A DNA stretch of 50,135 nucleotides, taken from positions 1 through 50,135 of the forward strand of contig JBGTNQ010000002.1 of the NCBI GenBank assembly GCA_041742965.1. Reading direction: 5' to 3'. Shown here in pieces: positions 1-50,135 of this stretch. The notes under the pieces were generated by a model. That model worked only from the letters and a program-made list of their open reading frames with translations, ran no database searches and had not been told where the DNA came from. This stretch comes from Minisyncoccia bacterium. Its GTDB lineage: Bacteria > Patescibacteriota > Minisyncoccia > Phycocordibacterales > Zambryskibacteraceae. How positions within the stretch are numbered: the first letter of the stretch is position 1; each line of letters begins with the position of its first letter. Made by a program: the position numbers and the translations under genes.

Positions 1-127
1 AATTATTAAAAGGTTTATTAACAGTCAATCGTCTTGGGAGAGCAATCTCCGAAGACGATTAAACCGGCTTTCTGTCTTCCGCAATTTAATAATAATGGAA
101 GCGAAAGTCGTTCAAAATTAATTATTT

Positions 128-2020
128 ATGAAAAGAATTTATGTAGGTGTTCTTGCACTTGCTTTTGCTTTCTCTGCGACTCCAGTACTTGGAGCAACAA
201 TGGAAGAGCTACAGGCAATGATTGCACAATTACAAGCACAACTTGCAGCCCTATCTGGTGGAACACCAACAGGTACTGCTGTTCAGTTTAATATGGATTT
301 GACCATCGGAAGCACAGGAGCAGATGTTACTGCACTTCAGCAAGCTATGGTTAATCTAGGTTTCCTTCAGATGCCAGCAGGAGTTTCCTATGGCTACTTT
401 GGACCTTTGACCCAGTCAGCAGTTGCTAAATGGCAAGCTGCTAACGGCATCGCTCCAGCAGTTGGATACTTTGGACCAATCTCACGAGCGAAAGCTAACG
501 CTACGTTCGGAGCTGGAACAGGTACTGGCACTGGAACAGGTACTGGCACTGGAACTGGAACTGGAACTGGAACAGGTTCTACCGGACTTCAGGGTGGAGA
601 AGGATACTTGTCTGAGACTACAGTAGCTGACTCTGATATTCAGATTGATCTTGGAGACAGCGAAATCGTCATCGAAGTAGACTTTGAAGCGAAAGATTCA
701 GATGTTGCTGTCAACAGAGTTGACTTTATGTTTAATTCACGACCTTGGCTATACTTCGACGAAGTTAATCTTCTCGTAGATGGCAAGGAAGTTGGTTCAC
801 TATCACGACAGAGTGATTTCTCTGAAGTTAGTGGCAACTACCGTGCTCGCTTCTCTCTAAACAACACAGTAATCCGTGAAGGAGACACATCTGCAATTGC
901 TCTAGAACTTGTTGTTCTTAGTTCAATGGCAGGTACTCGTGATCAAGACACTGTAAGAGTTTGGCTTCCAGCGAACGGAGTTCGATTCTTGGATGGAGCA
1001 GGTCTTACTGACTACTCACCAGCAACAGGTGATGATATTCCTGGAATAGGAAACAGTGGTCTCGCAGTTACCTTTGACGATACATTCGGAAATGGTGACA
1101 TAGATCTATCTATCGGGGATAATTCTCCAGAAGCAGCTAAAATCGTATTGAATGAAACTTCCCGCACAAATGGCGTTGAAGTTCTAACATTCAATGTTGA
1201 GGCTGATGATAGTGATGTAGAAGTTACAAGAGTTGATGTTGCGTTTAGTTCAAATACTACTGGAATTCCAAATGTACTCTATCGAGCATATTTGTACGCT
1301 GGTAATACTCTACTCAAACAGACTTCAGTAAACGCTTCTACAACATCATTTACAGATGTTGATTACATGATTGACGCAGATGATACACAGGAGTTTCGTG
1401 TATTGGTTGATTTCAACCGAGGAGACACACTGGCTCTTCCTCTTACCCTCACTGTTGCTTCAACTACAGTTTGGGCTGAGAACTCTGACTTTGAGGTAGT
1501 TTCTGACAACCTAACAGTTGGTGAAGCTCACACTCTCATTGTGAATGGTGCTCTTATAGAAGCTGTAAGTTCAACCGTTCTTGCAACTAATAGCAACACG
1601 GCTGATGACAGTTACGGTACATTTACTACGAGATTCAAAATCTCTGCAATAGGTGATGATGTATTCGTACCTCTTACAGCTTATCGTGGTGCTTCTACAA
1701 CAGCTGGTGCTGCTTACCAAATGGAGAGAGCAGATGGAACAGCCACAACTACTGGCGCAACCACTCAATCTCTTACTCGCGTAAGCGGAGGTAGTCAGGT
1801 AACACTAGATGGTATTAACTACGCTAAGATCAATAAGGGTTCATCTGCAACACTTGAACTTGTTGTAACATTCAATCCTTTGGCTGGTAACGCTGGTCAA
1901 TACCGTGTACAGTTGCTGACATCAGGATTTAGCACTGGCTCAGTTGCAGTTCCTGCAACCACAGTTTCTGCCACACCTGAATCAAACTTTGAGACAAGTA
2001 ACCTATTTATCACTAGCTAA
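128..2020 (+). CDS. Secreted surface protein: signal peptide, peptidoglycan-binding (PG_binding_1-like) domain, (Gly-Thr)13 linker, long beta-rich C-terminal region
   Basis: 630-aa ORF. N-terminal hydrophobic signal MKRIYVGVLALAFAFSATPVLG. GADVTALQQAMVNLGF...GYFGPLTQSAVAKWQ resembles PG-binding repeats. A strong terminator follows. Confidence 0.7.
   Translation: MKRIYVGVLALAFAFSATPVLGATMEELQAMIAQLQAQLAALSGGTPTGTAVQFNMDLTIGSTGADVTALQQAMVNLGFLQMPAGVSYGYFGPLTQSAVAKWQAANGIAPAVGYFGPISRAKANATFGAGTGTGTGTGTGTGTGTGTGTGSTGLQGGEGYLSETTVADSDIQIDLGDSEIVIEVDFEAKDSDVAVNRVDFMFNSRPWLYFDEVNLLVDGKEVGSLSRQSDFSEVSGNYRARFSLNNTVIREGDTSAIALELVVLSSMAGTRDQDTVRVWLPANGVRFLDGAGLTDYSPATGDDIPGIGNSGLAVTFDDTFGNGDIDLSIGDNSPEAAKIVLNETSRTNGVEVLTFNVEADDSDVEVTRVDVAFSSNTTGIPNVLYRAYLYAGNTLLKQTSVNASTTSFTDVDYMIDADDTQEFRVLVDFNRGDTLALPLTLTVASTTVWAENSDFEVVSDNLTVGEAHTLIVNGALIEAVSSTVLATNSNTADDSYGTFTTRFKISAIGDDVFVPLTAYRGASTTAGAAYQMERADGTATTTGATTQSLTRVSGGSQVTLDGINYAKINKGSSATLELVVTFNPLAGNAGQYRVQLLTSGFSTGSVAVPATTVSATPESNFETSNLFITS
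512..583 (+). repeat. Hexanucleotide tandem repeat (GGNACN)n encoding the (GT)13 linker
   Basis: ggaacaggtactggcactggaacaggtactggcactggaactggaactggaactggaacaggt read directly. Confidence 0.85.
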
Positions 2021-2097
2021 TTTATTAGCAAATGATAGAGGGTTTCCTCTTCAAGTTTGAGTGTTAGTCTGGTTCGTACGCCTTATAAAGTACAAAC

Positions 2098-2128
2098 AAA
2101 AACCACCCTTCGGGGTGGTTTTTGTTTT
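2098..2128 (+). terminator. Rho-independent terminator
   Basis: aaaaaccaccc-ttcg-gggtggttttt followed by a T-run. Confidence 0.85.
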
Positions 2129-2140
2129 ACCCAGAACGAT

Positions 2141-2163
2141 ATACATAGGCTTAGCCTATGTAT
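2141..2163. repeat. 23-nt hairpin ATACATAGGC-TTA-GCCTATGTAT (left REP-like element of the RayT gene)
   Basis: Perfect 10-bp stem, 31 nt upstream of the transposase ATG. It is the exact reverse complement of the element at 2852-2874. Confidence 0.85.
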
Positions 2164-2193
2164 TTTAAAAAGTTGTTGATACAATAGATTTAT

Positions 2194-2844
2194 ATGGCAA
2201 GAAATTTAATTTTCAGCATAGAAGAGCACTATCATATTTATTCTCGGGGGGTTGATAAGAGACTTATTTTTATAGACGAATATGACAGAGATAGATTTAT
2301 AAAGCTCCTCTTTCTTTCTAATAGTGAAAAATCTTTTGTTTATAGAGATATTCAAGATAAATCATTATCAGAGATAGATATGGGTGAAAAATTAGTTGCA
2401 ATAGGGGCTTACTGTCTTATGCCAAATCATTTCCATATTCTTGTTAAAGAAATCACTGAAGGTGGTATCTCTAAATTTATGGGTAAATTACTAACAGGAT
2501 ATTCTTCTTATTTTAATAAAAGACACGGTAGAACGGGGAGGCTATTTGAGGGGGCATTCAAAGCTGAGCATGCTGATTCTGATGAATATTTAAAATATTT
2601 GTTTTCATATATACACTTAAATCCAATAAAACTTATACAGAGTGATTGGAAAAAAGGAGGTATTTCTAATATAAAACAAGCAAAGGAGTATTTGAATAAG
2701 TATAAATATTCTAGCTATTTGGATTATGTAGGGCTTGATCGTAAAGAAAACATTATCGTGACAAAAGATGCTTTTCCGGGGTATTTTATAGAAGTAGTAG
2801 ATATGCAGAGAGAGATTGATGAGTGGCTTTTTATCAATACATAG
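2194..2844 (+). CDS. REP-associated tyrosine transposase (RayT) / IS200-like HUH-Y1 transposase
   Basis: 216 aa. HUH motif in CLMPNHFHILV and catalytic-Tyr region LFSYIHLNPIK. The layout matches COG1943/PF01797-type proteins from memory. Confidence 0.75.
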   Translation: MARNLIFSIEEHYHIYSRGVDKRLIFIDEYDRDRFIKLLFLSNSEKSFVYRDIQDKSLSEIDMGEKLVAIGAYCLMPNHFHILVKEITEGGISKFMGKLLTGYSSYFNKRHGRTGRLFEGAFKAEHADSDEYLKYLFSYIHLNPIKLIQSDWKKGGISNIKQAKEYLNKYKYSSYLDYVGLDRKENIIVTKDAFPGYFIEVVDMQREIDEWLFINT

Positions 2845-2851
2845 GCTATCA

Positions 2852-2874
2852 ATACATAGGCTAAGCCTATGTAT
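2852..2874. repeat. 23-nt hairpin ATACATAGGC-TAA-GCCTATGTAT (right REP-like element, inverted relative to 2141-2163)
   Basis: Read directly, 8 nt after the stop codon. The adjacent 14-15 nt direct duplication atcaatacataggct spans 2834-2862. Confidence 0.85.
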
Positions 2875-2924
2875 GGGGATTAATTGTATGTAACACTCCT
2901 TTTAGGGCGTGATAGCATTAATAT

Positions 2925-3098
2925 ATGAGTCAATATTTTGACGATACATTTTTCAAGTTTTTCTTTGGTTTTTTGACTATAATTTTTGTTAGTTTATCTT
3001 TGCTTTTTGCTACGCAGTATTTTGAAAAAAGGTCCGATGAGCGAGAAGCAGAGAGTGGTGAGCCACGAATTACGGAGACAGTTAAGGTTAATTTTTAG
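2925..3098 (+). CDS. Hypothetical small single-pass membrane protein (57 aa)
   Basis: Manual translation gives MSQYFDDTFFKFFFGFLTIIFVSLSLLFATQYFEKRSDEREAESGEPRITETVKVNF. It is below the ORF-track cutoff and has no SD, like other native genes. Confidence 0.35.
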   Translation: MSQYFDDTFFKFFFGFLTIIFVSLSLLFATQYFEKRSDEREAESGEPRITETVKVNF

Positions 3099-3132
3099 TA
3101 TATTCGCCAGTCCTTAGAGACTTGGTTTGTAT

Positions 3133-4542
3133 ATGAAAATAATAATCAAACTTTTGTTTGTTTTCTCTTATACGATTCCAGTATCAGTCTTTTCTCAACT
3201 GGTGTTTACTGAAATTATGTATGACCCAGAAGGGGTGGATTCTCAATCTGGAGGCGAGTGGGTTGAAGTTTATAATGGCACAGATAGTATTGTAGATTTG
3301 AGTAAATTTAAAATCGCCGACAAAGCGACTAGTGGTTCATTTACCAATCGAACTATTAGCTTTTCTTCTGGTTCTCAAAATTTAAGTCCTAGTGAATACG
3401 CGGTTATCGCAAAAGATCCAGAGGTATTCAATCTATTCTTTTCATTTTACGAAGGGCCCCTTTTCAAAAGCGCTTTTTCTCTGACCGATGAAGATGAACT
3501 TAGGATCCTAGATTCAAATGGTAGCGAAGTAGATGTGGCGATTTATACATCTGACATTGGCGGAAAGGGTGATGGTAACTCTATTCACAAAGTTGAAGGT
3601 GTTTGGACAAACGGCACACCAACCCCAGGTTCTTCATTTTCTGGCGGAACAAAAGGTGTTGGAGACGAAGTAGAGAAAGAAAAAGTAAGCACTCCAGACC
3701 AGGCATCGTCTCATGCTGGCCCGTCTCCAATAACAAATGCGAGCCCGACAAAAACTCTTTCTGTTTATATAGGTAAAGATAGGATGACTTCCGTTGATAA
3801 TCCCATACATTTTCAAGCTCAAACAAACAGCTCTTCGGACATTAGTTCCGTTACAAAATATATATGGAATATGGGAGATGGGACAATTAAAAAAAGTAGG
3901 AATGTTATACATTCATATAAGAGAAAGGGGATATATGTGGTTGTGTTGAATGTCCATGAGAACGATCGCCAAGCAACATCTAGGGTGCGTGTAAGGGTGG
4001 AAGATACGGATATCGCAATGGAGATTTTGCCTAATGGTGATATTGAAATAAGAAATAATCATGAACAAGAAATCAATCTCTACGATTGGGAAATTGAAGC
4101 CGGAAGAGAGTCTTTTGTGTTTCCAATAGATACAATTGTTCTAGGCAAAACCACTTTTGTCCTGACCCCAGACATTTCCGGTATTGATAATGCCAGCGAA
4201 ACCGAAGTAGAACTTTTTAATCCTAGTGGAAAGATGGTGGCTAGTTCGGGTAAAAAGGCAGTAGAAGATTTAGCTATACCCGCACCTCCTTCTCGGCCGG
4301 AAGTAATTTTGTTTGAAATTTTGCCACCCAATTTTTCTATTTCTATTCCTCCACCAATACCTAAAAGGCAAGATCCTGTTCAAGGCATTACCCAGACAAC
4401 TCAAAATATTGAAAGTTCAATCGAGCCGGAAGGGGAAGTGATGGGAGTGGAGTCGTCTATATCTGGTGAATCGTTTGAGGTGGTCAAACCTATAAGTATT
4501 TGGAAAAAAGTCGGTATCTTTTTCAGAGGGTTGTTTGATTGA
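3133..4542 (+). CDS. Secreted protein with lamin-tail domain (LTD) and a PKD-like domain
   Basis: The signal-like N-terminus begins at the ATG at 3133 (the ORF track starts at TTG 3127). FTEIMYDPEGVDSQSGGEWVEVYNGTD is LTD-like. WNMGDGTIKKSRNVIHSYKRKGIYVVVLNV is PKD-like. Confidence 0.65.
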   Translation: MKIIIKLLFVFSYTIPVSVFSQLVFTEIMYDPEGVDSQSGGEWVEVYNGTDSIVDLSKFKIADKATSGSFTNRTISFSSGSQNLSPSEYAVIAKDPEVFNLFFSFYEGPLFKSAFSLTDEDELRILDSNGSEVDVAIYTSDIGGKGDGNSIHKVEGVWTNGTPTPGSSFSGGTKGVGDEVEKEKVSTPDQASSHAGPSPITNASPTKTLSVYIGKDRMTSVDNPIHFQAQTNSSSDISSVTKYIWNMGDGTIKKSRNVIHSYKRKGIYVVVLNVHENDRQATSRVRVRVEDTDIAMEILPNGDIEIRNNHEQEINLYDWEIEAGRESFVFPIDTIVLGKTTFVLTPDISGIDNASETEVELFNPSGKMVASSGKKAVEDLAIPAPPSRPEVILFEILPPNFSISIPPPIPKRQDPVQGITQTTQNIESSIEPEGEVMGVESSISGESFEVVKPISIWKKVGIFFRGLFD

Positions 4543-4545
4543 CCC

Positions 4546-4563
4546 CGTCGCTCGCGAGCGACG
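4546..4563. repeat. 18-nt perfect palindrome CGTCGCTCGCGAGCGACG just after a stop codon; probable terminator stem and member of a repeated palindrome family
   Basis: Read directly. It shares the 16-nt core GTCG(C/T)TCGCGAGCGAC with 30812-30827. Confidence 0.6.
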
Positions 4564-4570
4564 TGGCTGA

Positions 4571-4598
4571 TTGACAAAAATCATATTTCCTATATTCT
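4571..4598 (+). promoter_or_regulatory. Sigma70-like promoter of rplJL (TTGACA-16 nt-TATTCT)
   Basis: Hexamers read directly. No experimental support. Confidence 0.5.
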
Positions 4599-4599
4599 C

Positions 4600-4795
4600 T
4601 TCCTTTGTAAGGCCAAAGACAGTGGGCGTCCTGAGTTTACCGAAGGACTTAATTTCCTGCCGAGGCATCCTTGTGCATTTTGCACAAGGAACGAAACTCC
4701 ATTCGGCCTTATACGGTCGAATTTATTTTTTAAAAAAATTAATGAACGAAAGTGATTATAATTTTTATACTCGCTTCGCTCATTAAAAATTAATC
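4600..4795 (+). promoter_or_regulatory. Structured 5' leader of rplJ-rplL (L10-leader-like autoregulatory candidate)
   Basis: Outer stem AAGGCC/GGCCTT encloses hairpins GTCCT..AGGAC and CCTTGTGCA-TTTT-TGCACAAGG. A T-run follows before rplJ. Confidence 0.4.
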
Positions 4796-5284
4796 ATGGC
4801 AATCACAAAAGAAAAAAAACAGGAAATTTTAAAGAAGGTTAAAGAAGCACTGGCTTCTTCTAAATCTATGGTGTTTGTAAATTTCCGTGGTTTGACAGTG
4901 GCAGGGATAAACGAGATTCGCAGAGCTCTTCGTGGTTCTGGGGTTTCTTACTTTGTTGCTAAAAAGAACCTTGTTAGAAAAGCGGTGGGAGAGGGAGATG
5001 TATCTGGGGAAATGCCAGATCTTCCTGGTGAGCTTGCACTAGTCTATGGAGACGACTTGATAGCTCCAGCTAGAGAGATTTATGGATTCCAAAAAAAATC
5101 TCCAGATAATCTAAAGATTCTCGGAGGAATTTTCGAAGGGAAATTCATGGATCAAGCAAGTATGATGGAAATCGCGACTATTCCAGTACTTCCAGTGCTT
5201 CATGGAAAGTTTGTAAACATCATCAATTCTCCAATTCAGAGATTTGTTATTGGATTGAGTGAGATTGCAAAGACGAAATCTTAA
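4796..5284 (+). CDS. rplJ: 50S ribosomal protein L10
   Basis: 162 aa. MAITKEKKQEILKKVKEAL...FVNFRGLTVAGINEIRRALR is typical of L10. It lies immediately upstream of L7/L12. Confidence 0.95.
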   Translation: MAITKEKKQEILKKVKEALASSKSMVFVNFRGLTVAGINEIRRALRGSGVSYFVAKKNLVRKAVGEGDVSGEMPDLPGELALVYGDDLIAPAREIYGFQKKSPDNLKILGGIFEGKFMDQASMMEIATIPVLPVLHGKFVNIINSPIQRFVIGLSEIAKTKS

Positions 5285-5311
5285 AAATTATTAATTAAAA
5301 ATTTAAAAATT

Positions 5312-5734
5312 ATGTCAGAAGAAACAAAAGTAGAAGGTGCTCAAAGTGAAGAGGTGAGTGTTGAAGTGCCGGCTAAGTTTAAGAAAATTGTAGAAGAAAT
5401 AGAGGGAATGTCAGTTTTGGAACTTAACGAACTTGTAAAGGTGTTTGAAAACAAGTTCGGTGTTTCAGCTTCTGCCGTCGCTGTTGCTGGCCCAGCTACT
5501 GCTGGCCCCGCTGAAGAAGTGAAGGATACTATGAATGTTGAACTAGCTGATGCTGGTGCAAACAAGATTGCAATCATTAAGGTTGTAAAAGAAGTTCTAG
5601 GGCTCGGTCTTAAAGAAGCGAAGGATTTGGTTGACGCCGCTCCTTCAATGCTAAAGACAGATATGAAGAAGGAAGAAGCAGAAGCTTTCAAAGCCAAGAT
5701 CGAAGAAGCCGGAGGAAAGGTTGCCCTTAAGTAA
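5312..5734 (+). CDS. rplL: 50S ribosomal protein L7/L12
   Basis: 140 aa with an Ala/Pro hinge and the C-terminal domain [19 protein letters not shown]...[10 protein letters not shown]. Confidence 0.95.
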
Positions 5735-5831
5735 CCTGTGCTGTAGGTGCTGAGCACAGCAGTGCGAGGGGCAAGGAGGCGAAGTTAATCTTTAATAAAT
5801 AGGCTTAATTTAAGGTATAAATAAGCTTTTT

Positions 5832-5870
5832 AAACAGAAAATCACCAATTTATGGTGATTTTCTGTTTTT
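5832..5870 (+). terminator. Rho-independent terminator of rplJL
   Basis: aaacagaaaatcacca-attt-atggtgattttctgttttt. Confidence 0.85.
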
Positions 5871-5932
5871 GTACCTATATTTTGCCCCCATCCTTTTAGT
5901 GTTATAATTTAAGGAATCAGATTAAATACTAT

Positions 5933-6556
5933 ATGGACACCCTAACCAAACTTTTCGGAAGCGTCGTAAAGGTAAAAGTAATAAAACTCTTTGTTTTCAA
6001 CCCCGGAGCCACTTACGATTTGGGGCAAATCTCTGACAGAACCAAAGAAATCTCATCTAAAGTGAGAAAAGAATTATCTTTACTTGAAAAGATGAAACTT
6101 ATTCGTAAGAGGTCATTTTATAAAAATGTTACTAAAAAGGTTCGAGGTAGACTTGTCCATACCAAGAAGAGAGCGCAAGGTTGGGTACTTAATGATGCAT
6201 TTGAGTACATTCTCCCACTGCAAAGTTTTTTGGTTAATTTGAATCATCTAGGACCGAAAGATATTTCGAAGAAACTGCAACGTGCTGGAACTATAAAACT
6301 TATTATTGTCTCTGGAATTTTCATTCAAAACTCTGAAAGTAGAGTGGACCTGTTAGTTGTGGGTGATCATATAAAAAAGAATGTTATAGAAACGGCCATA
6401 AAGACAATAGAGGCCGAGATAGGTAAAGAGATACGATATGCTTTCTTTGAAACGGCTGATTTTAAGTATAGACTGGGTCTTTATGACAAGCTCATTCGCG
6501 ATATTTTGGATTTCCCACACGAAGAGGTGGTCAATAAACTCGGGCTGATTGAGTAA
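5933..6556 (+). CDS. Hypothetical protein, possible N-terminal winged-helix DNA-binding domain
   Basis: 207-aa ORF with native AT-rich codon usage. The N-terminal KLFVFNPGATYDLGQISDRTKEISSKVRKELSLLEKMKLI looks wHTH-like. I recognise no family. Confidence 0.5.
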   Translation: MDTLTKLFGSVVKVKVIKLFVFNPGATYDLGQISDRTKEISSKVRKELSLLEKMKLIRKRSFYKNVTKKVRGRLVHTKKRAQGWVLNDAFEYILPLQSFLVNLNHLGPKDISKKLQRAGTIKLIIVSGIFIQNSESRVDLLVVGDHIKKNVIETAIKTIEAEIGKEIRYAFFETADFKYRLGLYDKLIRDILDFPHEEVVNKLGLIE

Positions 6557-6596
6557 TTGCTCTTAGGGGCTCTATTTTAAAAATAGCGAGTCCTTA

Positions 6597-6634
6597 CCCT
6601 CACACTAACTTTGATGCCAAAGTTAGTGTGAGGG
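6597..6634 (+). terminator. 17-bp perfect hairpin downstream of the 5933-6556 gene
   Basis: ccctcacactaactttg-atgc-caaagttagtgtgaggg. It has no adjacent T-run. A second small hairpin with a T-run lies near 6656-6680. Confidence 0.5.
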
Positions 6635-6779
6635 CTTATCCACAGCCAGCAAATACCCATATTCTGTGGGTTTTTTAAGATGTTATAATTGTAAAAGGGT
6701 ACTTTCGGTTAGTTGTCGTTTTTATTAGTATAATGTTGCGAAAGCAACGCGTATCTATAAGAAGATACAAGAAACGAGT

Positions 6780-7469
6780 ATGATGATACAAACATGGGGC
6801 GAGGCACTTTCAATGTCTTTCCGAGATCTGTGGGTAGGGGTGGCAACCTATCTTCCTGTTTTTGTTATAGCAATTATTATTTTTGTTCTTGGCTGGGTTG
6901 TGGGAACCATAGTTGGTCGAGGAATCGAGCAACTTTTCCGATCCATTCGAGTTGACGAAGCTCTCAAGAAAACAGGGGCCGATGAGGTCATGCATCGAGG
7001 TGGTATAAACCTAAACTCCGGCGCATTTGTTGGAGGCTTGGTAAAGTGGTTTATCATTTTGGTATTCCTCATTGCCTCGTTTGATGTTCTTGGGCTGTAT
7101 CAAGTCAACGAGTTTCTTCAGGGTGTGGTACTTTCATATCTTCCGAAAGTAATCGTAGCAGTGCTCGTACTTCTCGTAGCTGGTGTCTTAGGTGATGCTA
7201 TGCAGAGAATAGTTACTACTTCGGCTCGAGCGGCTCATATCCGTTCTTCTGGAATGCTCGGCGCGGTTACTAAGTGGGTTATCTGGGTCTTCGCTTTTTT
7301 GGTGGCCCTTTCTCACCTTGGTATCGCGGCTCCGTTCTTCCAGACATTGTTTACAGGTTTCGTTATAGCCCTTTCTCTAGGGTTTGGTCTTGCTTTTGGT
7401 CTTGGAGGCCAGCAAGCTGCTTCTGAGGTTATCCAAAAGATGCGAGGTGAGATGTCAGATAGGCAGTAA
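6780..7469 (+). CDS. Membrane protein with conserved TM-helix repeats (mechanosensitive-channel-related TM_helix family)
   Basis: 229 aa with several hydrophobic helices. It has a repeated pattern (VATYLPVFVIAIIIF..., LSYLPKVIVAVLVLLVAGVLGD...) as in PF05552-type proteins. Confidence 0.6.
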   Translation: MMIQTWGEALSMSFRDLWVGVATYLPVFVIAIIIFVLGWVVGTIVGRGIEQLFRSIRVDEALKKTGADEVMHRGGINLNSGAFVGGLVKWFIILVFLIASFDVLGLYQVNEFLQGVVLSYLPKVIVAVLVLLVAGVLGDAMQRIVTTSARAAHIRSSGMLGAVTKWVIWVFAFLVALSHLGIAAPFFQTLFTGFVIALSLGFGLAFGLGGQQAASEVIQKMRGEMSDRQ

Positions 7470-7491
7470 TTTCACCGATTTTTGGTGCCCT

Positions 7492-7530
7492 GAAAACCCC
7501 CGTTTGCCGAGAGGTAGAGGGGGTTTTCTC
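7492..7530 (+). terminator. Rho-independent terminator
   Basis: gaaaaccccc...gggggttttc followed by a T-rich tail. Confidence 0.7.
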
Positions 7531-7556
7531 TATTCCACACCCACTTAAATTAAAAG

Positions 7557-7584
7557 TTGACAGCATTTCACTTTTGGGTATACT
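7557..7584 (+). promoter_or_regulatory. Promoter of the 23S-5S operon (TTGACA-16 nt-TATACT)
   Basis: Near-consensus hexamers about 380 nt upstream of the 23S. Confidence 0.6.
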
Positions 7585-7661
7585 TACTCCTACTCTATGT
7601 TTTATATTACAAAGACCCGAAACAAGCGGATATAAGTTGCTCGGAGATTTCGAGTTGACCC

Positions 7662-7720
7662 AAAGACCGCTTGTAAACAAGCGGTCTTTGCTTTCTAAGC
7701 CATAGAGCGTTCTTTGACAA
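7662..7720 (+). promoter_or_regulatory. rrn leader antitermination signals: boxB-like hairpin (7662-7689) and boxA-like GTTCTTTGACAA (7709-7720)
   Basis: The boxA consensus, as I recall it, is GCTCTTTAACAA. The same GTTCTTT(G/C)ACAA motif recurs in the 16S leader at 21495-21506. Confidence 0.6.
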
Positions 7721-8476
7721 TTAAATGCCCGTCATATGATCGTTTCTTTCTACCATTGGTAGAGGGGGTCTTCGATTATAGAGAGGGGGGAGAAATATAA
7801 AATGATTGTAATTTTGTATTTCTCAAAACATGTAGTTAAAACAAAACCTGTTTTGTGATTCATTTCATAAAACAGGATGAAGTAAGTAAAGTCACAACTT
7901 GTCCATGCGGGGCCAGTTGTGACTGTGCGGTTTTTAAATTTCCTAATAGGAAATTTAAGAGCGTATGGTGGATGCCTAGACTCTAAAAGGCGATGAAGGA
8001 CGTAGCATGGCTGCGATAAGCTTCGGGGAGGTGCCTAGCAACCTTTGATCCGGAGATTTCCGAATGGGGAAACCCATACCGTTTTTACGGTATGTGCAGG
8101 ACTAGACGCCTGCACGCGCACCCAGGGAAGTAAAACATTTCATTACCTGGAGGAAAAGAAACTAAAAAGAATTTCCCAAGTAGCGGCGAGCGAAAAGGAA
8201 GAAGCCCAAACCCAACACCATTTTCACTTGATCATTCTATGGTCTGGTGGAAGTGTTGTTGGGGGTTGTAAGGCAATAACTTCGCTTTTTTAAAGCGAAA
8301 GGAGTTACAAATCACTTCATTAATTGAATATGCTGGAAAGCATAACCCAAGAGGGTAATAGTCCCGTAAATGAAAATGAAGTGACTCTTTTGTTATTGTT
8401 CTTGAGTACCTCGAGACACGAATACCTCGGGGGAATCTGCCGGAACTAACCGGTAAGGCTAAATACTTTTAGAGAT

Positions 8477-8513
<37 letters not shown>

Positions 8514-9944
8514 CAGCCCGGTGAGGGCGGTGAAATAGACCTGAAACCATATGTTTACAAGGAGTCGGAGCGGACGCTTGCGTTCCGCCACGGCGTGCCT
8601 ATTGAAGAATGAGCCAACGAGTTTTAGCATGCTGCTCGGCTAAGCCCGAAAGGGTGGAGTCATAGGGAAACCGAGTGTGAATAGCGCGAAATTATGTAGC
8701 ATGCTAAAGACCCGAAGCCAAGTGAGCTTGTCATGAGCAGGGTGAACGCACCCGAAAGGGTGCGGGAGGCCCGAACCGGTGAGCCGTGCAATACTCTCGG
8801 ATGACTTGTGATAAGAAGTGAAAAGCTAATCGAACTTGGTAATAGCTGGTTCTCTCCGAAAGAGCTTTTGGGTTCGCGTCGTATGTTCCCGGGAGGGGTA
8901 GAGCACTGGAAGGTCTGGACAGGGCGAAAGCTCGCTAGACCTATCAAACTCCGAATACTCCCGGCTCAAAGTACGGCAGTTAGACTGCGGGGGCTAAGCT
9001 CCGTCGGTCAAAAGGGAAACAGCCCAGATCTCAATTTAAGGTCCCTAAATTTACACTAAGTGCGCTTAAGGTGGTGAAGTTTCTCAGACACTGAGGAGGT
9101 TGGCTTAGAAGCAGCCATCCTTTAAAGAAAGCGTAACAGCTCACTCAGTAAGAGATTTCGCGCCGCAGATAATCGGGGCTAAGTGTAGTACCGAAACTGA
9201 GGATTTGTTTTGTCTTCGGACAAGATAAGTGGTAGGAGAGTATTCGCATCTGCTGTGAAGGCAAAGGGGTGACCCATGCTGGAGCGTTGCGAAGAAAGAA
9301 TGTTGGCACAAGTAACCGCAATTAGAGTGAGAATCTCTAACGCCGAAAGAACAAGGTTTCCTTGGCGATGTAGATCAGCCAAGGGTTAGTCGGGCCTAAG
9401 GAGATGGCGAAAGCCGCATCCGATGGACACATGGTTAATATTCCATGACTTTTTGTTTGTGCGATGAGAGGACGGGGTTTAGTATGTCTTGCGCATTATT
9501 GGATTTGCGTTCGTGCCGTAAGGATGTTTCCCAGGAAAATCCGGGAAGCTCTCTTTAATGAGGAATCCAAGCGGAGCGAAGACTTTGGGGTTCGCCCTAG
9601 GGAATTTGACAAAGCAAGCTCTCAAGAAAAATCTCTAAGCATAACAAGCAAGAAACCGTACCGCAAACCGAAACAGGTGTTCAGCTCGAGTAGAGTAAGG
9701 CGAACGAGTGAGAAATCCCCAAGGAACTCGGCAAAAAAGCAGCCGTAACTTCGGAATAAGGCTTGCCCTGCCAGCAATGGTTGGGGCCGCAGCTAAAGTA
9801 TCTCTGGCAACTGTTTATCAAAAACACAGCTCCCTGCGAACTCGTAAGAGGATGTATAGGGGGTGACACCTGACCAATGCCAGAAGGTCAAATATCGGGG
9901 GTGAATAGGTCTTCGGATTTATTTGCTGATTGATATAAGCCCTG

Positions 9945-9979
<35 letters not shown>

Positions 9980-10182
9980 TGCGCGAACAATTTTATTGTT
10001 CGCGCAAGGACTGGGACTGTTATAGAAAAAGATAAACTAATTAAACACATAATCATTACATTTCCAGTTACCTATTCTGTCGAAATACAGAAATAGTCCA
10101 TCGTGATCAACGAGAGACCAACGTCACGGACCCAAACTTGCAAAAGTGGGTTAAGAGAGAGTCCTTCTGAGAGGAATAGAAG
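9980..10182 (+). other. 203-nt intervening sequence in 23S domain IV, between GGTCCTAAGGT and AGCGAAATTCC (by my alignment after E. coli U1931); class undetermined
   Basis: Both flanks of the conserved 23S sequence are contiguous in E. coli. The insert starts after a T and ends in G. It has several internal hairpins and no ORF. Confidence 0.65.
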
Positions 10183-10849
10183 AGCGAAATTCCTTGTCGG
10201 GTAAGTTCCGACGCGCACGAATGGTGTAATGACTGGAGAACTGTCTCGGGGATCAGCTCGGTGAAAATACAATACCGGTGAAGATGCCGGTTACCTGCAG
10301 TTAGACGAAAAGACCCCAGGAGCTTTACTGCAACTTGATATTGAGAATACGTTTTACATGCGTAGCATAGTGGTGAGACTTTGAAGCGGGCTTTCGGGTA
10401 CCGTGGAGTCGTTAGTGAAATAGCCATCTTGTGTAATGTATTTTCTAACCCCGTGGGCAAAAACCACGAGAGACAGTATCTGGCGGGCAGTTTTAGTGGG
10501 GCGCTATCCTCCTAAAAAGTAACGGAGGAGTTTATTAAGGTCAGCTAGGCGCGAATGGAAACCGTGCCGATAGTGTAATGGCATAAGCTGGCTTAACTGT
10601 GAGACGTACATGTCAAACAGATGCGAAAGCAGAACATAGTGAACCGACGGTCCGTGTTAGACGCGGCCGGAGATTATCGGATAAAAGCTACCCTGGGGAT
10701 AACAGGCTAGTTCCGCCTAAGCGTCCACAGCGACGGCGGAGTTCGGCACCTCGATGTCGGCTCAACTTATCCTGGGGGTGAAGAAGCTCCCAAGGGTATG
10801 GCTGTTCGCCATTTAAAAAGTTACGCGAGCTGGGTTCAGACCGTGAAGT

Positions 10850-10905
10850 AGTTGATAGTATTTAGTCGATAGTTGTTAGTAATTTGCTAACAACTAAAAA
10901 TTAAT
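10850..10905. repeat. Heptad-periodic array (AGTTGAT AGTATTT AGTCGAT AGTTGTT AGTAATT TGCTAAC AACTAAA AATTAAT) in the intron 5' extension
   Basis: 7-nt periodicity read directly. Confidence 0.6.
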
Positions 10906-11069
10906 CACTGCCCTCGACTATTCCACAGTCTGAATCCTCAGAGGAAAAAGAAAACTGTTATTGAAAATATTTTTGTTTATGAAATTGAAAGAAAAAGAAA
11001 CCAACCAACACGGCGGCTGTTCATAGTAATATGTACAGACAAACTGACTTATATCGGTAAATTCCAATC

Positions 11070-11111
11070 AGCTTAGGGCTGTTAGCTTGTAGCTTTCAGC
11101 TTAAAGACTGA
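11070..11111. repeat. AGCTNNN heptad array (AGCTTAG GGCTGTT AGCTTGT AGCTTTC AGCTTAA AGACTGA) inside the intron
   Basis: Read directly. It belongs to the family at 15894, 18141, 34304 and 34518. Confidence 0.7.
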
Positions 11112-11741
11112 GGAGGATACCGAGGGAAGGCGGCAGCTCGCGATTACGCGACTGCACTTGGATTTTCTAAAACAGATTACTGTTAAGAAAATCTCGGCGC
11201 CCGTAGAGACTAAATGTCAGTCTTCCTGAAAGGGAAGAAGTTATAGTCCATTCCTTGTAGTAATACAAGACAAAGAAGCGTGAGACAGGTTGGTCTCCTA
11301 TCTACTGCAGGCGTTGAATTTTGAGGAGATTTGACAATAGTACGAGAGGACCTTGTTGAACGAACCTCTGGTGTGAGAGCTGTTCCTGCCAAGGGCAATG
11401 CTCTGTAGCTAAGTTCGGAATGGATAACCTCTGAAAGCATCTAAGAGGGAAGCCAACTCCAAGATTAGAATTCGTTTGAGGCCCGTAGGAGATGACTACG
11501 TTGATAGGCTCTAGGTGTAAGCGTAGTAATGCGTTAAGCCGAGGAGTACTAATTCGCCGATTTCTATTAGGAAATTTGAAAATCGCGATTACTTCATCCT
11601 GTTTTATGGAATGAATCTCGTAGTGAATTTTGACATTGTGATTTCTGCACCCTTATTGTTGGGTGCTATGTCAAAATCTACTACCAGATGAATTTGACTA
11701 CATGTTGTTTTTGGTTCAAAGATTGCAAAGTGGTTTCATGC

Positions 11742-11814
11742 GCGCCGGTAGCTCAGTTGGAAGAGCAGGTGAATCTTAATCACTTGGTCGGAGGTTCGAG
11801 TCCTCCCCGGCGCA
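11742..11814 (+). tRNA. tRNA-Lys (anticodon CTT)
   Basis: Manual cloverleaf: gcgccgg/ccggcgc acceptor, gctc/gagc D stem, ggtga-atCTTaa-tcact, ggagg-ttcgagt-cctcc. CCA is not encoded. Confidence 0.9.
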
Positions 11815-11822
11815 TGCACCAT

Positions 11823-11896
11823 CGGGCTATAGCTCAGTCTGGTAGAGCGTCGTCTCTCTGAGACGAATGTCGCAGGTTCAAATCCTGCTAGCCCTG
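11823..11896 (+). tRNA. tRNA-like gene, nominal anticodon TCT (Arg), with non-canonical features
   Basis: Cloverleaf: cgggcta/tagccct acceptor with a C1xT72 mismatch, T8, gctc/gagc, tcgtc-tcTCTga-gacga, gcagg-ttcaaat-cctgc. Position 33 is C and position 37 is G. Confidence 0.6.
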
Positions 11897-12048
11897 TTTC
11901 CACTTTTCCGCCACTCAGACGGACGGCAACCCAGATGGTTGCCACCACTTTGCAGTCTTTGAGTTTATTAGCGACATAGAGCGAGAGGAGCGAACACTCT
12001 TTGACCGGGGTTTGCCCCGGGGTTAATACCGCTTTTATTCGATATAAA

Positions 12049-12413
12049 GTTCTGGTGATTTGTCGCAGAGGTCACACCCGTTCTCCCGCCATCGAGGCTT
12101 TGGCGGACTGCGATTTGCAGCTAATCACTTCGTTCTTGGGCAAATCGGGAGCATTCCGACCTGTCCCGTAGGAAATTTTTGAAGATTGAAAGTTTAGTTC
12201 TGGTGCTTCATCGCAGAGGTCACACCCGTTCTCATTCCGAACACGGAAGTTAAGCTCTGTTGAGGCGATGATACTCTTGTGGGGGAAAGTAGCTAGGCGC
12301 CAGAACTAAGAGTTCAATCAAATTTCTCAAAAATTTTCCTTCGGGGACACGGAAGTTAAGCTCTGTTGAGGCGATGATACTCTTGTGGGGGAAAGTAGCT
12401 AGTCGCCAGAACT
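12049..12413 (+). other. Outer, split 5S rRNA gene in three segments (12049-12085, 12153-12159, 12347-12413), interrupted in loop C by a 67-nt insert and a 187-nt insert that contains the intact 5S
   Basis: The concatenated segments are colinear with the intact copy and differ at 4 positions. All 4 differences are structure-preserving. The outer copy has its own flanking stem, 12036-12045/12417-12426. Confidence 0.6.
12197..12307 (+). rRNA. rrf: 5S rRNA (intact inner copy)
   Basis: gttctggtgc...ccgttctcattccgaacacggaagttaagc...gcgccagaac. Helices I, II and III can be drawn by hand. Confidence 0.9.
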
Positions 12414-12424
12414 TTGCATCGAAT

Positions 12425-12457
12425 AAAAAAAGCTCTCGTCGAAACGAGAGTTTTTTG
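12425..12457 (+). terminator. Rho-independent terminator of the 23S-5S operon
   Basis: aaaaaaagctctcg-tcgaaa-cgagagtttttt. Confidence 0.85.
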
Positions 12458-12492
12458 TATGTGTTATAATTTGATAACTAATTTGTGGTTAG

Positions 12493-13920
12493 ATGGATCT
12501 CGTAGGGCTTAATAAACTAAAATTTCACTACAAGATGGATTGGGCAACAAAAAGACAACTTCAATACATAGGATTCATCTTTCTCTTTGTTTTGTTTTTT
12601 TTCGTCATTCCATTTTTCATTTTTATATACAAAGCCCCCACTTGCTTTGATGGAATAAAGAATGGAAAAGAGACCGGTATTGACTGTGGTGGCTCTTGTC
12701 GGCTTCTTTGTAGCGCAGAGATTCCTGAACCAATATCTCGTTGGGACCCACGGGTGTTTAGGGTGACACCGGGAGTTTATAGCGTCCTGTCTTACTTCGA
12801 GAATCCAAATGTTGCGGCGGAAGTTTACTCCGCCCCATATAGTTTTGAGTTATATGACAAGGACGGAATATTGGTCGCAGAAAGAAAGGGGGAGACCTTT
12901 ATTCCTCGTGGACAAATTTTCGCTATTTTTGAATCAAATATTCGGACAGGGGAACGGGTGCCAACCAGAGCCATATTCAGGTTTACAGATAGCCTGCAAT
13001 GGATTAGAAATACAGAAGAAATCCCTTCTGTGACTATTGTAAACAGCCCTCTAATTTCTGAAGATACATCTCCTCGTTTGGAAGCTACAGTTTCAAATAA
13101 CAATTTAGACCAAGTTAGGAACATTGATCTTACCGCCATTATTTTTGATGGAGCAGGAAATGCCATAGGCGCTTCCCGAACATTTCTCGCTAGTTTAGAA
13201 AGGGGTCAGAATGAGAGGGTAGTTTTCACATGGCCTCTGCCTTTTGAGACCAAAGCAGAGGTGTGTGAATCTCCTGTTGATGTGATGGTTGCCATAGATC
13301 GTTCTGGAAGTATGGCCGCACTTGGCGCGAACCCTCCTCAACCACTTACAGATGTTAAAAACGCAGCCATATATTTTGTAAATCAACTTGATGAAAATGA
13401 TAGAGTCGGAATGGTTAGTTTTGCCACAAGCGCCGATACTTCATCCGAATCTCTGCTTTCTTCTAATACAGAATTGGTCAAAGGAGCCATAGACAAAATC
13501 GCCATTGGAACCCAAGGTATTCAACAAACAAATATTACCGATGCTTTGTCAAAGTCGCTTGAAGAACTATCTTCTCCCAGAAAGAGGGAAGGAGTTCCGT
13601 CTGTTACGGTTCTTTTAACTGATGGAGTGGCCACTGTTCCGCAAAAACCGGGTGAACCAGATTATCCAGAATCGTCAGCACTCTCTCTAGGCCAATTAAT
13701 CAAAGATCGCGGTATTCGGCTTTTCACTATTGGTTTAGGCAAAGACCTAAACCAGGGTTTTTTGACGAGCCTAGCCTCATCTCCAGATGATTTTTATCTT
13801 GCCCCAACCACCAAGGAGTTGAATAATATATATACTCAAATAGCGACAAAAATATGCCAGAAAAGGCCAGCCGTTATAGAAATAATTCCACGTATTTTTC
13901 CTAGACCAATTACTCTCTAA
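12493..13920 (+). CDS. Membrane-anchored von Willebrand factor type A (vWA) domain protein
   Basis: 475 aa with an N-terminal TM helix. The MIDAS-type motif is VMVAIDRSGSM, and VGMVSFATSA and VLLTDGVAT are also present. Confidence 0.75.
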   Translation: MDLVGLNKLKFHYKMDWATKRQLQYIGFIFLFVLFFFVIPFFIFIYKAPTCFDGIKNGKETGIDCGGSCRLLCSAEIPEPISRWDPRVFRVTPGVYSVLSYFENPNVAAEVYSAPYSFELYDKDGILVAERKGETFIPRGQIFAIFESNIRTGERVPTRAIFRFTDSLQWIRNTEEIPSVTIVNSPLISEDTSPRLEATVSNNNLDQVRNIDLTAIIFDGAGNAIGASRTFLASLERGQNERVVFTWPLPFETKAEVCESPVDVMVAIDRSGSMAALGANPPQPLTDVKNAAIYFVNQLDENDRVGMVSFATSADTSSESLLSSNTELVKGAIDKIAIGTQGIQQTNITDALSKSLEELSSPRKREGVPSVTVLLTDGVATVPQKPGEPDYPESSALSLGQLIKDRGIRLFTIGLGKDLNQGFLTSLASSPDDFYLAPTTKELNNIYTQIATKICQKRPAVIEIIPRIFPRPITL

Positions 13921-13941
13921 TCTTTCTGGTAGAATAGTGTT

Positions 13942-15123
13942 GTGACGGAAATTATTTCACAAGTTTTGGATAAGGTTGGGGTACGAAGATCATCAATTTT
14001 CGATATTGATTGGACTCTTTTCTTTTCCGCAGTATTGATATCTTTGGCTGGCCTTATAACGATGAACTCTTTCTCTTCTGTCCAGGAAAGTTCTTTAAGT
14101 AATTATTTTTTTGAAAGACAGAGTATTTGGTTGACTGTATCTATTATATTTTTTTTCATTGCAAGCGTGATTGATTGGCGTTTTTTGCGTAGAACCGGAG
14201 TGGTAGTTTCCTTATTTGTAGGGTCTTGTATTGTCCTTTTATTACTGTTTCTTTTGGGAAGTGTGTTTAAAGGCGCACAAAGTTGGTTTGATTTTGGCGG
14301 ATTTGCTTTTCAGCCGTCAGATCCGATTAAGTTGGTGCTGATTATTCTTTTGGCAAAATATTTTAGTCGCAGACACATAGAAATTGCTAATATAAAACAC
14401 ATTATTCTTTCTGGTTTTTATGCTTTCATTCTTTTTATACTCGTTTTTCTTCAACCAGATTTCGGCTCCGCCATTATTCTGTTTGCTGTTTGGTTCGGTA
14501 TGGTTTTAGTTTCTGGTATCTCAAAAAAACACCTATTGGCGGTTATATTGGTCGGTGTGATTTCTTTCGGTGCTCTTTGGACCTTTGTTTTTGAGCCATA
14601 TCAAAAACAAAGGATTGTTAATTTTATTCATCCGTTAGCAGACGTTCGTGGCTCGGGATATAATGCTTATCAGTCAACAATTGCTGTGGGTTCAGGTCAG
14701 ATTTTGGGGAAAGGCGTAGGGTACGGGACGCAAAGTAAATTACGGTTTTTACCAGAATATGAAACGGATTTTATTTTCGCAGCATTTGCAGAAGAGTGGG
14801 GTTTTGTTGGGGCTAGTGTAATACTACTTCTTTATGGTGTTCTTATATGGAGGATACTCGCTAACGCCATGCTTGGTGCAAGTAATTTTGAAACTCTGTT
14901 TGGTCTTGGATTAGCCATTTTATTTATGGTGCATTTTATTATCCATGTTGGAATGAATATCGGCCTGCTTCCCGTAACAGGAACAACGGTTCCTTTTATG
15001 AGTTATGGTGGAAGTCATTTGCTAACAGAATTTTTAGGATTGGGGATTCTTATGGGAATGAGAAAATATAATCGCTCTGCCCACAAAGAAGATGCTAAAA
15101 ATGAATTTTTGGTGACGCATTAG
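13942..15123 (+). CDS. SEDS-family peptidoglycan glycosyltransferase (FtsW/RodA/SpoVE)
   Basis: 393 aa, polytopic. Motifs QPDFGSAIILF and GYGTQSKLRFLPEYETDFIFAAFAEEWGFVG. GTG start. Confidence 0.85.
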   Translation: MTEIISQVLDKVGVRRSSIFDIDWTLFFSAVLISLAGLITMNSFSSVQESSLSNYFFERQSIWLTVSIIFFFIASVIDWRFLRRTGVVVSLFVGSCIVLLLLFLLGSVFKGAQSWFDFGGFAFQPSDPIKLVLIILLAKYFSRRHIEIANIKHIILSGFYAFILFILVFLQPDFGSAIILFAVWFGMVLVSGISKKHLLAVILVGVISFGALWTFVFEPYQKQRIVNFIHPLADVRGSGYNAYQSTIAVGSGQILGKGVGYGTQSKLRFLPEYETDFIFAAFAEEWGFVGASVILLLYGVLIWRILANAMLGASNFETLFGLGLAILFMVHFIIHVGMNIGLLPVTGTTVPFMSYGGSHLLTEFLGLGILMGMRKYNRSAHKEDAKNEFLVTH

Positions 15124-16265
15124 TACAAGGCAGTAGTGTTTTTTACCATATTTTTTATATTAAATTCTTTCACCACTCGGTCATTTAGAGATTCACCCAG
15201 AGACTTTCTTAGTTCCGGTTTCACAATAAGTTCTTCAATCGTTCGGGCTAGTTTCTCTGTATTTTCTGGGCCAACTAGGAGCCCTGACTCACCGTTAGTG
15301 ATTGTTTCGGGTATACCACCAACCCAACTAGCTATAACCGGCAGAGAAGCAATTCCGGCTTCTAATGGGGCGTAGGGGAAAGCCTCCGTTCGTGATGTTA
15401 GGGTGAATATATCAAATGCTTTTAAATATTTTCTAGCATCGGCTTTAAATCCTACAAAAACCACCCGGCTATCTATTTCTAATTCATTGGCAAGGGATTT
15501 TAGATTTTCCTCTTCCTCCCCACCTCCCACAATTACAAGTGCGATGTTTGCATATTTTGGCATTAGGACAGCGAAGGCTTTCAACAAATAATCTAAACCC
15601 TTGTTCTTGTGAAGTTCTGATATTGTGCCAATCCACACTCTTTCATGAACTTGGGGGGCAAGGGCGTTTCTAGATTCGCTTTGCCCATTTAATTCAAATG
15701 ACTCTATTCCATTGTGTATGGTTTTTATCTTTTTCTTTATAAAAGGGAGCACCTTTATTTGACCCGCAGTCCTCTCTGACACCGCAATAGTGGAGTGAGA
15801 AAGGATTACGGTTATCCAGTGCAGTAGGTAGATTATTATTTTTTGAAAATTAGACCTCTCTTCATTAAAAGCCCATCCGTGACCAGTAAATATAGCTTTT
15901 AGCTTAGAGCTTTTAGCTGTTAGCTTTGTTAGGTTTAAAACACGGACAGCAAAAGCGCCTAGACCACCAATCTTTGAGCTATTGAGATGGACTATATTTG
16001 GACGCTCCTTTCTGAGGATATTTATAATCTCAAAAAAAGCCCAAATATCCTTTAATACGCTTATATTACGACTTAAAGATTTAATGTGTATGGTGCGGAT
16101 ACCCTCATCTTCGAGTTTGTTTTTTAGAGTTTCTCCTTCGCCGTGTGCTACTACTACATCAAATTTATCTTTGGGTATATTTGTCGCTAAATCAAATACA
16201 TACCTCTGGGCCCCTCCGAAGTTGCCCTTTGTAATTAAGTAGAGAATCTTTTTTTTGTCAGACAT
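15120..16265 (-). CDS. GT4-family glycosyltransferase
   Basis: 381 aa. The C-terminal Glycos_transf_1 signature is TSRTEAFPYAPLEAGIASLPVIASWVGGIPE. It carries an in-frame heptad-repeat insertion (LTAKSSKLKA). Confidence 0.8.
   Translation of the reverse strand: MSDKKKILYLITKGNFGGAQRYVFDLATNIPKDKFDVVVAHGEGETLKNKLEDEGIRTIHIKSLSRNISVLKDIWAFFEIINILRKERPNIVHLNSSKIGGLGAFAVRVLNLTKLTAKSSKLKAIFTGHGWAFNEERSNFQKIIIYLLHWITVILSHSTIAVSERTAGQIKVLPFIKKKIKTIHNGIESFELNGQSESRNALAPQVHERVWIGTISELHKNKGLDYLLKAFAVLMPKYANIALVIVGGGEEEENLKSLANELEIDSRVVFVGFKADARKYLKAFDIFTLTSRTEAFPYAPLEAGIASLPVIASWVGGIPETITNGESGLLVGPENTEKLARTIEELIVKPELRKSLGESLNDRVVKEFNIKNMVKNTTALY
15894..15928. repeat. AGCTNNN heptad array x5 (AGCTTTT AGCTTAG AGCTTTT AGCTGTT AGCTTTG) inside the GT4 CDS
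   Basis: Read directly. Its reverse complement matches 34517-34550 at 32 of 34 nt by hand alignment. Confidence 0.8.
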
Positions 16266-16266
16266 A

Positions 16267-16698
16267 TTATTCTCTGTTGTTCTGAATAGCCGATGTATTG
16301 TGATTTAAAATATGTATAGCTAGAGCAACAATCAATATGTTTTTGATTATGTACTGTCCTTCAAGGGTTGGTATAAACCATCCACTCCAAGCGATAGCTG
16401 GTAAGAGTAGTATTGGTCCAGTCGTCATTATGAGGTGAGGTATGAGTAAGGCGACAGCAATATATCTAAGTTTTGGTATAAGAAATAATATTCCGATGAG
16501 GACCTCGTATAAACCGAAAATAACAATAAATGTGGAGAAAGACATAAAGGGTAAAGTCTTCTCTAGGAGATCTGACACAAGGGGACTCGCTGGGCTTTGG
16601 CCTACAACCTTAAGAATTCCGAACCAAGCATAGACAATAAAGATAGAAAACCTAGCCAGAGGAATATCTATATGTTTGAGTATTTCACTAATCTTCAT
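16267..16698 (-). CDS. Small polytopic membrane protein (DoxX/DUF417-like)
   Basis: 143 aa with four hydrophobic segments. The family call is tentative. Confidence 0.45.
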   Translation of the reverse strand: MKISEILKHIDIPLARFSIFIVYAWFGILKVVGQSPASPLVSDLLEKTLPFMSFSTFIVIFGLYEVLIGILFLIPKLRYIAVALLIPHLIMTTGPILLLPAIAWSGWFIPTLEGQYIIKNILIVALAIHILNHNTSAIQNNRE

Positions 16699-16790
16699 TT
16701 TCTAATTCTATATCTTTGATAACGAAGGGGCAATCATGGTTTCAGGTAGGTTGATTAATAAGCCTTTTTGTATAGTATGAATCACTATAT

Positions 16791-18137
16791 ATGCTTTCTG
16801 TAAATAAAAAAGAGCCATTTATCCTGGTTTCGGGCGATCTTGTGGCCCTGCTCCTCTCTCTTTGGCTGATGCTTTTAGTCAGGTATTTAAGTCTTCCTAC
16901 AGAAGAGTTTCTCTTTGCTCACCTTGCGCCATTTTCACTACTTTTTGTTGTTTGGATTGCTGTTTTCTTTATCGCTGGTTTGTATGAAAAACACACCCTT
17001 ATTTTAAAGTCCCAGCTTGGCGGGATAATACTCAATGCTCAGATTGCAAACAGCACCATCGCTTTCTTGTTTTTCTATCTAATCCCTTATTTTGGGATTA
17101 CACCAAAAACTAATCTTTTTATCTTTCTTATAATATCCTCGGCCCTTGTCGTGGTCTGGAGATTGTTCTTGTTCCCATTTATATATATTTCCAAAAAACA
17201 AAAAGCAGTGCTCATTGGGTCTGGAATAGAGATGGAAGAGCTTGAGCAGGAAGTAAATAATAACCCTAGGTACAATATATCCTTTATATCCTCAATAGAT
17301 GTGGAATCTATGGACGCCATAGATTTTAAGGAGGAGATTCTTAATCGTGTTTATTCAGAAGAAGTTGGTATGATAGCGGCTGACTTTAAGAATGAGAAGA
17401 TTGAGCCAATACTTCCTAACCTATACAATCTTATTTTTTCGAAGGTCAAATTTATTGATATGTATCGCATATATGAAGATATCTTTGACCGCATTCCTCT
17501 GTCTTTGGTTAAATATAGTTGGTTTTTGGAACACATATCTGGGTCTGCTCAAAAGGGTTATGATGTTTTGAAGCGAGCTATGGATATTCTACTATCCATC
17601 ATTTTAGGTATTCCTTCTCTCATTCTTCTTCCTTTTGTTTATTTAGCAATAAAGATTGAAGATCGTGGGGATATATTTTTTTTTCAAGAAAGAGTAGGAC
17701 AGAACAATAAGTCTTTTAGGGTTATTAAGTTTAGAAGTTTGGCTATGCATGACAGCCCTGATGGTATCGCCAAGGAGCCAAAACCTACTAGAGTAGGAAA
17801 GTTTCTGAGGAGAACAAGGATTGATGAGATACCGCAACTTTACAATGTCTTAAAGGGCGACCTCTCTCTCATTGGGCCACGACCAGAAATTCCAAAGCTG
17901 GTTTCTATTTATGAAAAGGAGATTCCTTATTACAATATTCGCCATCTTATTAAGCCAGGTCTTTCCGGTTGGGCTCAGCTTTATCAAACACTTCCTCCAA
18001 AGTGGAATATGGGAGTTAAAGAAACAAAAACAAAACTCTCTTATGACCTCTACTATATAAAAAATCGCTCTATCATGATTGATTTGAAGATTGCATTAAG
18101 GACCATTAAAACTCTTCTTTCAAGGGAGGGGATATAG
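16791..18137 (+). CDS. Polyprenyl-phosphate sugar phosphotransferase (WbaP/bacterial sugar transferase family)
   Basis: 448 aa. The C-terminal motifs are KRAMDILLS..., FFQERVGQNNKSFRVIKFRSL and DEIPQLYNVLKGDLSLIGPRPE. Confidence 0.85.
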   Translation: MLSVNKKEPFILVSGDLVALLLSLWLMLLVRYLSLPTEEFLFAHLAPFSLLFVVWIAVFFIAGLYEKHTLILKSQLGGIILNAQIANSTIAFLFFYLIPYFGITPKTNLFIFLIISSALVVVWRLFLFPFIYISKKQKAVLIGSGIEMEELEQEVNNNPRYNISFISSIDVESMDAIDFKEEILNRVYSEEVGMIAADFKNEKIEPILPNLYNLIFSKVKFIDMYRIYEDIFDRIPLSLVKYSWFLEHISGSAQKGYDVLKRAMDILLSIILGIPSLILLPFVYLAIKIEDRGDIFFFQERVGQNNKSFRVIKFRSLAMHDSPDGIAKEPKPTRVGKFLRRTRIDEIPQLYNVLKGDLSLIGPRPEIPKLVSIYEKEIPYYNIRHLIKPGLSGWAQLYQTLPPKWNMGVKETKTKLSYDLYYIKNRSIMIDLKIALRTIKTLLSREGI

Positions 18138-18140
18138 GCT

Positions 18141-18172
18141 AGCTTATAAGTTGTTAGCTATCAGCTTATAGG
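18141..18172. repeat. AGCTNNN-type heptad array (AGCTTATA AGTTGTT AGCTATC AGCTTAT AGG) starting 4 nt after the stop codon
   Basis: Read directly. One unit is 8 nt long. Confidence 0.6.
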
Positions 18173-18272
18173 AAATGCTTTTTACCAAGGGGAGGGCTTG
18201 GTAACTTGTCTAGATGATTCGGTTGGACAGGGTTTCAGGGGAGGAATTAAAGGCGGGGTTTATAAATGAAAG

Positions 18273-18302
18273 ACGGGCTGGGGCATTTCTGCTCCAGCCC
18301 GC
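18273..18302 (-). terminator. Terminator hairpin of the lipoprotein gene (possibly bidirectional)
   Basis: cgggctgg...ccagcccg stem with a T-rich tract on the minus strand. Confidence 0.6.
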
Positions 18303-18308
18303 TCCTCC

Positions 18309-18710
18309 TCACCACGACGATGAGCATTGAGTATTTTCGTAGAGGTAGGGCTCTGTCCCACTTACCTCATACGACACACTGGTGACAATTTTTGCACCAG
18401 CCCGGCATGTCATCATCTGCGACAGCCAGCCAGTGGAAAGGTTTTGGAACGCCACCGTTACGCTGACCTCTCGGTCAACTGATGGCTCAGTGCTGTACGA
18501 GCCACCGCTTTGTCTTGGTATTGGTACCAAGACCCTAAAGGAAGCAGTCCCACCGGCTCCGATTATGGTCCCTACGACATTACCGTTTACGACGGTCTGA
18601 ATGTCGTAAGAGCTACTGTTGTAAACCGCAAAGCGAGTTTCCAACTCCACAAACGGATCACAACCGGCAGTGAAGCCCAACAGCATGAGTACGGAAATGA
18701 ACCTGAACAT
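18309..18710 (-). CDS. Small GC-rich lipoprotein (lipobox LGFTAG-C)
   Basis: 133 aa starting MFRFISVLMLLGFTAGCDP. A strong SD precedes it (caggaggtggcatATG). An upstream TTGACT-17-TATTAT promoter lies on the minus strand. The gene is visibly GC-richer than its flanks. Confidence 0.75.
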   Translation of the reverse strand: MFRFISVLMLLGFTAGCDPFVELETRFAVYNSSSYDIQTVVNGNVVGTIIGAGGTASFRVLVPIPRQSGGSYSTEPSVDREVSVTVAFQNLSTGWLSQMMTCRAGAKIVTSVSYEVSGTEPYLYENTQCSSSW

Positions 18711-18838
18711 ATGCCACCTCCTGAAAGGGAAAAGGGCACACCTTCTTTAATAATAGCATATTTGTATGGAAAAGTCAAACATAAAAAACAGCCAATTTTC
18801 TAAATTGCAATTTGGAGATAATTCCATATACTGTCTCT

Positions 18839-20188
18839 ATGAATAAGTACCGAATTGGGTCGATTATACTCATATTAGCCGGAATTGGGCTTTCTTTTTT
18901 TATCTCAAATGCATTGAAAGACGGTGCTAGGTTTCCTTTTAAATTCGGCCTAGACCTTGTCGGGGGCACTGAACTTATCTACAGGGCGGATGTTTCCAAT
19001 ATTGATTCGCAAGATATCAAGCCGGCCATGGAGACTCTTCGTGAGGTTATTGAGCGTCGTATAAATATTTTCGGTGTTTCAGAGCCACTTATACAAATTG
19101 AAGAGGCCGGGATTATTTCAGGCAACACTGACCATCGACTCATCGTGGAGTTACCTGGTGTCAAAGATATCAATGAAGCCATACGCCTCATAGGCCTTAC
19201 TCCACTTCTTGAGTTTCGTTTGGAAAGAGACGGAGTTCGTGAGCTTGCAGGAAATGAAGGCATTACTGCTTCTACAACCATAGACGATCTTTTTGAAGAG
19301 ACAGGTTTAACTGGAAGTTTACTTAGGCGGGCAAGTTTACAATTTGACCCAACAACAGGTGAGCCATTAGTCAGTCTTGAATTTAATGAAGACGGCAAGG
19401 TTTTGTTTCGCGAAATTACCACAGAGAATACAGGAAAAGTTTTGGCGATACTTCTTGATGGAGAGCTCATTCAGACTCCAGTTATAAGAGAGCCAATCAT
19501 AGATGGCAGTGCTCAGATTAGTGGAGGATTCACTCCAGAGCAGGCAAGGGAGGTTGTGCGACAATTAAACTATGGCGCCCTTCCTTTACCGATTGAATTG
19601 GTAAGCACCCAAACAGTTGGGGCAACACTCGGAGAAGTAGCACTGAGCTCAGCTCTTCGGGCCGGAATAATCGGCTTTATTCTCCTCTCTATTTTTATGA
19701 TTTTTTGGTATAGGTTACCAGGAGTTATTTCTGTTCTGGCTCTTTTAATATATGGTATTTTTTCTCTAACTTTGTTCTTGCTTATTCCAGTTACTTTGAC
19801 CGCTGCTGGTTTGGCAGGGTTCATACTTTCTATAGGTATGGCAGTTGATGCAAATGTTCTCATCTTTGAGAGGATGAAAGAAGAGTTATTAAAGGGGAGT
19901 GATGTAATAAAGGCAACAGAAGAAGGTTTCGCTAGGGCGTGGCTTTCTATTAGAGATTCAAATATTTCATCTTTGATTACAGCCGTAGTTCTTTTTTGGC
20001 TCGGGACATCAGCGGTTAAAGGCTTCGCTTTAACACTTGGAGTCGGAGTTTTGGTTTCTATGTTTTCAGCCATAACCGCCTCACGCACATTTCTGTATGC
20101 TGTTCGGCCAAAGAATCAGGGATCAATATTTAGATTTTTGTTTGCAACTGGTTTTTCTAAGAGTAAGCCCGTGAATAATAACAATTAA
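18839..20188 (+). CDS. secD: Protein translocase subunit SecD
   Basis: N-terminal TM helix, periplasmic domain, and C-terminal 6-TM block (ILSIGMAVDANVLIFERMKEE). The ORF track starts at TTG 18812; I prefer the ATG at 18839. Confidence 0.9.
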   Translation: MNKYRIGSIILILAGIGLSFFISNALKDGARFPFKFGLDLVGGTELIYRADVSNIDSQDIKPAMETLREVIERRINIFGVSEPLIQIEEAGIISGNTDHRLIVELPGVKDINEAIRLIGLTPLLEFRLERDGVRELAGNEGITASTTIDDLFEETGLTGSLLRRASLQFDPTTGEPLVSLEFNEDGKVLFREITTENTGKVLAILLDGELIQTPVIREPIIDGSAQISGGFTPEQAREVVRQLNYGALPLPIELVSTQTVGATLGEVALSSALRAGIIGFILLSIFMIFWYRLPGVISVLALLIYGIFSLTLFLLIPVTLTAAGLAGFILSIGMAVDANVLIFERMKEELLKGSDVIKATEEGFARAWLSIRDSNISSLITAVVLFWLGTSAVKGFALTLGVGVLVSMFSAITASRTFLYAVRPKNQGSIFRFLFATGFSKSKPVNNNN

Positions 20189-20198
20189 AATAATCACA

Positions 20199-21137
20199 AT
20201 GTTTATTGTCACTCACAGAAAAATATTTTTTACCATCTCCCTGCTTTTTATTCTGGGATCTTTCGTCGCTTTTCAATTTTTGGGTTTAAAGCTTGGAACC
20301 GATTTCACCGGCGGGACCATACTCGAGGTTTCTTATAATGAAGAGCGCCCTTCTGCCGAGGATGTTAGAAATTCTTTAACCGATCTTTCTCTTGGAAACT
20401 ATTCAGTTCGTCTTTCTGGAGATTCGGGAATGGTTATCAGAACCAGAGAGATAACCCTGGATGAAAAAGAAATTATTTTATCTCGCATATCAAACGGAGA
20501 AACATCTTCTATAACAGAAGAGAGGTTTAATTCTATCGGTCCTGTTGTCGGAGAGTCCTTAAAAAGGAAATCATATTATGCTGTCAGTATAGTTATACTA
20601 GCCATTGTTCTTTTCATTACCTTTGCTTTTCGTAAGGTTTCTGAGACCCGCCTAACGGGTTCTGAAAAGGGGCTTTCCTCTTGGAAATATGGCTTTGCCA
20701 CAGTATTAGCATTAGCACACGATGTGGTGGTCCCTCTTGGGGCTTATGTGGTGTACGGATATTTTACCGGCGCGGAAATAGACCTACTTTTCATCACGGC
20801 CCTCTTGGCAATTCTTGGGTATTCAGTCCACGACACCATTGTAGTGTTCGATAGAGTCAGAGAGCATTTGCGAATCAACAAAGAAAAAACCATCTCAGAA
20901 CCTTTTGAAAAGACTGTTGGTGAGAGCATAACCCAGACAATGGGCAGGTCCATAAACACATCAGTCACACTCCTTATCGTTCTCATTGTTCTTTATGTGG
21001 TAGGTAGTGAGGCCACAAGACATTTTTCTTTTATACTTCTTGTCGGAGTAATCGCTGGAACATATTCTTCAATTTTCTTAGCATCACCGCTTTTGGTCAC
21101 ATTAGAAAAATTACAAAAAAGAAAGAACGCCAGCTAA
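20199..21137 (+). CDS. secF: Protein translocase subunit SecF
   Basis: 312 aa. GLKLGTDFTGGT and LAILGYSVHDTIVVFDRVRE are present. It lies adjacent to secD. Confidence 0.9.
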   Translation: MFIVTHRKIFFTISLLFILGSFVAFQFLGLKLGTDFTGGTILEVSYNEERPSAEDVRNSLTDLSLGNYSVRLSGDSGMVIRTREITLDEKEIILSRISNGETSSITEERFNSIGPVVGESLKRKSYYAVSIVILAIVLFITFAFRKVSETRLTGSEKGLSSWKYGFATVLALAHDVVVPLGAYVVYGYFTGAEIDLLFITALLAILGYSVHDTIVVFDRVREHLRINKEKTISEPFEKTVGESITQTMGRSINTSVTLLIVLIVLYVVGSEATRHFSFILLVGVIAGTYSSIFLASPLLVTLEKLQKRKNAS

Positions 21138-21355
21138 TCTAGCCTGGCGTCCTCAAACTGACCTTGGTATAGAGGTGTATCCGGAACCACCCGAACGTTT
21201 GCGTCCTCCCAGAGGGTATGGCGTCCCCCTTTGCGCTCTGCTACCGAAGGCTCGCAGAACTACGGCGCATGACCAGATTTGGAAGAGGTCGGAGTTTAGG
21301 TCTGAGGAAGAAGGTCCCAGAGCCACGGTTCTTCTCACATATACCAAGGTTTCTG
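21113..21355 (-). ncRNA. Candidate GC-rich structured sRNA of unknown class
   Basis: The minus-strand promoter TTGACA-16-TAATCT corresponds to plus 21389-21362. A 10-bp closing stem pairs 21162-21171 with 21340-21349. On the minus strand, the hairpin at plus 21127-21150 is followed by a T-run (plus 21114-21126). There is no credible ORF. Confidence 0.45.
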
Positions 21356-21406
21356 ATTATGAGATTACCTTTTTATTCTAGCTTGTCAAAGGTCTTTTTA
21401 AAGTCC

Positions 21407-21434
21407 TTGACCTCTATGTCCATATAAGTATAAT
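21407..21434 (+). promoter_or_regulatory. 16S rRNA promoter (TTGACC-16 nt-TATAAT)
   Basis: Hexamers read directly, about 280 nt upstream of the 16S. Confidence 0.6.
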
Positions 21435-21444
21435 GGCTTTCACG

Positions 21445-21506
21445 CCCTCGCACCAAATTTTGGTGCAAGGGCATGCCCCTGTTATAAGGGGCGGGTTCTT
21501 TCACAA
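21445..21506 (+). promoter_or_regulatory. 16S leader hairpins plus boxA-like GTTCTTTCACAA (21495-21506)
   Basis: Two hairpins, gccctcgcacc..ggtgcaagggc and gcccct..aggggc, are followed by the same boxA-like motif as at 7709-7720. Confidence 0.55.
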
Positions 21507-21711
21507 CAAAATAGATTGAGAACCCCCTCCTTTATTGTAGGGAGGGGAATGCAAGTCTCAACAAATTCAAAAAGTAATTTTAAGCCCCGTTCCTAAATAG
21601 CAACAAAGGACGGGGTATGTGAGCGAAGATCAAACTAAGCAGTCGGTACGAAGTAAAGTCTAATATTCTTTATTTTGTTCCGTTCCAAATCCAAATTTCA
21701 AAGACAAGGAT

Positions 21712-23270
<1,559 letters not shown>

Positions 23271-23478
23271 GTGAAAAACCGTCCCGAGATTTTTTCGAGG
23301 GGCTTAGTGTGTCGATATTGTGTGCCTCAATTGAGCACATGATGGATTTGATAGTAATCCTAAAATCTATCTGACATCTGGAAAGACAGATGCAGTTCCA
23401 CTCGCGCTTTGCTTAAGCAATTTTGTAAAGTATTGAGGTGGGGTGAAGGGAACGGGACAAAATAAAGAATAGTAGAAG

Positions 23479-23516
23479 AACACCCGCCGTCCGAAAGGAC
23501 GGCGGGTGTTTCGTTT
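23479..23516 (+). terminator. Rho-independent terminator after the 16S
   Basis: aacacccgccgtcc-gaaa-ggacggcgggtgtt followed by a T-rich tail. Confidence 0.8.
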
Positions 23517-23581
23517 GACATATTTTTTTAATACAGTACTGTATTTTCAGATTTCGTATACCATTCTGTTAGGAGGAGCGT

Positions 23582-23746
23582 ATGAAAGAGTACAACGGTG
23601 TTGGTGCTGGGCAGGGAAGAGATCCGCGGGATGTGAGCTGGGAAGGCTCTATCTCCGGGTCCATCGCAGTTCTCCTTGTCGTGATTGGCGTGATTGTTAT
23701 CGCCAGCTACGCGATGAAGATTGCCAGGGAGAATTTTCCCTTCTAG
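23582..23746 (+). CDS. GC-rich mini-protein, 54 aa, single TM helix
   Basis: SD taggaggagcgtATG. Manual translation: MKEYNGVGAGQGRDPRDVSWEGSISGSIAVLLVVIGVIVIASYAMKIARENFPF. A terminator lies at 23764-23790. Confidence 0.55.
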   Translation: MKEYNGVGAGQGRDPRDVSWEGSISGSIAVLLVVIGVIVIASYAMKIARENFPF

Positions 23747-23889
23747 CCCAGACCGGTCTGTTCAAGGCGGCTCGCAAGAGTCGCCTTTTTCATATCTAAT
23801 TAGAGCCATATTTATCAGGTTGACTTTTAGATTTAAGGGTGATATAATTAAATAAGATGGTATTAATTCACTTGCTTGAAAGGGCAACT

Positions 23890-24021
23890 ATGAAGGAATA
23901 CTTTAGCCCGGATACTGATTGGTCACACGGTCCATGGTGGGCCAAGTTGATCAAGATTCTCTTGCTCCTTTCATTCCCCGCCATGATTTTGTGGCGGGCC
24001 ATTCAACTCTCTAACCTTTAG
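23890..24021 (+). CDS. GC-rich mini-protein, 43 aa, single TM helix
   Basis: Promoter TTGACT-17-TATAAT lies at 23819-23847. Translation: MKEYFSPDTDWSHGPWWAKLIKILLLLSFPAMILWRAIQLSNL. The SD is weak. Confidence 0.45.
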   Translation: MKEYFSPDTDWSHGPWWAKLIKILLLLSFPAMILWRAIQLSNL

Positions 24022-24042
24022 ATTTAGAAAAGGAGGGTTCTT

Positions 24043-24186
24043 ATGAACCCGCATCCGATCGGGATTCCGTATCCCGGTAACCGAGCCCCCAAGTGGGAGT
24101 TCGAGCGGAAGGAGCAGTGGTGGAAGCCACTGCTCTGGTCACTCGTTTTTGTGGGCCTCTTCATTTTGGCCCACATCGAGTTCTAG
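24043..24186 (+). CDS. GC-rich mini-protein, 47 aa, single TM helix
   Basis: SD aaaaggagggttcttATG. Translation: MNPHPIGIPYPGNRAPKWEFERKEQWWKPLLWSLVFVGLFILAHIEF. Confidence 0.5.
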   Translation: MNPHPIGIPYPGNRAPKWEFERKEQWWKPLLWSLVFVGLFILAHIEF

Positions 24187-24227
24187 TTGCAGGATGAGCG
24201 GAGAGGGCAGGCGAAGAACCTGTCCGA

Positions 24228-24262
24228 GGTCGGTACCCATAGCGGGGGTGCCGACCTTTTTT
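24228..24262 (+). terminator. Rho-independent terminator of the mini-protein cassette
   Basis: ggtcggtaccc-atagcgg-gggtgccgacc followed by tttttt. Confidence 0.8.
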
Positions 24263-24329
24263 CTTGTTTAGTTTTAGGTTTGTAGATAGGGTTCTTTTTT
24301 GTTATATTTTCCTTTGCTTTTGTGGTGTT

Positions 24330-24403
24330 GGGCGTATAGCTCAGGTGGTTAGAGCGCGTCACTGATAATGACGAGGTCCCAAGTTCAACTCTTGGTACGC
24401 CCA
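24330..24403 (+). tRNA. tRNA-Ile (anticodon GAT)
   Basis: gggcgta/tacgccc acceptor, gctc/gagc, cgtca-ctGATaa-tgacg, ccaag-ttcaact-cttgg. CCA is not encoded. Confidence 0.9.
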
Positions 24404-24477
24404 CAATAGACGGCATGTCGAGAGTGAATTCTAAGCGGTTTTCTTTTTTAGAGGTTTTTTGCGTATAATGAGCTTAT

Positions 24478-25227
24478 ATGAAAAAAACCTTCTCTATATT
24501 AGAAGCATATAGATGGGCTTGGCAGAGATTCAAAGAACACTTTCAGTTTTTGGCAGTTACTGTGATTGCTTTAGGATTAATTTTTGTATTGCTAGATCAG
24601 CTTTCCGAAGGCCCTTATAGGAAGAATATTTTTGTAATATTAACTCAAATTATATTTGCTGTGGTTCTGGCGGTGGGGGTTATTACTGTTTCTCTAAATA
24701 TTCACAACAATGTAAAGCCTCAAATAAGTGATTTCTTCATTACTGTTGGTGTGTTTTGGAGATATTTGGTTGTGCAGATTTCTGTGAACCTACTTATTCT
24801 TCTTGGTTTTATACCAATAATCATTATTGGGTTACTTGTGTTTTTCTCTGTGTTAATTAGTTCTTTAAACCCATATATTTTTACTCTTGCCATCATTTCT
24901 GCCATTCCGGGTCTATACGTTATTTGTCGTTTACAGTTTCCTCTATTTGTCTTGGTAGATGAAAAGCCAGATCGACCACTTGAGGCCGTGAAAAAAAGCT
25001 GGAATATAACAAGGGGTTTGGAATTAAAAATATTTGGGTTAATATTGTCTATCGGCATTATTAATTTTATCGGCGCTATTCCCATGGGACTGGGTCTTAT
25101 CATCACTGCTCCGGTCTCTGTTTTGGCCCTCGTCTTTGTTTACAAATCTTTAGAAGGAATATCGGCCCAAAGCCCCACCATTAGTGGTGAGGCGGAAAGT
25201 TTGAGTTCGACGATTACATCCGCTTAG
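24478..25227 (+). CDS. Polytopic membrane protein (DUF975-like, tentative)
   Basis: 249 aa with several TM segments. The TATAAT box lies only 8 nt upstream of the ATG, which suggests a leaderless mRNA. Confidence 0.5.
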   Translation: MKKTFSILEAYRWAWQRFKEHFQFLAVTVIALGLIFVLLDQLSEGPYRKNIFVILTQIIFAVVLAVGVITVSLNIHNNVKPQISDFFITVGVFWRYLVVQISVNLLILLGFIPIIIIGLLVFFSVLISSLNPYIFTLAIISAIPGLYVICRLQFPLFVLVDEKPDRPLEAVKKSWNITRGLELKIFGLILSIGIINFIGAIPMGLGLIITAPVSVLALVFVYKSLEGISAQSPTISGEAESLSSTITSA

Positions 25228-25276
25228 AGGTGTTAAAATTAAAAATAGTTTATTAAAAAATATTGTAAATTTCTGT

Positions 25277-25573
25277 ATGTCAAAAAATCGTATCATTCTA
25301 ACAATAGGTGTTATTCTCGTCCTGAATCCATTTCTGGGTTTTCCTTCTAGTTGGGAAACCGTTCTGTATATTCTTTTTGGCTTTATCCTTGTCATTCTTT
25401 CTTTTTTCGTTTCCATCAAAAGACGAATCACCTCTCCTAGAACTTTTGAGCATGAAACAGATTCGACTTCCGAACCCTTTGTAGATGGATATCGCTTTGT
25501 AGAACAAAATTCTATGACTGATGTTGGGGTAGATTCGTCTACAGAAGAGGAATCACTTAAAAATTCTCAATGA
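25277..25573 (+). CDS. Small membrane protein (two TM helices), hypothetical
   Basis: 98-aa ORF whose stop overlaps the next start (ATGA). Confidence 0.5.
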   Translation: MSKNRIILTIGVILVLNPFLGFPSSWETVLYILFGFILVILSFFVSIKRRITSPRTFEHETDSTSEPFVDGYRFVEQNSMTDVGVDSSTEEESLKNSQ

Positions 25574-26757
25574 GTAACAAAAAAGGATTTTCTTTTTCAC
25601 AATTTCTTTCTATTTTCGGAATAGGGGTTTTGTTTATTTTCATCGTGGTTTTCGGTTTACCACCCCTTGCCAGTGTTAACTACGAGGCTAAAGGAGAAGA
25701 GGTTCACATTAACCCTATTCAAGAAGAGGTAGATGGAGAAAAGCCTTTTGTTGCTACGCACATTGATACACCAGATCAAGTCAAGGCACTTTATATGACA
25801 AGTTGGGTTGCGGGTACTCCGTCACTTAGAAATAACATTGTCCGTCTTGTAGATGAAACAGAAATCAATTCCTTAGTCATTGATATAAAAGATGATACTG
25901 GTCGTGTCTCATTTGAAGTTTGGAATCCGAAGCTCAAAGAATATGGTTCAGAAGAGGTTCGTATTAGAGATTTGAGAGAGTTCATTGGAAGACTTCACGA
26001 AAAAAATATATACATCATTGGGCGTATAGCTTCATTTCAGGATCCGTATATGGTAAAGAAGTTTCCAGAGAGGGCAGTAAAAAGAGCGTCTGACGGAGCT
26101 GTTTGGCGTGATAGGAAGGGTCTCACTTGGATTGACCCGGGGGTTAAAGAGCATTGGGAATATCTAATGCTTCTAGCAAAAGAATCATACGAAGCCGGAT
26201 TTGATGAGGTTCAGTTTGACTATATACGCTTTCCTTCAGATGGAAATATGAATGATATTTTTTATCCATCTAGTGAAGGCAAGGTGAAGCACCTTATCAT
26301 CAAGGATTTCTATAAATATCTTTATGAGAATCTTAAAGATACAGGGATGAAAATCTCCGCTGACCTTTTCGGTATGGTGACTACAAACGCAGATGATCTG
26401 GGCATTGGACAGGTGATAGAGGATGCTTTTCCTTACTTTGACTACATTTCCCCGATGGTTTATCCCTCGCACTATCCATCTGGGTTCAATGGCCACAAAA
26501 ATGTTAACGCCGTACCGTATGACATAGTTCATTTTTCTATGGAGAAAGCACAAAACCGTCTAAATGTTTTTCATAATACTGTGGCCTCTACGACCGTAGA
26601 GCTTCGTCCATGGCTTCAGGACAATGATTATCCAGTCCCTTATACTCCAGAAATGGTTCGTGCACAAATACAAGCAACCTATGATGTTGGTATAGATAGT
26701 TGGATGCTTTGGGATGCAGGGAACACTTATACTAGGGGGGCGCTTAAGGAAGAATAA
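25570..26757 (+). CDS. Putative glycoside-hydrolase-like TIM-barrel protein (COG1306/DUF4015-type), membrane-anchored
   Basis: 395 aa with an N-terminal TM helix. VKALYMTSWVAGT...LVIDIKDDTGRVSF...GFDEVQFDYIRFPSDG matches my memory of this family. Confidence 0.55.
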   Translation: MSNKKGFSFSQFLSIFGIGVLFIFIVVFGLPPLASVNYEAKGEEVHINPIQEEVDGEKPFVATHIDTPDQVKALYMTSWVAGTPSLRNNIVRLVDETEINSLVIDIKDDTGRVSFEVWNPKLKEYGSEEVRIRDLREFIGRLHEKNIYIIGRIASFQDPYMVKKFPERAVKRASDGAVWRDRKGLTWIDPGVKEHWEYLMLLAKESYEAGFDEVQFDYIRFPSDGNMNDIFYPSSEGKVKHLIIKDFYKYLYENLKDTGMKISADLFGMVTTNADDLGIGQVIEDAFPYFDYISPMVYPSHYPSGFNGHKNVNAVPYDIVHFSMEKAQNRLNVFHNTVASTTVELRPWLQDNDYPVPYTPEMVRAQIQATYDVGIDSWMLWDAGNTYTRGALKEE

Positions 26758-26843
26758 AGAATAGTTGACTTAACTATCAATAAATTGTACCATCTTTTTG
26801 GATGTTTTTTTGTTGTTCAACTAGTCCTATCCAAGGAGTGCAA

Positions 26844-27140
26844 ATGCCCGGACTGTTAGAGGATCTCAAGGCGCGTTTTAAGCCAGCGTACGAAAATCGT
26901 TGTCAGCAAGTGGAGGAGGAAGGTCGTCGCATCATCGCAAATCTCCCCAAACTGCTTCAGAGGGTAGCGGACCGCGGAGAGTCAAAATGTGTTGTGCACC
27001 ACACCAAGATGGCCGACCGTCACACTGATCCGATTATCCGCATGATTTCTGATTGGGCCGATTCCCAAGGTCTCAAGGTCCGCACCGGCATACTTGAGGA
27101 CGACGACACGTTCCCCGTTATTGTCTACGGGTGGCGTTAG
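26844..27140 (+). CDS. GC-rich hypothetical protein (98 aa)
   Basis: SD ccaaggagtgcaaATG. The ORF track starts upstream at 26802, but the SD-led ATG at 26844 is more plausible. A terminator follows. Confidence 0.55.
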   Translation: MPGLLEDLKARFKPAYENRCQQVEEEGRRIIANLPKLLQRVADRGESKCVVHHTKMADRHTDPIIRMISDWADSQGLKVRTGILEDDDTFPVIVYGWR

Positions 27141-27167
27141 TATTTGGTTAGCGCAATGTTGGGTTTC

Positions 27168-27201
27168 AAGAGCGGGGTCGTTACGGACCGCTCTTTTGTT
27201 T
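27168..27201 (+). terminator. Rho-independent terminator
   Basis: aagagcgg..ccgctctt followed by ttgtttt. Confidence 0.75.
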
Positions 27202-27229
27202 TGGAAAAAGTCTGCTACGATTGCTGAAT

Positions 27230-28576
27230 ATGTATCAAAAAGAGATGTTTAGAGGTAAAAAAATTACTGTGATGGGCCTCGGGCTTTTGGGTCGTGGGGT
27301 TGGTGATGTTTTATTTCTTGCGGAAGAAGGGGCAGATCTCATTGTTACGGATTTAAAAAGTAAAAAAGAGCTCAAAGAAAGTTTAGATAAACTCAAGAAA
27401 TATAAAAATATTTGTTACAGGCTTGGAAAGCACGACTTGAAAGATTTTGAGGGTAGAGATTTTATATTGAAATCAGCAGGGGTCCCCAAAGATTCCCCTT
27501 TTATAAAACACGCCCAAAAATCTAACACTCCTGTTTTTATGAGTACGGCTCTTTTCTCTATTCTCACTCCAGCAACGGTTATAGGTTTTACTGGTACTCG
27601 TGGCAAGACCACTGTGACCCATATGGTTTATGAAATTTTAAAATCTAGATATGCCAAATCAAAAAACAAAGTTTTCTTAGGTGGCAATATTCGGGGAATA
27701 GCTACATTACCTTTTATTAAAAAAACCCGAAAGGGAGATATGGTGGTATTGGAATTGGATTCTTGGCAACTTCAAGGATTTGGTGACTTGAAAATAAGCC
27801 CTAAGGTATCAGCATTCACCACATTTATGCCAGATCACCTAAATTATTATAAAGGTGATTTGAAATCTTACTTTTCTGATAAAGCTAATATATTTAGGTT
27901 TCAGAACAAGGGAGATATTTTTGTGGCTGGAGAGCAACTCTGCACACTCCCTTCCTATTTCACCAAACTTCTTCCAAAAGACACGCACTTCATATCCGAG
28001 AGAGCGTTGCCCAAAAGAATAAAATTAAAAATACCTGGTGAACATAATCGGTACAATGCCGCCATCGCTTTTTCTATCGCCAGATCTCTTAAGATTGGAG
28101 TGGGTATCATAAGTAAGGCTCTAGAGGGCTTTAGTGGGGTTCCTGGTCGCTTAGAATATCTAAAGACATACAAAGGAATAAAAATTTATAACGATACAAC
28201 ATCTACAACGCCAGAAGCTTTATTGGTGGCGTTGGAAGCTTTGGGTACAGAAAAAAATATATCTTTAATTATGGGTGGTTCTGAAAAAAATTTGGATCTG
28301 TCTATCCTACCGGAAGCTTTAAGAAAATATTGTATTCATATCGCCCTCCTCAAGGGCACGGGTACTGAGCGCCTTCTAAAAGAAAAAATAATTCCATCAA
28401 ACATTCCATATTCTCTTCACGGCTCTTTGAAAGATGCTTGTAAAAAGTCTTTCAAAAATGTTTCAAGTGGCGGCGTGGTCCTACTTAGTCCAGGATTCGC
28501 TTCTTTCGGAATGTTTGAGAATGAATACGACAGAGGAGATCAGTTTAGAGATTTCGTGAATAAGCTAAAAGGGTAA
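27230..28576 (+). CDS. murD: UDP-N-acetylmuramoylalanine--D-glutamate ligase
   Basis: VMGLGLLGRGVG Rossmann-type N-terminus, GFTGTRGKTTVTHM P-loop, and the Mur ligase middle and C-terminal domains. I prefer the ATG at 27230 over the TTG at 27221. Confidence 0.85.
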   Translation: MYQKEMFRGKKITVMGLGLLGRGVGDVLFLAEEGADLIVTDLKSKKELKESLDKLKKYKNICYRLGKHDLKDFEGRDFILKSAGVPKDSPFIKHAQKSNTPVFMSTALFSILTPATVIGFTGTRGKTTVTHMVYEILKSRYAKSKNKVFLGGNIRGIATLPFIKKTRKGDMVVLELDSWQLQGFGDLKISPKVSAFTTFMPDHLNYYKGDLKSYFSDKANIFRFQNKGDIFVAGEQLCTLPSYFTKLLPKDTHFISERALPKRIKLKIPGEHNRYNAAIAFSIARSLKIGVGIISKALEGFSGVPGRLEYLKTYKGIKIYNDTTSTTPEALLVALEALGTEKNISLIMGGSEKNLDLSILPEALRKYCIHIALLKGTGTERLLKEKIIPSNIPYSLHGSLKDACKKSFKNVSSGGVVLLSPGFASFGMFENEYDRGDQFRDFVNKLKG

Positions 28577-28602
28577 AGCCGCCTCTTTCGAGGCGGCTTC
28601 TT
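28576..28602. terminator. Bidirectional terminator hairpin shared by murD and the convergent small gene
   Basis: aagccgcctc-tttc-gaggcggctt. Confidence 0.75.
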
Positions 28603-28614
28603 GTGCTGGTTGTG

Positions 28615-28806
28615 TTAACGCCCTCGGCTCGGGAACATGAGCTCCCTGATTGCCCTGTCGAGTTCGGGTGGGAATCCTGGAGTTCCCAAGAACTCTTCCA
28701 GATAGTCTGGAGTCATTTCCAGTATTTCTGGAAGAAGTTCTCCTCGCTCGAGCCAATAGACCAAGACCTTCTGGTCCAAGTTGCTTCCTAGAGTATTTCC
28801 AAGCAT
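28615..28806 (-). CDS. GC-rich hypothetical protein (63 aa)
   Basis: SD caaaggaggtaatATG on the minus strand. Translation: MLGNTLGSNLDQKVLVYWLERGELLPEILEMTPDYLEEFLGTPGFPPELDRAIRELMFPSRGR. Confidence 0.5.
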   Translation of the reverse strand: MLGNTLGSNLDQKVLVYWLERGELLPEILEMTPDYLEEFLGTPGFPPELDRAIRELMFPSRGR

Positions 28807-29024
28807 ATTACCTCCTTTGTGCGGGTTCTGGTCACATCCTATATTCTTTTTCGTGACTGTCAAATGAAATGAATTTCGTTATAATATAGGAGAAATATGT
28901 CCCGTTAGAAACCGCGGTCTCGGTTCCATATAAAAACTGTACAATACACACATGAAACAAGGTCGAAATATTTACCAAAATTATTTTACACAGATCGCAC
29001 TGACCGCGACCTGTTTCTAATGGG

Positions 29025-30788
29025 ATGTACGATTCTGAAAAAATCACATACTTTGCTGAAACCGATTCACGGAATAAGAGGGTCAAGTTTGGTATTAAAG
29101 CAAAAGATCGAACCAAGCACATGTATGTCATTGGAAAGACAGGCATGGGTAAATCTACTTTGCTCGAAAATCTAGCTATCCAAGACATTCAGAATGGTGA
29201 AGGTTTGGCTTTCATAGATCCACACGGTGGCACAGCAGAAAAACTCCTAGAATATGTTCCCGAAGAGCGAATCAAAGATGTTCTTTATTTCGCGCCATTT
29301 GATGTAGATTTCCCGATTTCTTTCAATGTAATGGAAGATATTGGCGTTGATAAAAGGCACTTGGTGGTGAATGGTCTAATGAGTGCTTTTACCAAACTTT
29401 TCGGTGAGGAAAGTTTCTCTGATCGTATGCAATATATTTTGCAAAACACTATACTCGCATTGTTGGAATATCCTGGAGCAACTATGCTCGGTATTAACAA
29501 AATGTTGGTGGACAAAACATATCGAAATAAGGTTATTGCAAACATCAGTGACCCTTCTGTTAAAACATATTGGACCAAAGAATACGCTGGATACACTGAG
29601 CGATTTGCAGCTGAAGCAATTCCGGCAATTCAAAACAAGATTGGTCAGTTCACATCAAACCCACTTGTCAGAAACCTTATTGGCCAACCAAAATCTACAT
29701 TTGATATTCGTAAACTAATGGACGAGAAGAAGATACTCATCGTCAACCTATCAAAAGGTAAGGTGGGAGAGGGCAATGCCAATCTTATCGGTAGTATGCT
29801 CGTGACGAAAATATATCTAGCTTCAATGTCTAGGGCAGACTCTTCACCAAAAGAGCTTGAGTCTTTACCAAACTTTTATTTATATGTTGACGAGTTTCAG
29901 TCTTTTGCGAATAAATCATTTGCAGATATTTTGTCTGAAGCGAGAAAGTATAAACTTAATCTAACTATTGCACACCAATACATAGAACAAATGGAGGAAG
30001 AGGTGAGAGATGCGGTGTTTGGAAACGCCGGAACCATGATTACATTTAGGGTCGGAGCTTTTGATGCAGAGGTTTTGGAAAAAGAGTTCGCTCCGACTTT
30101 TACAGCAGAGGACTTGGTAAATCTCGGAAAATATCAGGTATATCTAAAACTTATGATTGATGGAGCAAGCTCCCAACCTTTCTCTGCTGTGGCCATGCCT
30201 CCGATAGAAAGACCCGAAACATCTAACAGAGATGAAGTTGTTCGTACCTCTAGGGCTCAGTTTGCCAGACCTCGTGCGGTGGTAGAGAAAGAAATTACTG
30301 AGTGGCATGAGGAAGGTAATACTGGTAACAATAGCGAATCTTCAAGTGGCGCTAACAAATATAATTCAAATAGAGATGAGAAGAGAAGTGACGGTGGGGG
30401 AGATTCACGGCGCGAAAAGAAGGATCTTGAAAAACATAAAAAAACAATCTTTGAAGATTTGATGGCAGAAGAGCGCAAAAAAGATAACAGGGTTTTAGAG
30501 AAACCGGTTTCTTTAGAAAAGGTAGCTTCAAACAATGCTGTCCAAAAAAATAAAAATCCAAGTGCCAACCATGTGTCAGAACTCCGCAGGGCTTTAGAAA
30601 GCTTGGTAAAAAAACCGGTGGCACAAAACCATTCTCAAAATAATAGCAACACCCATTCATCCCACCCAAATAATTTCGGAAAAAATATTCCTGATAGAAA
30701 ACCAGAAGAAAAAGAAAAACCACGAAGACCAAAAAACGAAATACCAGAGGACGAACTCCTAAAGCTTCTCAAAGTAGACGATGAATAA
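29025..30788 (+). CDS. VirD4/TraG/TrwB-like P-loop ATPase (type IV coupling-protein-like) with a low-complexity Lys/Glu/Asn-rich tail
   Basis: Walker A VIGKTGMGKSTLLENL and Walker B-like FYLYVDEFQSF. About 170 C-terminal residues are low-complexity. Confidence 0.65.
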   Translation: MYDSEKITYFAETDSRNKRVKFGIKAKDRTKHMYVIGKTGMGKSTLLENLAIQDIQNGEGLAFIDPHGGTAEKLLEYVPEERIKDVLYFAPFDVDFPISFNVMEDIGVDKRHLVVNGLMSAFTKLFGEESFSDRMQYILQNTILALLEYPGATMLGINKMLVDKTYRNKVIANISDPSVKTYWTKEYAGYTERFAAEAIPAIQNKIGQFTSNPLVRNLIGQPKSTFDIRKLMDEKKILIVNLSKGKVGEGNANLIGSMLVTKIYLASMSRADSSPKELESLPNFYLYVDEFQSFANKSFADILSEARKYKLNLTIAHQYIEQMEEEVRDAVFGNAGTMITFRVGAFDAEVLEKEFAPTFTAEDLVNLGKYQVYLKLMIDGASSQPFSAVAMPPIERPETSNRDEVVRTSRAQFARPRAVVEKEITEWHEEGNTGNNSESSSGANKYNSNRDEKRSDGGGDSRREKKDLEKHKKTIFEDLMAEERKKDNRVLEKPVSLEKVASNNAVQKNKNPSANHVSELRRALESLVKKPVAQNHSQNNSNTHSSHPNNFGKNIPDRKPEEKEKPRRPKNEIPEDELLKLLKVDDE

Positions 30789-30799
30789 AACCAAAAAAA

Positions 30800-30839
30800 C
30801 ATTCCAACCCTGTCGTTCGCGAGCGACAGGGTTGGAATG
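30800..30839. terminator. 40-nt near-perfect palindrome (terminator candidate) containing the repeated GTCGTTCGCGAGCGAC core
   Basis: cattccaaccctgtcgttcgcgagcgacagggttggaatg. Confidence 0.7.
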
Positions 30840-30895
30840 TTATTATGGAGTGGGTGTGTTGTGGGGAGGGAGAGGAGGTGGTAGATTCATAAAAT

Positions 30896-32047
30896 ATGAA
30901 GCGAGTACTCATTTTTTCAACAGCATATTTCCCCTTTGTCGGAGGGGCAGAAGTGGCTGTGAGAGAGATAACCGATCGGCTAGGTAGTGAGTATGAATTT
31001 GATCTGATTACCGCGAAAATGAAGCCCGGTCTGGCTTCAAAAGAGCGTATTGGTAATGCGACGGTGTATCGACTAGGTTTGGGGATTTCGAGTCTAGACA
31101 AGGCCATTTTACCCATTTGGGGGGCATTTAAGGCTCTAAGACTCAATAGGAGGCAAAATTATGAGTATTTTTGGGGAATTATGGTCACTTTTGCTAGTTT
31201 GGCGGGCTATATTGCAAACGGTATTTTGGGTGTTTTTGGAAAGAGAAAAATTATGATTCTTACTTTGCAGGAAGGTGATTCAGAAGAGCATTTAAAGCAA
31301 AGTAGAGGTGGGCTTATAAATTTTTCTTGGAAGTTTGCCATTAAGCGCACAGACGTTTTAACTGCCATAAGTAACTATCTTTTATACAGAGGAAAAAGTT
31401 TTGGATTTAGTGGTGAGAGTTATTTGATACCGAACGGGGTAGATGGGAAAAGTTTTGAGTTTGAAGTTTTTAGTGGGGAGCAAAGGATAGAGATGCGCGA
31501 GAAGCTTGGGCTAACTGAACAAGATATTGTGCTGGTGACAACATCACGACTGGTAGAAAAAAACGGAGTTGGAGATGTGTTGGAGGCACTTACTTTTTTG
31601 CCAGAAAATATAAAGTTTTTGATCATAGGTTCTGGTTCTTTGGAAGCAAGCTTAAAACTAAAAACCAATAACTTACAACTTGGAGGCAGGGTAATATTTT
31701 TGGGACTCATACCACCGAAAGACATTCCAAAATATTTAAAAATCTCAGATATCTTCATACGCCCGTCCTTATCTGAAGGAATGGGAAATTCTTTTATAGA
31801 AGCAATGGCTTCTGGTATTCCAGTGATAGCTACGAGCGTTGGTGGTATACCAGATTTTCTGACAGACGAAGTCACGGGGCTTTTTTGTGAAGTCAGGAAT
31901 CCAGAAAGTATTGCTGAGCAGGTGAAAAAGTATCTTGAAAACCCAGCGCTACGTGCGCAGATTGTTATACAAGCCGAAAATATGGTCAAGGAAAAGTATG
32001 ATTGGAATACCATTGTCGAAATGATGAAAGAAAAGGTAGTACAATAG
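30896..32047 (+). CDS. GT4-family glycosyltransferase
   Basis: 383 aa with IRPSLSEGMGNSFIEAMASGIPVIATSVGGIPD. Confidence 0.8.
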   Translation: MKRVLIFSTAYFPFVGGAEVAVREITDRLGSEYEFDLITAKMKPGLASKERIGNATVYRLGLGISSLDKAILPIWGAFKALRLNRRQNYEYFWGIMVTFASLAGYIANGILGVFGKRKIMILTLQEGDSEEHLKQSRGGLINFSWKFAIKRTDVLTAISNYLLYRGKSFGFSGESYLIPNGVDGKSFEFEVFSGEQRIEMREKLGLTEQDIVLVTTSRLVEKNGVGDVLEALTFLPENIKFLIIGSGSLEASLKLKTNNLQLGGRVIFLGLIPPKDIPKYLKISDIFIRPSLSEGMGNSFIEAMASGIPVIATSVGGIPDFLTDEVTGLFCEVRNPESIAEQVKKYLENPALRAQIVIQAENMVKEKYDWNTIVEMMKEKVVQ

Positions 32048-32065
32048 CGGAGTGACTTTTATTTA

Positions 32066-33160
32066 ATGCTTATGAAAAAAATTCTTATTGCTACAGGTAT
32101 ATATCCCCCAGAGATAGGTGGTCCTGCCACATATGCTCATTTACTCATGAAAAAACTTCCTGAATATTCAATAGAGACAGAACTTTTGATGTTTAGAGAT
32201 GTCAAAAAATTCCCCAAGATTGTTAGACATATAGTTTTCTTTTTCAAAATAATTTTTAAAGGTTTAAAGTGTGATTTAATTTTTTCACAAGATCCAGTAA
32301 GTACAGGCCTTCCTAGTGTTTTAGCCGGTAAACTTCTTGGAAAAAAAGTTGTATTAAGGATCGCAGGAGATTATGCATGGGAACAGGCTTCTCAACGTTT
32401 CGGAGTTAAGGACGATATAGACAGTTTTCAGAATAAAAAATATGGGTTTATTGTAGAACTTTTAAGGAAGGTCCAGTCGTTTTCTGTTAGAAATGCAGAT
32501 GCGGTTATAACTCCTAGTAATTATTTCAACAAGCTAGTATCTAATTGGGCAGATCGTCGTAAAAAAGTAGAGACCATTTACAATGGGATAGATTTCTCAG
32601 TTTCTTTTGAAAAAAAGCCTAAACTTGAAAAGACAATTATAACGGCAGGCAGGCTAGTTCCTTGGAAGGGTTTTGATGATCTAATCAAATTTTTAAAATA
32701 TATTCCTGAATGGAAATTGATGATAGCTGGTTCAGGGGATGATGGTCCAAGGCTCATGAGTATGGTTGAAGAAGAAGGATTGCAGGACAGGGTGATTTTT
32801 TTAGGTCATCTTTCTAGGCCAGAGCTTTTTGAATATATATATAGATCAAATATTTTTATCCTACTGTCTAAATTCGAGAGTTTTTCTTTCCAGATTGTCG
32901 AGGCTATGCATATTGGGACCCCTGTAATTGCAAATGATATAGGAAATATTTCAGAAATTATTATTCATGAGAGGAACGGTATCCTTCTCAAGGATATAAA
33001 TCCCGACAACCTTGTTTATTATATAAATCTTCTGGAAAAAGACTCTGATTTTAGCGAACGCATGATTGAAAATTCCATATTAGATTCTAAAAAGTTTAGT
33101 ATAGATAATACGGTTAAAAAATTCGTATCATTATCCAAAGAATTATTAGAAAACAAATGA
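32066..33160 (+). CDS. GT4-family glycosyltransferase
   Basis: 364 aa with LLSKFESFSFQIVEAMHIGTPVIANDIGN. An alternative ATG lies at 32072. Confidence 0.8.
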   Translation: MLMKKILIATGIYPPEIGGPATYAHLLMKKLPEYSIETELLMFRDVKKFPKIVRHIVFFFKIIFKGLKCDLIFSQDPVSTGLPSVLAGKLLGKKVVLRIAGDYAWEQASQRFGVKDDIDSFQNKKYGFIVELLRKVQSFSVRNADAVITPSNYFNKLVSNWADRRKKVETIYNGIDFSVSFEKKPKLEKTIITAGRLVPWKGFDDLIKFLKYIPEWKLMIAGSGDDGPRLMSMVEEEGLQDRVIFLGHLSRPELFEYIYRSNIFILLSKFESFSFQIVEAMHIGTPVIANDIGNISEIIIHERNGILLKDINPDNLVYYINLLEKDSDFSERMIENSILDSKKFSIDNTVKKFVSLSKELLENK

Positions 33161-34302
33161 GAGTCTTAATGATTTCAACAGACAGGAAAATTCTGAGTGG
33201 CCAGTCTGCTGTGGCCAAGCGGATGATAGAGTACGCCTCTGTTTTGGGAGAACTTCATATTGTTATTTTTGCTCTCGAACATAGAGATCTTGGTCCTAAA
33301 AAGATTGCGCCAAATGTTTGGATCTACCCGACCAATTCAAAAAGTAAATTTGGCTACATAGGAGACGCTACATATATAGGTAAACAAATATTAAAAAATG
33401 TATATTTCGGCCAGACAGTCATCACCACTCAAGATCCATTTGAGTCTGGGATTGTCGGGGTCTTCCTGAAAAGGGCTTCCAAGTTTCCACTTCAAGTTCA
33501 GCTACATACCGATGCTTGGGACAAGCACTTTATGCATCATGGAATATTAAATTGGATTAGGGTTGGCATAATAGCGCCCTTCGTCTTAAAGAGAGTTAAC
33601 GGAATGAGGGTGGTCAGTGAAAAGATAAGAAGAGACACCATTTTGCATGGCAAACTTGATCCGAAAATTGTGTCTGTGCTCCCCATATTTGTTGATGTGT
33701 TTTCTTTTGCCAATACTCCAGTTGTATTAGATTTACATAAAAAATATCCAGAGTGGAAGACTATTATTCTCATGACATCTAGGTTGACTCGAGAAAAAAA
33801 TATTCGTCTGGCATTCAAAGCTTTTCGTATGATTATAAAAAAGTATCCAGATGTTGGCTTAGTGGTCGTGGGCGACGGTCCAGAAAAGGGGAAACTGCTG
33901 TCCCTATCAAAAAGATGGAAATTAGACAGAAACGTTGCTTTTGAAGATTGGCAACATGACCTCGTTTCCTATTTCAAAACTGCTGATATTTTCCTCAACA
34001 CATCTCTATATGAGGGCTACGGTATGACCCTCATTGAAGCAGGGGCATCTGGTAGACCCATTGTGACGACTAGAGTTGGTGTGGGATATGATTTTCTTGA
34101 GGACGGTAGAAATGCACTAGTCTGCCCAGTGGGAGACGATGATTGTATATATACAAAGTTGGTAAACATTTTGGAAAACCCACTTATCCAAAATAGGTTG
34201 GGTACAGAGATCCAGAAAAATATCCTTGAAAAGGCTGTTTCAAAAGAAGAATATTTACAAAAACTAAGAGACCTCTATGTTATGTCTGGAGATAGTAGGT
34301 AG
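33157..34302 (+). CDS. GT4-family glycosyltransferase
   Basis: 381 aa with NTSLYEGYGMTLIEAGASGRPIVTTRVG. Its start overlaps the previous stop. Confidence 0.8.
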   Translation: MRVLMISTDRKILSGQSAVAKRMIEYASVLGELHIVIFALEHRDLGPKKIAPNVWIYPTNSKSKFGYIGDATYIGKQILKNVYFGQTVITTQDPFESGIVGVFLKRASKFPLQVQLHTDAWDKHFMHHGILNWIRVGIIAPFVLKRVNGMRVVSEKIRRDTILHGKLDPKIVSVLPIFVDVFSFANTPVVLDLHKKYPEWKTIILMTSRLTREKNIRLAFKAFRMIIKKYPDVGLVVVGDGPEKGKLLSLSKRWKLDRNVAFEDWQHDLVSYFKTADIFLNTSLYEGYGMTLIEAGASGRPIVTTRVGVGYDFLEDGRNALVCPVGDDDCIYTKLVNILENPLIQNRLGTEIQKNILEKAVSKEEYLQKLRDLYVMSGDSR

Positions 34303-34303
34303 A

Positions 34304-34345
34304 AGTTTTTAGTTTTTAGTTTTTAGTTGATAGTTTTAAGTTATG
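34304..34345. repeat. AGTTNNN heptad array x6 (AGTTTTT x3, AGTTGAT, AGTTTTA, AGTTATG) filling the intergenic gap and running into the next ATG
   Basis: Read directly. It looks like a C-to-T variant of the AGCTNNN family. Confidence 0.75.
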
Positions 34346-35401
34346 AAATTATTAATCATTACACAGACAGTAGATAAAAATAATCCAGTATTGGGGTTTT
34401 TTCATAGATGGATTGAGGAGTTCTCAAAAAATTTTGAAAAGATAACGGTGGTCTGTCTTGAAAAGGGGATCTATGATTTGCCTGAAAATGTAGAAGTCTA
34501 CTCTCTCGGTAAAGAAAAGCTGACAGCTAAAAGCTATAAGCTAAAAGCTTTTATAAAAATTAAATACCTATTTAATTTTTATAGACTTATATTCAAGTTT
34601 CGCAAAGAATACGATTCCGTTTTCGTGCACATGAATCAGGAGTATGTGCTTTTGGGTGGAGATATTTGGCGAGTTATGGGCAAAAAAATATATCTCTGGC
34701 GTAACCATGCAAAGGGAAATATCCTCACTCGTATTGCTGTTCTTCTGTCCCACAAAGTATTTTGTACTTCACCACAGTCATACACGGCGAAGTTTAAAAA
34801 GACTCAGTTAATGTCGGCTGGAATTGATACAGATTTCTTTAGACCAGACCCCTCTGCTCCTAAGAAAAAAAATTCAATTTTATTCTTAGGACGAATATCT
34901 CCCGTGAAGAATGTCCACGTTTTTGTAGAGTCCCTCAACAGTCTTAAAAAAGCGGGAGTTGATTTCTTTGCTACTATTGCTGGTGGTGCAACGCTAAAAG
35001 ATGTTGGTTATGAAAAGAGGATTAGAGATATGGTGCTCAGGTATGGGTTGAGTGAAAATGTTCAGTTTACTGGACCAGTAACTCAAGGGAGGGCTTTACA
35101 GCTCTATAGAGAAAATGAGCTTTATGTTAATCTTACGCCAGATGGAAGTTTTGATAAGACGATACTGGAGGCGATGTCATCAGGTGTTTCTGTGCTTATC
35201 TCAAATTCGGCCTTTCGCGAACATACCTCCGATGTTTGTTTTATGGAGAGTTACAGCCCTGAAAATATTGCCAATAATATAAAGATACTTTTGTCTCTTG
35301 AGGATAGTGAAATTGAAAGCATAAGAAAGAGATTAAGAGAATATGTTGAAAAAAACCACAGCCTAGACGTTCTTTTTGAAAGATTTTTTAAGATTTTTTA
35401 A
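34343..35401 (+). CDS. GT1/GT4-like glycosyltransferase
   Basis: 352 aa with NLTPDGSFDKTILEAMSSGVSVLISN. It carries the in-frame insertion LTAKSYKLKA. Confidence 0.75.
   Translation: MKLLIITQTVDKNNPVLGFFHRWIEEFSKNFEKITVVCLEKGIYDLPENVEVYSLGKEKLTAKSYKLKAFIKIKYLFNFYRLIFKFRKEYDSVFVHMNQEYVLLGGDIWRVMGKKIYLWRNHAKGNILTRIAVLLSHKVFCTSPQSYTAKFKKTQLMSAGIDTDFFRPDPSAPKKKNSILFLGRISPVKNVHVFVESLNSLKKAGVDFFATIAGGATLKDVGYEKRIRDMVLRYGLSENVQFTGPVTQGRALQLYRENELYVNLTPDGSFDKTILEAMSSGVSVLISNSAFREHTSDVCFMESYSPENIANNIKILLSLEDSEIESIRKRLREYVEKNHSLDVLFERFFKIF
34518..34552. repeat. AGCTNNN heptad array x5 (AGCTGAC AGCTAAA AGCTATA AGCTAAA AGCTTTT) inside the CDS
   Basis: Exact 7-nt spacing of five AGCT sites, read directly. 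Confidence 0.8.
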
Positions 35402-35421
35402 TTTTGTTAAGTATTTATTTT

Positions 35422-36003
35422 ATGAAATTTATAGATAAAAAAATAGAAGAAATTAGTAAAGGAAAATATATACTTGATGTCGGTGGTGGAGATAGATTTC
35501 AAAAATGGCTCACTCCCTACAAACATCTTTTTTCAGATTCTAATTACAAAACTTTTGACTATGATGAAAGTACTGGGGCGGACATAGTCGGGGATATACA
35601 TTCTATGCCCATAGAGAATGATTCTGTGGATGGTGTTATATGTAGTTCAGTTCTTGAACATGTTCAAAATCCAATACTAGCTCTATCTGAAATGAAACGA
35701 ATTTTAAAACCCGGAGGCAAGATATTTATATATGTTCCATCAATATACCCTTACCACGCAAGAAAAGGTCATTATCCAGACTACTGGCGTTTTTTTGATG
35801 ATACTTTGGAGATGCTATTTAAAGATTGGTCTAGTTTCGAAATACATAAAGTCGGTGGTTATTTCAAAGCTCTGTTTTTCTTTATTCCCATGCAACACAA
35901 AATACGTTTTATACTAGACCCAATCTCGGCATTTTTGGACAGATTATTTAAGACCAGCAAAAGAACAACAACTTCTGGGTACTATGTCTATGCGATTAAG
36001 TAA
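35422..36003 (+). CDS. Class I SAM-dependent methyltransferase (type 11)
   Basis: ILDVGGGD motif I and VICSSVLEHV...LKPGGKIFIYVP. I prefer the ATG at 35422 over the TTG at 35404. Confidence 0.75.
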   Translation: MKFIDKKIEEISKGKYILDVGGGDRFQKWLTPYKHLFSDSNYKTFDYDESTGADIVGDIHSMPIENDSVDGVICSSVLEHVQNPILALSEMKRILKPGGKIFIYVPSIYPYHARKGHYPDYWRFFDDTLEMLFKDWSSFEIHKVGGYFKALFFFIPMQHKIRFILDPISAFLDRLFKTSKRTTTSGYYVYAIK

Positions 36004-37159
36004 AAACAATATTTTAAATGAAAAGAAGGTTGTATTTTTAAGTTCTTTTTCTTATCCATCTACCTTCGCCCACCCAACACATGGTCTCCATACGGCAAGG
36101 GGTTTTTCTAAAATTTTAGGAGAAAAATTTATTTTTGTCGTTAACTATGTAGAAGATAAAAAGATACTAGAGGGGATAAATTTTTACGAATCTTTTCCAA
36201 AACTTGGAAAACTGTTGACTAAATTACACCTAAGAACCCCAGCTTATTTTTTCTGGACAACATTCTTCTTAATCCCTTTTTTAAAAGGAAGAAAAAGAAA
36301 GGTTTGGTTTTTTTTGAATGATCCAAGACTTGCTTCCATAACAATAATATTAAAATCAATATTTAATCTCGGTATTATTTTTGAGTCTCACGGTTTTTAT
36401 AATAGATTCTATCGTTTTGTCATATTCAATTTTGCAGACAAATTCGTATTTGTTACTAACGGTCTGAGAACAAAAATTAATAATCTTCATAAAAATACTA
36501 GATCCAAATCTGTTGTTTTATCTAACGCGGTTGATATAGATAGATTTAATAATGTGGTGGACGATAAATCTGTTCTTAGAAAACAGCTGTCTTTACCAGA
36601 AGAAAAAATTATAGTTGGTTATGTTGGAAGGTTAAAACCTCTTGGCTTAGAAAAGGGAGCGAAGAATCTTATTTCCGCACTTCAATATTTACCAGAAAAA
36701 TATATTTTGTGCTGTGTTGGTGGTTCTGGTGATGAAATAATTGAATATAGTGTGATTGCAAAAGATAAGAAGTTAGAGAGCAGAGTTATCTTTATTCCTT
36801 ATGTAGATACTGACTTGGTTCCTGTATATTGCAAATCTTTTGATGTCCTCGCCTATGTTCCTCCTGGAGATAATGTCTTTTTTGAAGAAGAAACTTCTCC
36901 AATGAAGTTGTTTGAATACATGGCATCAAAAAGACCGATTATTGTTTCTGACATCAATACAACCAGAGAAATTCTTGATGAATCGTGTGCTTTTTTTGTT
37001 TCATCAATACCTACTGATAAAGAAATAGCTGATGTGATTGTTGAAATTACATCTAATCAAGTCGTTTTAGCAGAAAAAATTCAAGAATCTTTTAAACGTG
37101 TTAGTCTTAATACTTGGGTGAATAGGGCAAAAAATATAGATATTTTCCTAGAAAGTTGA
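35984..37159 (+). CDS. GT4-family glycosyltransferase
   Basis: 391 aa with VGYVGRLKP...EETSPMKLFEYMASKRPIIVSD. Confidence 0.75.
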   Translation: MSMRLSKNNILNEKKVVFLSSFSYPSTFAHPTHGLHTARGFSKILGEKFIFVVNYVEDKKILEGINFYESFPKLGKLLTKLHLRTPAYFFWTTFFLIPFLKGRKRKVWFFLNDPRLASITIILKSIFNLGIIFESHGFYNRFYRFVIFNFADKFVFVTNGLRTKINNLHKNTRSKSVVLSNAVDIDRFNNVVDDKSVLRKQLSLPEEKIIVGYVGRLKPLGLEKGAKNLISALQYLPEKYILCCVGGSGDEIIEYSVIAKDKKLESRVIFIPYVDTDLVPVYCKSFDVLAYVPPGDNVFFEEETSPMKLFEYMASKRPIIVSDINTTREILDESCAFFVSSIPTDKEIADVIVEITSNQVVLAEKIQESFKRVSLNTWVNRAKNIDIFLES

Positions 37160-37165
37160 ATAAAA

Positions 37166-38533
37166 ATGTCGTCCGTCAACTCAAATTCCAATCAAAACTT
37201 TTTAAGCTCCTTTTTAAGGGGGAGTGTAATACTTGTGTCTGGTAATTTTTTTACAAAAATTATTATTGTATTGACTACAGTAGTCGTATTGCGTTTTGTT
37301 AATGTTTTTGATTATGGTCTTTGGCAATTGGTTTTGAGTGTCATTGGTTTTTTCACGATATTAGTTTTGCCAGGTATTGAAGATTTGTTAATAAACGATG
37401 TGTCTACAGAGCTTGGAAATAATAAAGCAAACGCTGGTAAACAGATTCTGAAAAGATCAAGCATAATAATTATTATTCTCGGTATTTTTTCTGGAATCGT
37501 TCTTTACTTTTTTGCTCCTTATATTGCTTTGATAACAAAGGTTAATTTAACCGATATACTTAGAGTTACAGCTTGGTACTTTCCACTTCATGCTGTTCAG
37601 CGTGTTTATACTCTTACTTTCTTCTCGCACCAAAAATTTTTATTAGCGCAAATAACAACAACTTTATCCAGGCTTTCTTATCTTGCCGTGGTTGTCATCG
37701 GTTTATTTATTTGGCAAGTGGGAGTAATGTCTTTGGCGTACGCTTTTGTACTATCAGTATTGGTTTCCCTTATTGCATTATTTCCTTGGTTTTTGCCTTC
37801 TGCTATCTCTATTTTTGAAAGTGAAAGTTCTGATATAGATAACTTTTCTTTTTGGGGAATGATTAGGAGGCATGGTAAATGGACTTTGGCTAATGATTAT
37901 TTTAATAACTTTGTTTCGTCTATCCGGCCATGGATCATAGGTTACTTTTTAGGTATTGAATGGGTGGCTATAATATCTGTTGCGGTGGCTTTGTTTGGTG
38001 AAATTGCGACAATTTTCCCTTTGAGCACCATTCTTGCCCCAATAGTTCCAAGGCATGTAGGAGATAAAGATAAGTTCCAGAGGATATTTCATAAGGGAAT
38101 CATTTATTCCGTCTGGTTTTATACACTTATTGCGATATGTGGCTTTATTGCGTCTCCGTATCTAATATCATTATTATTTCCGCAATATATTTCTTCTGTG
38201 CTTTATTTTCAGATTATGCTTCTGGCACTACCATTATCTCCGGTTGTCACAATTGTTACCAGAATATTTTTTGCAGTTAAAAATCAAAAAGATCTTTTCT
38301 TGTCTGGTATTATACCGAGGTTGTCTGGTACCTTGATCATACTTCCCATACTCTCATTGTTTTTTGGACCAATTGGAGTAGCTATTGAACGTGTGATTAC
38401 CGCCACAATGCTTGCAAAATTTAAATTAAAATCTTTGCTTAAGTCTGGGGCAGTTTTGCCCTTTTCACCAAAAGATTTTTTTACTTTCAACAAGGATGAC
38501 AAAGACTTTGTACGGAGGATTGTGAGCTTTTGA
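37166..38533 (+). CDS. Wzx-like polysaccharide flippase (MOP superfamily)
   Basis: 455 aa, roughly 12-14 TM segments, located inside the glycan cluster. Confidence 0.65.
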   Translation: MSSVNSNSNQNFLSSFLRGSVILVSGNFFTKIIIVLTTVVVLRFVNVFDYGLWQLVLSVIGFFTILVLPGIEDLLINDVSTELGNNKANAGKQILKRSSIIIIILGIFSGIVLYFFAPYIALITKVNLTDILRVTAWYFPLHAVQRVYTLTFFSHQKFLLAQITTTLSRLSYLAVVVIGLFIWQVGVMSLAYAFVLSVLVSLIALFPWFLPSAISIFESESSDIDNFSFWGMIRRHGKWTLANDYFNNFVSSIRPWIIGYFLGIEWVAIISVAVALFGEIATIFPLSTILAPIVPRHVGDKDKFQRIFHKGIIYSVWFYTLIAICGFIASPYLISLLFPQYISSVLYFQIMLLALPLSPVVTIVTRIFFAVKNQKDLFLSGIIPRLSGTLIILPILSLFFGPIGVAIERVITATMLAKFKLKSLLKSGAVLPFSPKDFFTFNKDDKDFVRRIVSF

Positions 38534-38559
38534 ACCAGGCTGTCTTATAGAAAAATAAA

Positions 38560-39414
38560 ATGAAAAATAAGAAAAAACTTTTTACCATGCTAATTTGTCC
38601 AAACTGTAAATCAGACTTTAAGACTACGGATAATGGGTTGCATTGTGTTTTGTGCGTTAGAACCTTTGAGATTATTGGTGGCAAGCCGTTTTTTGTTGCT
38701 CCTCCGAAAAATATTACAGTTAATTTAAAAGGTGACAATTACAATTCTTGGAGCACTTGGAGGAAAGAAAATTATATTTTTTTTGATAAAGAGTTATCAA
38801 AAGACCCTGAAGATACTAATGTTTTGGATCTTGGTGCTGGTCCAGTTCAGTTTAGAAAAATTTTTAATAAATTTGACAACTATGTTGCGTTAGATTTTTA
38901 TCCATATGAACTTGTAGATGTTGTAACTGATATAAACAAAAATTTGCCATTTAAAGATTCTAGTTTTGATGTTGTTGTGTTGTCTAATGTGTTAGAACAC
39001 GTCCCAGAACCCGGTTTAATTATTTCGGAGTGTCATAGGGTTTTAAGGCCGGGGGGTAAGATTGTCTTAACAATTCCATTTTTGATGAGAATACATCAAG
39101 CTCCTTATGATTATAATAGGTTCACTTCATATAAGTTGGAATTATTATTAAAAGAGGCAGGATTTAATTCAATTTCTATAGATAGTTTAGATTCTACCTA
39201 TAATCTTTATTCCATGATGCGGGGACATTTTTTTGATGTTTTGTTTAAAACAAAGTTTTCAGATAATAAAGTCTTAAACTTTTTATATAAAAATATTGCA
39301 AAAATATTGCAAAAGATTTTTATTATTATACATTTTATTTTTAGGCCGATTCTATCAAAGGCGGGAAAGACGAAGGACTTTACTAGTGGATACGGCATTG
39401 TTTCAAAGAAATAA
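38560..39414 (+). CDS. SAM-dependent methyltransferase with an N-terminal Trm112-like zinc ribbon
   Basis: CPNCKSDF...LHCVLC is followed by VLDLGAGP and VVLSNVLEHV..LRPGGKIVLTIP. Confidence 0.7.
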   Translation: MKNKKKLFTMLICPNCKSDFKTTDNGLHCVLCVRTFEIIGGKPFFVAPPKNITVNLKGDNYNSWSTWRKENYIFFDKELSKDPEDTNVLDLGAGPVQFRKIFNKFDNYVALDFYPYELVDVVTDINKNLPFKDSSFDVVVLSNVLEHVPEPGLIISECHRVLRPGGKIVLTIPFLMRIHQAPYDYNRFTSYKLELLLKEAGFNSISIDSLDSTYNLYSMMRGHFFDVLFKTKFSDNKVLNFLYKNIAKILQKIFIIIHFIFRPILSKAGKTKDFTSGYGIVSKK

Positions 39415-39421
39415 AATCTTT

Positions 39422-40285
39422 ATGACCATAAAGTCTATATTACACAGATTAAATACCCCCCTCCAACTATTTTCAAGAGAAGATATCGGTGTAAGGGAAA
39501 AAGTAAAATTAATTTTATCTTTTATAAAAATCCTAATCCTAAATCGGCTTTTCAAAAGGAGTCGTGTTGTAAAGTTTTTAAATTATAAAGTTGAATTTTT
39601 GTCACAGTCAAATTTAGAGGGCATCTTAGAGGAAATATTCCTTCGTGGAGATTATTCTATAAATTTAAGAAATAATTCGCCTGTTATTGTAGATTGTGGA
39701 GGGAATATTGGTGTATCAGTGATATTTTTCAAGCATTATTATCCTGATTCAAAAATAACTGTTTTCGAGGCATCTAAAAAGACTTTCGACATATTAAAGA
39801 GGAACGTTGAAATAAACTCTTTAAAGGATGTTAGCTTTTTAAATGTTGCTGTTGCTGATAGAAAGGGGAAAATTGATTTTTGGGACAATGTAAAAAACCC
39901 TGGCGGTTCAACTTCTTCCGAAGAGGTTTATTATTCAAAAAGTATTTCAAATGAATATGTTAAGGAAACGGTCAGTTCTGAACTTCTTTCAGATTATATT
40001 AATGGCAGGGTTGATCTCCTGAAAATAGATATTGAAGGAGGAGAGGGGCTTGTTATACGTGATCTTGATTCAAAAGATAAGCTAAATAATATTAGAGAAA
40101 TAATCTTTGAATATCACTATGATTTAAATAATAATCAAAATAATTTTACGGAAATTATCAAAATCTTAGAAAAAAATAAATTTAAAATAATTATATTTAA
40201 TAATGAGTTTGGTTTTTCAAGCGAATTATTAAAAAAACGTCAATCCTACCACTTTATGGTTCGGGCGCATAAAGATGATAAATAG
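39422..40285 (+). CDS. FkbM-family methyltransferase
   Basis: VVDCGGNIGVS...LLKIDIEGGEGLV. The start is trimmed to ATG 39422 to remove the overlap with the previous gene. Confidence 0.7.
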   Translation: MTIKSILHRLNTPLQLFSREDIGVREKVKLILSFIKILILNRLFKRSRVVKFLNYKVEFLSQSNLEGILEEIFLRGDYSINLRNNSPVIVDCGGNIGVSVIFFKHYYPDSKITVFEASKKTFDILKRNVEINSLKDVSFLNVAVADRKGKIDFWDNVKNPGGSTSSEEVYYSKSISNEYVKETVSSELLSDYINGRVDLLKIDIEGGEGLVIRDLDSKDKLNNIREIIFEYHYDLNNNQNNFTEIIKILEKNKFKIIIFNNEFGFSSELLKKRQSYHFMVRAHKDDK

Positions 40286-40291
40286 CTATAT

Positions 40292-41680
40292 ATGAAAGTA
40301 ATATTTGTGACGATATATGACGGTGATACAGAGAAGGTTATTTTACGTTCTGGCATTTTAGATTATTTTAAAAAAAGTGGCAATAAGATAATTGTGCTTG
40401 TGCGAGTTGGTAAAGATGAAAAAAGATTAAGGTACTACAAAGATAATTTTGAATCAGAAAACGTTACTGTTGATGTGTTACCCAATGCTATGAGTAAGTT
40501 GGAGGGCTATCTCTACTATTTTTCTTGGAATACATTACCTACAATATCTTCTCGTGTTAAAAGAAGGGACCTTTATTTAAGGCATAAAAATTTTATTCGC
40601 TATTCAATTGAATCTTTCTTGGGTTTTTTGGGTAAATTTAAATTTTGGCGTGAGTTTGTTAGGATTGTTTATTTTTACATACCGGATTCGTATGCAAGCG
40701 GTCTTTTTGAAAAGTACAAGCCCGATCTTGTTTTTGCGCCGACGATGTTTTCAGCTGAGGACTGCCGGTTGCTCCGCGCGGCTAGAAAAAGAAAAATAAA
40801 AACAATAACTATGGCAAAAAGTTGGGATGTTCCGACTACGAGAGGCTTTACTCGTGTTAAAGCAGATAGAATACTTGTGTTTAATGAGATAAATAAAGAA
40901 GAGATTGTGAATATTGGAGACTATGAATCAGATAAAGTTTTTCCAGTAGGGTTTCCTCAATTTGATAAGTATTTGGAAAAAAGTTTATATTTGTCTAAAG
41001 AGGATTTTTTCAAAAAAATTGGAGCAGATTTAAATAAAGAGCTTGTTTTATTTGCTGTTCCTGGGGACTTCAAGAACCCTTATTCTCATGAGATCCTATT
41101 AGAACTTGAATCTGCTATAGAGTCAGGTAGATTTGTAAAACCAGTTCAGATTCTCGCTCGCTTTCATCCAAAGTATCCATCGAAAGGAGAAAATTTAAAA
41201 GATCTAAGGCATATAATTTTAGATCGTCCGGGAACGTATTTCTCAAAAGATATGGAAAAGGCCATAGACGCTCCAGCAGAAACCACATTTCAGTGGACTT
41301 ATACTGATGATGATATTATTCATCTTATAAATTCTATTTATCATAGCGCCGTGGTGATAAATACAGAATCTACTATAACCCTCGATGCAACGGCACTTAA
41401 GAAGCCCGTTGTCCTTGTGGGCTTTGATGGTAATCAAAAACTGGATTATCAACATTCAGTTATTAGAAATTACAAGAGGGAGCATCTTCAAGAGGTGCTT
41501 AAAACTGGAGGGGTTAGATTGTCTGAAAGTTTTGAAGATTTGGTCAAAAATATAAATGATTATCTTAAAAATTCTGAAGCAGATAAGGAGGGCAGGGAAT
41601 TGCTCAGAGACCGTCTTTTGTTTAAGATGGACGGACAGTCTTCTAAACGGGTTGCTGACGGGGTCCTGTCTTTATTGTAG
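40292..41680 (+). CDS. Uncharacterised GT-B-fold polysaccharide biosynthesis enzyme (TagF/KpsS-like, tentative)
   Basis: 462 aa. RFHPKYP and NTESTITLDATALKKPVV are reminiscent of glycerophosphotransferase or capsule-synthesis folds. Confidence 0.35.
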   Translation: MKVIFVTIYDGDTEKVILRSGILDYFKKSGNKIIVLVRVGKDEKRLRYYKDNFESENVTVDVLPNAMSKLEGYLYYFSWNTLPTISSRVKRRDLYLRHKNFIRYSIESFLGFLGKFKFWREFVRIVYFYIPDSYASGLFEKYKPDLVFAPTMFSAEDCRLLRAARKRKIKTITMAKSWDVPTTRGFTRVKADRILVFNEINKEEIVNIGDYESDKVFPVGFPQFDKYLEKSLYLSKEDFFKKIGADLNKELVLFAVPGDFKNPYSHEILLELESAIESGRFVKPVQILARFHPKYPSKGENLKDLRHIILDRPGTYFSKDMEKAIDAPAETTFQWTYTDDDIIHLINSIYHSAVVINTESTITLDATALKKPVVLVGFDGNQKLDYQHSVIRNYKREHLQEVLKTGGVRLSESFEDLVKNINDYLKNSEADKEGRELLRDRLLFKMDGQSSKRVADGVLSLL

Positions 41681-41688
41681 AAAAATAA

Positions 41689-42681
41689 ATGCATCTAAAT
41701 AACCTAAATATTCTATATGTTTACGAGGAAAGAATTCCAAAAGATTTGCAAAAATTAGTCCTGGATCATATTTCAATTGATAACTTTACAGTGGATTCAA
41801 TGACGTATTTGACGACAGATGATGAGAAGAAAAAAAAATTGGAATGGGCTGATGTAGTTTTATTTGCTCCAGGAAGATTTTTGTCTGAAGAAGTAATAGC
41901 CCACGCTAAAAATGTAAAACTGATGCAACTTTGGAGTTCTGGTTATGACAAATTTAATGTCGAATCGTGTACAAAGTATGGCATACCTGTAGCTAATAAT
42001 GGTGGCGCAAATGCATGCTCTGTTGCTGAACACGCGGTTCTGTTAATGCTGGCTACTTACAAAAAGTTGCCAGATAGCCACAAAAGAACCGTAGATGGTA
42101 AATGGGCTGGCAATAGTCACGGAATGGACATGTTTTTGGTTAATGGAAAGAAGGTGGGAATTTTGGGTTTTGGGAATATAGGTAAACAAGTAGCCGAGAA
42201 AGTTTCAGGTTTTGGTGTTGAGGTAATGTACCACGACATAAACCGACTTGATGCAGAAACAGAGAGCAGACTAAAGGCACGATATGTTGGCTTTGATGAG
42301 TTAATATTAGAATCTGATATTTTGACTCTACATTTGCATCATAATAATGACACCAACAATATTATTAGTGAGGAGGTAATGTCTAAAATGAAAAAAACCG
42401 CCATTCTTGTTAATGTTTCTAGGGCGGGACTTGTTGACCAAAAGGCCTTGGAAAAAGCTTTAAAAAATGGCCAATTGCACGGGGCTGGTTTAGACGTTTA
42501 TTTGGAAGAGCCAACCAAGCCAGAAGACCCACTGCTTACATTGCCAAATGTTGTTGCTACCCCTCATATTGCCGGTTCTACTCGCGATACTTACAATGAG
42601 GTTATGAAGAGGGTGGTAGATAATTTTAAGAGGGTTAGTGAGGGCGAGAACCCTTTATGGGTTATTAATAAAAAGGAATAA
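41689..42681 (+). CDS. D-isomer-specific 2-hydroxyacid dehydrogenase family (NAD-binding)
   Basis: GILGFGNIGKQVA, VNVSRAGLVD and ATPHIAGST. Confidence 0.8.
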   Translation: MHLNNLNILYVYEERIPKDLQKLVLDHISIDNFTVDSMTYLTTDDEKKKKLEWADVVLFAPGRFLSEEVIAHAKNVKLMQLWSSGYDKFNVESCTKYGIPVANNGGANACSVAEHAVLLMLATYKKLPDSHKRTVDGKWAGNSHGMDMFLVNGKKVGILGFGNIGKQVAEKVSGFGVEVMYHDINRLDAETESRLKARYVGFDELILESDILTLHLHHNNDTNNIISEEVMSKMKKTAILVNVSRAGLVDQKALEKALKNGQLHGAGLDVYLEEPTKPEDPLLTLPNVVATPHIAGSTRDTYNEVMKRVVDNFKRVSEGENPLWVINKKE

Positions 42682-43691
42682 TGCATTTTAAATTTTTAGA
42701 TCAAGAGCCGTTTAAGAAGTGTCTCTCAAAAGACCCATTGTTTCTTGTTGATGTCGGCTCTTCTGGTGGAACGAAGTTTCCTTGGGGCGAGATAAAACAA
42801 TTTTTAAAAATTGTCGATTTTGAACCAAATACAACTGGAGACTTATCAGAAACAGAAAAAAAAGATGTTTCTGATAATGTGGTTTTTACTGGAAGCGTTG
42901 CCTTGTCCGATCGCAGGGGAGACGAAACACTTTTTGTAACTAAACATCCAGATAACTCCTCTCTTCTAGAGCCAAACATTCTTTTTATGGAACAGTTTGC
43001 CGTTTCTGATAGGTATATTGTTTCAGAAAAAATAAGTGTTTCTGTAGATACGCTTGATAACCAACTTAATCTGGTAAATATAAACGAAGTTGATTTTATA
43101 AAAATAGATACACAAGGAAGTGAACTGTCTGTTCTAAAGGGCAGTCAATTTTTTTTAGATAAAGTACTTGGGGTTGAGGTTGAGGTAAATTTTTCAGATA
43201 GATACAACAGACAATGCTATTTTTCTGAAGTAGATGAATTTCTTCGTAAAAATGGATTTATCCTTTTTGATTTGGAGAGAAGGTATTTTAAGAGAAAAAA
43301 TGGTTTAAGTTTGGGTGGTCCGAAGGGTCAGATGACACACGGCAACGCACTATACTTAAAGGCAACCAACTATTTTGAAAAAATAATTCAAAGAGATGAT
43401 TCTTATCTAAATAGTCTAATTAAGATTATTTCTTTGTCTTTACTGTATGGATATTGTGACTACGCCATGCATATTCTAGAAAAATTCAAAGATCATTTTG
43501 AGAAAGAAGATTATATCTCTATTAAAATGGCTATTAAAAAACACAACAAAGATATTTCTAACTTGTTACCACTATTTCCAGGTAGAGGGGTCTTATATAA
43601 CACCTTTAATTTTATTAAGGAACTATTGAGAATTAATTCTCCGCGTGGTAATTTCGGAGATAAAGGATTGGGAAATTATAGAATTAAATAA
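42681..43691 (+). CDS. FkbM-family methyltransferase
   Basis: LVDVGSSGG...FIKIDTQGSELSVLKG. Confidence 0.7.
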   Translation: MHFKFLDQEPFKKCLSKDPLFLVDVGSSGGTKFPWGEIKQFLKIVDFEPNTTGDLSETEKKDVSDNVVFTGSVALSDRRGDETLFVTKHPDNSSLLEPNILFMEQFAVSDRYIVSEKISVSVDTLDNQLNLVNINEVDFIKIDTQGSELSVLKGSQFFLDKVLGVEVEVNFSDRYNRQCYFSEVDEFLRKNGFILFDLERRYFKRKNGLSLGGPKGQMTHGNALYLKATNYFEKIIQRDDSYLNSLIKIISLSLLYGYCDYAMHILEKFKDHFEKEDYISIKMAIKKHNKDISNLLPLFPGRGVLYNTFNFIKELLRINSPRGNFGDKGLGNYRIK

Positions 43692-44429
43692 ATGAAAAAA
43701 ATTCTCGCTATTATACCCGCCAGAGGCGGATCCAAGGGGGTTCCAAGAAAAAATATTAAAAATCTTGCTGGTAAACCCCTTCTTGCTTGGACAATAGAGG
43801 AAGCAAAAAAATCAAAATTCATCGACCGGATTATCGTATCAACCGAAGATGAGGAAATTGCTCAGATTGCAAAAAAATATGGAGCAGAAGTGCCTTTTAT
43901 GAGACCGCAGGAGTTGGCCAAAGACTTATCTTTAGATATTGATTTTTTGATTCATGCACTAGATTGGTTGGATCAAAACGAATCATATACTCCGGACATA
44001 GTTCTTAGATTACCGCCAACCTCTCCTTTGAGAAGGGTTGAACACATTGACGAAGGCATAATGAAGCTTTTAGATACTCCAGAAGCTCATTCTGTACGTT
44101 CGATAACCAAAGCTAATCGACATCCTTTTAAACACTGGAAAATATCTCCAGACGGTAAATTTATAGAACCATTTTTGCCTAAAGAAGTCACAGGGTTCGA
44201 TCAGCCACACGTTATGCCTCGCCAGTTGTTGCCGGATGCTTATATCCAAACTGGAGCAGTGGATGTTGTGTGGGAGGATGTTCTACGCAAATATAATTCT
44301 CCGGTAGGAGAAAAAACTACTTATTTTATGATGGATCAAGATGACTCGGTGAACATTGACTATCCGGAAGATTTTGAACTTGCTGAAATTATCCTTAACA
44401 GAAGAAGTGGAGGTGATTTTAAATTTTAA
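43692..44429 (+). CDS. CMP-nonulosonic acid synthetase (acylneuraminate cytidylyltransferase family)
   Basis: ILAIIPARGGSKGVPRKNIKNLAGKPLLAWTI is the CTP_transf_3 signature. Confidence 0.8.
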   Translation: MKKILAIIPARGGSKGVPRKNIKNLAGKPLLAWTIEEAKKSKFIDRIIVSTEDEEIAQIAKKYGAEVPFMRPQELAKDLSLDIDFLIHALDWLDQNESYTPDIVLRLPPTSPLRRVEHIDEGIMKLLDTPEAHSVRSITKANRHPFKHWKISPDGKFIEPFLPKEVTGFDQPHVMPRQLLPDAYIQTGAVDVVWEDVLRKYNSPVGEKTTYFMMDQDDSVNIDYPEDFELAEIILNRRSGGDFKF

Positions 44430-44458
44430 GTGATTACCTGTATACTAGCCATAATATT

Positions 44459-46024
44459 ATGAATAAACCCCAAGTAAAAGACAGAGTCAATTATTTCGAT
44501 TTCAACAACCTTTTCACTTTTGAGATGGCTAATAATCATCAGGGTTCTATTGATCACGGAAAGAAAATTGTGGCCGAGATGGCGAGTATATCTAAGGAAT
44601 TTGGTATTCGTTCAGTAGTGAAAATTCAACTCAGAGACTTGGATACTTTCATTCATCCAGATTTTAAAAATAATAAAGAAGCAAAACATATTCCTCGTTT
44701 TTTATCCACACGTCTTTCAAAAGATGAATTTAAGGTCTTAGTGAAAGAGATAAAGTCTAAGGAGCTTCTGAGTATGGCTACTCCATTTGATGAAGCTTCT
44801 GTTGACTTTGCGCTTGATTTGGAAGTCGATATTTTAAAAGTTGCAAGTTGCAGTGCCCAAGACTGGCCTCTTTTAGAAAAAATTTCTAACACCGGCAAAC
44901 CGGTAATTGTTTCAGTTGGCGGACTCACAATAAAAGAAGTTGATAAGGTTGTGAGTTTTTTTGAACACCGGGGTGTAGATTTTGCAATAATGCATTGCAT
45001 TGCTATATATCCAACACCTCTTGAGAAATTACATCTGAATCAAATAGAGATGATGAAAAATCGCTACCCTAATTTAGTTGTTGGATTTTCAACTCATGAG
45101 TCACCAGACAATACAGATATTATAGGTTTGGCTTATGCCAAGGGAGCAAGAATTTTTGAAAAGCATGTTGGAATTGAAACAGATGATATAAAACTAAACT
45201 CTTATTCCGCCAACCCAGCCCAAGTCAGAAAGTGGATAAAGTCCTATCTGGATGCCGTTTCGATTTGCGGTTCAGAATCATCTTACCGAATTATAGATCA
45301 GGAAGAGATGAAAGATCTCCAGTCACTCAAAAGGGGTGTTTTCGCTAAAAAAACAATAAAAAAAGGACAACCCATTAGCTCAGAAGACGTTTTCTTTGCT
45401 ATGCCCATAACATCAGAAAATCAATTAGAAAGTGGCAGGTTTAAGGAGGGTATTATTGCTGATAAAGAATATTCTACAAATGAAGCAATACTAAAAAATA
45501 TTTATCCTGACAAAATTGGCAAAAAAGATATTATTTATAATGCAGTAAGGGAAGCGAAGGCTTTGCTAAACATGGCAAAAATACCAATAAGCCATGACTT
45601 TGTTGTAGAAGTTTCTCATCACTATGGTTTAGAAAATTTTGATAAAGTCGGTTGCATTATATTGGATTGTATTAATAGGGAATACGCTCGTAAACTCATA
45701 ATTCAATTTCCAGGACAATTTCATCCTGTTCACTATCACAAAGTAAAAGACGAAAGTTTTCATGTTTTGAGTGGATCAATGGAGGCTGATATAGAAGGAA
45801 AGAAAAAGATGCTTTCCCCGGGAGATACTATATGGGTTCCGAGAGGAGTTTGGCACAGCTTTAAAACAGATACGGGGGTTATATTTGAAGAAATATCAAC
45901 AACTAGTCTTGAGACTATGGGGGACTCTTTTTATATAGACAAAGACATATCATCAATGTCGCGTGAAAAAAGAAAAACTCGTCTGCTGAATTGGGGGAGA
46001 CATCAGTTTGACGAGAACGAATAG
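44459..46024 (+). CDS. Nonulosonic acid synthase (NeuB family with SAF domain) fused to a C-terminal cupin domain
   Basis: NeuB-like FEMANNHQGS...KVASCS...GFSTHE, a SAF-like middle region, and a cupin motif HPVHYHKVKDESFHVLSGS...GDTIWVPRGVWHSF. Confidence 0.7.
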   Translation: MNKPQVKDRVNYFDFNNLFTFEMANNHQGSIDHGKKIVAEMASISKEFGIRSVVKIQLRDLDTFIHPDFKNNKEAKHIPRFLSTRLSKDEFKVLVKEIKSKELLSMATPFDEASVDFALDLEVDILKVASCSAQDWPLLEKISNTGKPVIVSVGGLTIKEVDKVVSFFEHRGVDFAIMHCIAIYPTPLEKLHLNQIEMMKNRYPNLVVGFSTHESPDNTDIIGLAYAKGARIFEKHVGIETDDIKLNSYSANPAQVRKWIKSYLDAVSICGSESSYRIIDQEEMKDLQSLKRGVFAKKTIKKGQPISSEDVFFAMPITSENQLESGRFKEGIIADKEYSTNEAILKNIYPDKIGKKDIIYNAVREAKALLNMAKIPISHDFVVEVSHHYGLENFDKVGCIILDCINREYARKLIIQFPGQFHPVHYHKVKDESFHVLSGSMEADIEGKKKMLSPGDTIWVPRGVWHSFKTDTGVIFEEISTTSLETMGDSFYIDKDISSMSREKRKTRLLNWGRHQFDENE

Positions 46025-46028
46025 TCTT

Positions 46029-46691
46029 ATGAAATTTAACAATCGCCTTAAAATCAAAGCGATTGTTTTTGACTTCGATAATGTAATTGTTCGTAGTTCA
46101 GAAAAAATAAAAAAAGACGCTTGGGGCGATATTTTTAAAAAAGATAATGAGAAAATTGCTCTAAAGAGGGCCCTGAAAGAATTTGGTTATGGAAAGGGAG
46201 ATAGAACAGATATTATTGGGTGTGTAGTCTCTGGGGTTGAGGTTGAGAATAACAAAAATTTAGTCGATCAATATGTTCAGTTATATGGAAAGATTGTCAG
46301 TGATAAAATTTTAGAAAAAGGAATCCATAAAGATGATTTAGACGCGATTGATGTCTTGAGCAAAGAGTATTCTTTATTTGTAAATTCTGCTACCCCCGAA
46401 AAAGAATTAATCAAGCTTTGCAATAGGCTAGGGATAAATCCTTTTTTCAAGGGTATATATGGTAGACCTAATAACAAAGTTGAAAATTTAACCAGAGTTG
46501 CAGAATTTGTTAAATGTAAATCCTCCGAACTTGTATTTGTTGGTGATGGGAGAGGTGATATGTCAGCGGCACAAAATTTCGGGTGTCTTTTTATTGGGGT
46601 TGAGTCTTTGGATAACAGTTGGTCAGATAAACCTGAAATCTTAGTTGAGAATTTACGTCAGGTTTTTGATTTTTTAATTCAAAAAGGTTAG
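46029..46691 (+). CDS. HAD-superfamily phosphatase
   Basis: DxD motif IVFDFDNVIV and motif IV VGDGRGD. I prefer the ATG at 46029 over the TTG at 46008. Confidence 0.7.
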   Translation: MKFNNRLKIKAIVFDFDNVIVRSSEKIKKDAWGDIFKKDNEKIALKRALKEFGYGKGDRTDIIGCVVSGVEVENNKNLVDQYVQLYGKIVSDKILEKGIHKDDLDAIDVLSKEYSLFVNSATPEKELIKLCNRLGINPFFKGIYGRPNNKVENLTRVAEFVKCKSSELVFVGDGRGDMSAAQNFGCLFIGVESLDNSWSDKPEILVENLRQVFDFLIQKG

Positions 46692-46740
46692 ACTCTTTGT
46701 CTATATATTGATCAAAATATTAAGAAATTAAATAAAAATT

Positions 46741-47769
46741 ATGAATGTAAAGATTATAGGCGCTGGTTCCATTGGCAATCATTTATCTCACGCAGCTAGA
46801 AATATGGGATGGGATGTTTCGGTGACAGATGTTTCAGAGGAAGCTTTGGAAAGAATGAGCAAGGAAATTTATCCTTCTAGATACGGGGGATGGGATGAGA
46901 ATATTAAGCTCTTTAGGGCATCTGAAGAGCCGAAAGGTTCTTTCGATTTGATAATAATAGGTACTCCTCCGGATACACACTTAGAAATTGCATTGCAAGC
47001 AATGCAGGAAAACCCGAATGTTCTTCTTATAGAGAAACCTCTTTGTGATCCATTTTCACCCATTTTCAAAAGTTTTAAAGAAGCCGTGACTAAATCTGAC
47101 ACAAAGGTTGTTGTTGGATATAACCACTCTGTTACGCCCTCTGTAGAATACGCTGTAAAAAATTTGAATAAGAATGTAATAGGGGAACCAATTTCACTAG
47201 ATGTTGAGTTTAGAGAGGATTGGGAGGGTATTTTTAAGGCTCACCCGTGGCTTGAAGGACCACACGATTCCTATTTAGGATTTTCTAATAGGGGTGGAGG
47301 GGCATCTGGTGAGCACTCCCACGCGCTTCATTTGGGGCTGTATTTAGCAGAAAGTGTTGGTTTGCCGAGTTCACCAAATGATTTTTATTTTGAAAAGTAT
47401 TGCCCAGAAGGAAAAGATTATGACAGTGTTGCTTTATTTAGATCAATGGTTAATGGGAAAAGAACAAATATCGTTCAAGACCTTATAGTTAAACCGCACA
47501 GAAAATGGTTTCGTGTTCAGGGGTCCGAGGGGTCTGTTGAATGGCATGGAGTAGTTGAAATTAAAGATGGTGAAAAAGGGGATCGGGTGTTAATAGAATC
47601 AAAAGATAAATCTGTTCAAGTAAAAGATTTTGTTATGAAACGTCCAGATTATTTTATACCAGAGATGAAGCATATTTCCGGTATAATTGATGGGTCAATA
47701 TCTTATGAAAATTCTCCACTGAATCTGAAGTTTGGTATAGATGTTACAGATATTCTTGCTAAAAAATAG
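46741..47769 (+). CDS. Gfo/Idh/MocA-like NAD(P)-dependent oxidoreductase
   Basis: MNVKIIGAGSIGNH Rossmann motif and the LIEKP motif. Confidence 0.65.
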   Translation: MNVKIIGAGSIGNHLSHAARNMGWDVSVTDVSEEALERMSKEIYPSRYGGWDENIKLFRASEEPKGSFDLIIIGTPPDTHLEIALQAMQENPNVLLIEKPLCDPFSPIFKSFKEAVTKSDTKVVVGYNHSVTPSVEYAVKNLNKNVIGEPISLDVEFREDWEGIFKAHPWLEGPHDSYLGFSNRGGGASGEHSHALHLGLYLAESVGLPSSPNDFYFEKYCPEGKDYDSVALFRSMVNGKRTNIVQDLIVKPHRKWFRVQGSEGSVEWHGVVEIKDGEKGDRVLIESKDKSVQVKDFVMKRPDYFIPEMKHISGIIDGSISYENSPLNLKFGIDVTDILAKK

Positions 47770-47827
47770 ATTACTTTCAGGAATTCTTTACTAGCAGTAG
47801 TAATAGATTACTGATATAGTTTTTCAT

Positions 47828-50014
47828 ATGATTTCCAATCAATCCCTTCGGAATATGATACTGGTCGGTCTGTTTGCTATTCCTTTTCTTGCCTTCTTCG
47901 TTTCCAAGTCAATGCTCTTCCCATTCATATCGGGAAAGAATTTTGGTTTTAGGATTATTACAGAGATAATTTTTGTGCTTTGGGCAATCCTGGCCATAAA
48001 GGACGCTGAGTATATGCCGAAGAAGTCTTGGGTGCTGTATTCATTTATGCTTTTCATAGGTTTTTTGGGTTTGGCAAATCTTTTTGGTGAAAATCCAAAC
48101 AAGGCCTTTTGGAGTAATTTTGAAAGGATGGAGGGTTTTATAACCTCTATTCATCTGTTTTTGTATTTCCTAGTTCTATCTTCTGTCGCTTTTGTTAAAA
48201 AAACTTGGGACCAACTACTGGGCACTTGGATAGGTGTGTCTGTCGTCATGTGTATTTTTGGTCTCGTCCAACTCGCCGGTCTCGCTGTAATAAACCAAGG
48301 AGGAGCCCGAGTAGATGGAACATTTGGCAATGCAATTTATCTGGCTGTGTTTTTGATGTTTACTTTTTTCTTCACAGCTTTCTTCATGGTTCGCTTTCTG
48401 GGTGGCAAAAAATCTCTCGCTTGGTTTTTGGTTCCCATTGGTGTTTTGCAATTTGTTATTCTCTACTACACAGCAACTCGTGGAGCCCTCTTGGGCCTCT
48501 TGGGCGGACTATTTACAGCGACGGTTATAATCGCTATAGGAGAGAAGCAGAACAAGTTTATAAAAAAGATGGCCATAGGCTCTCTGGCTTTTCTGTTTTT
48601 GATCGTCGGAGGATTCTGGGCTATCAAAGATACAGGCTTTGTTAAAGAGAGTCCGGTTCTGGCTAGATTTTCTGAGATATCGCTTTCAGAGATAAAGACA
48701 CAGGGTAGATACTTTATTTGGCCGATGGCTATCAAGGGCATTGGAGAGAGACCTCTTTTGGGTTGGGGGCAGGAGGGTTTCAGTTATATATTCAACACGA
48801 ACTATAATCCTCTAATGTATGCGCATGAGCAGTGGTTTGATAGGGCACACAACACACTTCTAGACTGGCTTGTCGCTGGGGGCCTTTTGACTTTTATTCC
48901 ATACATGGCTCTTTTTGTTTTCTCCCTCTTTTATTTGTGGAAGCACGATAATTTTAATTTCTCTTTTGCAGAAAAGGCGGTCCTGACTGGGCTTGTGGCC
49001 GGATATTTTTTCCAAAGTATTTTTGTATTTGATAATCTATTTAGCTCCATTCTCCTTGTTTCTGTATTGGCGCTCGCACATGCAAATTCACAAAAAGAAA
49101 GAATGACCTTGCCTGGCTCTCTTAAGATACCCTCTGTTCAAAATGCAATAAGTTTGGTTTTGATTTGTATCCTCGTGACCACCCTCTATTTTTGGAATGT
49201 GAAGCCGATCCAAGCAGGCAGGAATCTGATAAAGGGGATGTCCGCCGTTCAGCAGGGCAACATGGACAGTTCGCTAGATTATTTTGAAAAGGTTTTCAGC
49301 TCTGGCACCTTCGCCGTATCTGAGGCCAGAGAGCAGTTCATATCTATAGCAGGGAGATATCTTTCTCAGGATGTACCAGAGGATATCCGTGTTAGATACG
49401 CCAGCTTGGCCAGACAGGAAGCAGAAAGGCATGTGAAGAAATATCCAAATGACGCCAGAGGGCGGGTTTTCTATGGCAACCTTCTTCGTTCAATGGGCTT
49501 GAATGACCAAGCTCTCGAACAGTACGGAAAAGCCCTAGAACTTTCACCAAATAAACAAACCTTTCTTTTTGAAATTGGTTCTAGTCTGATAAATAAAGGG
49601 GAGTATCAGATGGCTTATGAAGTTTTGGAGCAGGCCTATGAATTGGCACCAGACTTTTATCAAGCTCAGGTAATATATTTGTTTGGTGCTTTGTATGCGG
49701 GTGATAATGCAAAAGTTGTTGAACTATTGGGAACTATAAATAATGATGAGTTAATATTTGACGAGAGATTGGTAAGTGTCTTGGCAGATTTGGAGAGGTT
49801 CGAAGATTTGGTAGCGTTGTTTGAAGCGAGACTTTTGACAGAGAGGGGCGCGGGGGTTCTGCAAAACTTTATTTCTCTATCGTCAGTTTATGTTGAGATG
49901 GGGCAGTATCAGAAAGCTATAGATTTGTTGCGGGGGGTTGCGGATAAGAATCCTGAAGTTAGAACTCAAATGGAAGGATATATCGAAGAGATAAATATGA
50001 TTAGGGGGAGATAA
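47828..50014 (+). CDS. O-antigen ligase/polymerase-like (Wzy_C) membrane protein fused to C-terminal TPR repeats
   Basis: 728 aa, roughly 12 TM segments. YYTATRGALLG and WGQEGF...HNTLLDWL are present, and the last 270 aa or so are TPR-like. Confidence 0.7.
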   Translation: MISNQSLRNMILVGLFAIPFLAFFVSKSMLFPFISGKNFGFRIITEIIFVLWAILAIKDAEYMPKKSWVLYSFMLFIGFLGLANLFGENPNKAFWSNFERMEGFITSIHLFLYFLVLSSVAFVKKTWDQLLGTWIGVSVVMCIFGLVQLAGLAVINQGGARVDGTFGNAIYLAVFLMFTFFFTAFFMVRFLGGKKSLAWFLVPIGVLQFVILYYTATRGALLGLLGGLFTATVIIAIGEKQNKFIKKMAIGSLAFLFLIVGGFWAIKDTGFVKESPVLARFSEISLSEIKTQGRYFIWPMAIKGIGERPLLGWGQEGFSYIFNTNYNPLMYAHEQWFDRAHNTLLDWLVAGGLLTFIPYMALFVFSLFYLWKHDNFNFSFAEKAVLTGLVAGYFFQSIFVFDNLFSSILLVSVLALAHANSQKERMTLPGSLKIPSVQNAISLVLICILVTTLYFWNVKPIQAGRNLIKGMSAVQQGNMDSSLDYFEKVFSSGTFAVSEAREQFISIAGRYLSQDVPEDIRVRYASLARQEAERHVKKYPNDARGRVFYGNLLRSMGLNDQALEQYGKALELSPNKQTFLFEIGSSLINKGEYQMAYEVLEQAYELAPDFYQAQVIYLFGALYAGDNAKVVELLGTINNDELIFDERLVSVLADLERFEDLVALFEARLLTERGAGVLQNFISLSSVYVEMGQYQKAIDLLRGVADKNPEVRTQMEGYIEEINMIRGR

Positions 50015-50135
50015 GGGGGAAGGTGGAATTGCGAAAATAGAAAATAGAAAGAAGAAAAAAAGAAAAGGGGAAGAAGGGTGAATGAGGAAGGGTGAATGGG
50101 GGAAAGAAGAAAAACCAAAGTAGAAAGAAGGGGGG
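50015..50135 (+). repeat. Polypurine (A/G) low-complexity tract truncated by the window end
   Basis: About 120 nt that are almost entirely A/G on the plus strand, with internal repeats gaagggtgaatg x2 and aaaatag x2. Confidence 0.8.

Follow-up and report, generated by a model that had tools for sequence, protein, structure and literature searches.

A complete 5S rRNA gene nested within a split 5S rRNA gene in the loop C region, a recurrent arrangement in Patescibacteria

In the 50,135-nt stretch of DNA analysed here (the window), from a Minisyncoccia bacterium, one of the ultra-small Patescibacteria (CPR), an intact 5S rRNA gene lies inside a second 5S rRNA gene, whose sequence is split in loop C. 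The same layout is present in at least 15 independent Patescibacteria contigs, and the nest is real, recurrent and apparently undescribed. The explanation that we favour, to which we give moderate confidence, is that a resident 5S gene was split in loop C by a module without open reading frames, that the inner 5S is the working gene and the outer one a relic, and that such modules are gained, exchanged and lost by recombination.

The features of the nest are collected in Table 1. Read in order, the three outer pieces give a 111-nt 5S sequence that is colinear with the intact inner copy; direct reading and a script comparison agree on this, and bear out the segment coordinates of an earlier, sequence-only reading of this DNA. 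The 5′ piece comprises the 5′ strand of helix I, loop A, the 5′ strands of helices II and III and the start of loop C, and the 3′ piece comprises the 3′ strands of helices III and II, helices IV/V with loop E, and the 3′ strand of helix I. The first insert (67 nt) is rich in hairpins, CCGCC.../...GGCGG and CGAUUUGC.../...GCAAAUCG, and two hairpins are also present in the consensus fold. It is followed by a short island, the place of which is taken by CATTCCGA or CTTTCCGA in 13 nest loci. The second insert (187 nt, 12160–12346) consists of the inner 5S atop an imperfect stem, which closes on the host rRNA and whose strands form a duplex of −24.3 kcal/mol (RNAduplex). The 5′ strand of this stem has a GC-rich base, CCCG, an A/T-rich middle and a proximal native-type leader, GATTGAAAGTTTA; the right junction, at the end of the 3′ strand, YGGGG followed by AC, is kept in 12 metagenome loci. 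The whole 401-nt nest region folds at −150 kcal/mol (z = −6.1 relative to shuffles), and the fold contains the outer leader/trailer stem, the outer helix I and the stem of the inner copy. The coordinates of the flanking stem (TTTATTCGAT and ATCGAATAAA) were corrected to those in the table. On the + strand, the terminator that follows the outer 3′ piece is the sole terminator-like site in 11500–12700, and no internal promoter-like or terminator-like sites were found within the nest.

Table 1 Features of the nested 5S locus and of the transcription unit that contains it
Feature	Positions	Strand	Evidence or remark
23S rRNA gene, expanded, 3632 nt, same transcription unit upstream	7942..11573	+	Rfam RF02541, 2292.8 bits
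tRNA-Lys(CTT) and tRNA-Arg(TCT), between 23S and nest	11742..11897	+	ARAGORN; Rfam tRNA
Outer leader/trailer stem, 5′ strand TTTATTCGAT	12034..12043	+	Pairs with 12418–12427 in MFE fold
Outer 5S 5′ piece, positions 1–37	12049..12085	+	Identical to L133 5S 1–37; nhmmer match to 5S profile 1–37
Insert 1, loop C between positions 37 and 38	12086..12152	+	Same-site homologues in L128, L042, L123, L097
Island ATTCCGA, outer 5S positions 38–44, 3′ part of loop C	12153..12159	+	Direct reading
Long stem carrying inner 5S, 5′ strand	12160..12196	+	Duplex with 12308–12346
Inner 5S rRNA gene, intact, presumed working copy	12197..12307	+	Rfam RF00001, 74.7 bits, full length
Long stem, 3′ strand: native-type trailer AAGAGTTCAATC ... 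CGGGG	12308..12346	+	Duplex with 12160–12196
Outer 5S 3′ piece, positions 45–111	12347..12413	+	Identical to L133 5S 45–111; nhmmer match
Outer leader/trailer stem, 3′ strand ATCGAATAAA	12418..12427	+	Pairs with 12034–12043
Intrinsic terminator of 23S-tRNA-5S unit	12427..12456	+	13-bp stem, then T run

The two copies are identical at 107 of 111 positions, which confirms the four differences counted previously. These lie (inner to outer) at positions 10 (C to A), 13 (C to T), 14 (A to G) and 101 (G to T). Positions 10 and 101 pair with each other in helix I, as C-G within the inner 5S and as A-U within the outer one, while positions 13 and 14 sit in loop A of the Rfam alignment, so that the wobble pairs ascribed to helix II in the sequence-only reading are not canonical 5S pairs. 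The Rfam model RF00001 calls the inner copy alone in the window, over model positions 1–120 and with a gathering score of 38; the interrupted outer copy receives no call. The joined outer sequence, which the earlier reading had singled out for such a search, obtains 76.3 bits on the same model, scored as the 5S that stands uninterrupted in the related locus L133.

In the region 11950–12500 no Rfam family besides 5S was detected, even at E values up to 10, and covariance models of group I and group II introns gave no match in the nest, by a method that found a group I intron in the 23S gene of L123. There is no target-site duplication at the flanks CCGA and ACAC, though the stem strands are inverted repeats, and no further copy of the insert or stem sequences was found in the window, nor outside 5S nests in the other loci. 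A transposable element or MITE was thus rejected, for want of a target-site duplication and of dispersed copies. Chance is excluded by the 107/111 identity together with the recurrence of the layout in independent assemblies.

To compare the locus with its relatives, we used the VWA-domain gene 3′ of the 5S, which follows the 5S in nearly all nest loci. Its homologues were fetched blind to the form of the 5S and provide an unbiased sample; they are labelled Patescibacteria or Parcubacteria by their sources. The closest relative found (L133–L136) has a neighbouring VWA protein that is 79% identical, and one simple 5S gene. The joined outer copy of the window is identical to the sole, uninterrupted 5S of L133 at 111 of 111 positions, and the leader and trailer are similar, the simple gene of L133 being flanked by a leader like the outer leader of the window; the spacers and the terminator around the 5S have diverged almost beyond alignment between the two loci. 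Given this identity and the shared leader/trailer context, the outer copy is the resident 5S gene, in agreement with the earlier proposal. The simple 5S genes of L137 (66% VWA identity) and L139 (61%) have native leaders and trailers, gattgaaaatttaG ... CTAAGCGTTCAATC, that match the proximal stem of the inner copy. The inner copy and its stem are, on this comparison, a whole pre-5S unit brought in by the inserted module, and the possibility raised before, of a 5S-containing module inserted into a 5S gene, fits the data. Leader/trailer style was also considered as a general divider of inner from outer copies and dropped, as it does not separate them.

The match to L133 also bears on the meaning of the four differences, which had been taken as a sign of selection on the outer fold. 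As the outer copy is unchanged relative to the working 5S of a relative, the differences belong to the allele of the inner copy. The compensatory pair described at positions 10 and 101 is real, with C-G facing A-U in helix I, but it is a difference between two working 5S alleles and no evidence of selection after the split.

A genome scan, a more specific scan of metagenomes and the profile searches that followed returned the layout in contigs from different studies, those listed with it being L001, L042, L048, L094, L097, L106, L111, L121, L123, L124 and L126–L129. They include MAGs labelled Paceibacterota, Parcubacteria GW2011_GWA2_49_9 and Falkowbacteria, as well as JGI and ENA metagenome contigs. 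The common order is an outer 5′ piece, usually a hairpin insert between positions 36 and 37 or 37 and 38, the island CAUUCCGA, the long stem and the outer 3′ piece. The stem keeps its GC-rich base (GCCCCG... / ...YGGGG, then AC), and the intact 5S that it carries has a leader and trailer of native type. This intact inner 5S is present in every nest, and the interrupted copy is therefore never the sole 5S. Over 14 loci, duplexes of cognate stem strands have a mean of −26.7 kcal/mol, compared with −14.4 kcal/mol for non-cognate strands; since the stem sequences vary between loci and yet remain complementary, the stem is a selected RNA helix.

The searches define how these sets are to be read. 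The search patterns needed GAAGTTAAGC in both copies, and the aligned outer copies are biased to recognisable ones. A loose genome scan for two GAAGTTAAGC motifs 71–101 nt apart gave mainly unrelated repeats until it was screened with BLAST and nhmmer. Automatic spliced alignment produced spurious jumps in heavily interrupted loci, and for that reason the outer cores were curated by hand and degenerate ones omitted.

The nests of L001, L125 and L131, from three separate assemblies, are identical across the whole printed region, which excludes an assembly artefact as a general explanation. For the window contig itself, a chimera in which reads of two 5S variants were mis-joined would be consistent with the fact that no second independent assembly of this contig occurs in the collections searched: exact-protein look-ups of the window VWA and FtsW proteins gave no match, and the VWA protein is found once in the collection, on the window's own contig. 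We nevertheless consider such a mis-join very improbable, because the junctions hold unique, structured linker sequence, the nest is located mid-way along a 50-kb contig, and many independent assemblies share the architecture with homologous linkers, the identical trio among them.

Some of the other loci show further rearrangements. In L111 (3845–3932 and 4179–4252) and L126 (26–86, 344–372 and 400–435), hairpin elements of the outer type lie in the other half and in reverse orientation, and these hairpin-rich elements seem to move at the DNA level. In L094 (oriented 629–868), the block of 5′ piece, insert 1 and leader is present twice in exact tandem ahead of the full 5S, which may be an assembly effect, the contig coverage being only 1.4x. 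In L120 (oriented 1–266) three 5S 3′ pieces follow one another and a 41-nt junction is repeated, which looks like a further round of nesting.

A recent local duplication of the resident 5S, by replication slippage or template switching, would need no transferable module and would leave the outer pieces as pseudogene relics. The small number of differences between the copies (4/111 positions) is what such an event would give, and partial 5S duplications do occur in unrelated bacteria: a Vicinamibacterales MAG (L077, 5172–5374) has a 5′ piece and a full 5S copy, and a Chitinophagaceae MAG (L091, 4–209) has a full copy, a terminator and a 3′ piece. Truncated 5S copies are also closely spaced in Paenibacillus, Bacillus, Nocardioides and Chryseobacterium (L015, L070, L016, L050, L081, L082); none of these partial duplications outside the CPR is nested. 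Against a local origin, insert 1, the base of the stem and the insertion point between positions 44 and 45 are homologous in hosts whose VWA proteins are 29–48% identical, the leader and trailer of the inner copy differ in type from those of the outer copy and match other lineages, and the nested order with unique linkers is not explained by a simple duplication. The homologous cassettes in distant hosts already contradict this explanation, which we regard as improbable.

The distribution of the nest is sporadic. Seven of the related loci in the unbiased sample have a 5S, which is simple in six (VWA identities of 79, 66, 61, 49, 46 and 45%) and present as a remnant only, a full copy and a 3′ piece, in L142 (57%); L141 (59%) has no 5S upstream of the VWA gene. 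In the hosts of all other nests, the VWA protein shares no more than 48% identity with that of the window. The inserted parts follow a different pattern. Insert 1 of the window shares 83–89% identity with its counterpart at that site in L128, although the host proteins are only 38% identical, and the window stem is 77–87% identical to that of L111 (host 39%); among nest loci in general, insert 1 has diverged to 56–83% identity. The cassettes of L124 and L042 are 97.6% identical over 206 nt, compared with 67–69% for the coding flanks and 91–96% for 23S, whereas L127 is closer to L042 in 23S (96–100%) and its cassette is only 90.7% identical. In addition, working genes have C-G or G-C as pair 31-49, but the outer copy of L128 has C·C and that of L001 has G·G, and several outer-copy mismatches are mosaics of two working allele types.

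Distant hosts thus resemble each other more in the non-5S parts of the nest than in the flanking genes, and these data together suggest that homologous recombination through the conserved 5S halves accounts for gain, exchange and loss of the nest. Alternatively, the history may be one of vertical inheritance with many losses, since direct repeats ease deletion. Candidate intermediates of loss are L080 and L142 (full copy and 3′ piece), L129, L042, L106 and L127. A viral vector for the module was sought and none was found.

The state of the outer copies is less easily read, and it is here that the strongest rival to our explanation arises. We counted 9 broken cross-half pairs in outer copies and 0 in inner ones. 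By hand count, at least 27 extra hairpin inserts are present in 15 outer copies and none in 19 working copies. Whole domains are missing in the outer copies of L042, L106, L127 and L129, and a whole half in L080 and L142. The claim of the sequence-only reading that the outer fold has been selected rather than decaying is therefore not sustained across loci, where outer copies gain inserts, lose segments and become remnants. On the other hand, point changes are few. Pairing in helices I–V amounts to 99.7% in the inner copies (11 loci) and 96.6% in the outer copies (11 alignable ones, chosen for recognisability), and each set has 15 covarying pairs with double-sided changes, the observed values being reached by 0 of 500 shuffles. 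The two halves of the outer copies, 5′ and 3′, agree with each other at 96.4%, more closely than with the inner halves (90.3% and 84.7%), and the divergence among outer copies (24.4 differences) is no larger than that among inner copies (25.5). At the 49 positions where working 5S genes do not vary, the alignable outer copies show 1 deviation in approximately 525 cells. Across nests the 8-nt island hardly changes, next to a far more diverged insert 1, and its one variant, CUUUCCGA (L042 and L124), matches loop C of the inner copies of the same loci.

These observations would fit an outer copy that is still functional. The stem and insert 1 would then be excised without ligation, and the outer halves would serve as a fragmented 5S or, in a second version, as a cis-acting scaffold, in which the 5S-shaped outer RNA brings in uL18/uL5 or directs how the inner copy is processed. 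A functional outer copy would mean two 5S species from one transcript, and fragmented 23S rRNAs are used by other bacteria (PMC11270868). We take this as a serious rival, though an unlikely one. The sampled closer relatives live without the nest, those having a 5S carrying a plain one, and the losses of domains and halves, together with the confinement of every broken pair to outer copies, speak against it. Extra inserts are found in outer copies and never in working ones, which implies that continuity matters for a working 5S. The insertion site, in the region of loop C and the top of helix III, is close to positions 42–43, which Stepanov and Fox report to be blocked by uL5 (PMC7812874). Finally, matching halves and covariation would be expected anyway if the outer copies worked until recently.

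For the same reason, we considered and rejected the idea that the 37 double compensatory differences seen on comparing inner with outer copies prove selection on the outer copy: the outer copies worked before they were split, and several of the mismatches are mosaics of working alleles. The low level of point decay, the pairing and the island fit equally well with young or recombinationally refreshed relics and with selection that still acts on the outer RNA. We regard the outer gene as most likely a relic, and outer copies may retain some residual function, given the near absence of point changes at conserved positions. A bolder possibility, that the cleaved outer pieces assemble as a fragmented 5S in ribosomes beside the contiguous inner 5S while a protein-free module spreads via the 5S halves, seems doubtful to us.

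In the explanation that we favour, with the outer gene as a relic, the module would consist of two parts: the hairpin insert after position 37 and, after the 7-nt island AUUCCGA, a stem of approximately 28–30 bp tipped by a complete 5S with its own native-type leader/trailer helix. A single transcript would cover the 23S, the tRNAs and the nest, and end at the terminator. An RNase III-type enzyme would presumably free the inner 5S from its long double-stranded stem, and trimming would then give the mature 5S; RNase III classically acts on a helix of this length, both when bacterial rRNA matures and in the intervening sequences of 23S. The outer halves would remain paired through helices I–III, close the structure and presumably be degraded, and at the DNA level the conserved 5S halves would act as homology arms for recombination of the module.

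We found no description of a 5S-in-5S nest in the literature searched, as the sequence-only reading had anticipated; its further statement that no intervening sequences are known in bacterial 5S overlooked the 5S expansion segments already described (PMC7812874). Tsurumaki et al. [quoted passage not shown] Nested 5S genes are not mentioned by Tsurumaki et al. (2022) (PMC9297842). By the definition of CPR rRNA insertions in the 2024 survey (at least 100 bp relative to the E. coli gene), insert 2 counts as one and insert 1 is too short.

The nest is a kind of rRNA intervening or insertion sequence, set apart by its location in 5S and by its complete replacement gene. Like the intervening sequences in 23S of Salmonella, Leptospira, Coxiella and others, and like the CPR inserts in 16S and 23S, it lacks open reading frames, forms a stem and sits in a surface loop of the rRNA; the patchy distribution, ascribed in those cases to horizontal transfer, and the expected removal by RNase III cleavage of the stem are also shared (PMC11270868). 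Two hallmarks of intervening sequences, a long stem that closes on the host rRNA and a sporadic distribution, are seen here, and organisms with the nest also carry many 16S and 23S inserts. In contrast to intervening sequences, the nest lies in a 5S gene and the tip of its stem is a complete copy of the interrupted gene, and, unlike in the 23S genes that bear them, the interrupted copy shows signs of dispensability.

A second likeness is with the 5S expansion segments catalogued, together with 5S remnants in other phyla, by Stepanov and Fox (2021), which are helical inserts rooted in loop C and helix III (PMC7812874). These authors also reported 5S-like remnants with inserts beside a normal 5S and suggested recombination between them (PMC7812874). 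However, the expansion segments are 13–109 nt long, contain no 5S and come from Clostridia-related orders, Alteromonadales and Halobacteriales rather than CPR, the remnants lie downstream of the normal gene and not around it, and internally duplicated sequences were discarded from that survey (PMC7812874).

A comparison with mobile elements is also instructive, in that the nest module repairs its own damage by supplying a replacement of its target. Integrative elements that insert in tRNA and tmRNA genes carry a copy of the displaced gene end, and the target stays functional. Such elements have an integrase gene and renew no more than the 3′ end of the target; the nest module, by contrast, contains no open reading frame, lacks a target-site duplication and supplies an entire gene together with its processing stem.

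The genomic surroundings of the nest have features of their own. The order of genes is 23S, tRNA-Lys, tRNA-Arg, nest, approximately 9 kb of other genes (VWA protein, FtsW, glycosyltransferases, SecD and SecF), 16S and tRNA-Ile. The rRNA genes are therefore unlinked and reordered, with the 23S-tRNA-Lys-tRNA-Arg-5S unit first and the 16S (21713–23272) and tRNA-Ile (24330–24404) downstream on the same strand, beyond a block of cell-envelope and secretion genes. The probable start of the VWA gene is the ATG at 12535 and not 12493, and the order 5S, VWA, FtsW/RodA, family 4 glycosyltransferase (window 12535–16265) is kept in L133–L146, from 79% down to approximately 35% VWA identity. The GC content varies along the window between approximately 32 and 49%. 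The 23S gene, of 3632 nt compared with a model of 2925 positions, has a 203-nt insert (9980–10182) after E. coli position ~1931 and a 76-nt insert (8257–8332) near position 304, and the 16S gene has an insert of 70–82 nt near E. coli position 187 (window ~21882–21951). These inserts are of another kind than the outer-copy hairpins, and a check of the 16S and 23S genes of the window for those hairpins found none. The '515F' site of the 16S gene (~22265–22287) reads GTGCCAGCAGCAGCGGTAA, in which an A replaces the usual C, and amplification with the standard primer would consequently be weakened. Related loci contain the group I intron in the 23S of L123 (951–1176), LAGLIDADG open reading frames at the 3′ region of 23S and a GIY-YIG open reading frame between the VWA and FtsW genes (L135 1–70, L137 1–66, L141 2930–3190), which indicates that homing-type elements are active around these rRNA loci.

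Insertions in rRNA genes are a hallmark of the CPR, yet the 5S gene had been reported to be free of them, probably because covariance models see the intact inner copy alone and surveys dropped internal duplications. The nest also carries a warning for annotation, in that half-5S relics and 5S-like, hairpin-rich spacers in Patescibacteria are easily overlooked or misread. As a compact natural insertion that offsets the harm it does by bringing a substitute for the broken gene, it gives a handle on how non-intron rRNA inserts that encode no protein spread, and it allows a test of whether 5S rRNA works in pieces. If the split outer copy does enter ribosomes, each transcript would provide two kinds of 5S rRNA in organisms that have a single rRNA operon.

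Follow-up and report, generated by a model that had tools for sequence, protein, structure and literature searches.

The 50,135-nt stretch of a Minisyncoccia bacterium contig analysed here (the window) contains two glycosyltransferase genes, GT-A and GT-B, each carrying in frame a short array in which AGCT recurs every 7 nt. The locus raises the question of what such an array is: a miniature insertion element or hot-spot repeat that colonises permissive sites in unrelated genes, as the first-pass annotation had proposed, or the outcome of some other process acting on the DNA of these organisms.

Heptad arrays in the window

AGCT was found at positions 15894, 15901, 15908, 15915 and 15922 in the GT-A gene and at 34518, 34525, 34532, 34539 and 34546 in the GT-B gene, which confirms the five sites at exact 7-nt spacing reported at first sight for both genes (Table 1). 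Read directly in coding orientation, the two segments (aaagctaacagctaaaagctctaagctaaaagct and aaagctgacagctaaaagctataagctaaaagct) were identical at 32 of 34 nt, and their translations were KLTAKSSKLKA in GT-A and KLTAKSYKLKA in GT-B, in agreement with the LTAKSSKLKA and LTAKSYKLKA of the initial reading. TAA or TAG was present in every other frame and on the opposite strand of both arrays, leaving one frame open, and the claim that a single frame is tolerated was therefore upheld. A pattern of four AGCT units had no match in dinucleotide-preserving shuffles, which rules out a chance origin, and period 7 or its multiple 14 were the only spacings at which runs of three or more AGCT occurred. DNA folding of the two arrays was no better than that of shuffled sequence (z = -1.6 and 0.0), and an element acting through hairpins or slipped structures, as had been envisaged, was rejected.

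Related arrays had also been claimed after two stop codons and in the 23S rRNA gene. The array at 34304..34342, with TAG once per 7 nt, was clear, and those in the 23S rRNA gene insertion were periodic, but the one at 18141..18172 was only weakly so and no repeat was reported there by TRF. The final units of the array at 10849..10883 contributed an arm to a 10-bp hairpin (z = -4.9). The group I intron match in the same insertion (11073-11270) scored 34.8 bits (E = 4.6e-7), which is below threshold.

Table 1. Positions of the heptad arrays, their modules and the host genes in the window
Feature	Position	Strand	Context
TTAAAAA array, 4.4 units, intergenic	5281..5312		Occupies the spacer between two co-directional ORFs
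TAGTNNN array, 5 units	10849..10883	+	5' edge of the 23S rRNA gene insertion
AGCTTNN array, 5 units, one of them GGCT	11070..11104	+	5' end of the sub-threshold group I intron match
GT-A, GT4 glycosyltransferase, 381 aa (Pfam)	15120..16265	-	Beside FtsW/RodA and a Bac_transf sugar transferase
Heptad array in GT-A	15894..15925	-	Coding strand AGCTAAC AGCTAAA AGCTCTA AGCTAAA AGCT
30-nt module of GT-A, CTAACAGCTAAAAGCTCTAAGCTAAAAGCT	15894-15923	-	LTAKSSKLKA; 28/30 against the family consensus
Degenerate AGCT/AAGT array with indels	18141..18172		Immediately 3' of the sugar transferase stop codon; weakly periodic
AGTTTTT array, 5.6 units, intergenic	34304..34342		Whole spacer from the upstream GT4 stop (34302) to the GT-B ATG (34343)
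GT-B, GT4 glycosyltransferase, 352 aa (Pfam)	34343..35401	+	Inside a row of GT4 genes
Heptad array in GT-B	34515..34549	+	AGCTGAC AGCTAAA AGCTATA AGCTAAA AGCT
30-nt module of GT-B, CTGACAGCTAAAAGCTATAAGCTAAAAGCT	34520-34549	+	LTAKSYKLKA; 28/30 against the consensus

Host glycosyltransferases and their orthologs

The two hosts had been called unrelated; both were assigned by Pfam to the GT4 family, with the GT-B fold. The claim that the arrays occupy different positions in the fold stood, as BLASTP aligned the array peptide and no other part of the two proteins, and the homologous helices (residues 71-99 of GT-A and 73-102 of GT-B) place the arrays at non-homologous positions. In AlphaFold2 models (mean pLDDT 94), the array peptides were on the surface and of low confidence. 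Residues 114-124 of GT-A were in the coil that links helix 97-112 to strand 123-128, with the minimum pLDDT of that model (72) in the 10-residue block 111-120. Residues 59-69 of GT-B prolonged the N-terminal end of helix 62-85, with a minimum of 70 in block 61-70.

Alignment to orthologs showed an extra, non-conserved segment, as expected of an insert: it was missing from the majority of orthologs of GT-B (base state 33 aa) and of GT-A (base state 24 aa), and the inserts that other orthologs had at these sites were also 7-nt periodic, with different heptads. A conserved protein motif was thus excluded, and the array is predicted from these alignments to be dispensable for catalysis by the glycosyltransferases. 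The segment was not specific to one lineage, since the same array was present at the same site in orthologs of only 48-60% identity (L121 and L217) and, by pattern scan, in the same-family GT-A genes of L342 and L382. The L121 genome carried the array in GT-B and none in its GT-A homolog (L201). Between the window and L121, the array was the best-conserved stretch, with 94-96% identity compared with 67% for the whole gene. P0133 and P0091, chosen for the comparison of concerted evolution between GT-A and GT-B, come from different samples. All 81 GT-B orthologs were intact, with none disrupted, and no length alleles of the window GT-B array were matched in the JGI metagenomes.

Period-7 arrays in CPR DNA

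Heptad arrays dominate among the tandem repeats of CPR/Paceibacteria DNA. In 703 kb, 61 period-7 arrays of at least 3.5 units were counted, compared with about 11 for all other periods. The 1.34 Mb examined from related CPR contained 75 period-7 arrays (3.6-5.6 units long), and no other period exceeded 13; runs that were perfect over 29-34 nt were confined to period 7. Fifty-eight of the 61 arrays were located inside open ORFs of 200-660 aa, and stop-bearing heptads made up 39 of the 62 in-ORF arrays. Within the proteins, the arrays occupied helices and loops at the surface. Array length reached about five units at most, and a single array of the 61 exceeded 5.0 units.

Many heptad types were found, AGCT being one of them. 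The peptides encoded were predominantly rich in Lys, Leu and Ala, and others were unrelated (e.g. NFQFSIF and KSEIRNP). Up to five types were present in single loci and genes, such as topA of L298, which excludes a genome-specific heptad type set by one trans factor. In glycan-cluster loci, 54 of 75 arrays were in GT4 genes, a 16-fold enrichment (p = 1.6e-20), and none was at a frameshift junction. A pattern scan for perfect AGCTAAA arrays gave 114 matches in many phyla, non-coding DNA included, and 29 of 120 AGCT arrays of other phyla were in a stop-free frame of at least 150 codons. A weak Y1_Tnp ORF was seen at one related locus only.

A 30-nt module in dozens of proteins

A 30-nt form of the AGCTAAA type, with the consensus CTA AAA GCT AAA AGC TAY AAG CTA AAA GCT (LKAKSYKLKA), recurs, and both window arrays are likely to be copies of it that have diverged. 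The 9-mer CTAAAAGCT, made up of Leu-Lys-Ala codons, opens and closes this module. Over 120 metagenome contigs carried its exact 25-nt core, AGCTAAAAGCTAYAAGCTAAAAGCT, in 109 different flank contexts; the flank profile had sharp edges that coincided with codon boundaries, and the host ORFs represented at least 41 protein families. The contigs ranged from 30 to 67% GC, so that the AT-rich module is also present in GC-rich contigs. Hosts identified with Pfam included TsaD, TrmD, TIM, PGK, a Mur ligase, UvrC and PheS/T. Many copies fell within surface helices or the leader peptides of prepilins. Among 173 stop-free copies of the module, the codon at the stop position was TAT in 115 and TAC in 41 (156/173 together).

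The proposal of a miniature insertion or hot-spot repeat was borne out in part. The segment is extra, non-conserved and dispersed in frame at permissive sites, but no sign of transposition was seen: inverted repeats were absent, and inspection of the flanks of the core copies revealed no systematic duplication of the target. The core had no match in 2.9 million viral contigs, and carriage by phage was therefore rejected.

Changes in unit number and the proposed mechanism

At sites other than those of the window, arrays behaved differently from insertions, as tandem copies of local sequence that changed by whole units, as microsatellites do. Two TsaD orthologs that were 81% identical (P0241 and P0242) differed by three units, or 21 nt (CTAAAAGCT in one and CTAAAAGCT+AAAAGCT+ATAAGCT+AAAACCT in the other), either gained or lost, and at another site of the same pair three units had a common G-to-A change. 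A TsaD variant with 14 additional aa corresponded to six units, and close orthologs differed by 21 nt or 42 nt, each a multiple of three units. In L230, every unit was homogenised to AGCTACA, a heptad free of stops. At the GT4 linker site, arrays copied native codons in tandem, for example GAAAGATTC to four units of AAGATTC. At several sites, the array overwrote the host segment without lengthening it, and the net gain in both window genes was +9 aa, not +7; a rule of +7 aa for every array was therefore discarded.

The arrays are probably translated heptanucleotide microsatellites, which permissive sites acquire and lose in steps of three units. We infer that short seeds, such as CTAAAAGCT, allow replication slippage or template switching, and that this accounts for both the birth and the turnover of arrays. 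Within genes, only net three-unit changes, in which the frame is kept, would survive, and the arrays that persist would be those of about 4-5 units, giving a tolerable Lys/Leu/Ala-rich segment of 10-12 residues. A unit whose TAA would fall in frame would have to change, usually to TAT or TAC, and independent copies may look alike (H H X H H) because that unit must be altered. A one-unit slip would bring the frame into the array's own TAA codons; in the glycosyltransferases the array is therefore a latent on/off switch, but no switching was observed.

Some observations count against this reading. When three stop-bearing units are added, one in-frame TAA always results, and simple stepwise slippage would therefore have to go by way of a null allele, in essential genes too, yet the majority of the in-ORF arrays (39 of 62) have stop-bearing heptads. 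The +9 aa gain and the overwritten sites also count against slippage, and the GT4 enrichment is not predicted if slippage is neutral. The identity of 25-30 nt across the whole GC range and in so many families could equally mean copying from a common source.

Alternative explanations

Copying from a common source would imply a non-autonomous copy-and-paste element, in which a module of 21-30 nt is copied from existing copies, for instance where CTAAAAGCT primes gene conversion or ectopic template switching, and only forward, phase-0 insertions survive. This explanation, which we consider unlikely, is favoured by the number of exact cores, flank contexts and host families, by the AT-rich module in GC-rich contigs, and by the sharp edges of the flank profile on codon boundaries. 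The repaired stop (TAY) moves together with the module, the LKA, LQA+TAC and LTA subtypes each recur in different genes, and 22 loci had at least two copies within 8-14 kb. Both window copies are of the rarer LTA subtype (17/173, about 10%). This concordance is suggestive for the window only, as agreement of subtypes within one genome was inconsistent elsewhere (e.g. L172/L297) and was not upheld in general. By eye, from heptad registers and alignment, the window copies differed from each other at 4 of 35 nt and from the L217 copy at 5 of 35 nt, and were thus no nearer to each other than to that copy. The lack of inverted repeats, hairpin and systematic target duplication, the absence of the core from viral contigs, the up to five heptad types per gene and the GT4 linker arrays built from local sequence also argue against a copied element.

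There is a similarly small chance of an active, sequence-templated process in CPR that writes or overwrites approximately 21-33 nt of coding DNA with heptads. A specialised polymerase, a template-switching activity or an RNA-templated enzyme might be the writing agent, and LKAKSYKLKA would then be a propagating in-frame micro-element in dozens of essential proteins across the radiation, with the peptide or the nucleic-acid tract possibly having a shared function.

The enrichment in GT4 genes would be expected if the arrays were contingency loci, that is, selected hypermutable tracts in which one-unit slips switch surface-glycan glycosyltransferases off and on. Neisseria pglE is an example of heptanucleotide phase variation. 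In the SSR contingency loci of Haemophilus LOS and Neisseria pgl (heptanucleotide tracts), as here, the repeat lies in a glycosyltransferase ORF and its unit length cannot be divided by three, so that a one-unit slip would truncate the product. The present arrays, with a unit of 7 nt and stops in the other frames, fit this pattern. Phase variation through heptanucleotide and other SSRs is known for glycosyltransferase genes (PMC2651432). Against a selected switch, no OFF alleles and no variants of one or two units were seen among the 81 intact orthologs, no array was at a frameshift junction, the tracts are short and imperfect, and the array was the best-conserved part of GT-B in the comparison with L121. 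GT-A is a syntenic gene adjoining ftsW and is not obviously variable. Nor were the arrays restricted to dispensable genes: they were also in topA, secA, uvrA/C, tsaD, trmD, tpiA, pgk, pheS/T and murC-like genes, where switching would be lethal, and phase variation was excluded as a general role. Contingency loci are thus given little chance as an explanation.

Selection on the peptide itself, as a Lys/Leu-rich amphipathic segment serving, for example, membrane association of GT-B, with the DNA period incidental, is very improbable. It would fit the basic amphipathic helix that the array prolongs in GT-B, the prevalence of Lys/Leu/Ala-rich peptides among heptad types, and the copies in prepilin leaders and surface helices. 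Peptide selection cannot produce a perfect 7-nt period without use of synonymous codons, however, and other types encode unrelated peptides, soluble enzymes are among the hosts and most orthologs work without the segment.

An iterated nucleic-acid site, with AGCT as a binding array or a methylation or restriction target of a dedicated factor, in the manner of heptad iterons for ribbon-helix-helix proteins, is hardly credible: the palindromic core, the fixed spacing, the nucleotide conservation of the array between two orthologs and the recurrence of specific heptamers across phyla (AGCTAAA, with a parallel in TAACTGA; PMC4679880) speak for it, but AGCT was about as frequent in the window as expected (observed/expected 0.95, ACGT, TCGA and GATC being the depleted palindromes), dozens of types lack AGCT, often in the same gene, the arrays are mostly within ORFs, and no DNA methyltransferase or endonuclease was present among the ten window ORFs scanned. 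The sole methyltransferase-domain ORF of these ten (35404-36003) matched general SAM-dependent families. The frequency of AGCT thus gives no hint of AGCT restriction-modification, and the variety of heptad types argues against one AGCT-specific binding or methylation factor.

Relation to known repeats

No description of heptad arrays or in-frame repeat elements in CPR was found in the literature searched; the related literature found concerned intergenic heptamer repeats only. [quoted passage not shown] Published heptanucleotide repeats include the cyanobacterial STRR, TAACTGA of Beggiatoaceae, Cyanobacteria and Bacteroidetes, and GGGAATC of Xanthomonas. These families have a 7-nt unit, typically in 2-6 copies, and a slippage origin was proposed for them (PMC4679880, PMC4692102).

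The arrays described here share with the published heptamers the recurrence of particular units at many loci, across phyla, and the presence of stops in all three frames of one orientation. As in the 7-nt SSR class, tandem units were above chance, period 7 was in excess, and differences in unit number and concerted change of units were seen, these at TsaD and in L230. The published families are overwhelmingly intergenic, with a few in-ORF cases at protein termini, whereas nearly all of the present arrays are in long ORFs (58/61), essential ones included, and they differ further in the ceiling of about five units, the repair of the in-frame stop and the three-unit steps.

Rickettsia palindromic elements (RPEs) are short dispersed repeats of 100-150 bp, palindromic, found in frame in many unrelated genes, including housekeeping genes, where they encode a surface peptide and protein function is kept; their proliferation is lineage-specific. 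The analogy with RPEs drawn in the first-pass annotation was apt at the level of a dispersed in-frame repeat at permissive sites of unrelated genes, essential ones included (109 contexts, at least 41 families). The present arrays differ from RPEs in being 28-35 nt long and 7-nt periodic, with no fold above shuffled sequence and many sequence types, and in the gain or loss of whole, locally templated units. Of the features that characterise MITE and IS elements, terminal inverted repeats and systematic target-site duplication were not seen, the flanks being at background composition beyond -5 and +1, and the only trace of a transposase was the weak Y1_Tnp ORF at one related locus.

Translational bypass inserts are known from T4 gene 60 and from the 'byp' elements of Magnusiomyces mitochondria. 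The ribosome skips these stretches of 27-55 nt in ORFs, which contain an in-frame stop and have matching codons on either side. The present module resembles them in beginning and ending with CTAAAAGCT, and differs in that the in-frame stop is systematically removed (58/61 arrays open; TAT or TAC in 156/173 stop-free copies); the arrays must therefore be translated.

Significance

A 30-base repeat with a 7-base period recurs in dozens of unrelated CPR proteins, essential ones included, an in-ORF feature undescribed in the literature searched. If the arrays are indeed translated microsatellites, a whole bacterial radiation would tolerate and renew 7-nt microsatellites in essential genes, lengthening TsaD, TIM, PGK, TopA, aminoacyl-tRNA synthetases and similar enzymes by some ten residues. 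This would bear on how many unexplained insertions in CPR proteins were gained, on slippage and repair where the DNA-repair equipment of an organism is minimal, and on the over-representation of heptameric repeats in bacteria. The arrays would also show where artefacts are to be expected in the assembly, annotation and alignment of CPR genomes, and would naturally mark the sites at which conserved enzymes accept insertions, and those in glycosyltransferase genes are candidate on/off switches.

Two heptad arrays in glycosyltransferase genes

Two glycosyltransferase genes of the window, GT-A and GT-B, each harbour a head-to-tail run of 7-nt units. The first-pass annotation had described five exactly spaced AGCT sites in both genes, and these were recovered. 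The arrays are periodic: Tandem Repeats Finder assigned period 7 and 5.0 units to each, the only spacings at which AGCT formed runs of three or more in the window were 7 nt and its multiple, 14 nt, and the four-unit AGCT pattern had no match in 100 dinucleotide-preserving shuffles. The two segments, read in coding orientation, match at 32 of 34 nt and encode KLTAKSSKLKA in GT-A (15120-16265, minus strand; 381-aa ORF) and KLTAKSYKLKA in GT-B (34343-35401, plus strand; 352-aa ORF), in agreement with the earlier reading. The claim of a single tolerated frame also held, with TAA or TAG in all remaining frames and on the opposite strand of both arrays.

Coordinates of the heptad arrays and the 23S rRNA gene in the window
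Feature	Position	Strand	Description
23S gene	7942-11573		3632 nt vs 2925-nt model
Heptad array in GT-A	15894-15925	minus (gene)	AGCT x5, exact 7-nt spacing
Heptad array in GT-B	34518-34549	plus (gene)	AGCT x5, exact 7-nt spacing

The host enzymes had been considered unrelated; by Pfam, both are GT4-family glycosyltransferases of the GT-B fold. The arrays do differ in position within the fold, as proposed. BLASTP aligned only the array peptide and, because residues 71-99 of GT-A and 73-102 of GT-B are homologous helices, the array lies before this helix in GT-B and, in GT-A, one helix-strand unit beyond it.

The window is from a genome of CPR/Patescibacteria type: its GC content is 39%, its 23S gene has insertions, its 16S gene is separate from 23S-5S, and the best protein relatives are from Paceibacteria and Zambryskibacteria MAGs. 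Periodic coding repeats of 18 nt (CTGGAACAGGTACTGGCA x3.6) and 6 nt (GGAACT x10.8) were present at 509-577, within a 630-aa ORF (128-2020); these are triplet-compatible and of a different kind from the heptad arrays.

An insertion of ~430 nt (10845-11275) in the 23S gene follows GAGCTGGGTTCAGACCGT, the classic region of I-CreI/I-CeuI intron sites. Two heptad arrays lie within the insertion, together with a group I intron match below threshold (11073-11270; 34.8 bits, E = 4.6e-7); ~270 nt more of the excess length would lie elsewhere in the gene. The rRNA genes are not linked, and their order is unusual: the 23S gene, two tRNAs and the 5S gene (7942-12305) are ~9.4 kb upstream of the 16S gene (21713-23272) on the same strand, and the intervening genes are those for a VWA-domain protein, ftsW, GT-A, the sugar transferase and secD/secF.

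Array sites in orthologs and predicted structures

The SLGK-to-FVHMNQ interval measured 33 aa in about two-thirds of 75 GT-B orthologs, and the others had 2 to 24 additional residues precisely at the array site. The DNA of these inserts was often 7-nt periodic but used other heptads, namely AAGTCAA, ATTTTCA, AGTAGCT, ATCTAAA, GGTATNN and GAGTTNG. For GT-A orthologs the base state was 24 aa, and the inserts of a minority (5 to 28 aa) included AGCTAAA-type, GCTACAA, CCCTAAA and CATAATA arrays. With most orthologs at the shorter base state, the alignments identify the array segments as extra sequence at insertion hot spots of both enzymes. They are not lineage-specific, as had been suggested: an AGCTAAA-type array occupies the same site in GT-B orthologs (L121, L133, L137) and a GT-A ortholog (L217) of only 48-60% identity. 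Pattern and metagenome scans added loci L342, L382, L403 and L470, which have this array at the GT-A site. No nucleotide stretch of the gene was better conserved between the window and L121 than the array region (94-96% vs 67% overall).

The AlphaFold2 models of GT-A and GT-B were confident (mean pLDDT 94), and their lowest-scoring 10-residue blocks were 111-120 (pLDDT 72) and 61-70 (pLDDT 70), respectively. The GT-B array (residues 59-69) forms an N-terminal extension of helix 62-85, and the GT-A array (residues 114-124) falls in the coil 113-122, with a helix on one side and a strand on the other. Both occupy surface, dispensable positions, and across the GT4 fold the four or five sites at which arrays recur are all surface helices or linkers.

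Other inserts were observed at the same sites. CCCTAAA units at the GT-A site of a Paceibacter MAG (L246:4274-4370) encode YPKPHTLNPK; their complementarity to the plant telomere repeat TTTAGGG is presumably a coincidence. GC-rich, hairpin-like inserts such as cattccggccttgagccggaatc and cccgcccctgcccgtccggcaggcgggggcgaggcggg (L158:4160-4330, L162:4160-4290, L227:4292-4420) are also in frame, which suggests translated REP-like elements. Different unit lengths (L182:4160-4290, L164:4450-4525) were represented by a 22-nt direct repeat, GACGCGGACTTGCGCGGA x2, and an 8-nt unit, AAAGATTT/G x4, of ~32 nt.

Period-7 arrays and the recurrent 30-nt block

Period 7 was in clear excess over other periods. 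Paceibacteria DNA surrounding GT-B orthologs (703 kb) held 61 period-7 arrays of at least 3.5 units vs ~11 for all other periods; over 1.34 Mb the same count gave 75, and no other period exceeded 13. Each held 3.6-5.6 units, perfect runs clustering at 29-34 nt with none longer, and 58 of the 61 lay within open ORFs of 200-660 aa. For AGCTNNN x5 arrays of other phyla, 29 of 120 were in a stop-free frame of at least 150 codons. [quoted passage not shown]

The heptads of in-ORF arrays form, in coding orientation, one loose A4NNT-like family, AAAAGCT being the commonest. A stop-containing heptad was the unit of 39 of 62 in-ORF arrays, and in these every third unit, where the stop would be in frame, was altered, as in ATTGAAA ATTGAAA ATTCTAA ATTGAAA at locus L157 (KLKIENSKLKI) or in AGCTATA or AGCTCTA among the AGCTAAA units of the window. 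Independent AGCTAAA arrays are alike largely because this unit must change. This systematic repair of the in-frame stop means that the arrays must be translated, and it rules out translational bypass, in which they would be skipped.

Perfect AGCTAAA arrays gave at least 114 pattern matches in a genome scan (several per locus in longer arrays), all non-coding and from many phyla. Perfect (AGCTAAA)n, some of more than 10 units, was present in non-coding DNA of Acidobacteriota, Cyanobacteria, Bacteroidota, Gammaproteobacteria and others (L283-L397, L001, L020, L023), a spread across distant phyla like that reported for TAACTGA repeats. At L280:2189-2274, adjacent intergenic CCAAACA and TTGGTTA arrays, with roughly complementary units, lie between two co-directional genes and could together form a long imperfect hairpin.

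A metagenome contig scan for the exact core AGCTAAAAGCTAYAAGCTAAAAGCT matched at least 120 contigs, with 109 distinct flank contexts among the matches listed. ORFs of at least 100 aa contained 94 of the 124 listed occurrences and represented at least 41 protein families. Pfam identified Mur ligase, TsaD, TrmD, TIM, PGK, UvrC, Tgt, PheS, PheT, MnmA, RNase HII, FemAB, class-V and DegT aminotransferases, AP endonuclease, a PMT-type transferase and GT4s; prepilin leader peptides, recognised without Pfam by the adjoining GFTLIE-type motif, recurred as hosts. The flank profile was at background upstream from -6 and downstream from +2, and positions -5 to -1 were conserved as C-T-A-A-A. This delimits the recurrent form as a 30-nt block with its ends on codon boundaries, CTA AAA GCT AAA AGC TAY AAG CTA AAA GCT (LKAKSYKLKA). 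Relaxing the search yielded 173 copies without a stop, distributed over 144 loci; the codon at the stop position was TAT in 115 and TAC in 41. Both window arrays match the block at 28 of 30 positions and are of the rarer LTA subtype (17 of the 173 copies).

In glycan-cluster loci, 54 arrays were found in 374 kb of GT4 genes vs 8 in 866 kb of other genes (16-fold, Fisher p = 1.6e-20). On other CPR-type contigs, arrays occurred in the housekeeping genes topA, dprA, uvrA, uvrC (3 arrays), secA, murB, PPDK and trmD (2 arrays). One topA gene (L298:3005-5113, minus strand) contained five in-frame arrays, TTGCCGG, CTGGCTG, TTGATAC, AGCTTTT and GAATTGG, four of them 100% perfect. The adjoining dprA has a 7.9-unit array, and this record is labelled Pseudomonadales (GC 41%).

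Turnover of the arrays

CPR TsaD proteins ranged from 336 to 406 aa, and most orthologs had heptad-coded peptides at four or more sites, of a type varying by lineage and with the would-be stop usually Tyr or Phe. The decisive comparison for the mode of change is the TsaD pair P0241/P0242 (81% identical). At one site one gene reads GAA CTA AAA GCT / AAT and the other GAA CTAAAAGCT AAAAGCT ATAAGCT AAAACCT AAA, a difference of exactly 21 nt, or 3 units and 7 residues, on a 9-nt seed. A second site shows a common G-to-A change in three of four units, and at two further sites both genes have arrays of differing heptad types. A TsaD variant with 14 additional residues (six units) was also found, and at locus L230 every unit is the stop-free AGCTACA. 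Arrays in the GT4 interdomain linker repeat the adjoining native codons in tandem (GAA AGA TTC to AAGATTC x4; AAA TTT TC to AATTTTC x4), with an 8-nt unit in one ortholog, and often replace the linker instead of adding length.

These comparisons show microsatellite dynamics, with whole-unit gain or loss and unit homogenisation, frame-filtered to multiples of three units. Unit-by-unit turnover between orthologs is apparent for the arrays in general, at loci other than the two in the window.

Origin of the arrays

The arrays are probably in-frame heptanucleotide microsatellites, which would change by slippage or template switching. Frequent overwriting of the host segment, rather than lengthening, is a gap in this model, as are the GT4 enrichment inside glycan clusters and the unit length of 7 nt. 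A further gap is that three added stop-bearing units always yield an in-frame TAA. The units might have been templated from an already repaired copy, or might have originated as stop-free units that then underwent AT-biased concerted change; intermediates for the latter route exist (L230, and the LQA+TAC subtype). The former shades into the rival copy-and-paste explanation, which is considered unlikely. A contingency (on/off) role for the glycosyltransferase arrays is kept alive by the GT4 enrichment inside glycan clusters, but is quite improbable, as all 81 of 81 GT-B orthologs were intact, with no OFF allele, and no array was located at a frameshift junction. A flank-anchored metagenome search for length alleles of the window GT-B array found nothing.

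A transposon was ruled out, the flanks being at background beyond the module edges with no target duplication apparent on reading them. The only transposase association was an ORF with a weak Y1_Tnp hit at a single related locus, and the core was absent from 2.9 million viral contigs. That ORF (L282:2306-3037, 243 aa; IS200/IS605 or RAYT-type) lies among array-bearing GT4 genes, at a locus where a PemK toxin gene is directly upstream of the GT-B ortholog. The hairpin or slipped conformations envisaged earlier were not supported: the window arrays folded no better than shuffled sequence (z = -1.6 and 0.0), which rules out a structured element. Nor did the frequency of AGCT in the window (observed/expected ratio 0.95) give any signal of AGCT restriction-modification; the depleted palindromes were ACGT, TCGA and GATC.

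The literature searched contained no description of the LKAKSYKLKA block, or of translated ~30-nt arrays spread through CPR proteomes. Heptameric repeats in bacteria are already known, as are in-frame dispersed repeats, and in being both in frame and dispersed the heptad arrays described here resemble the Rickettsia palindromic elements.
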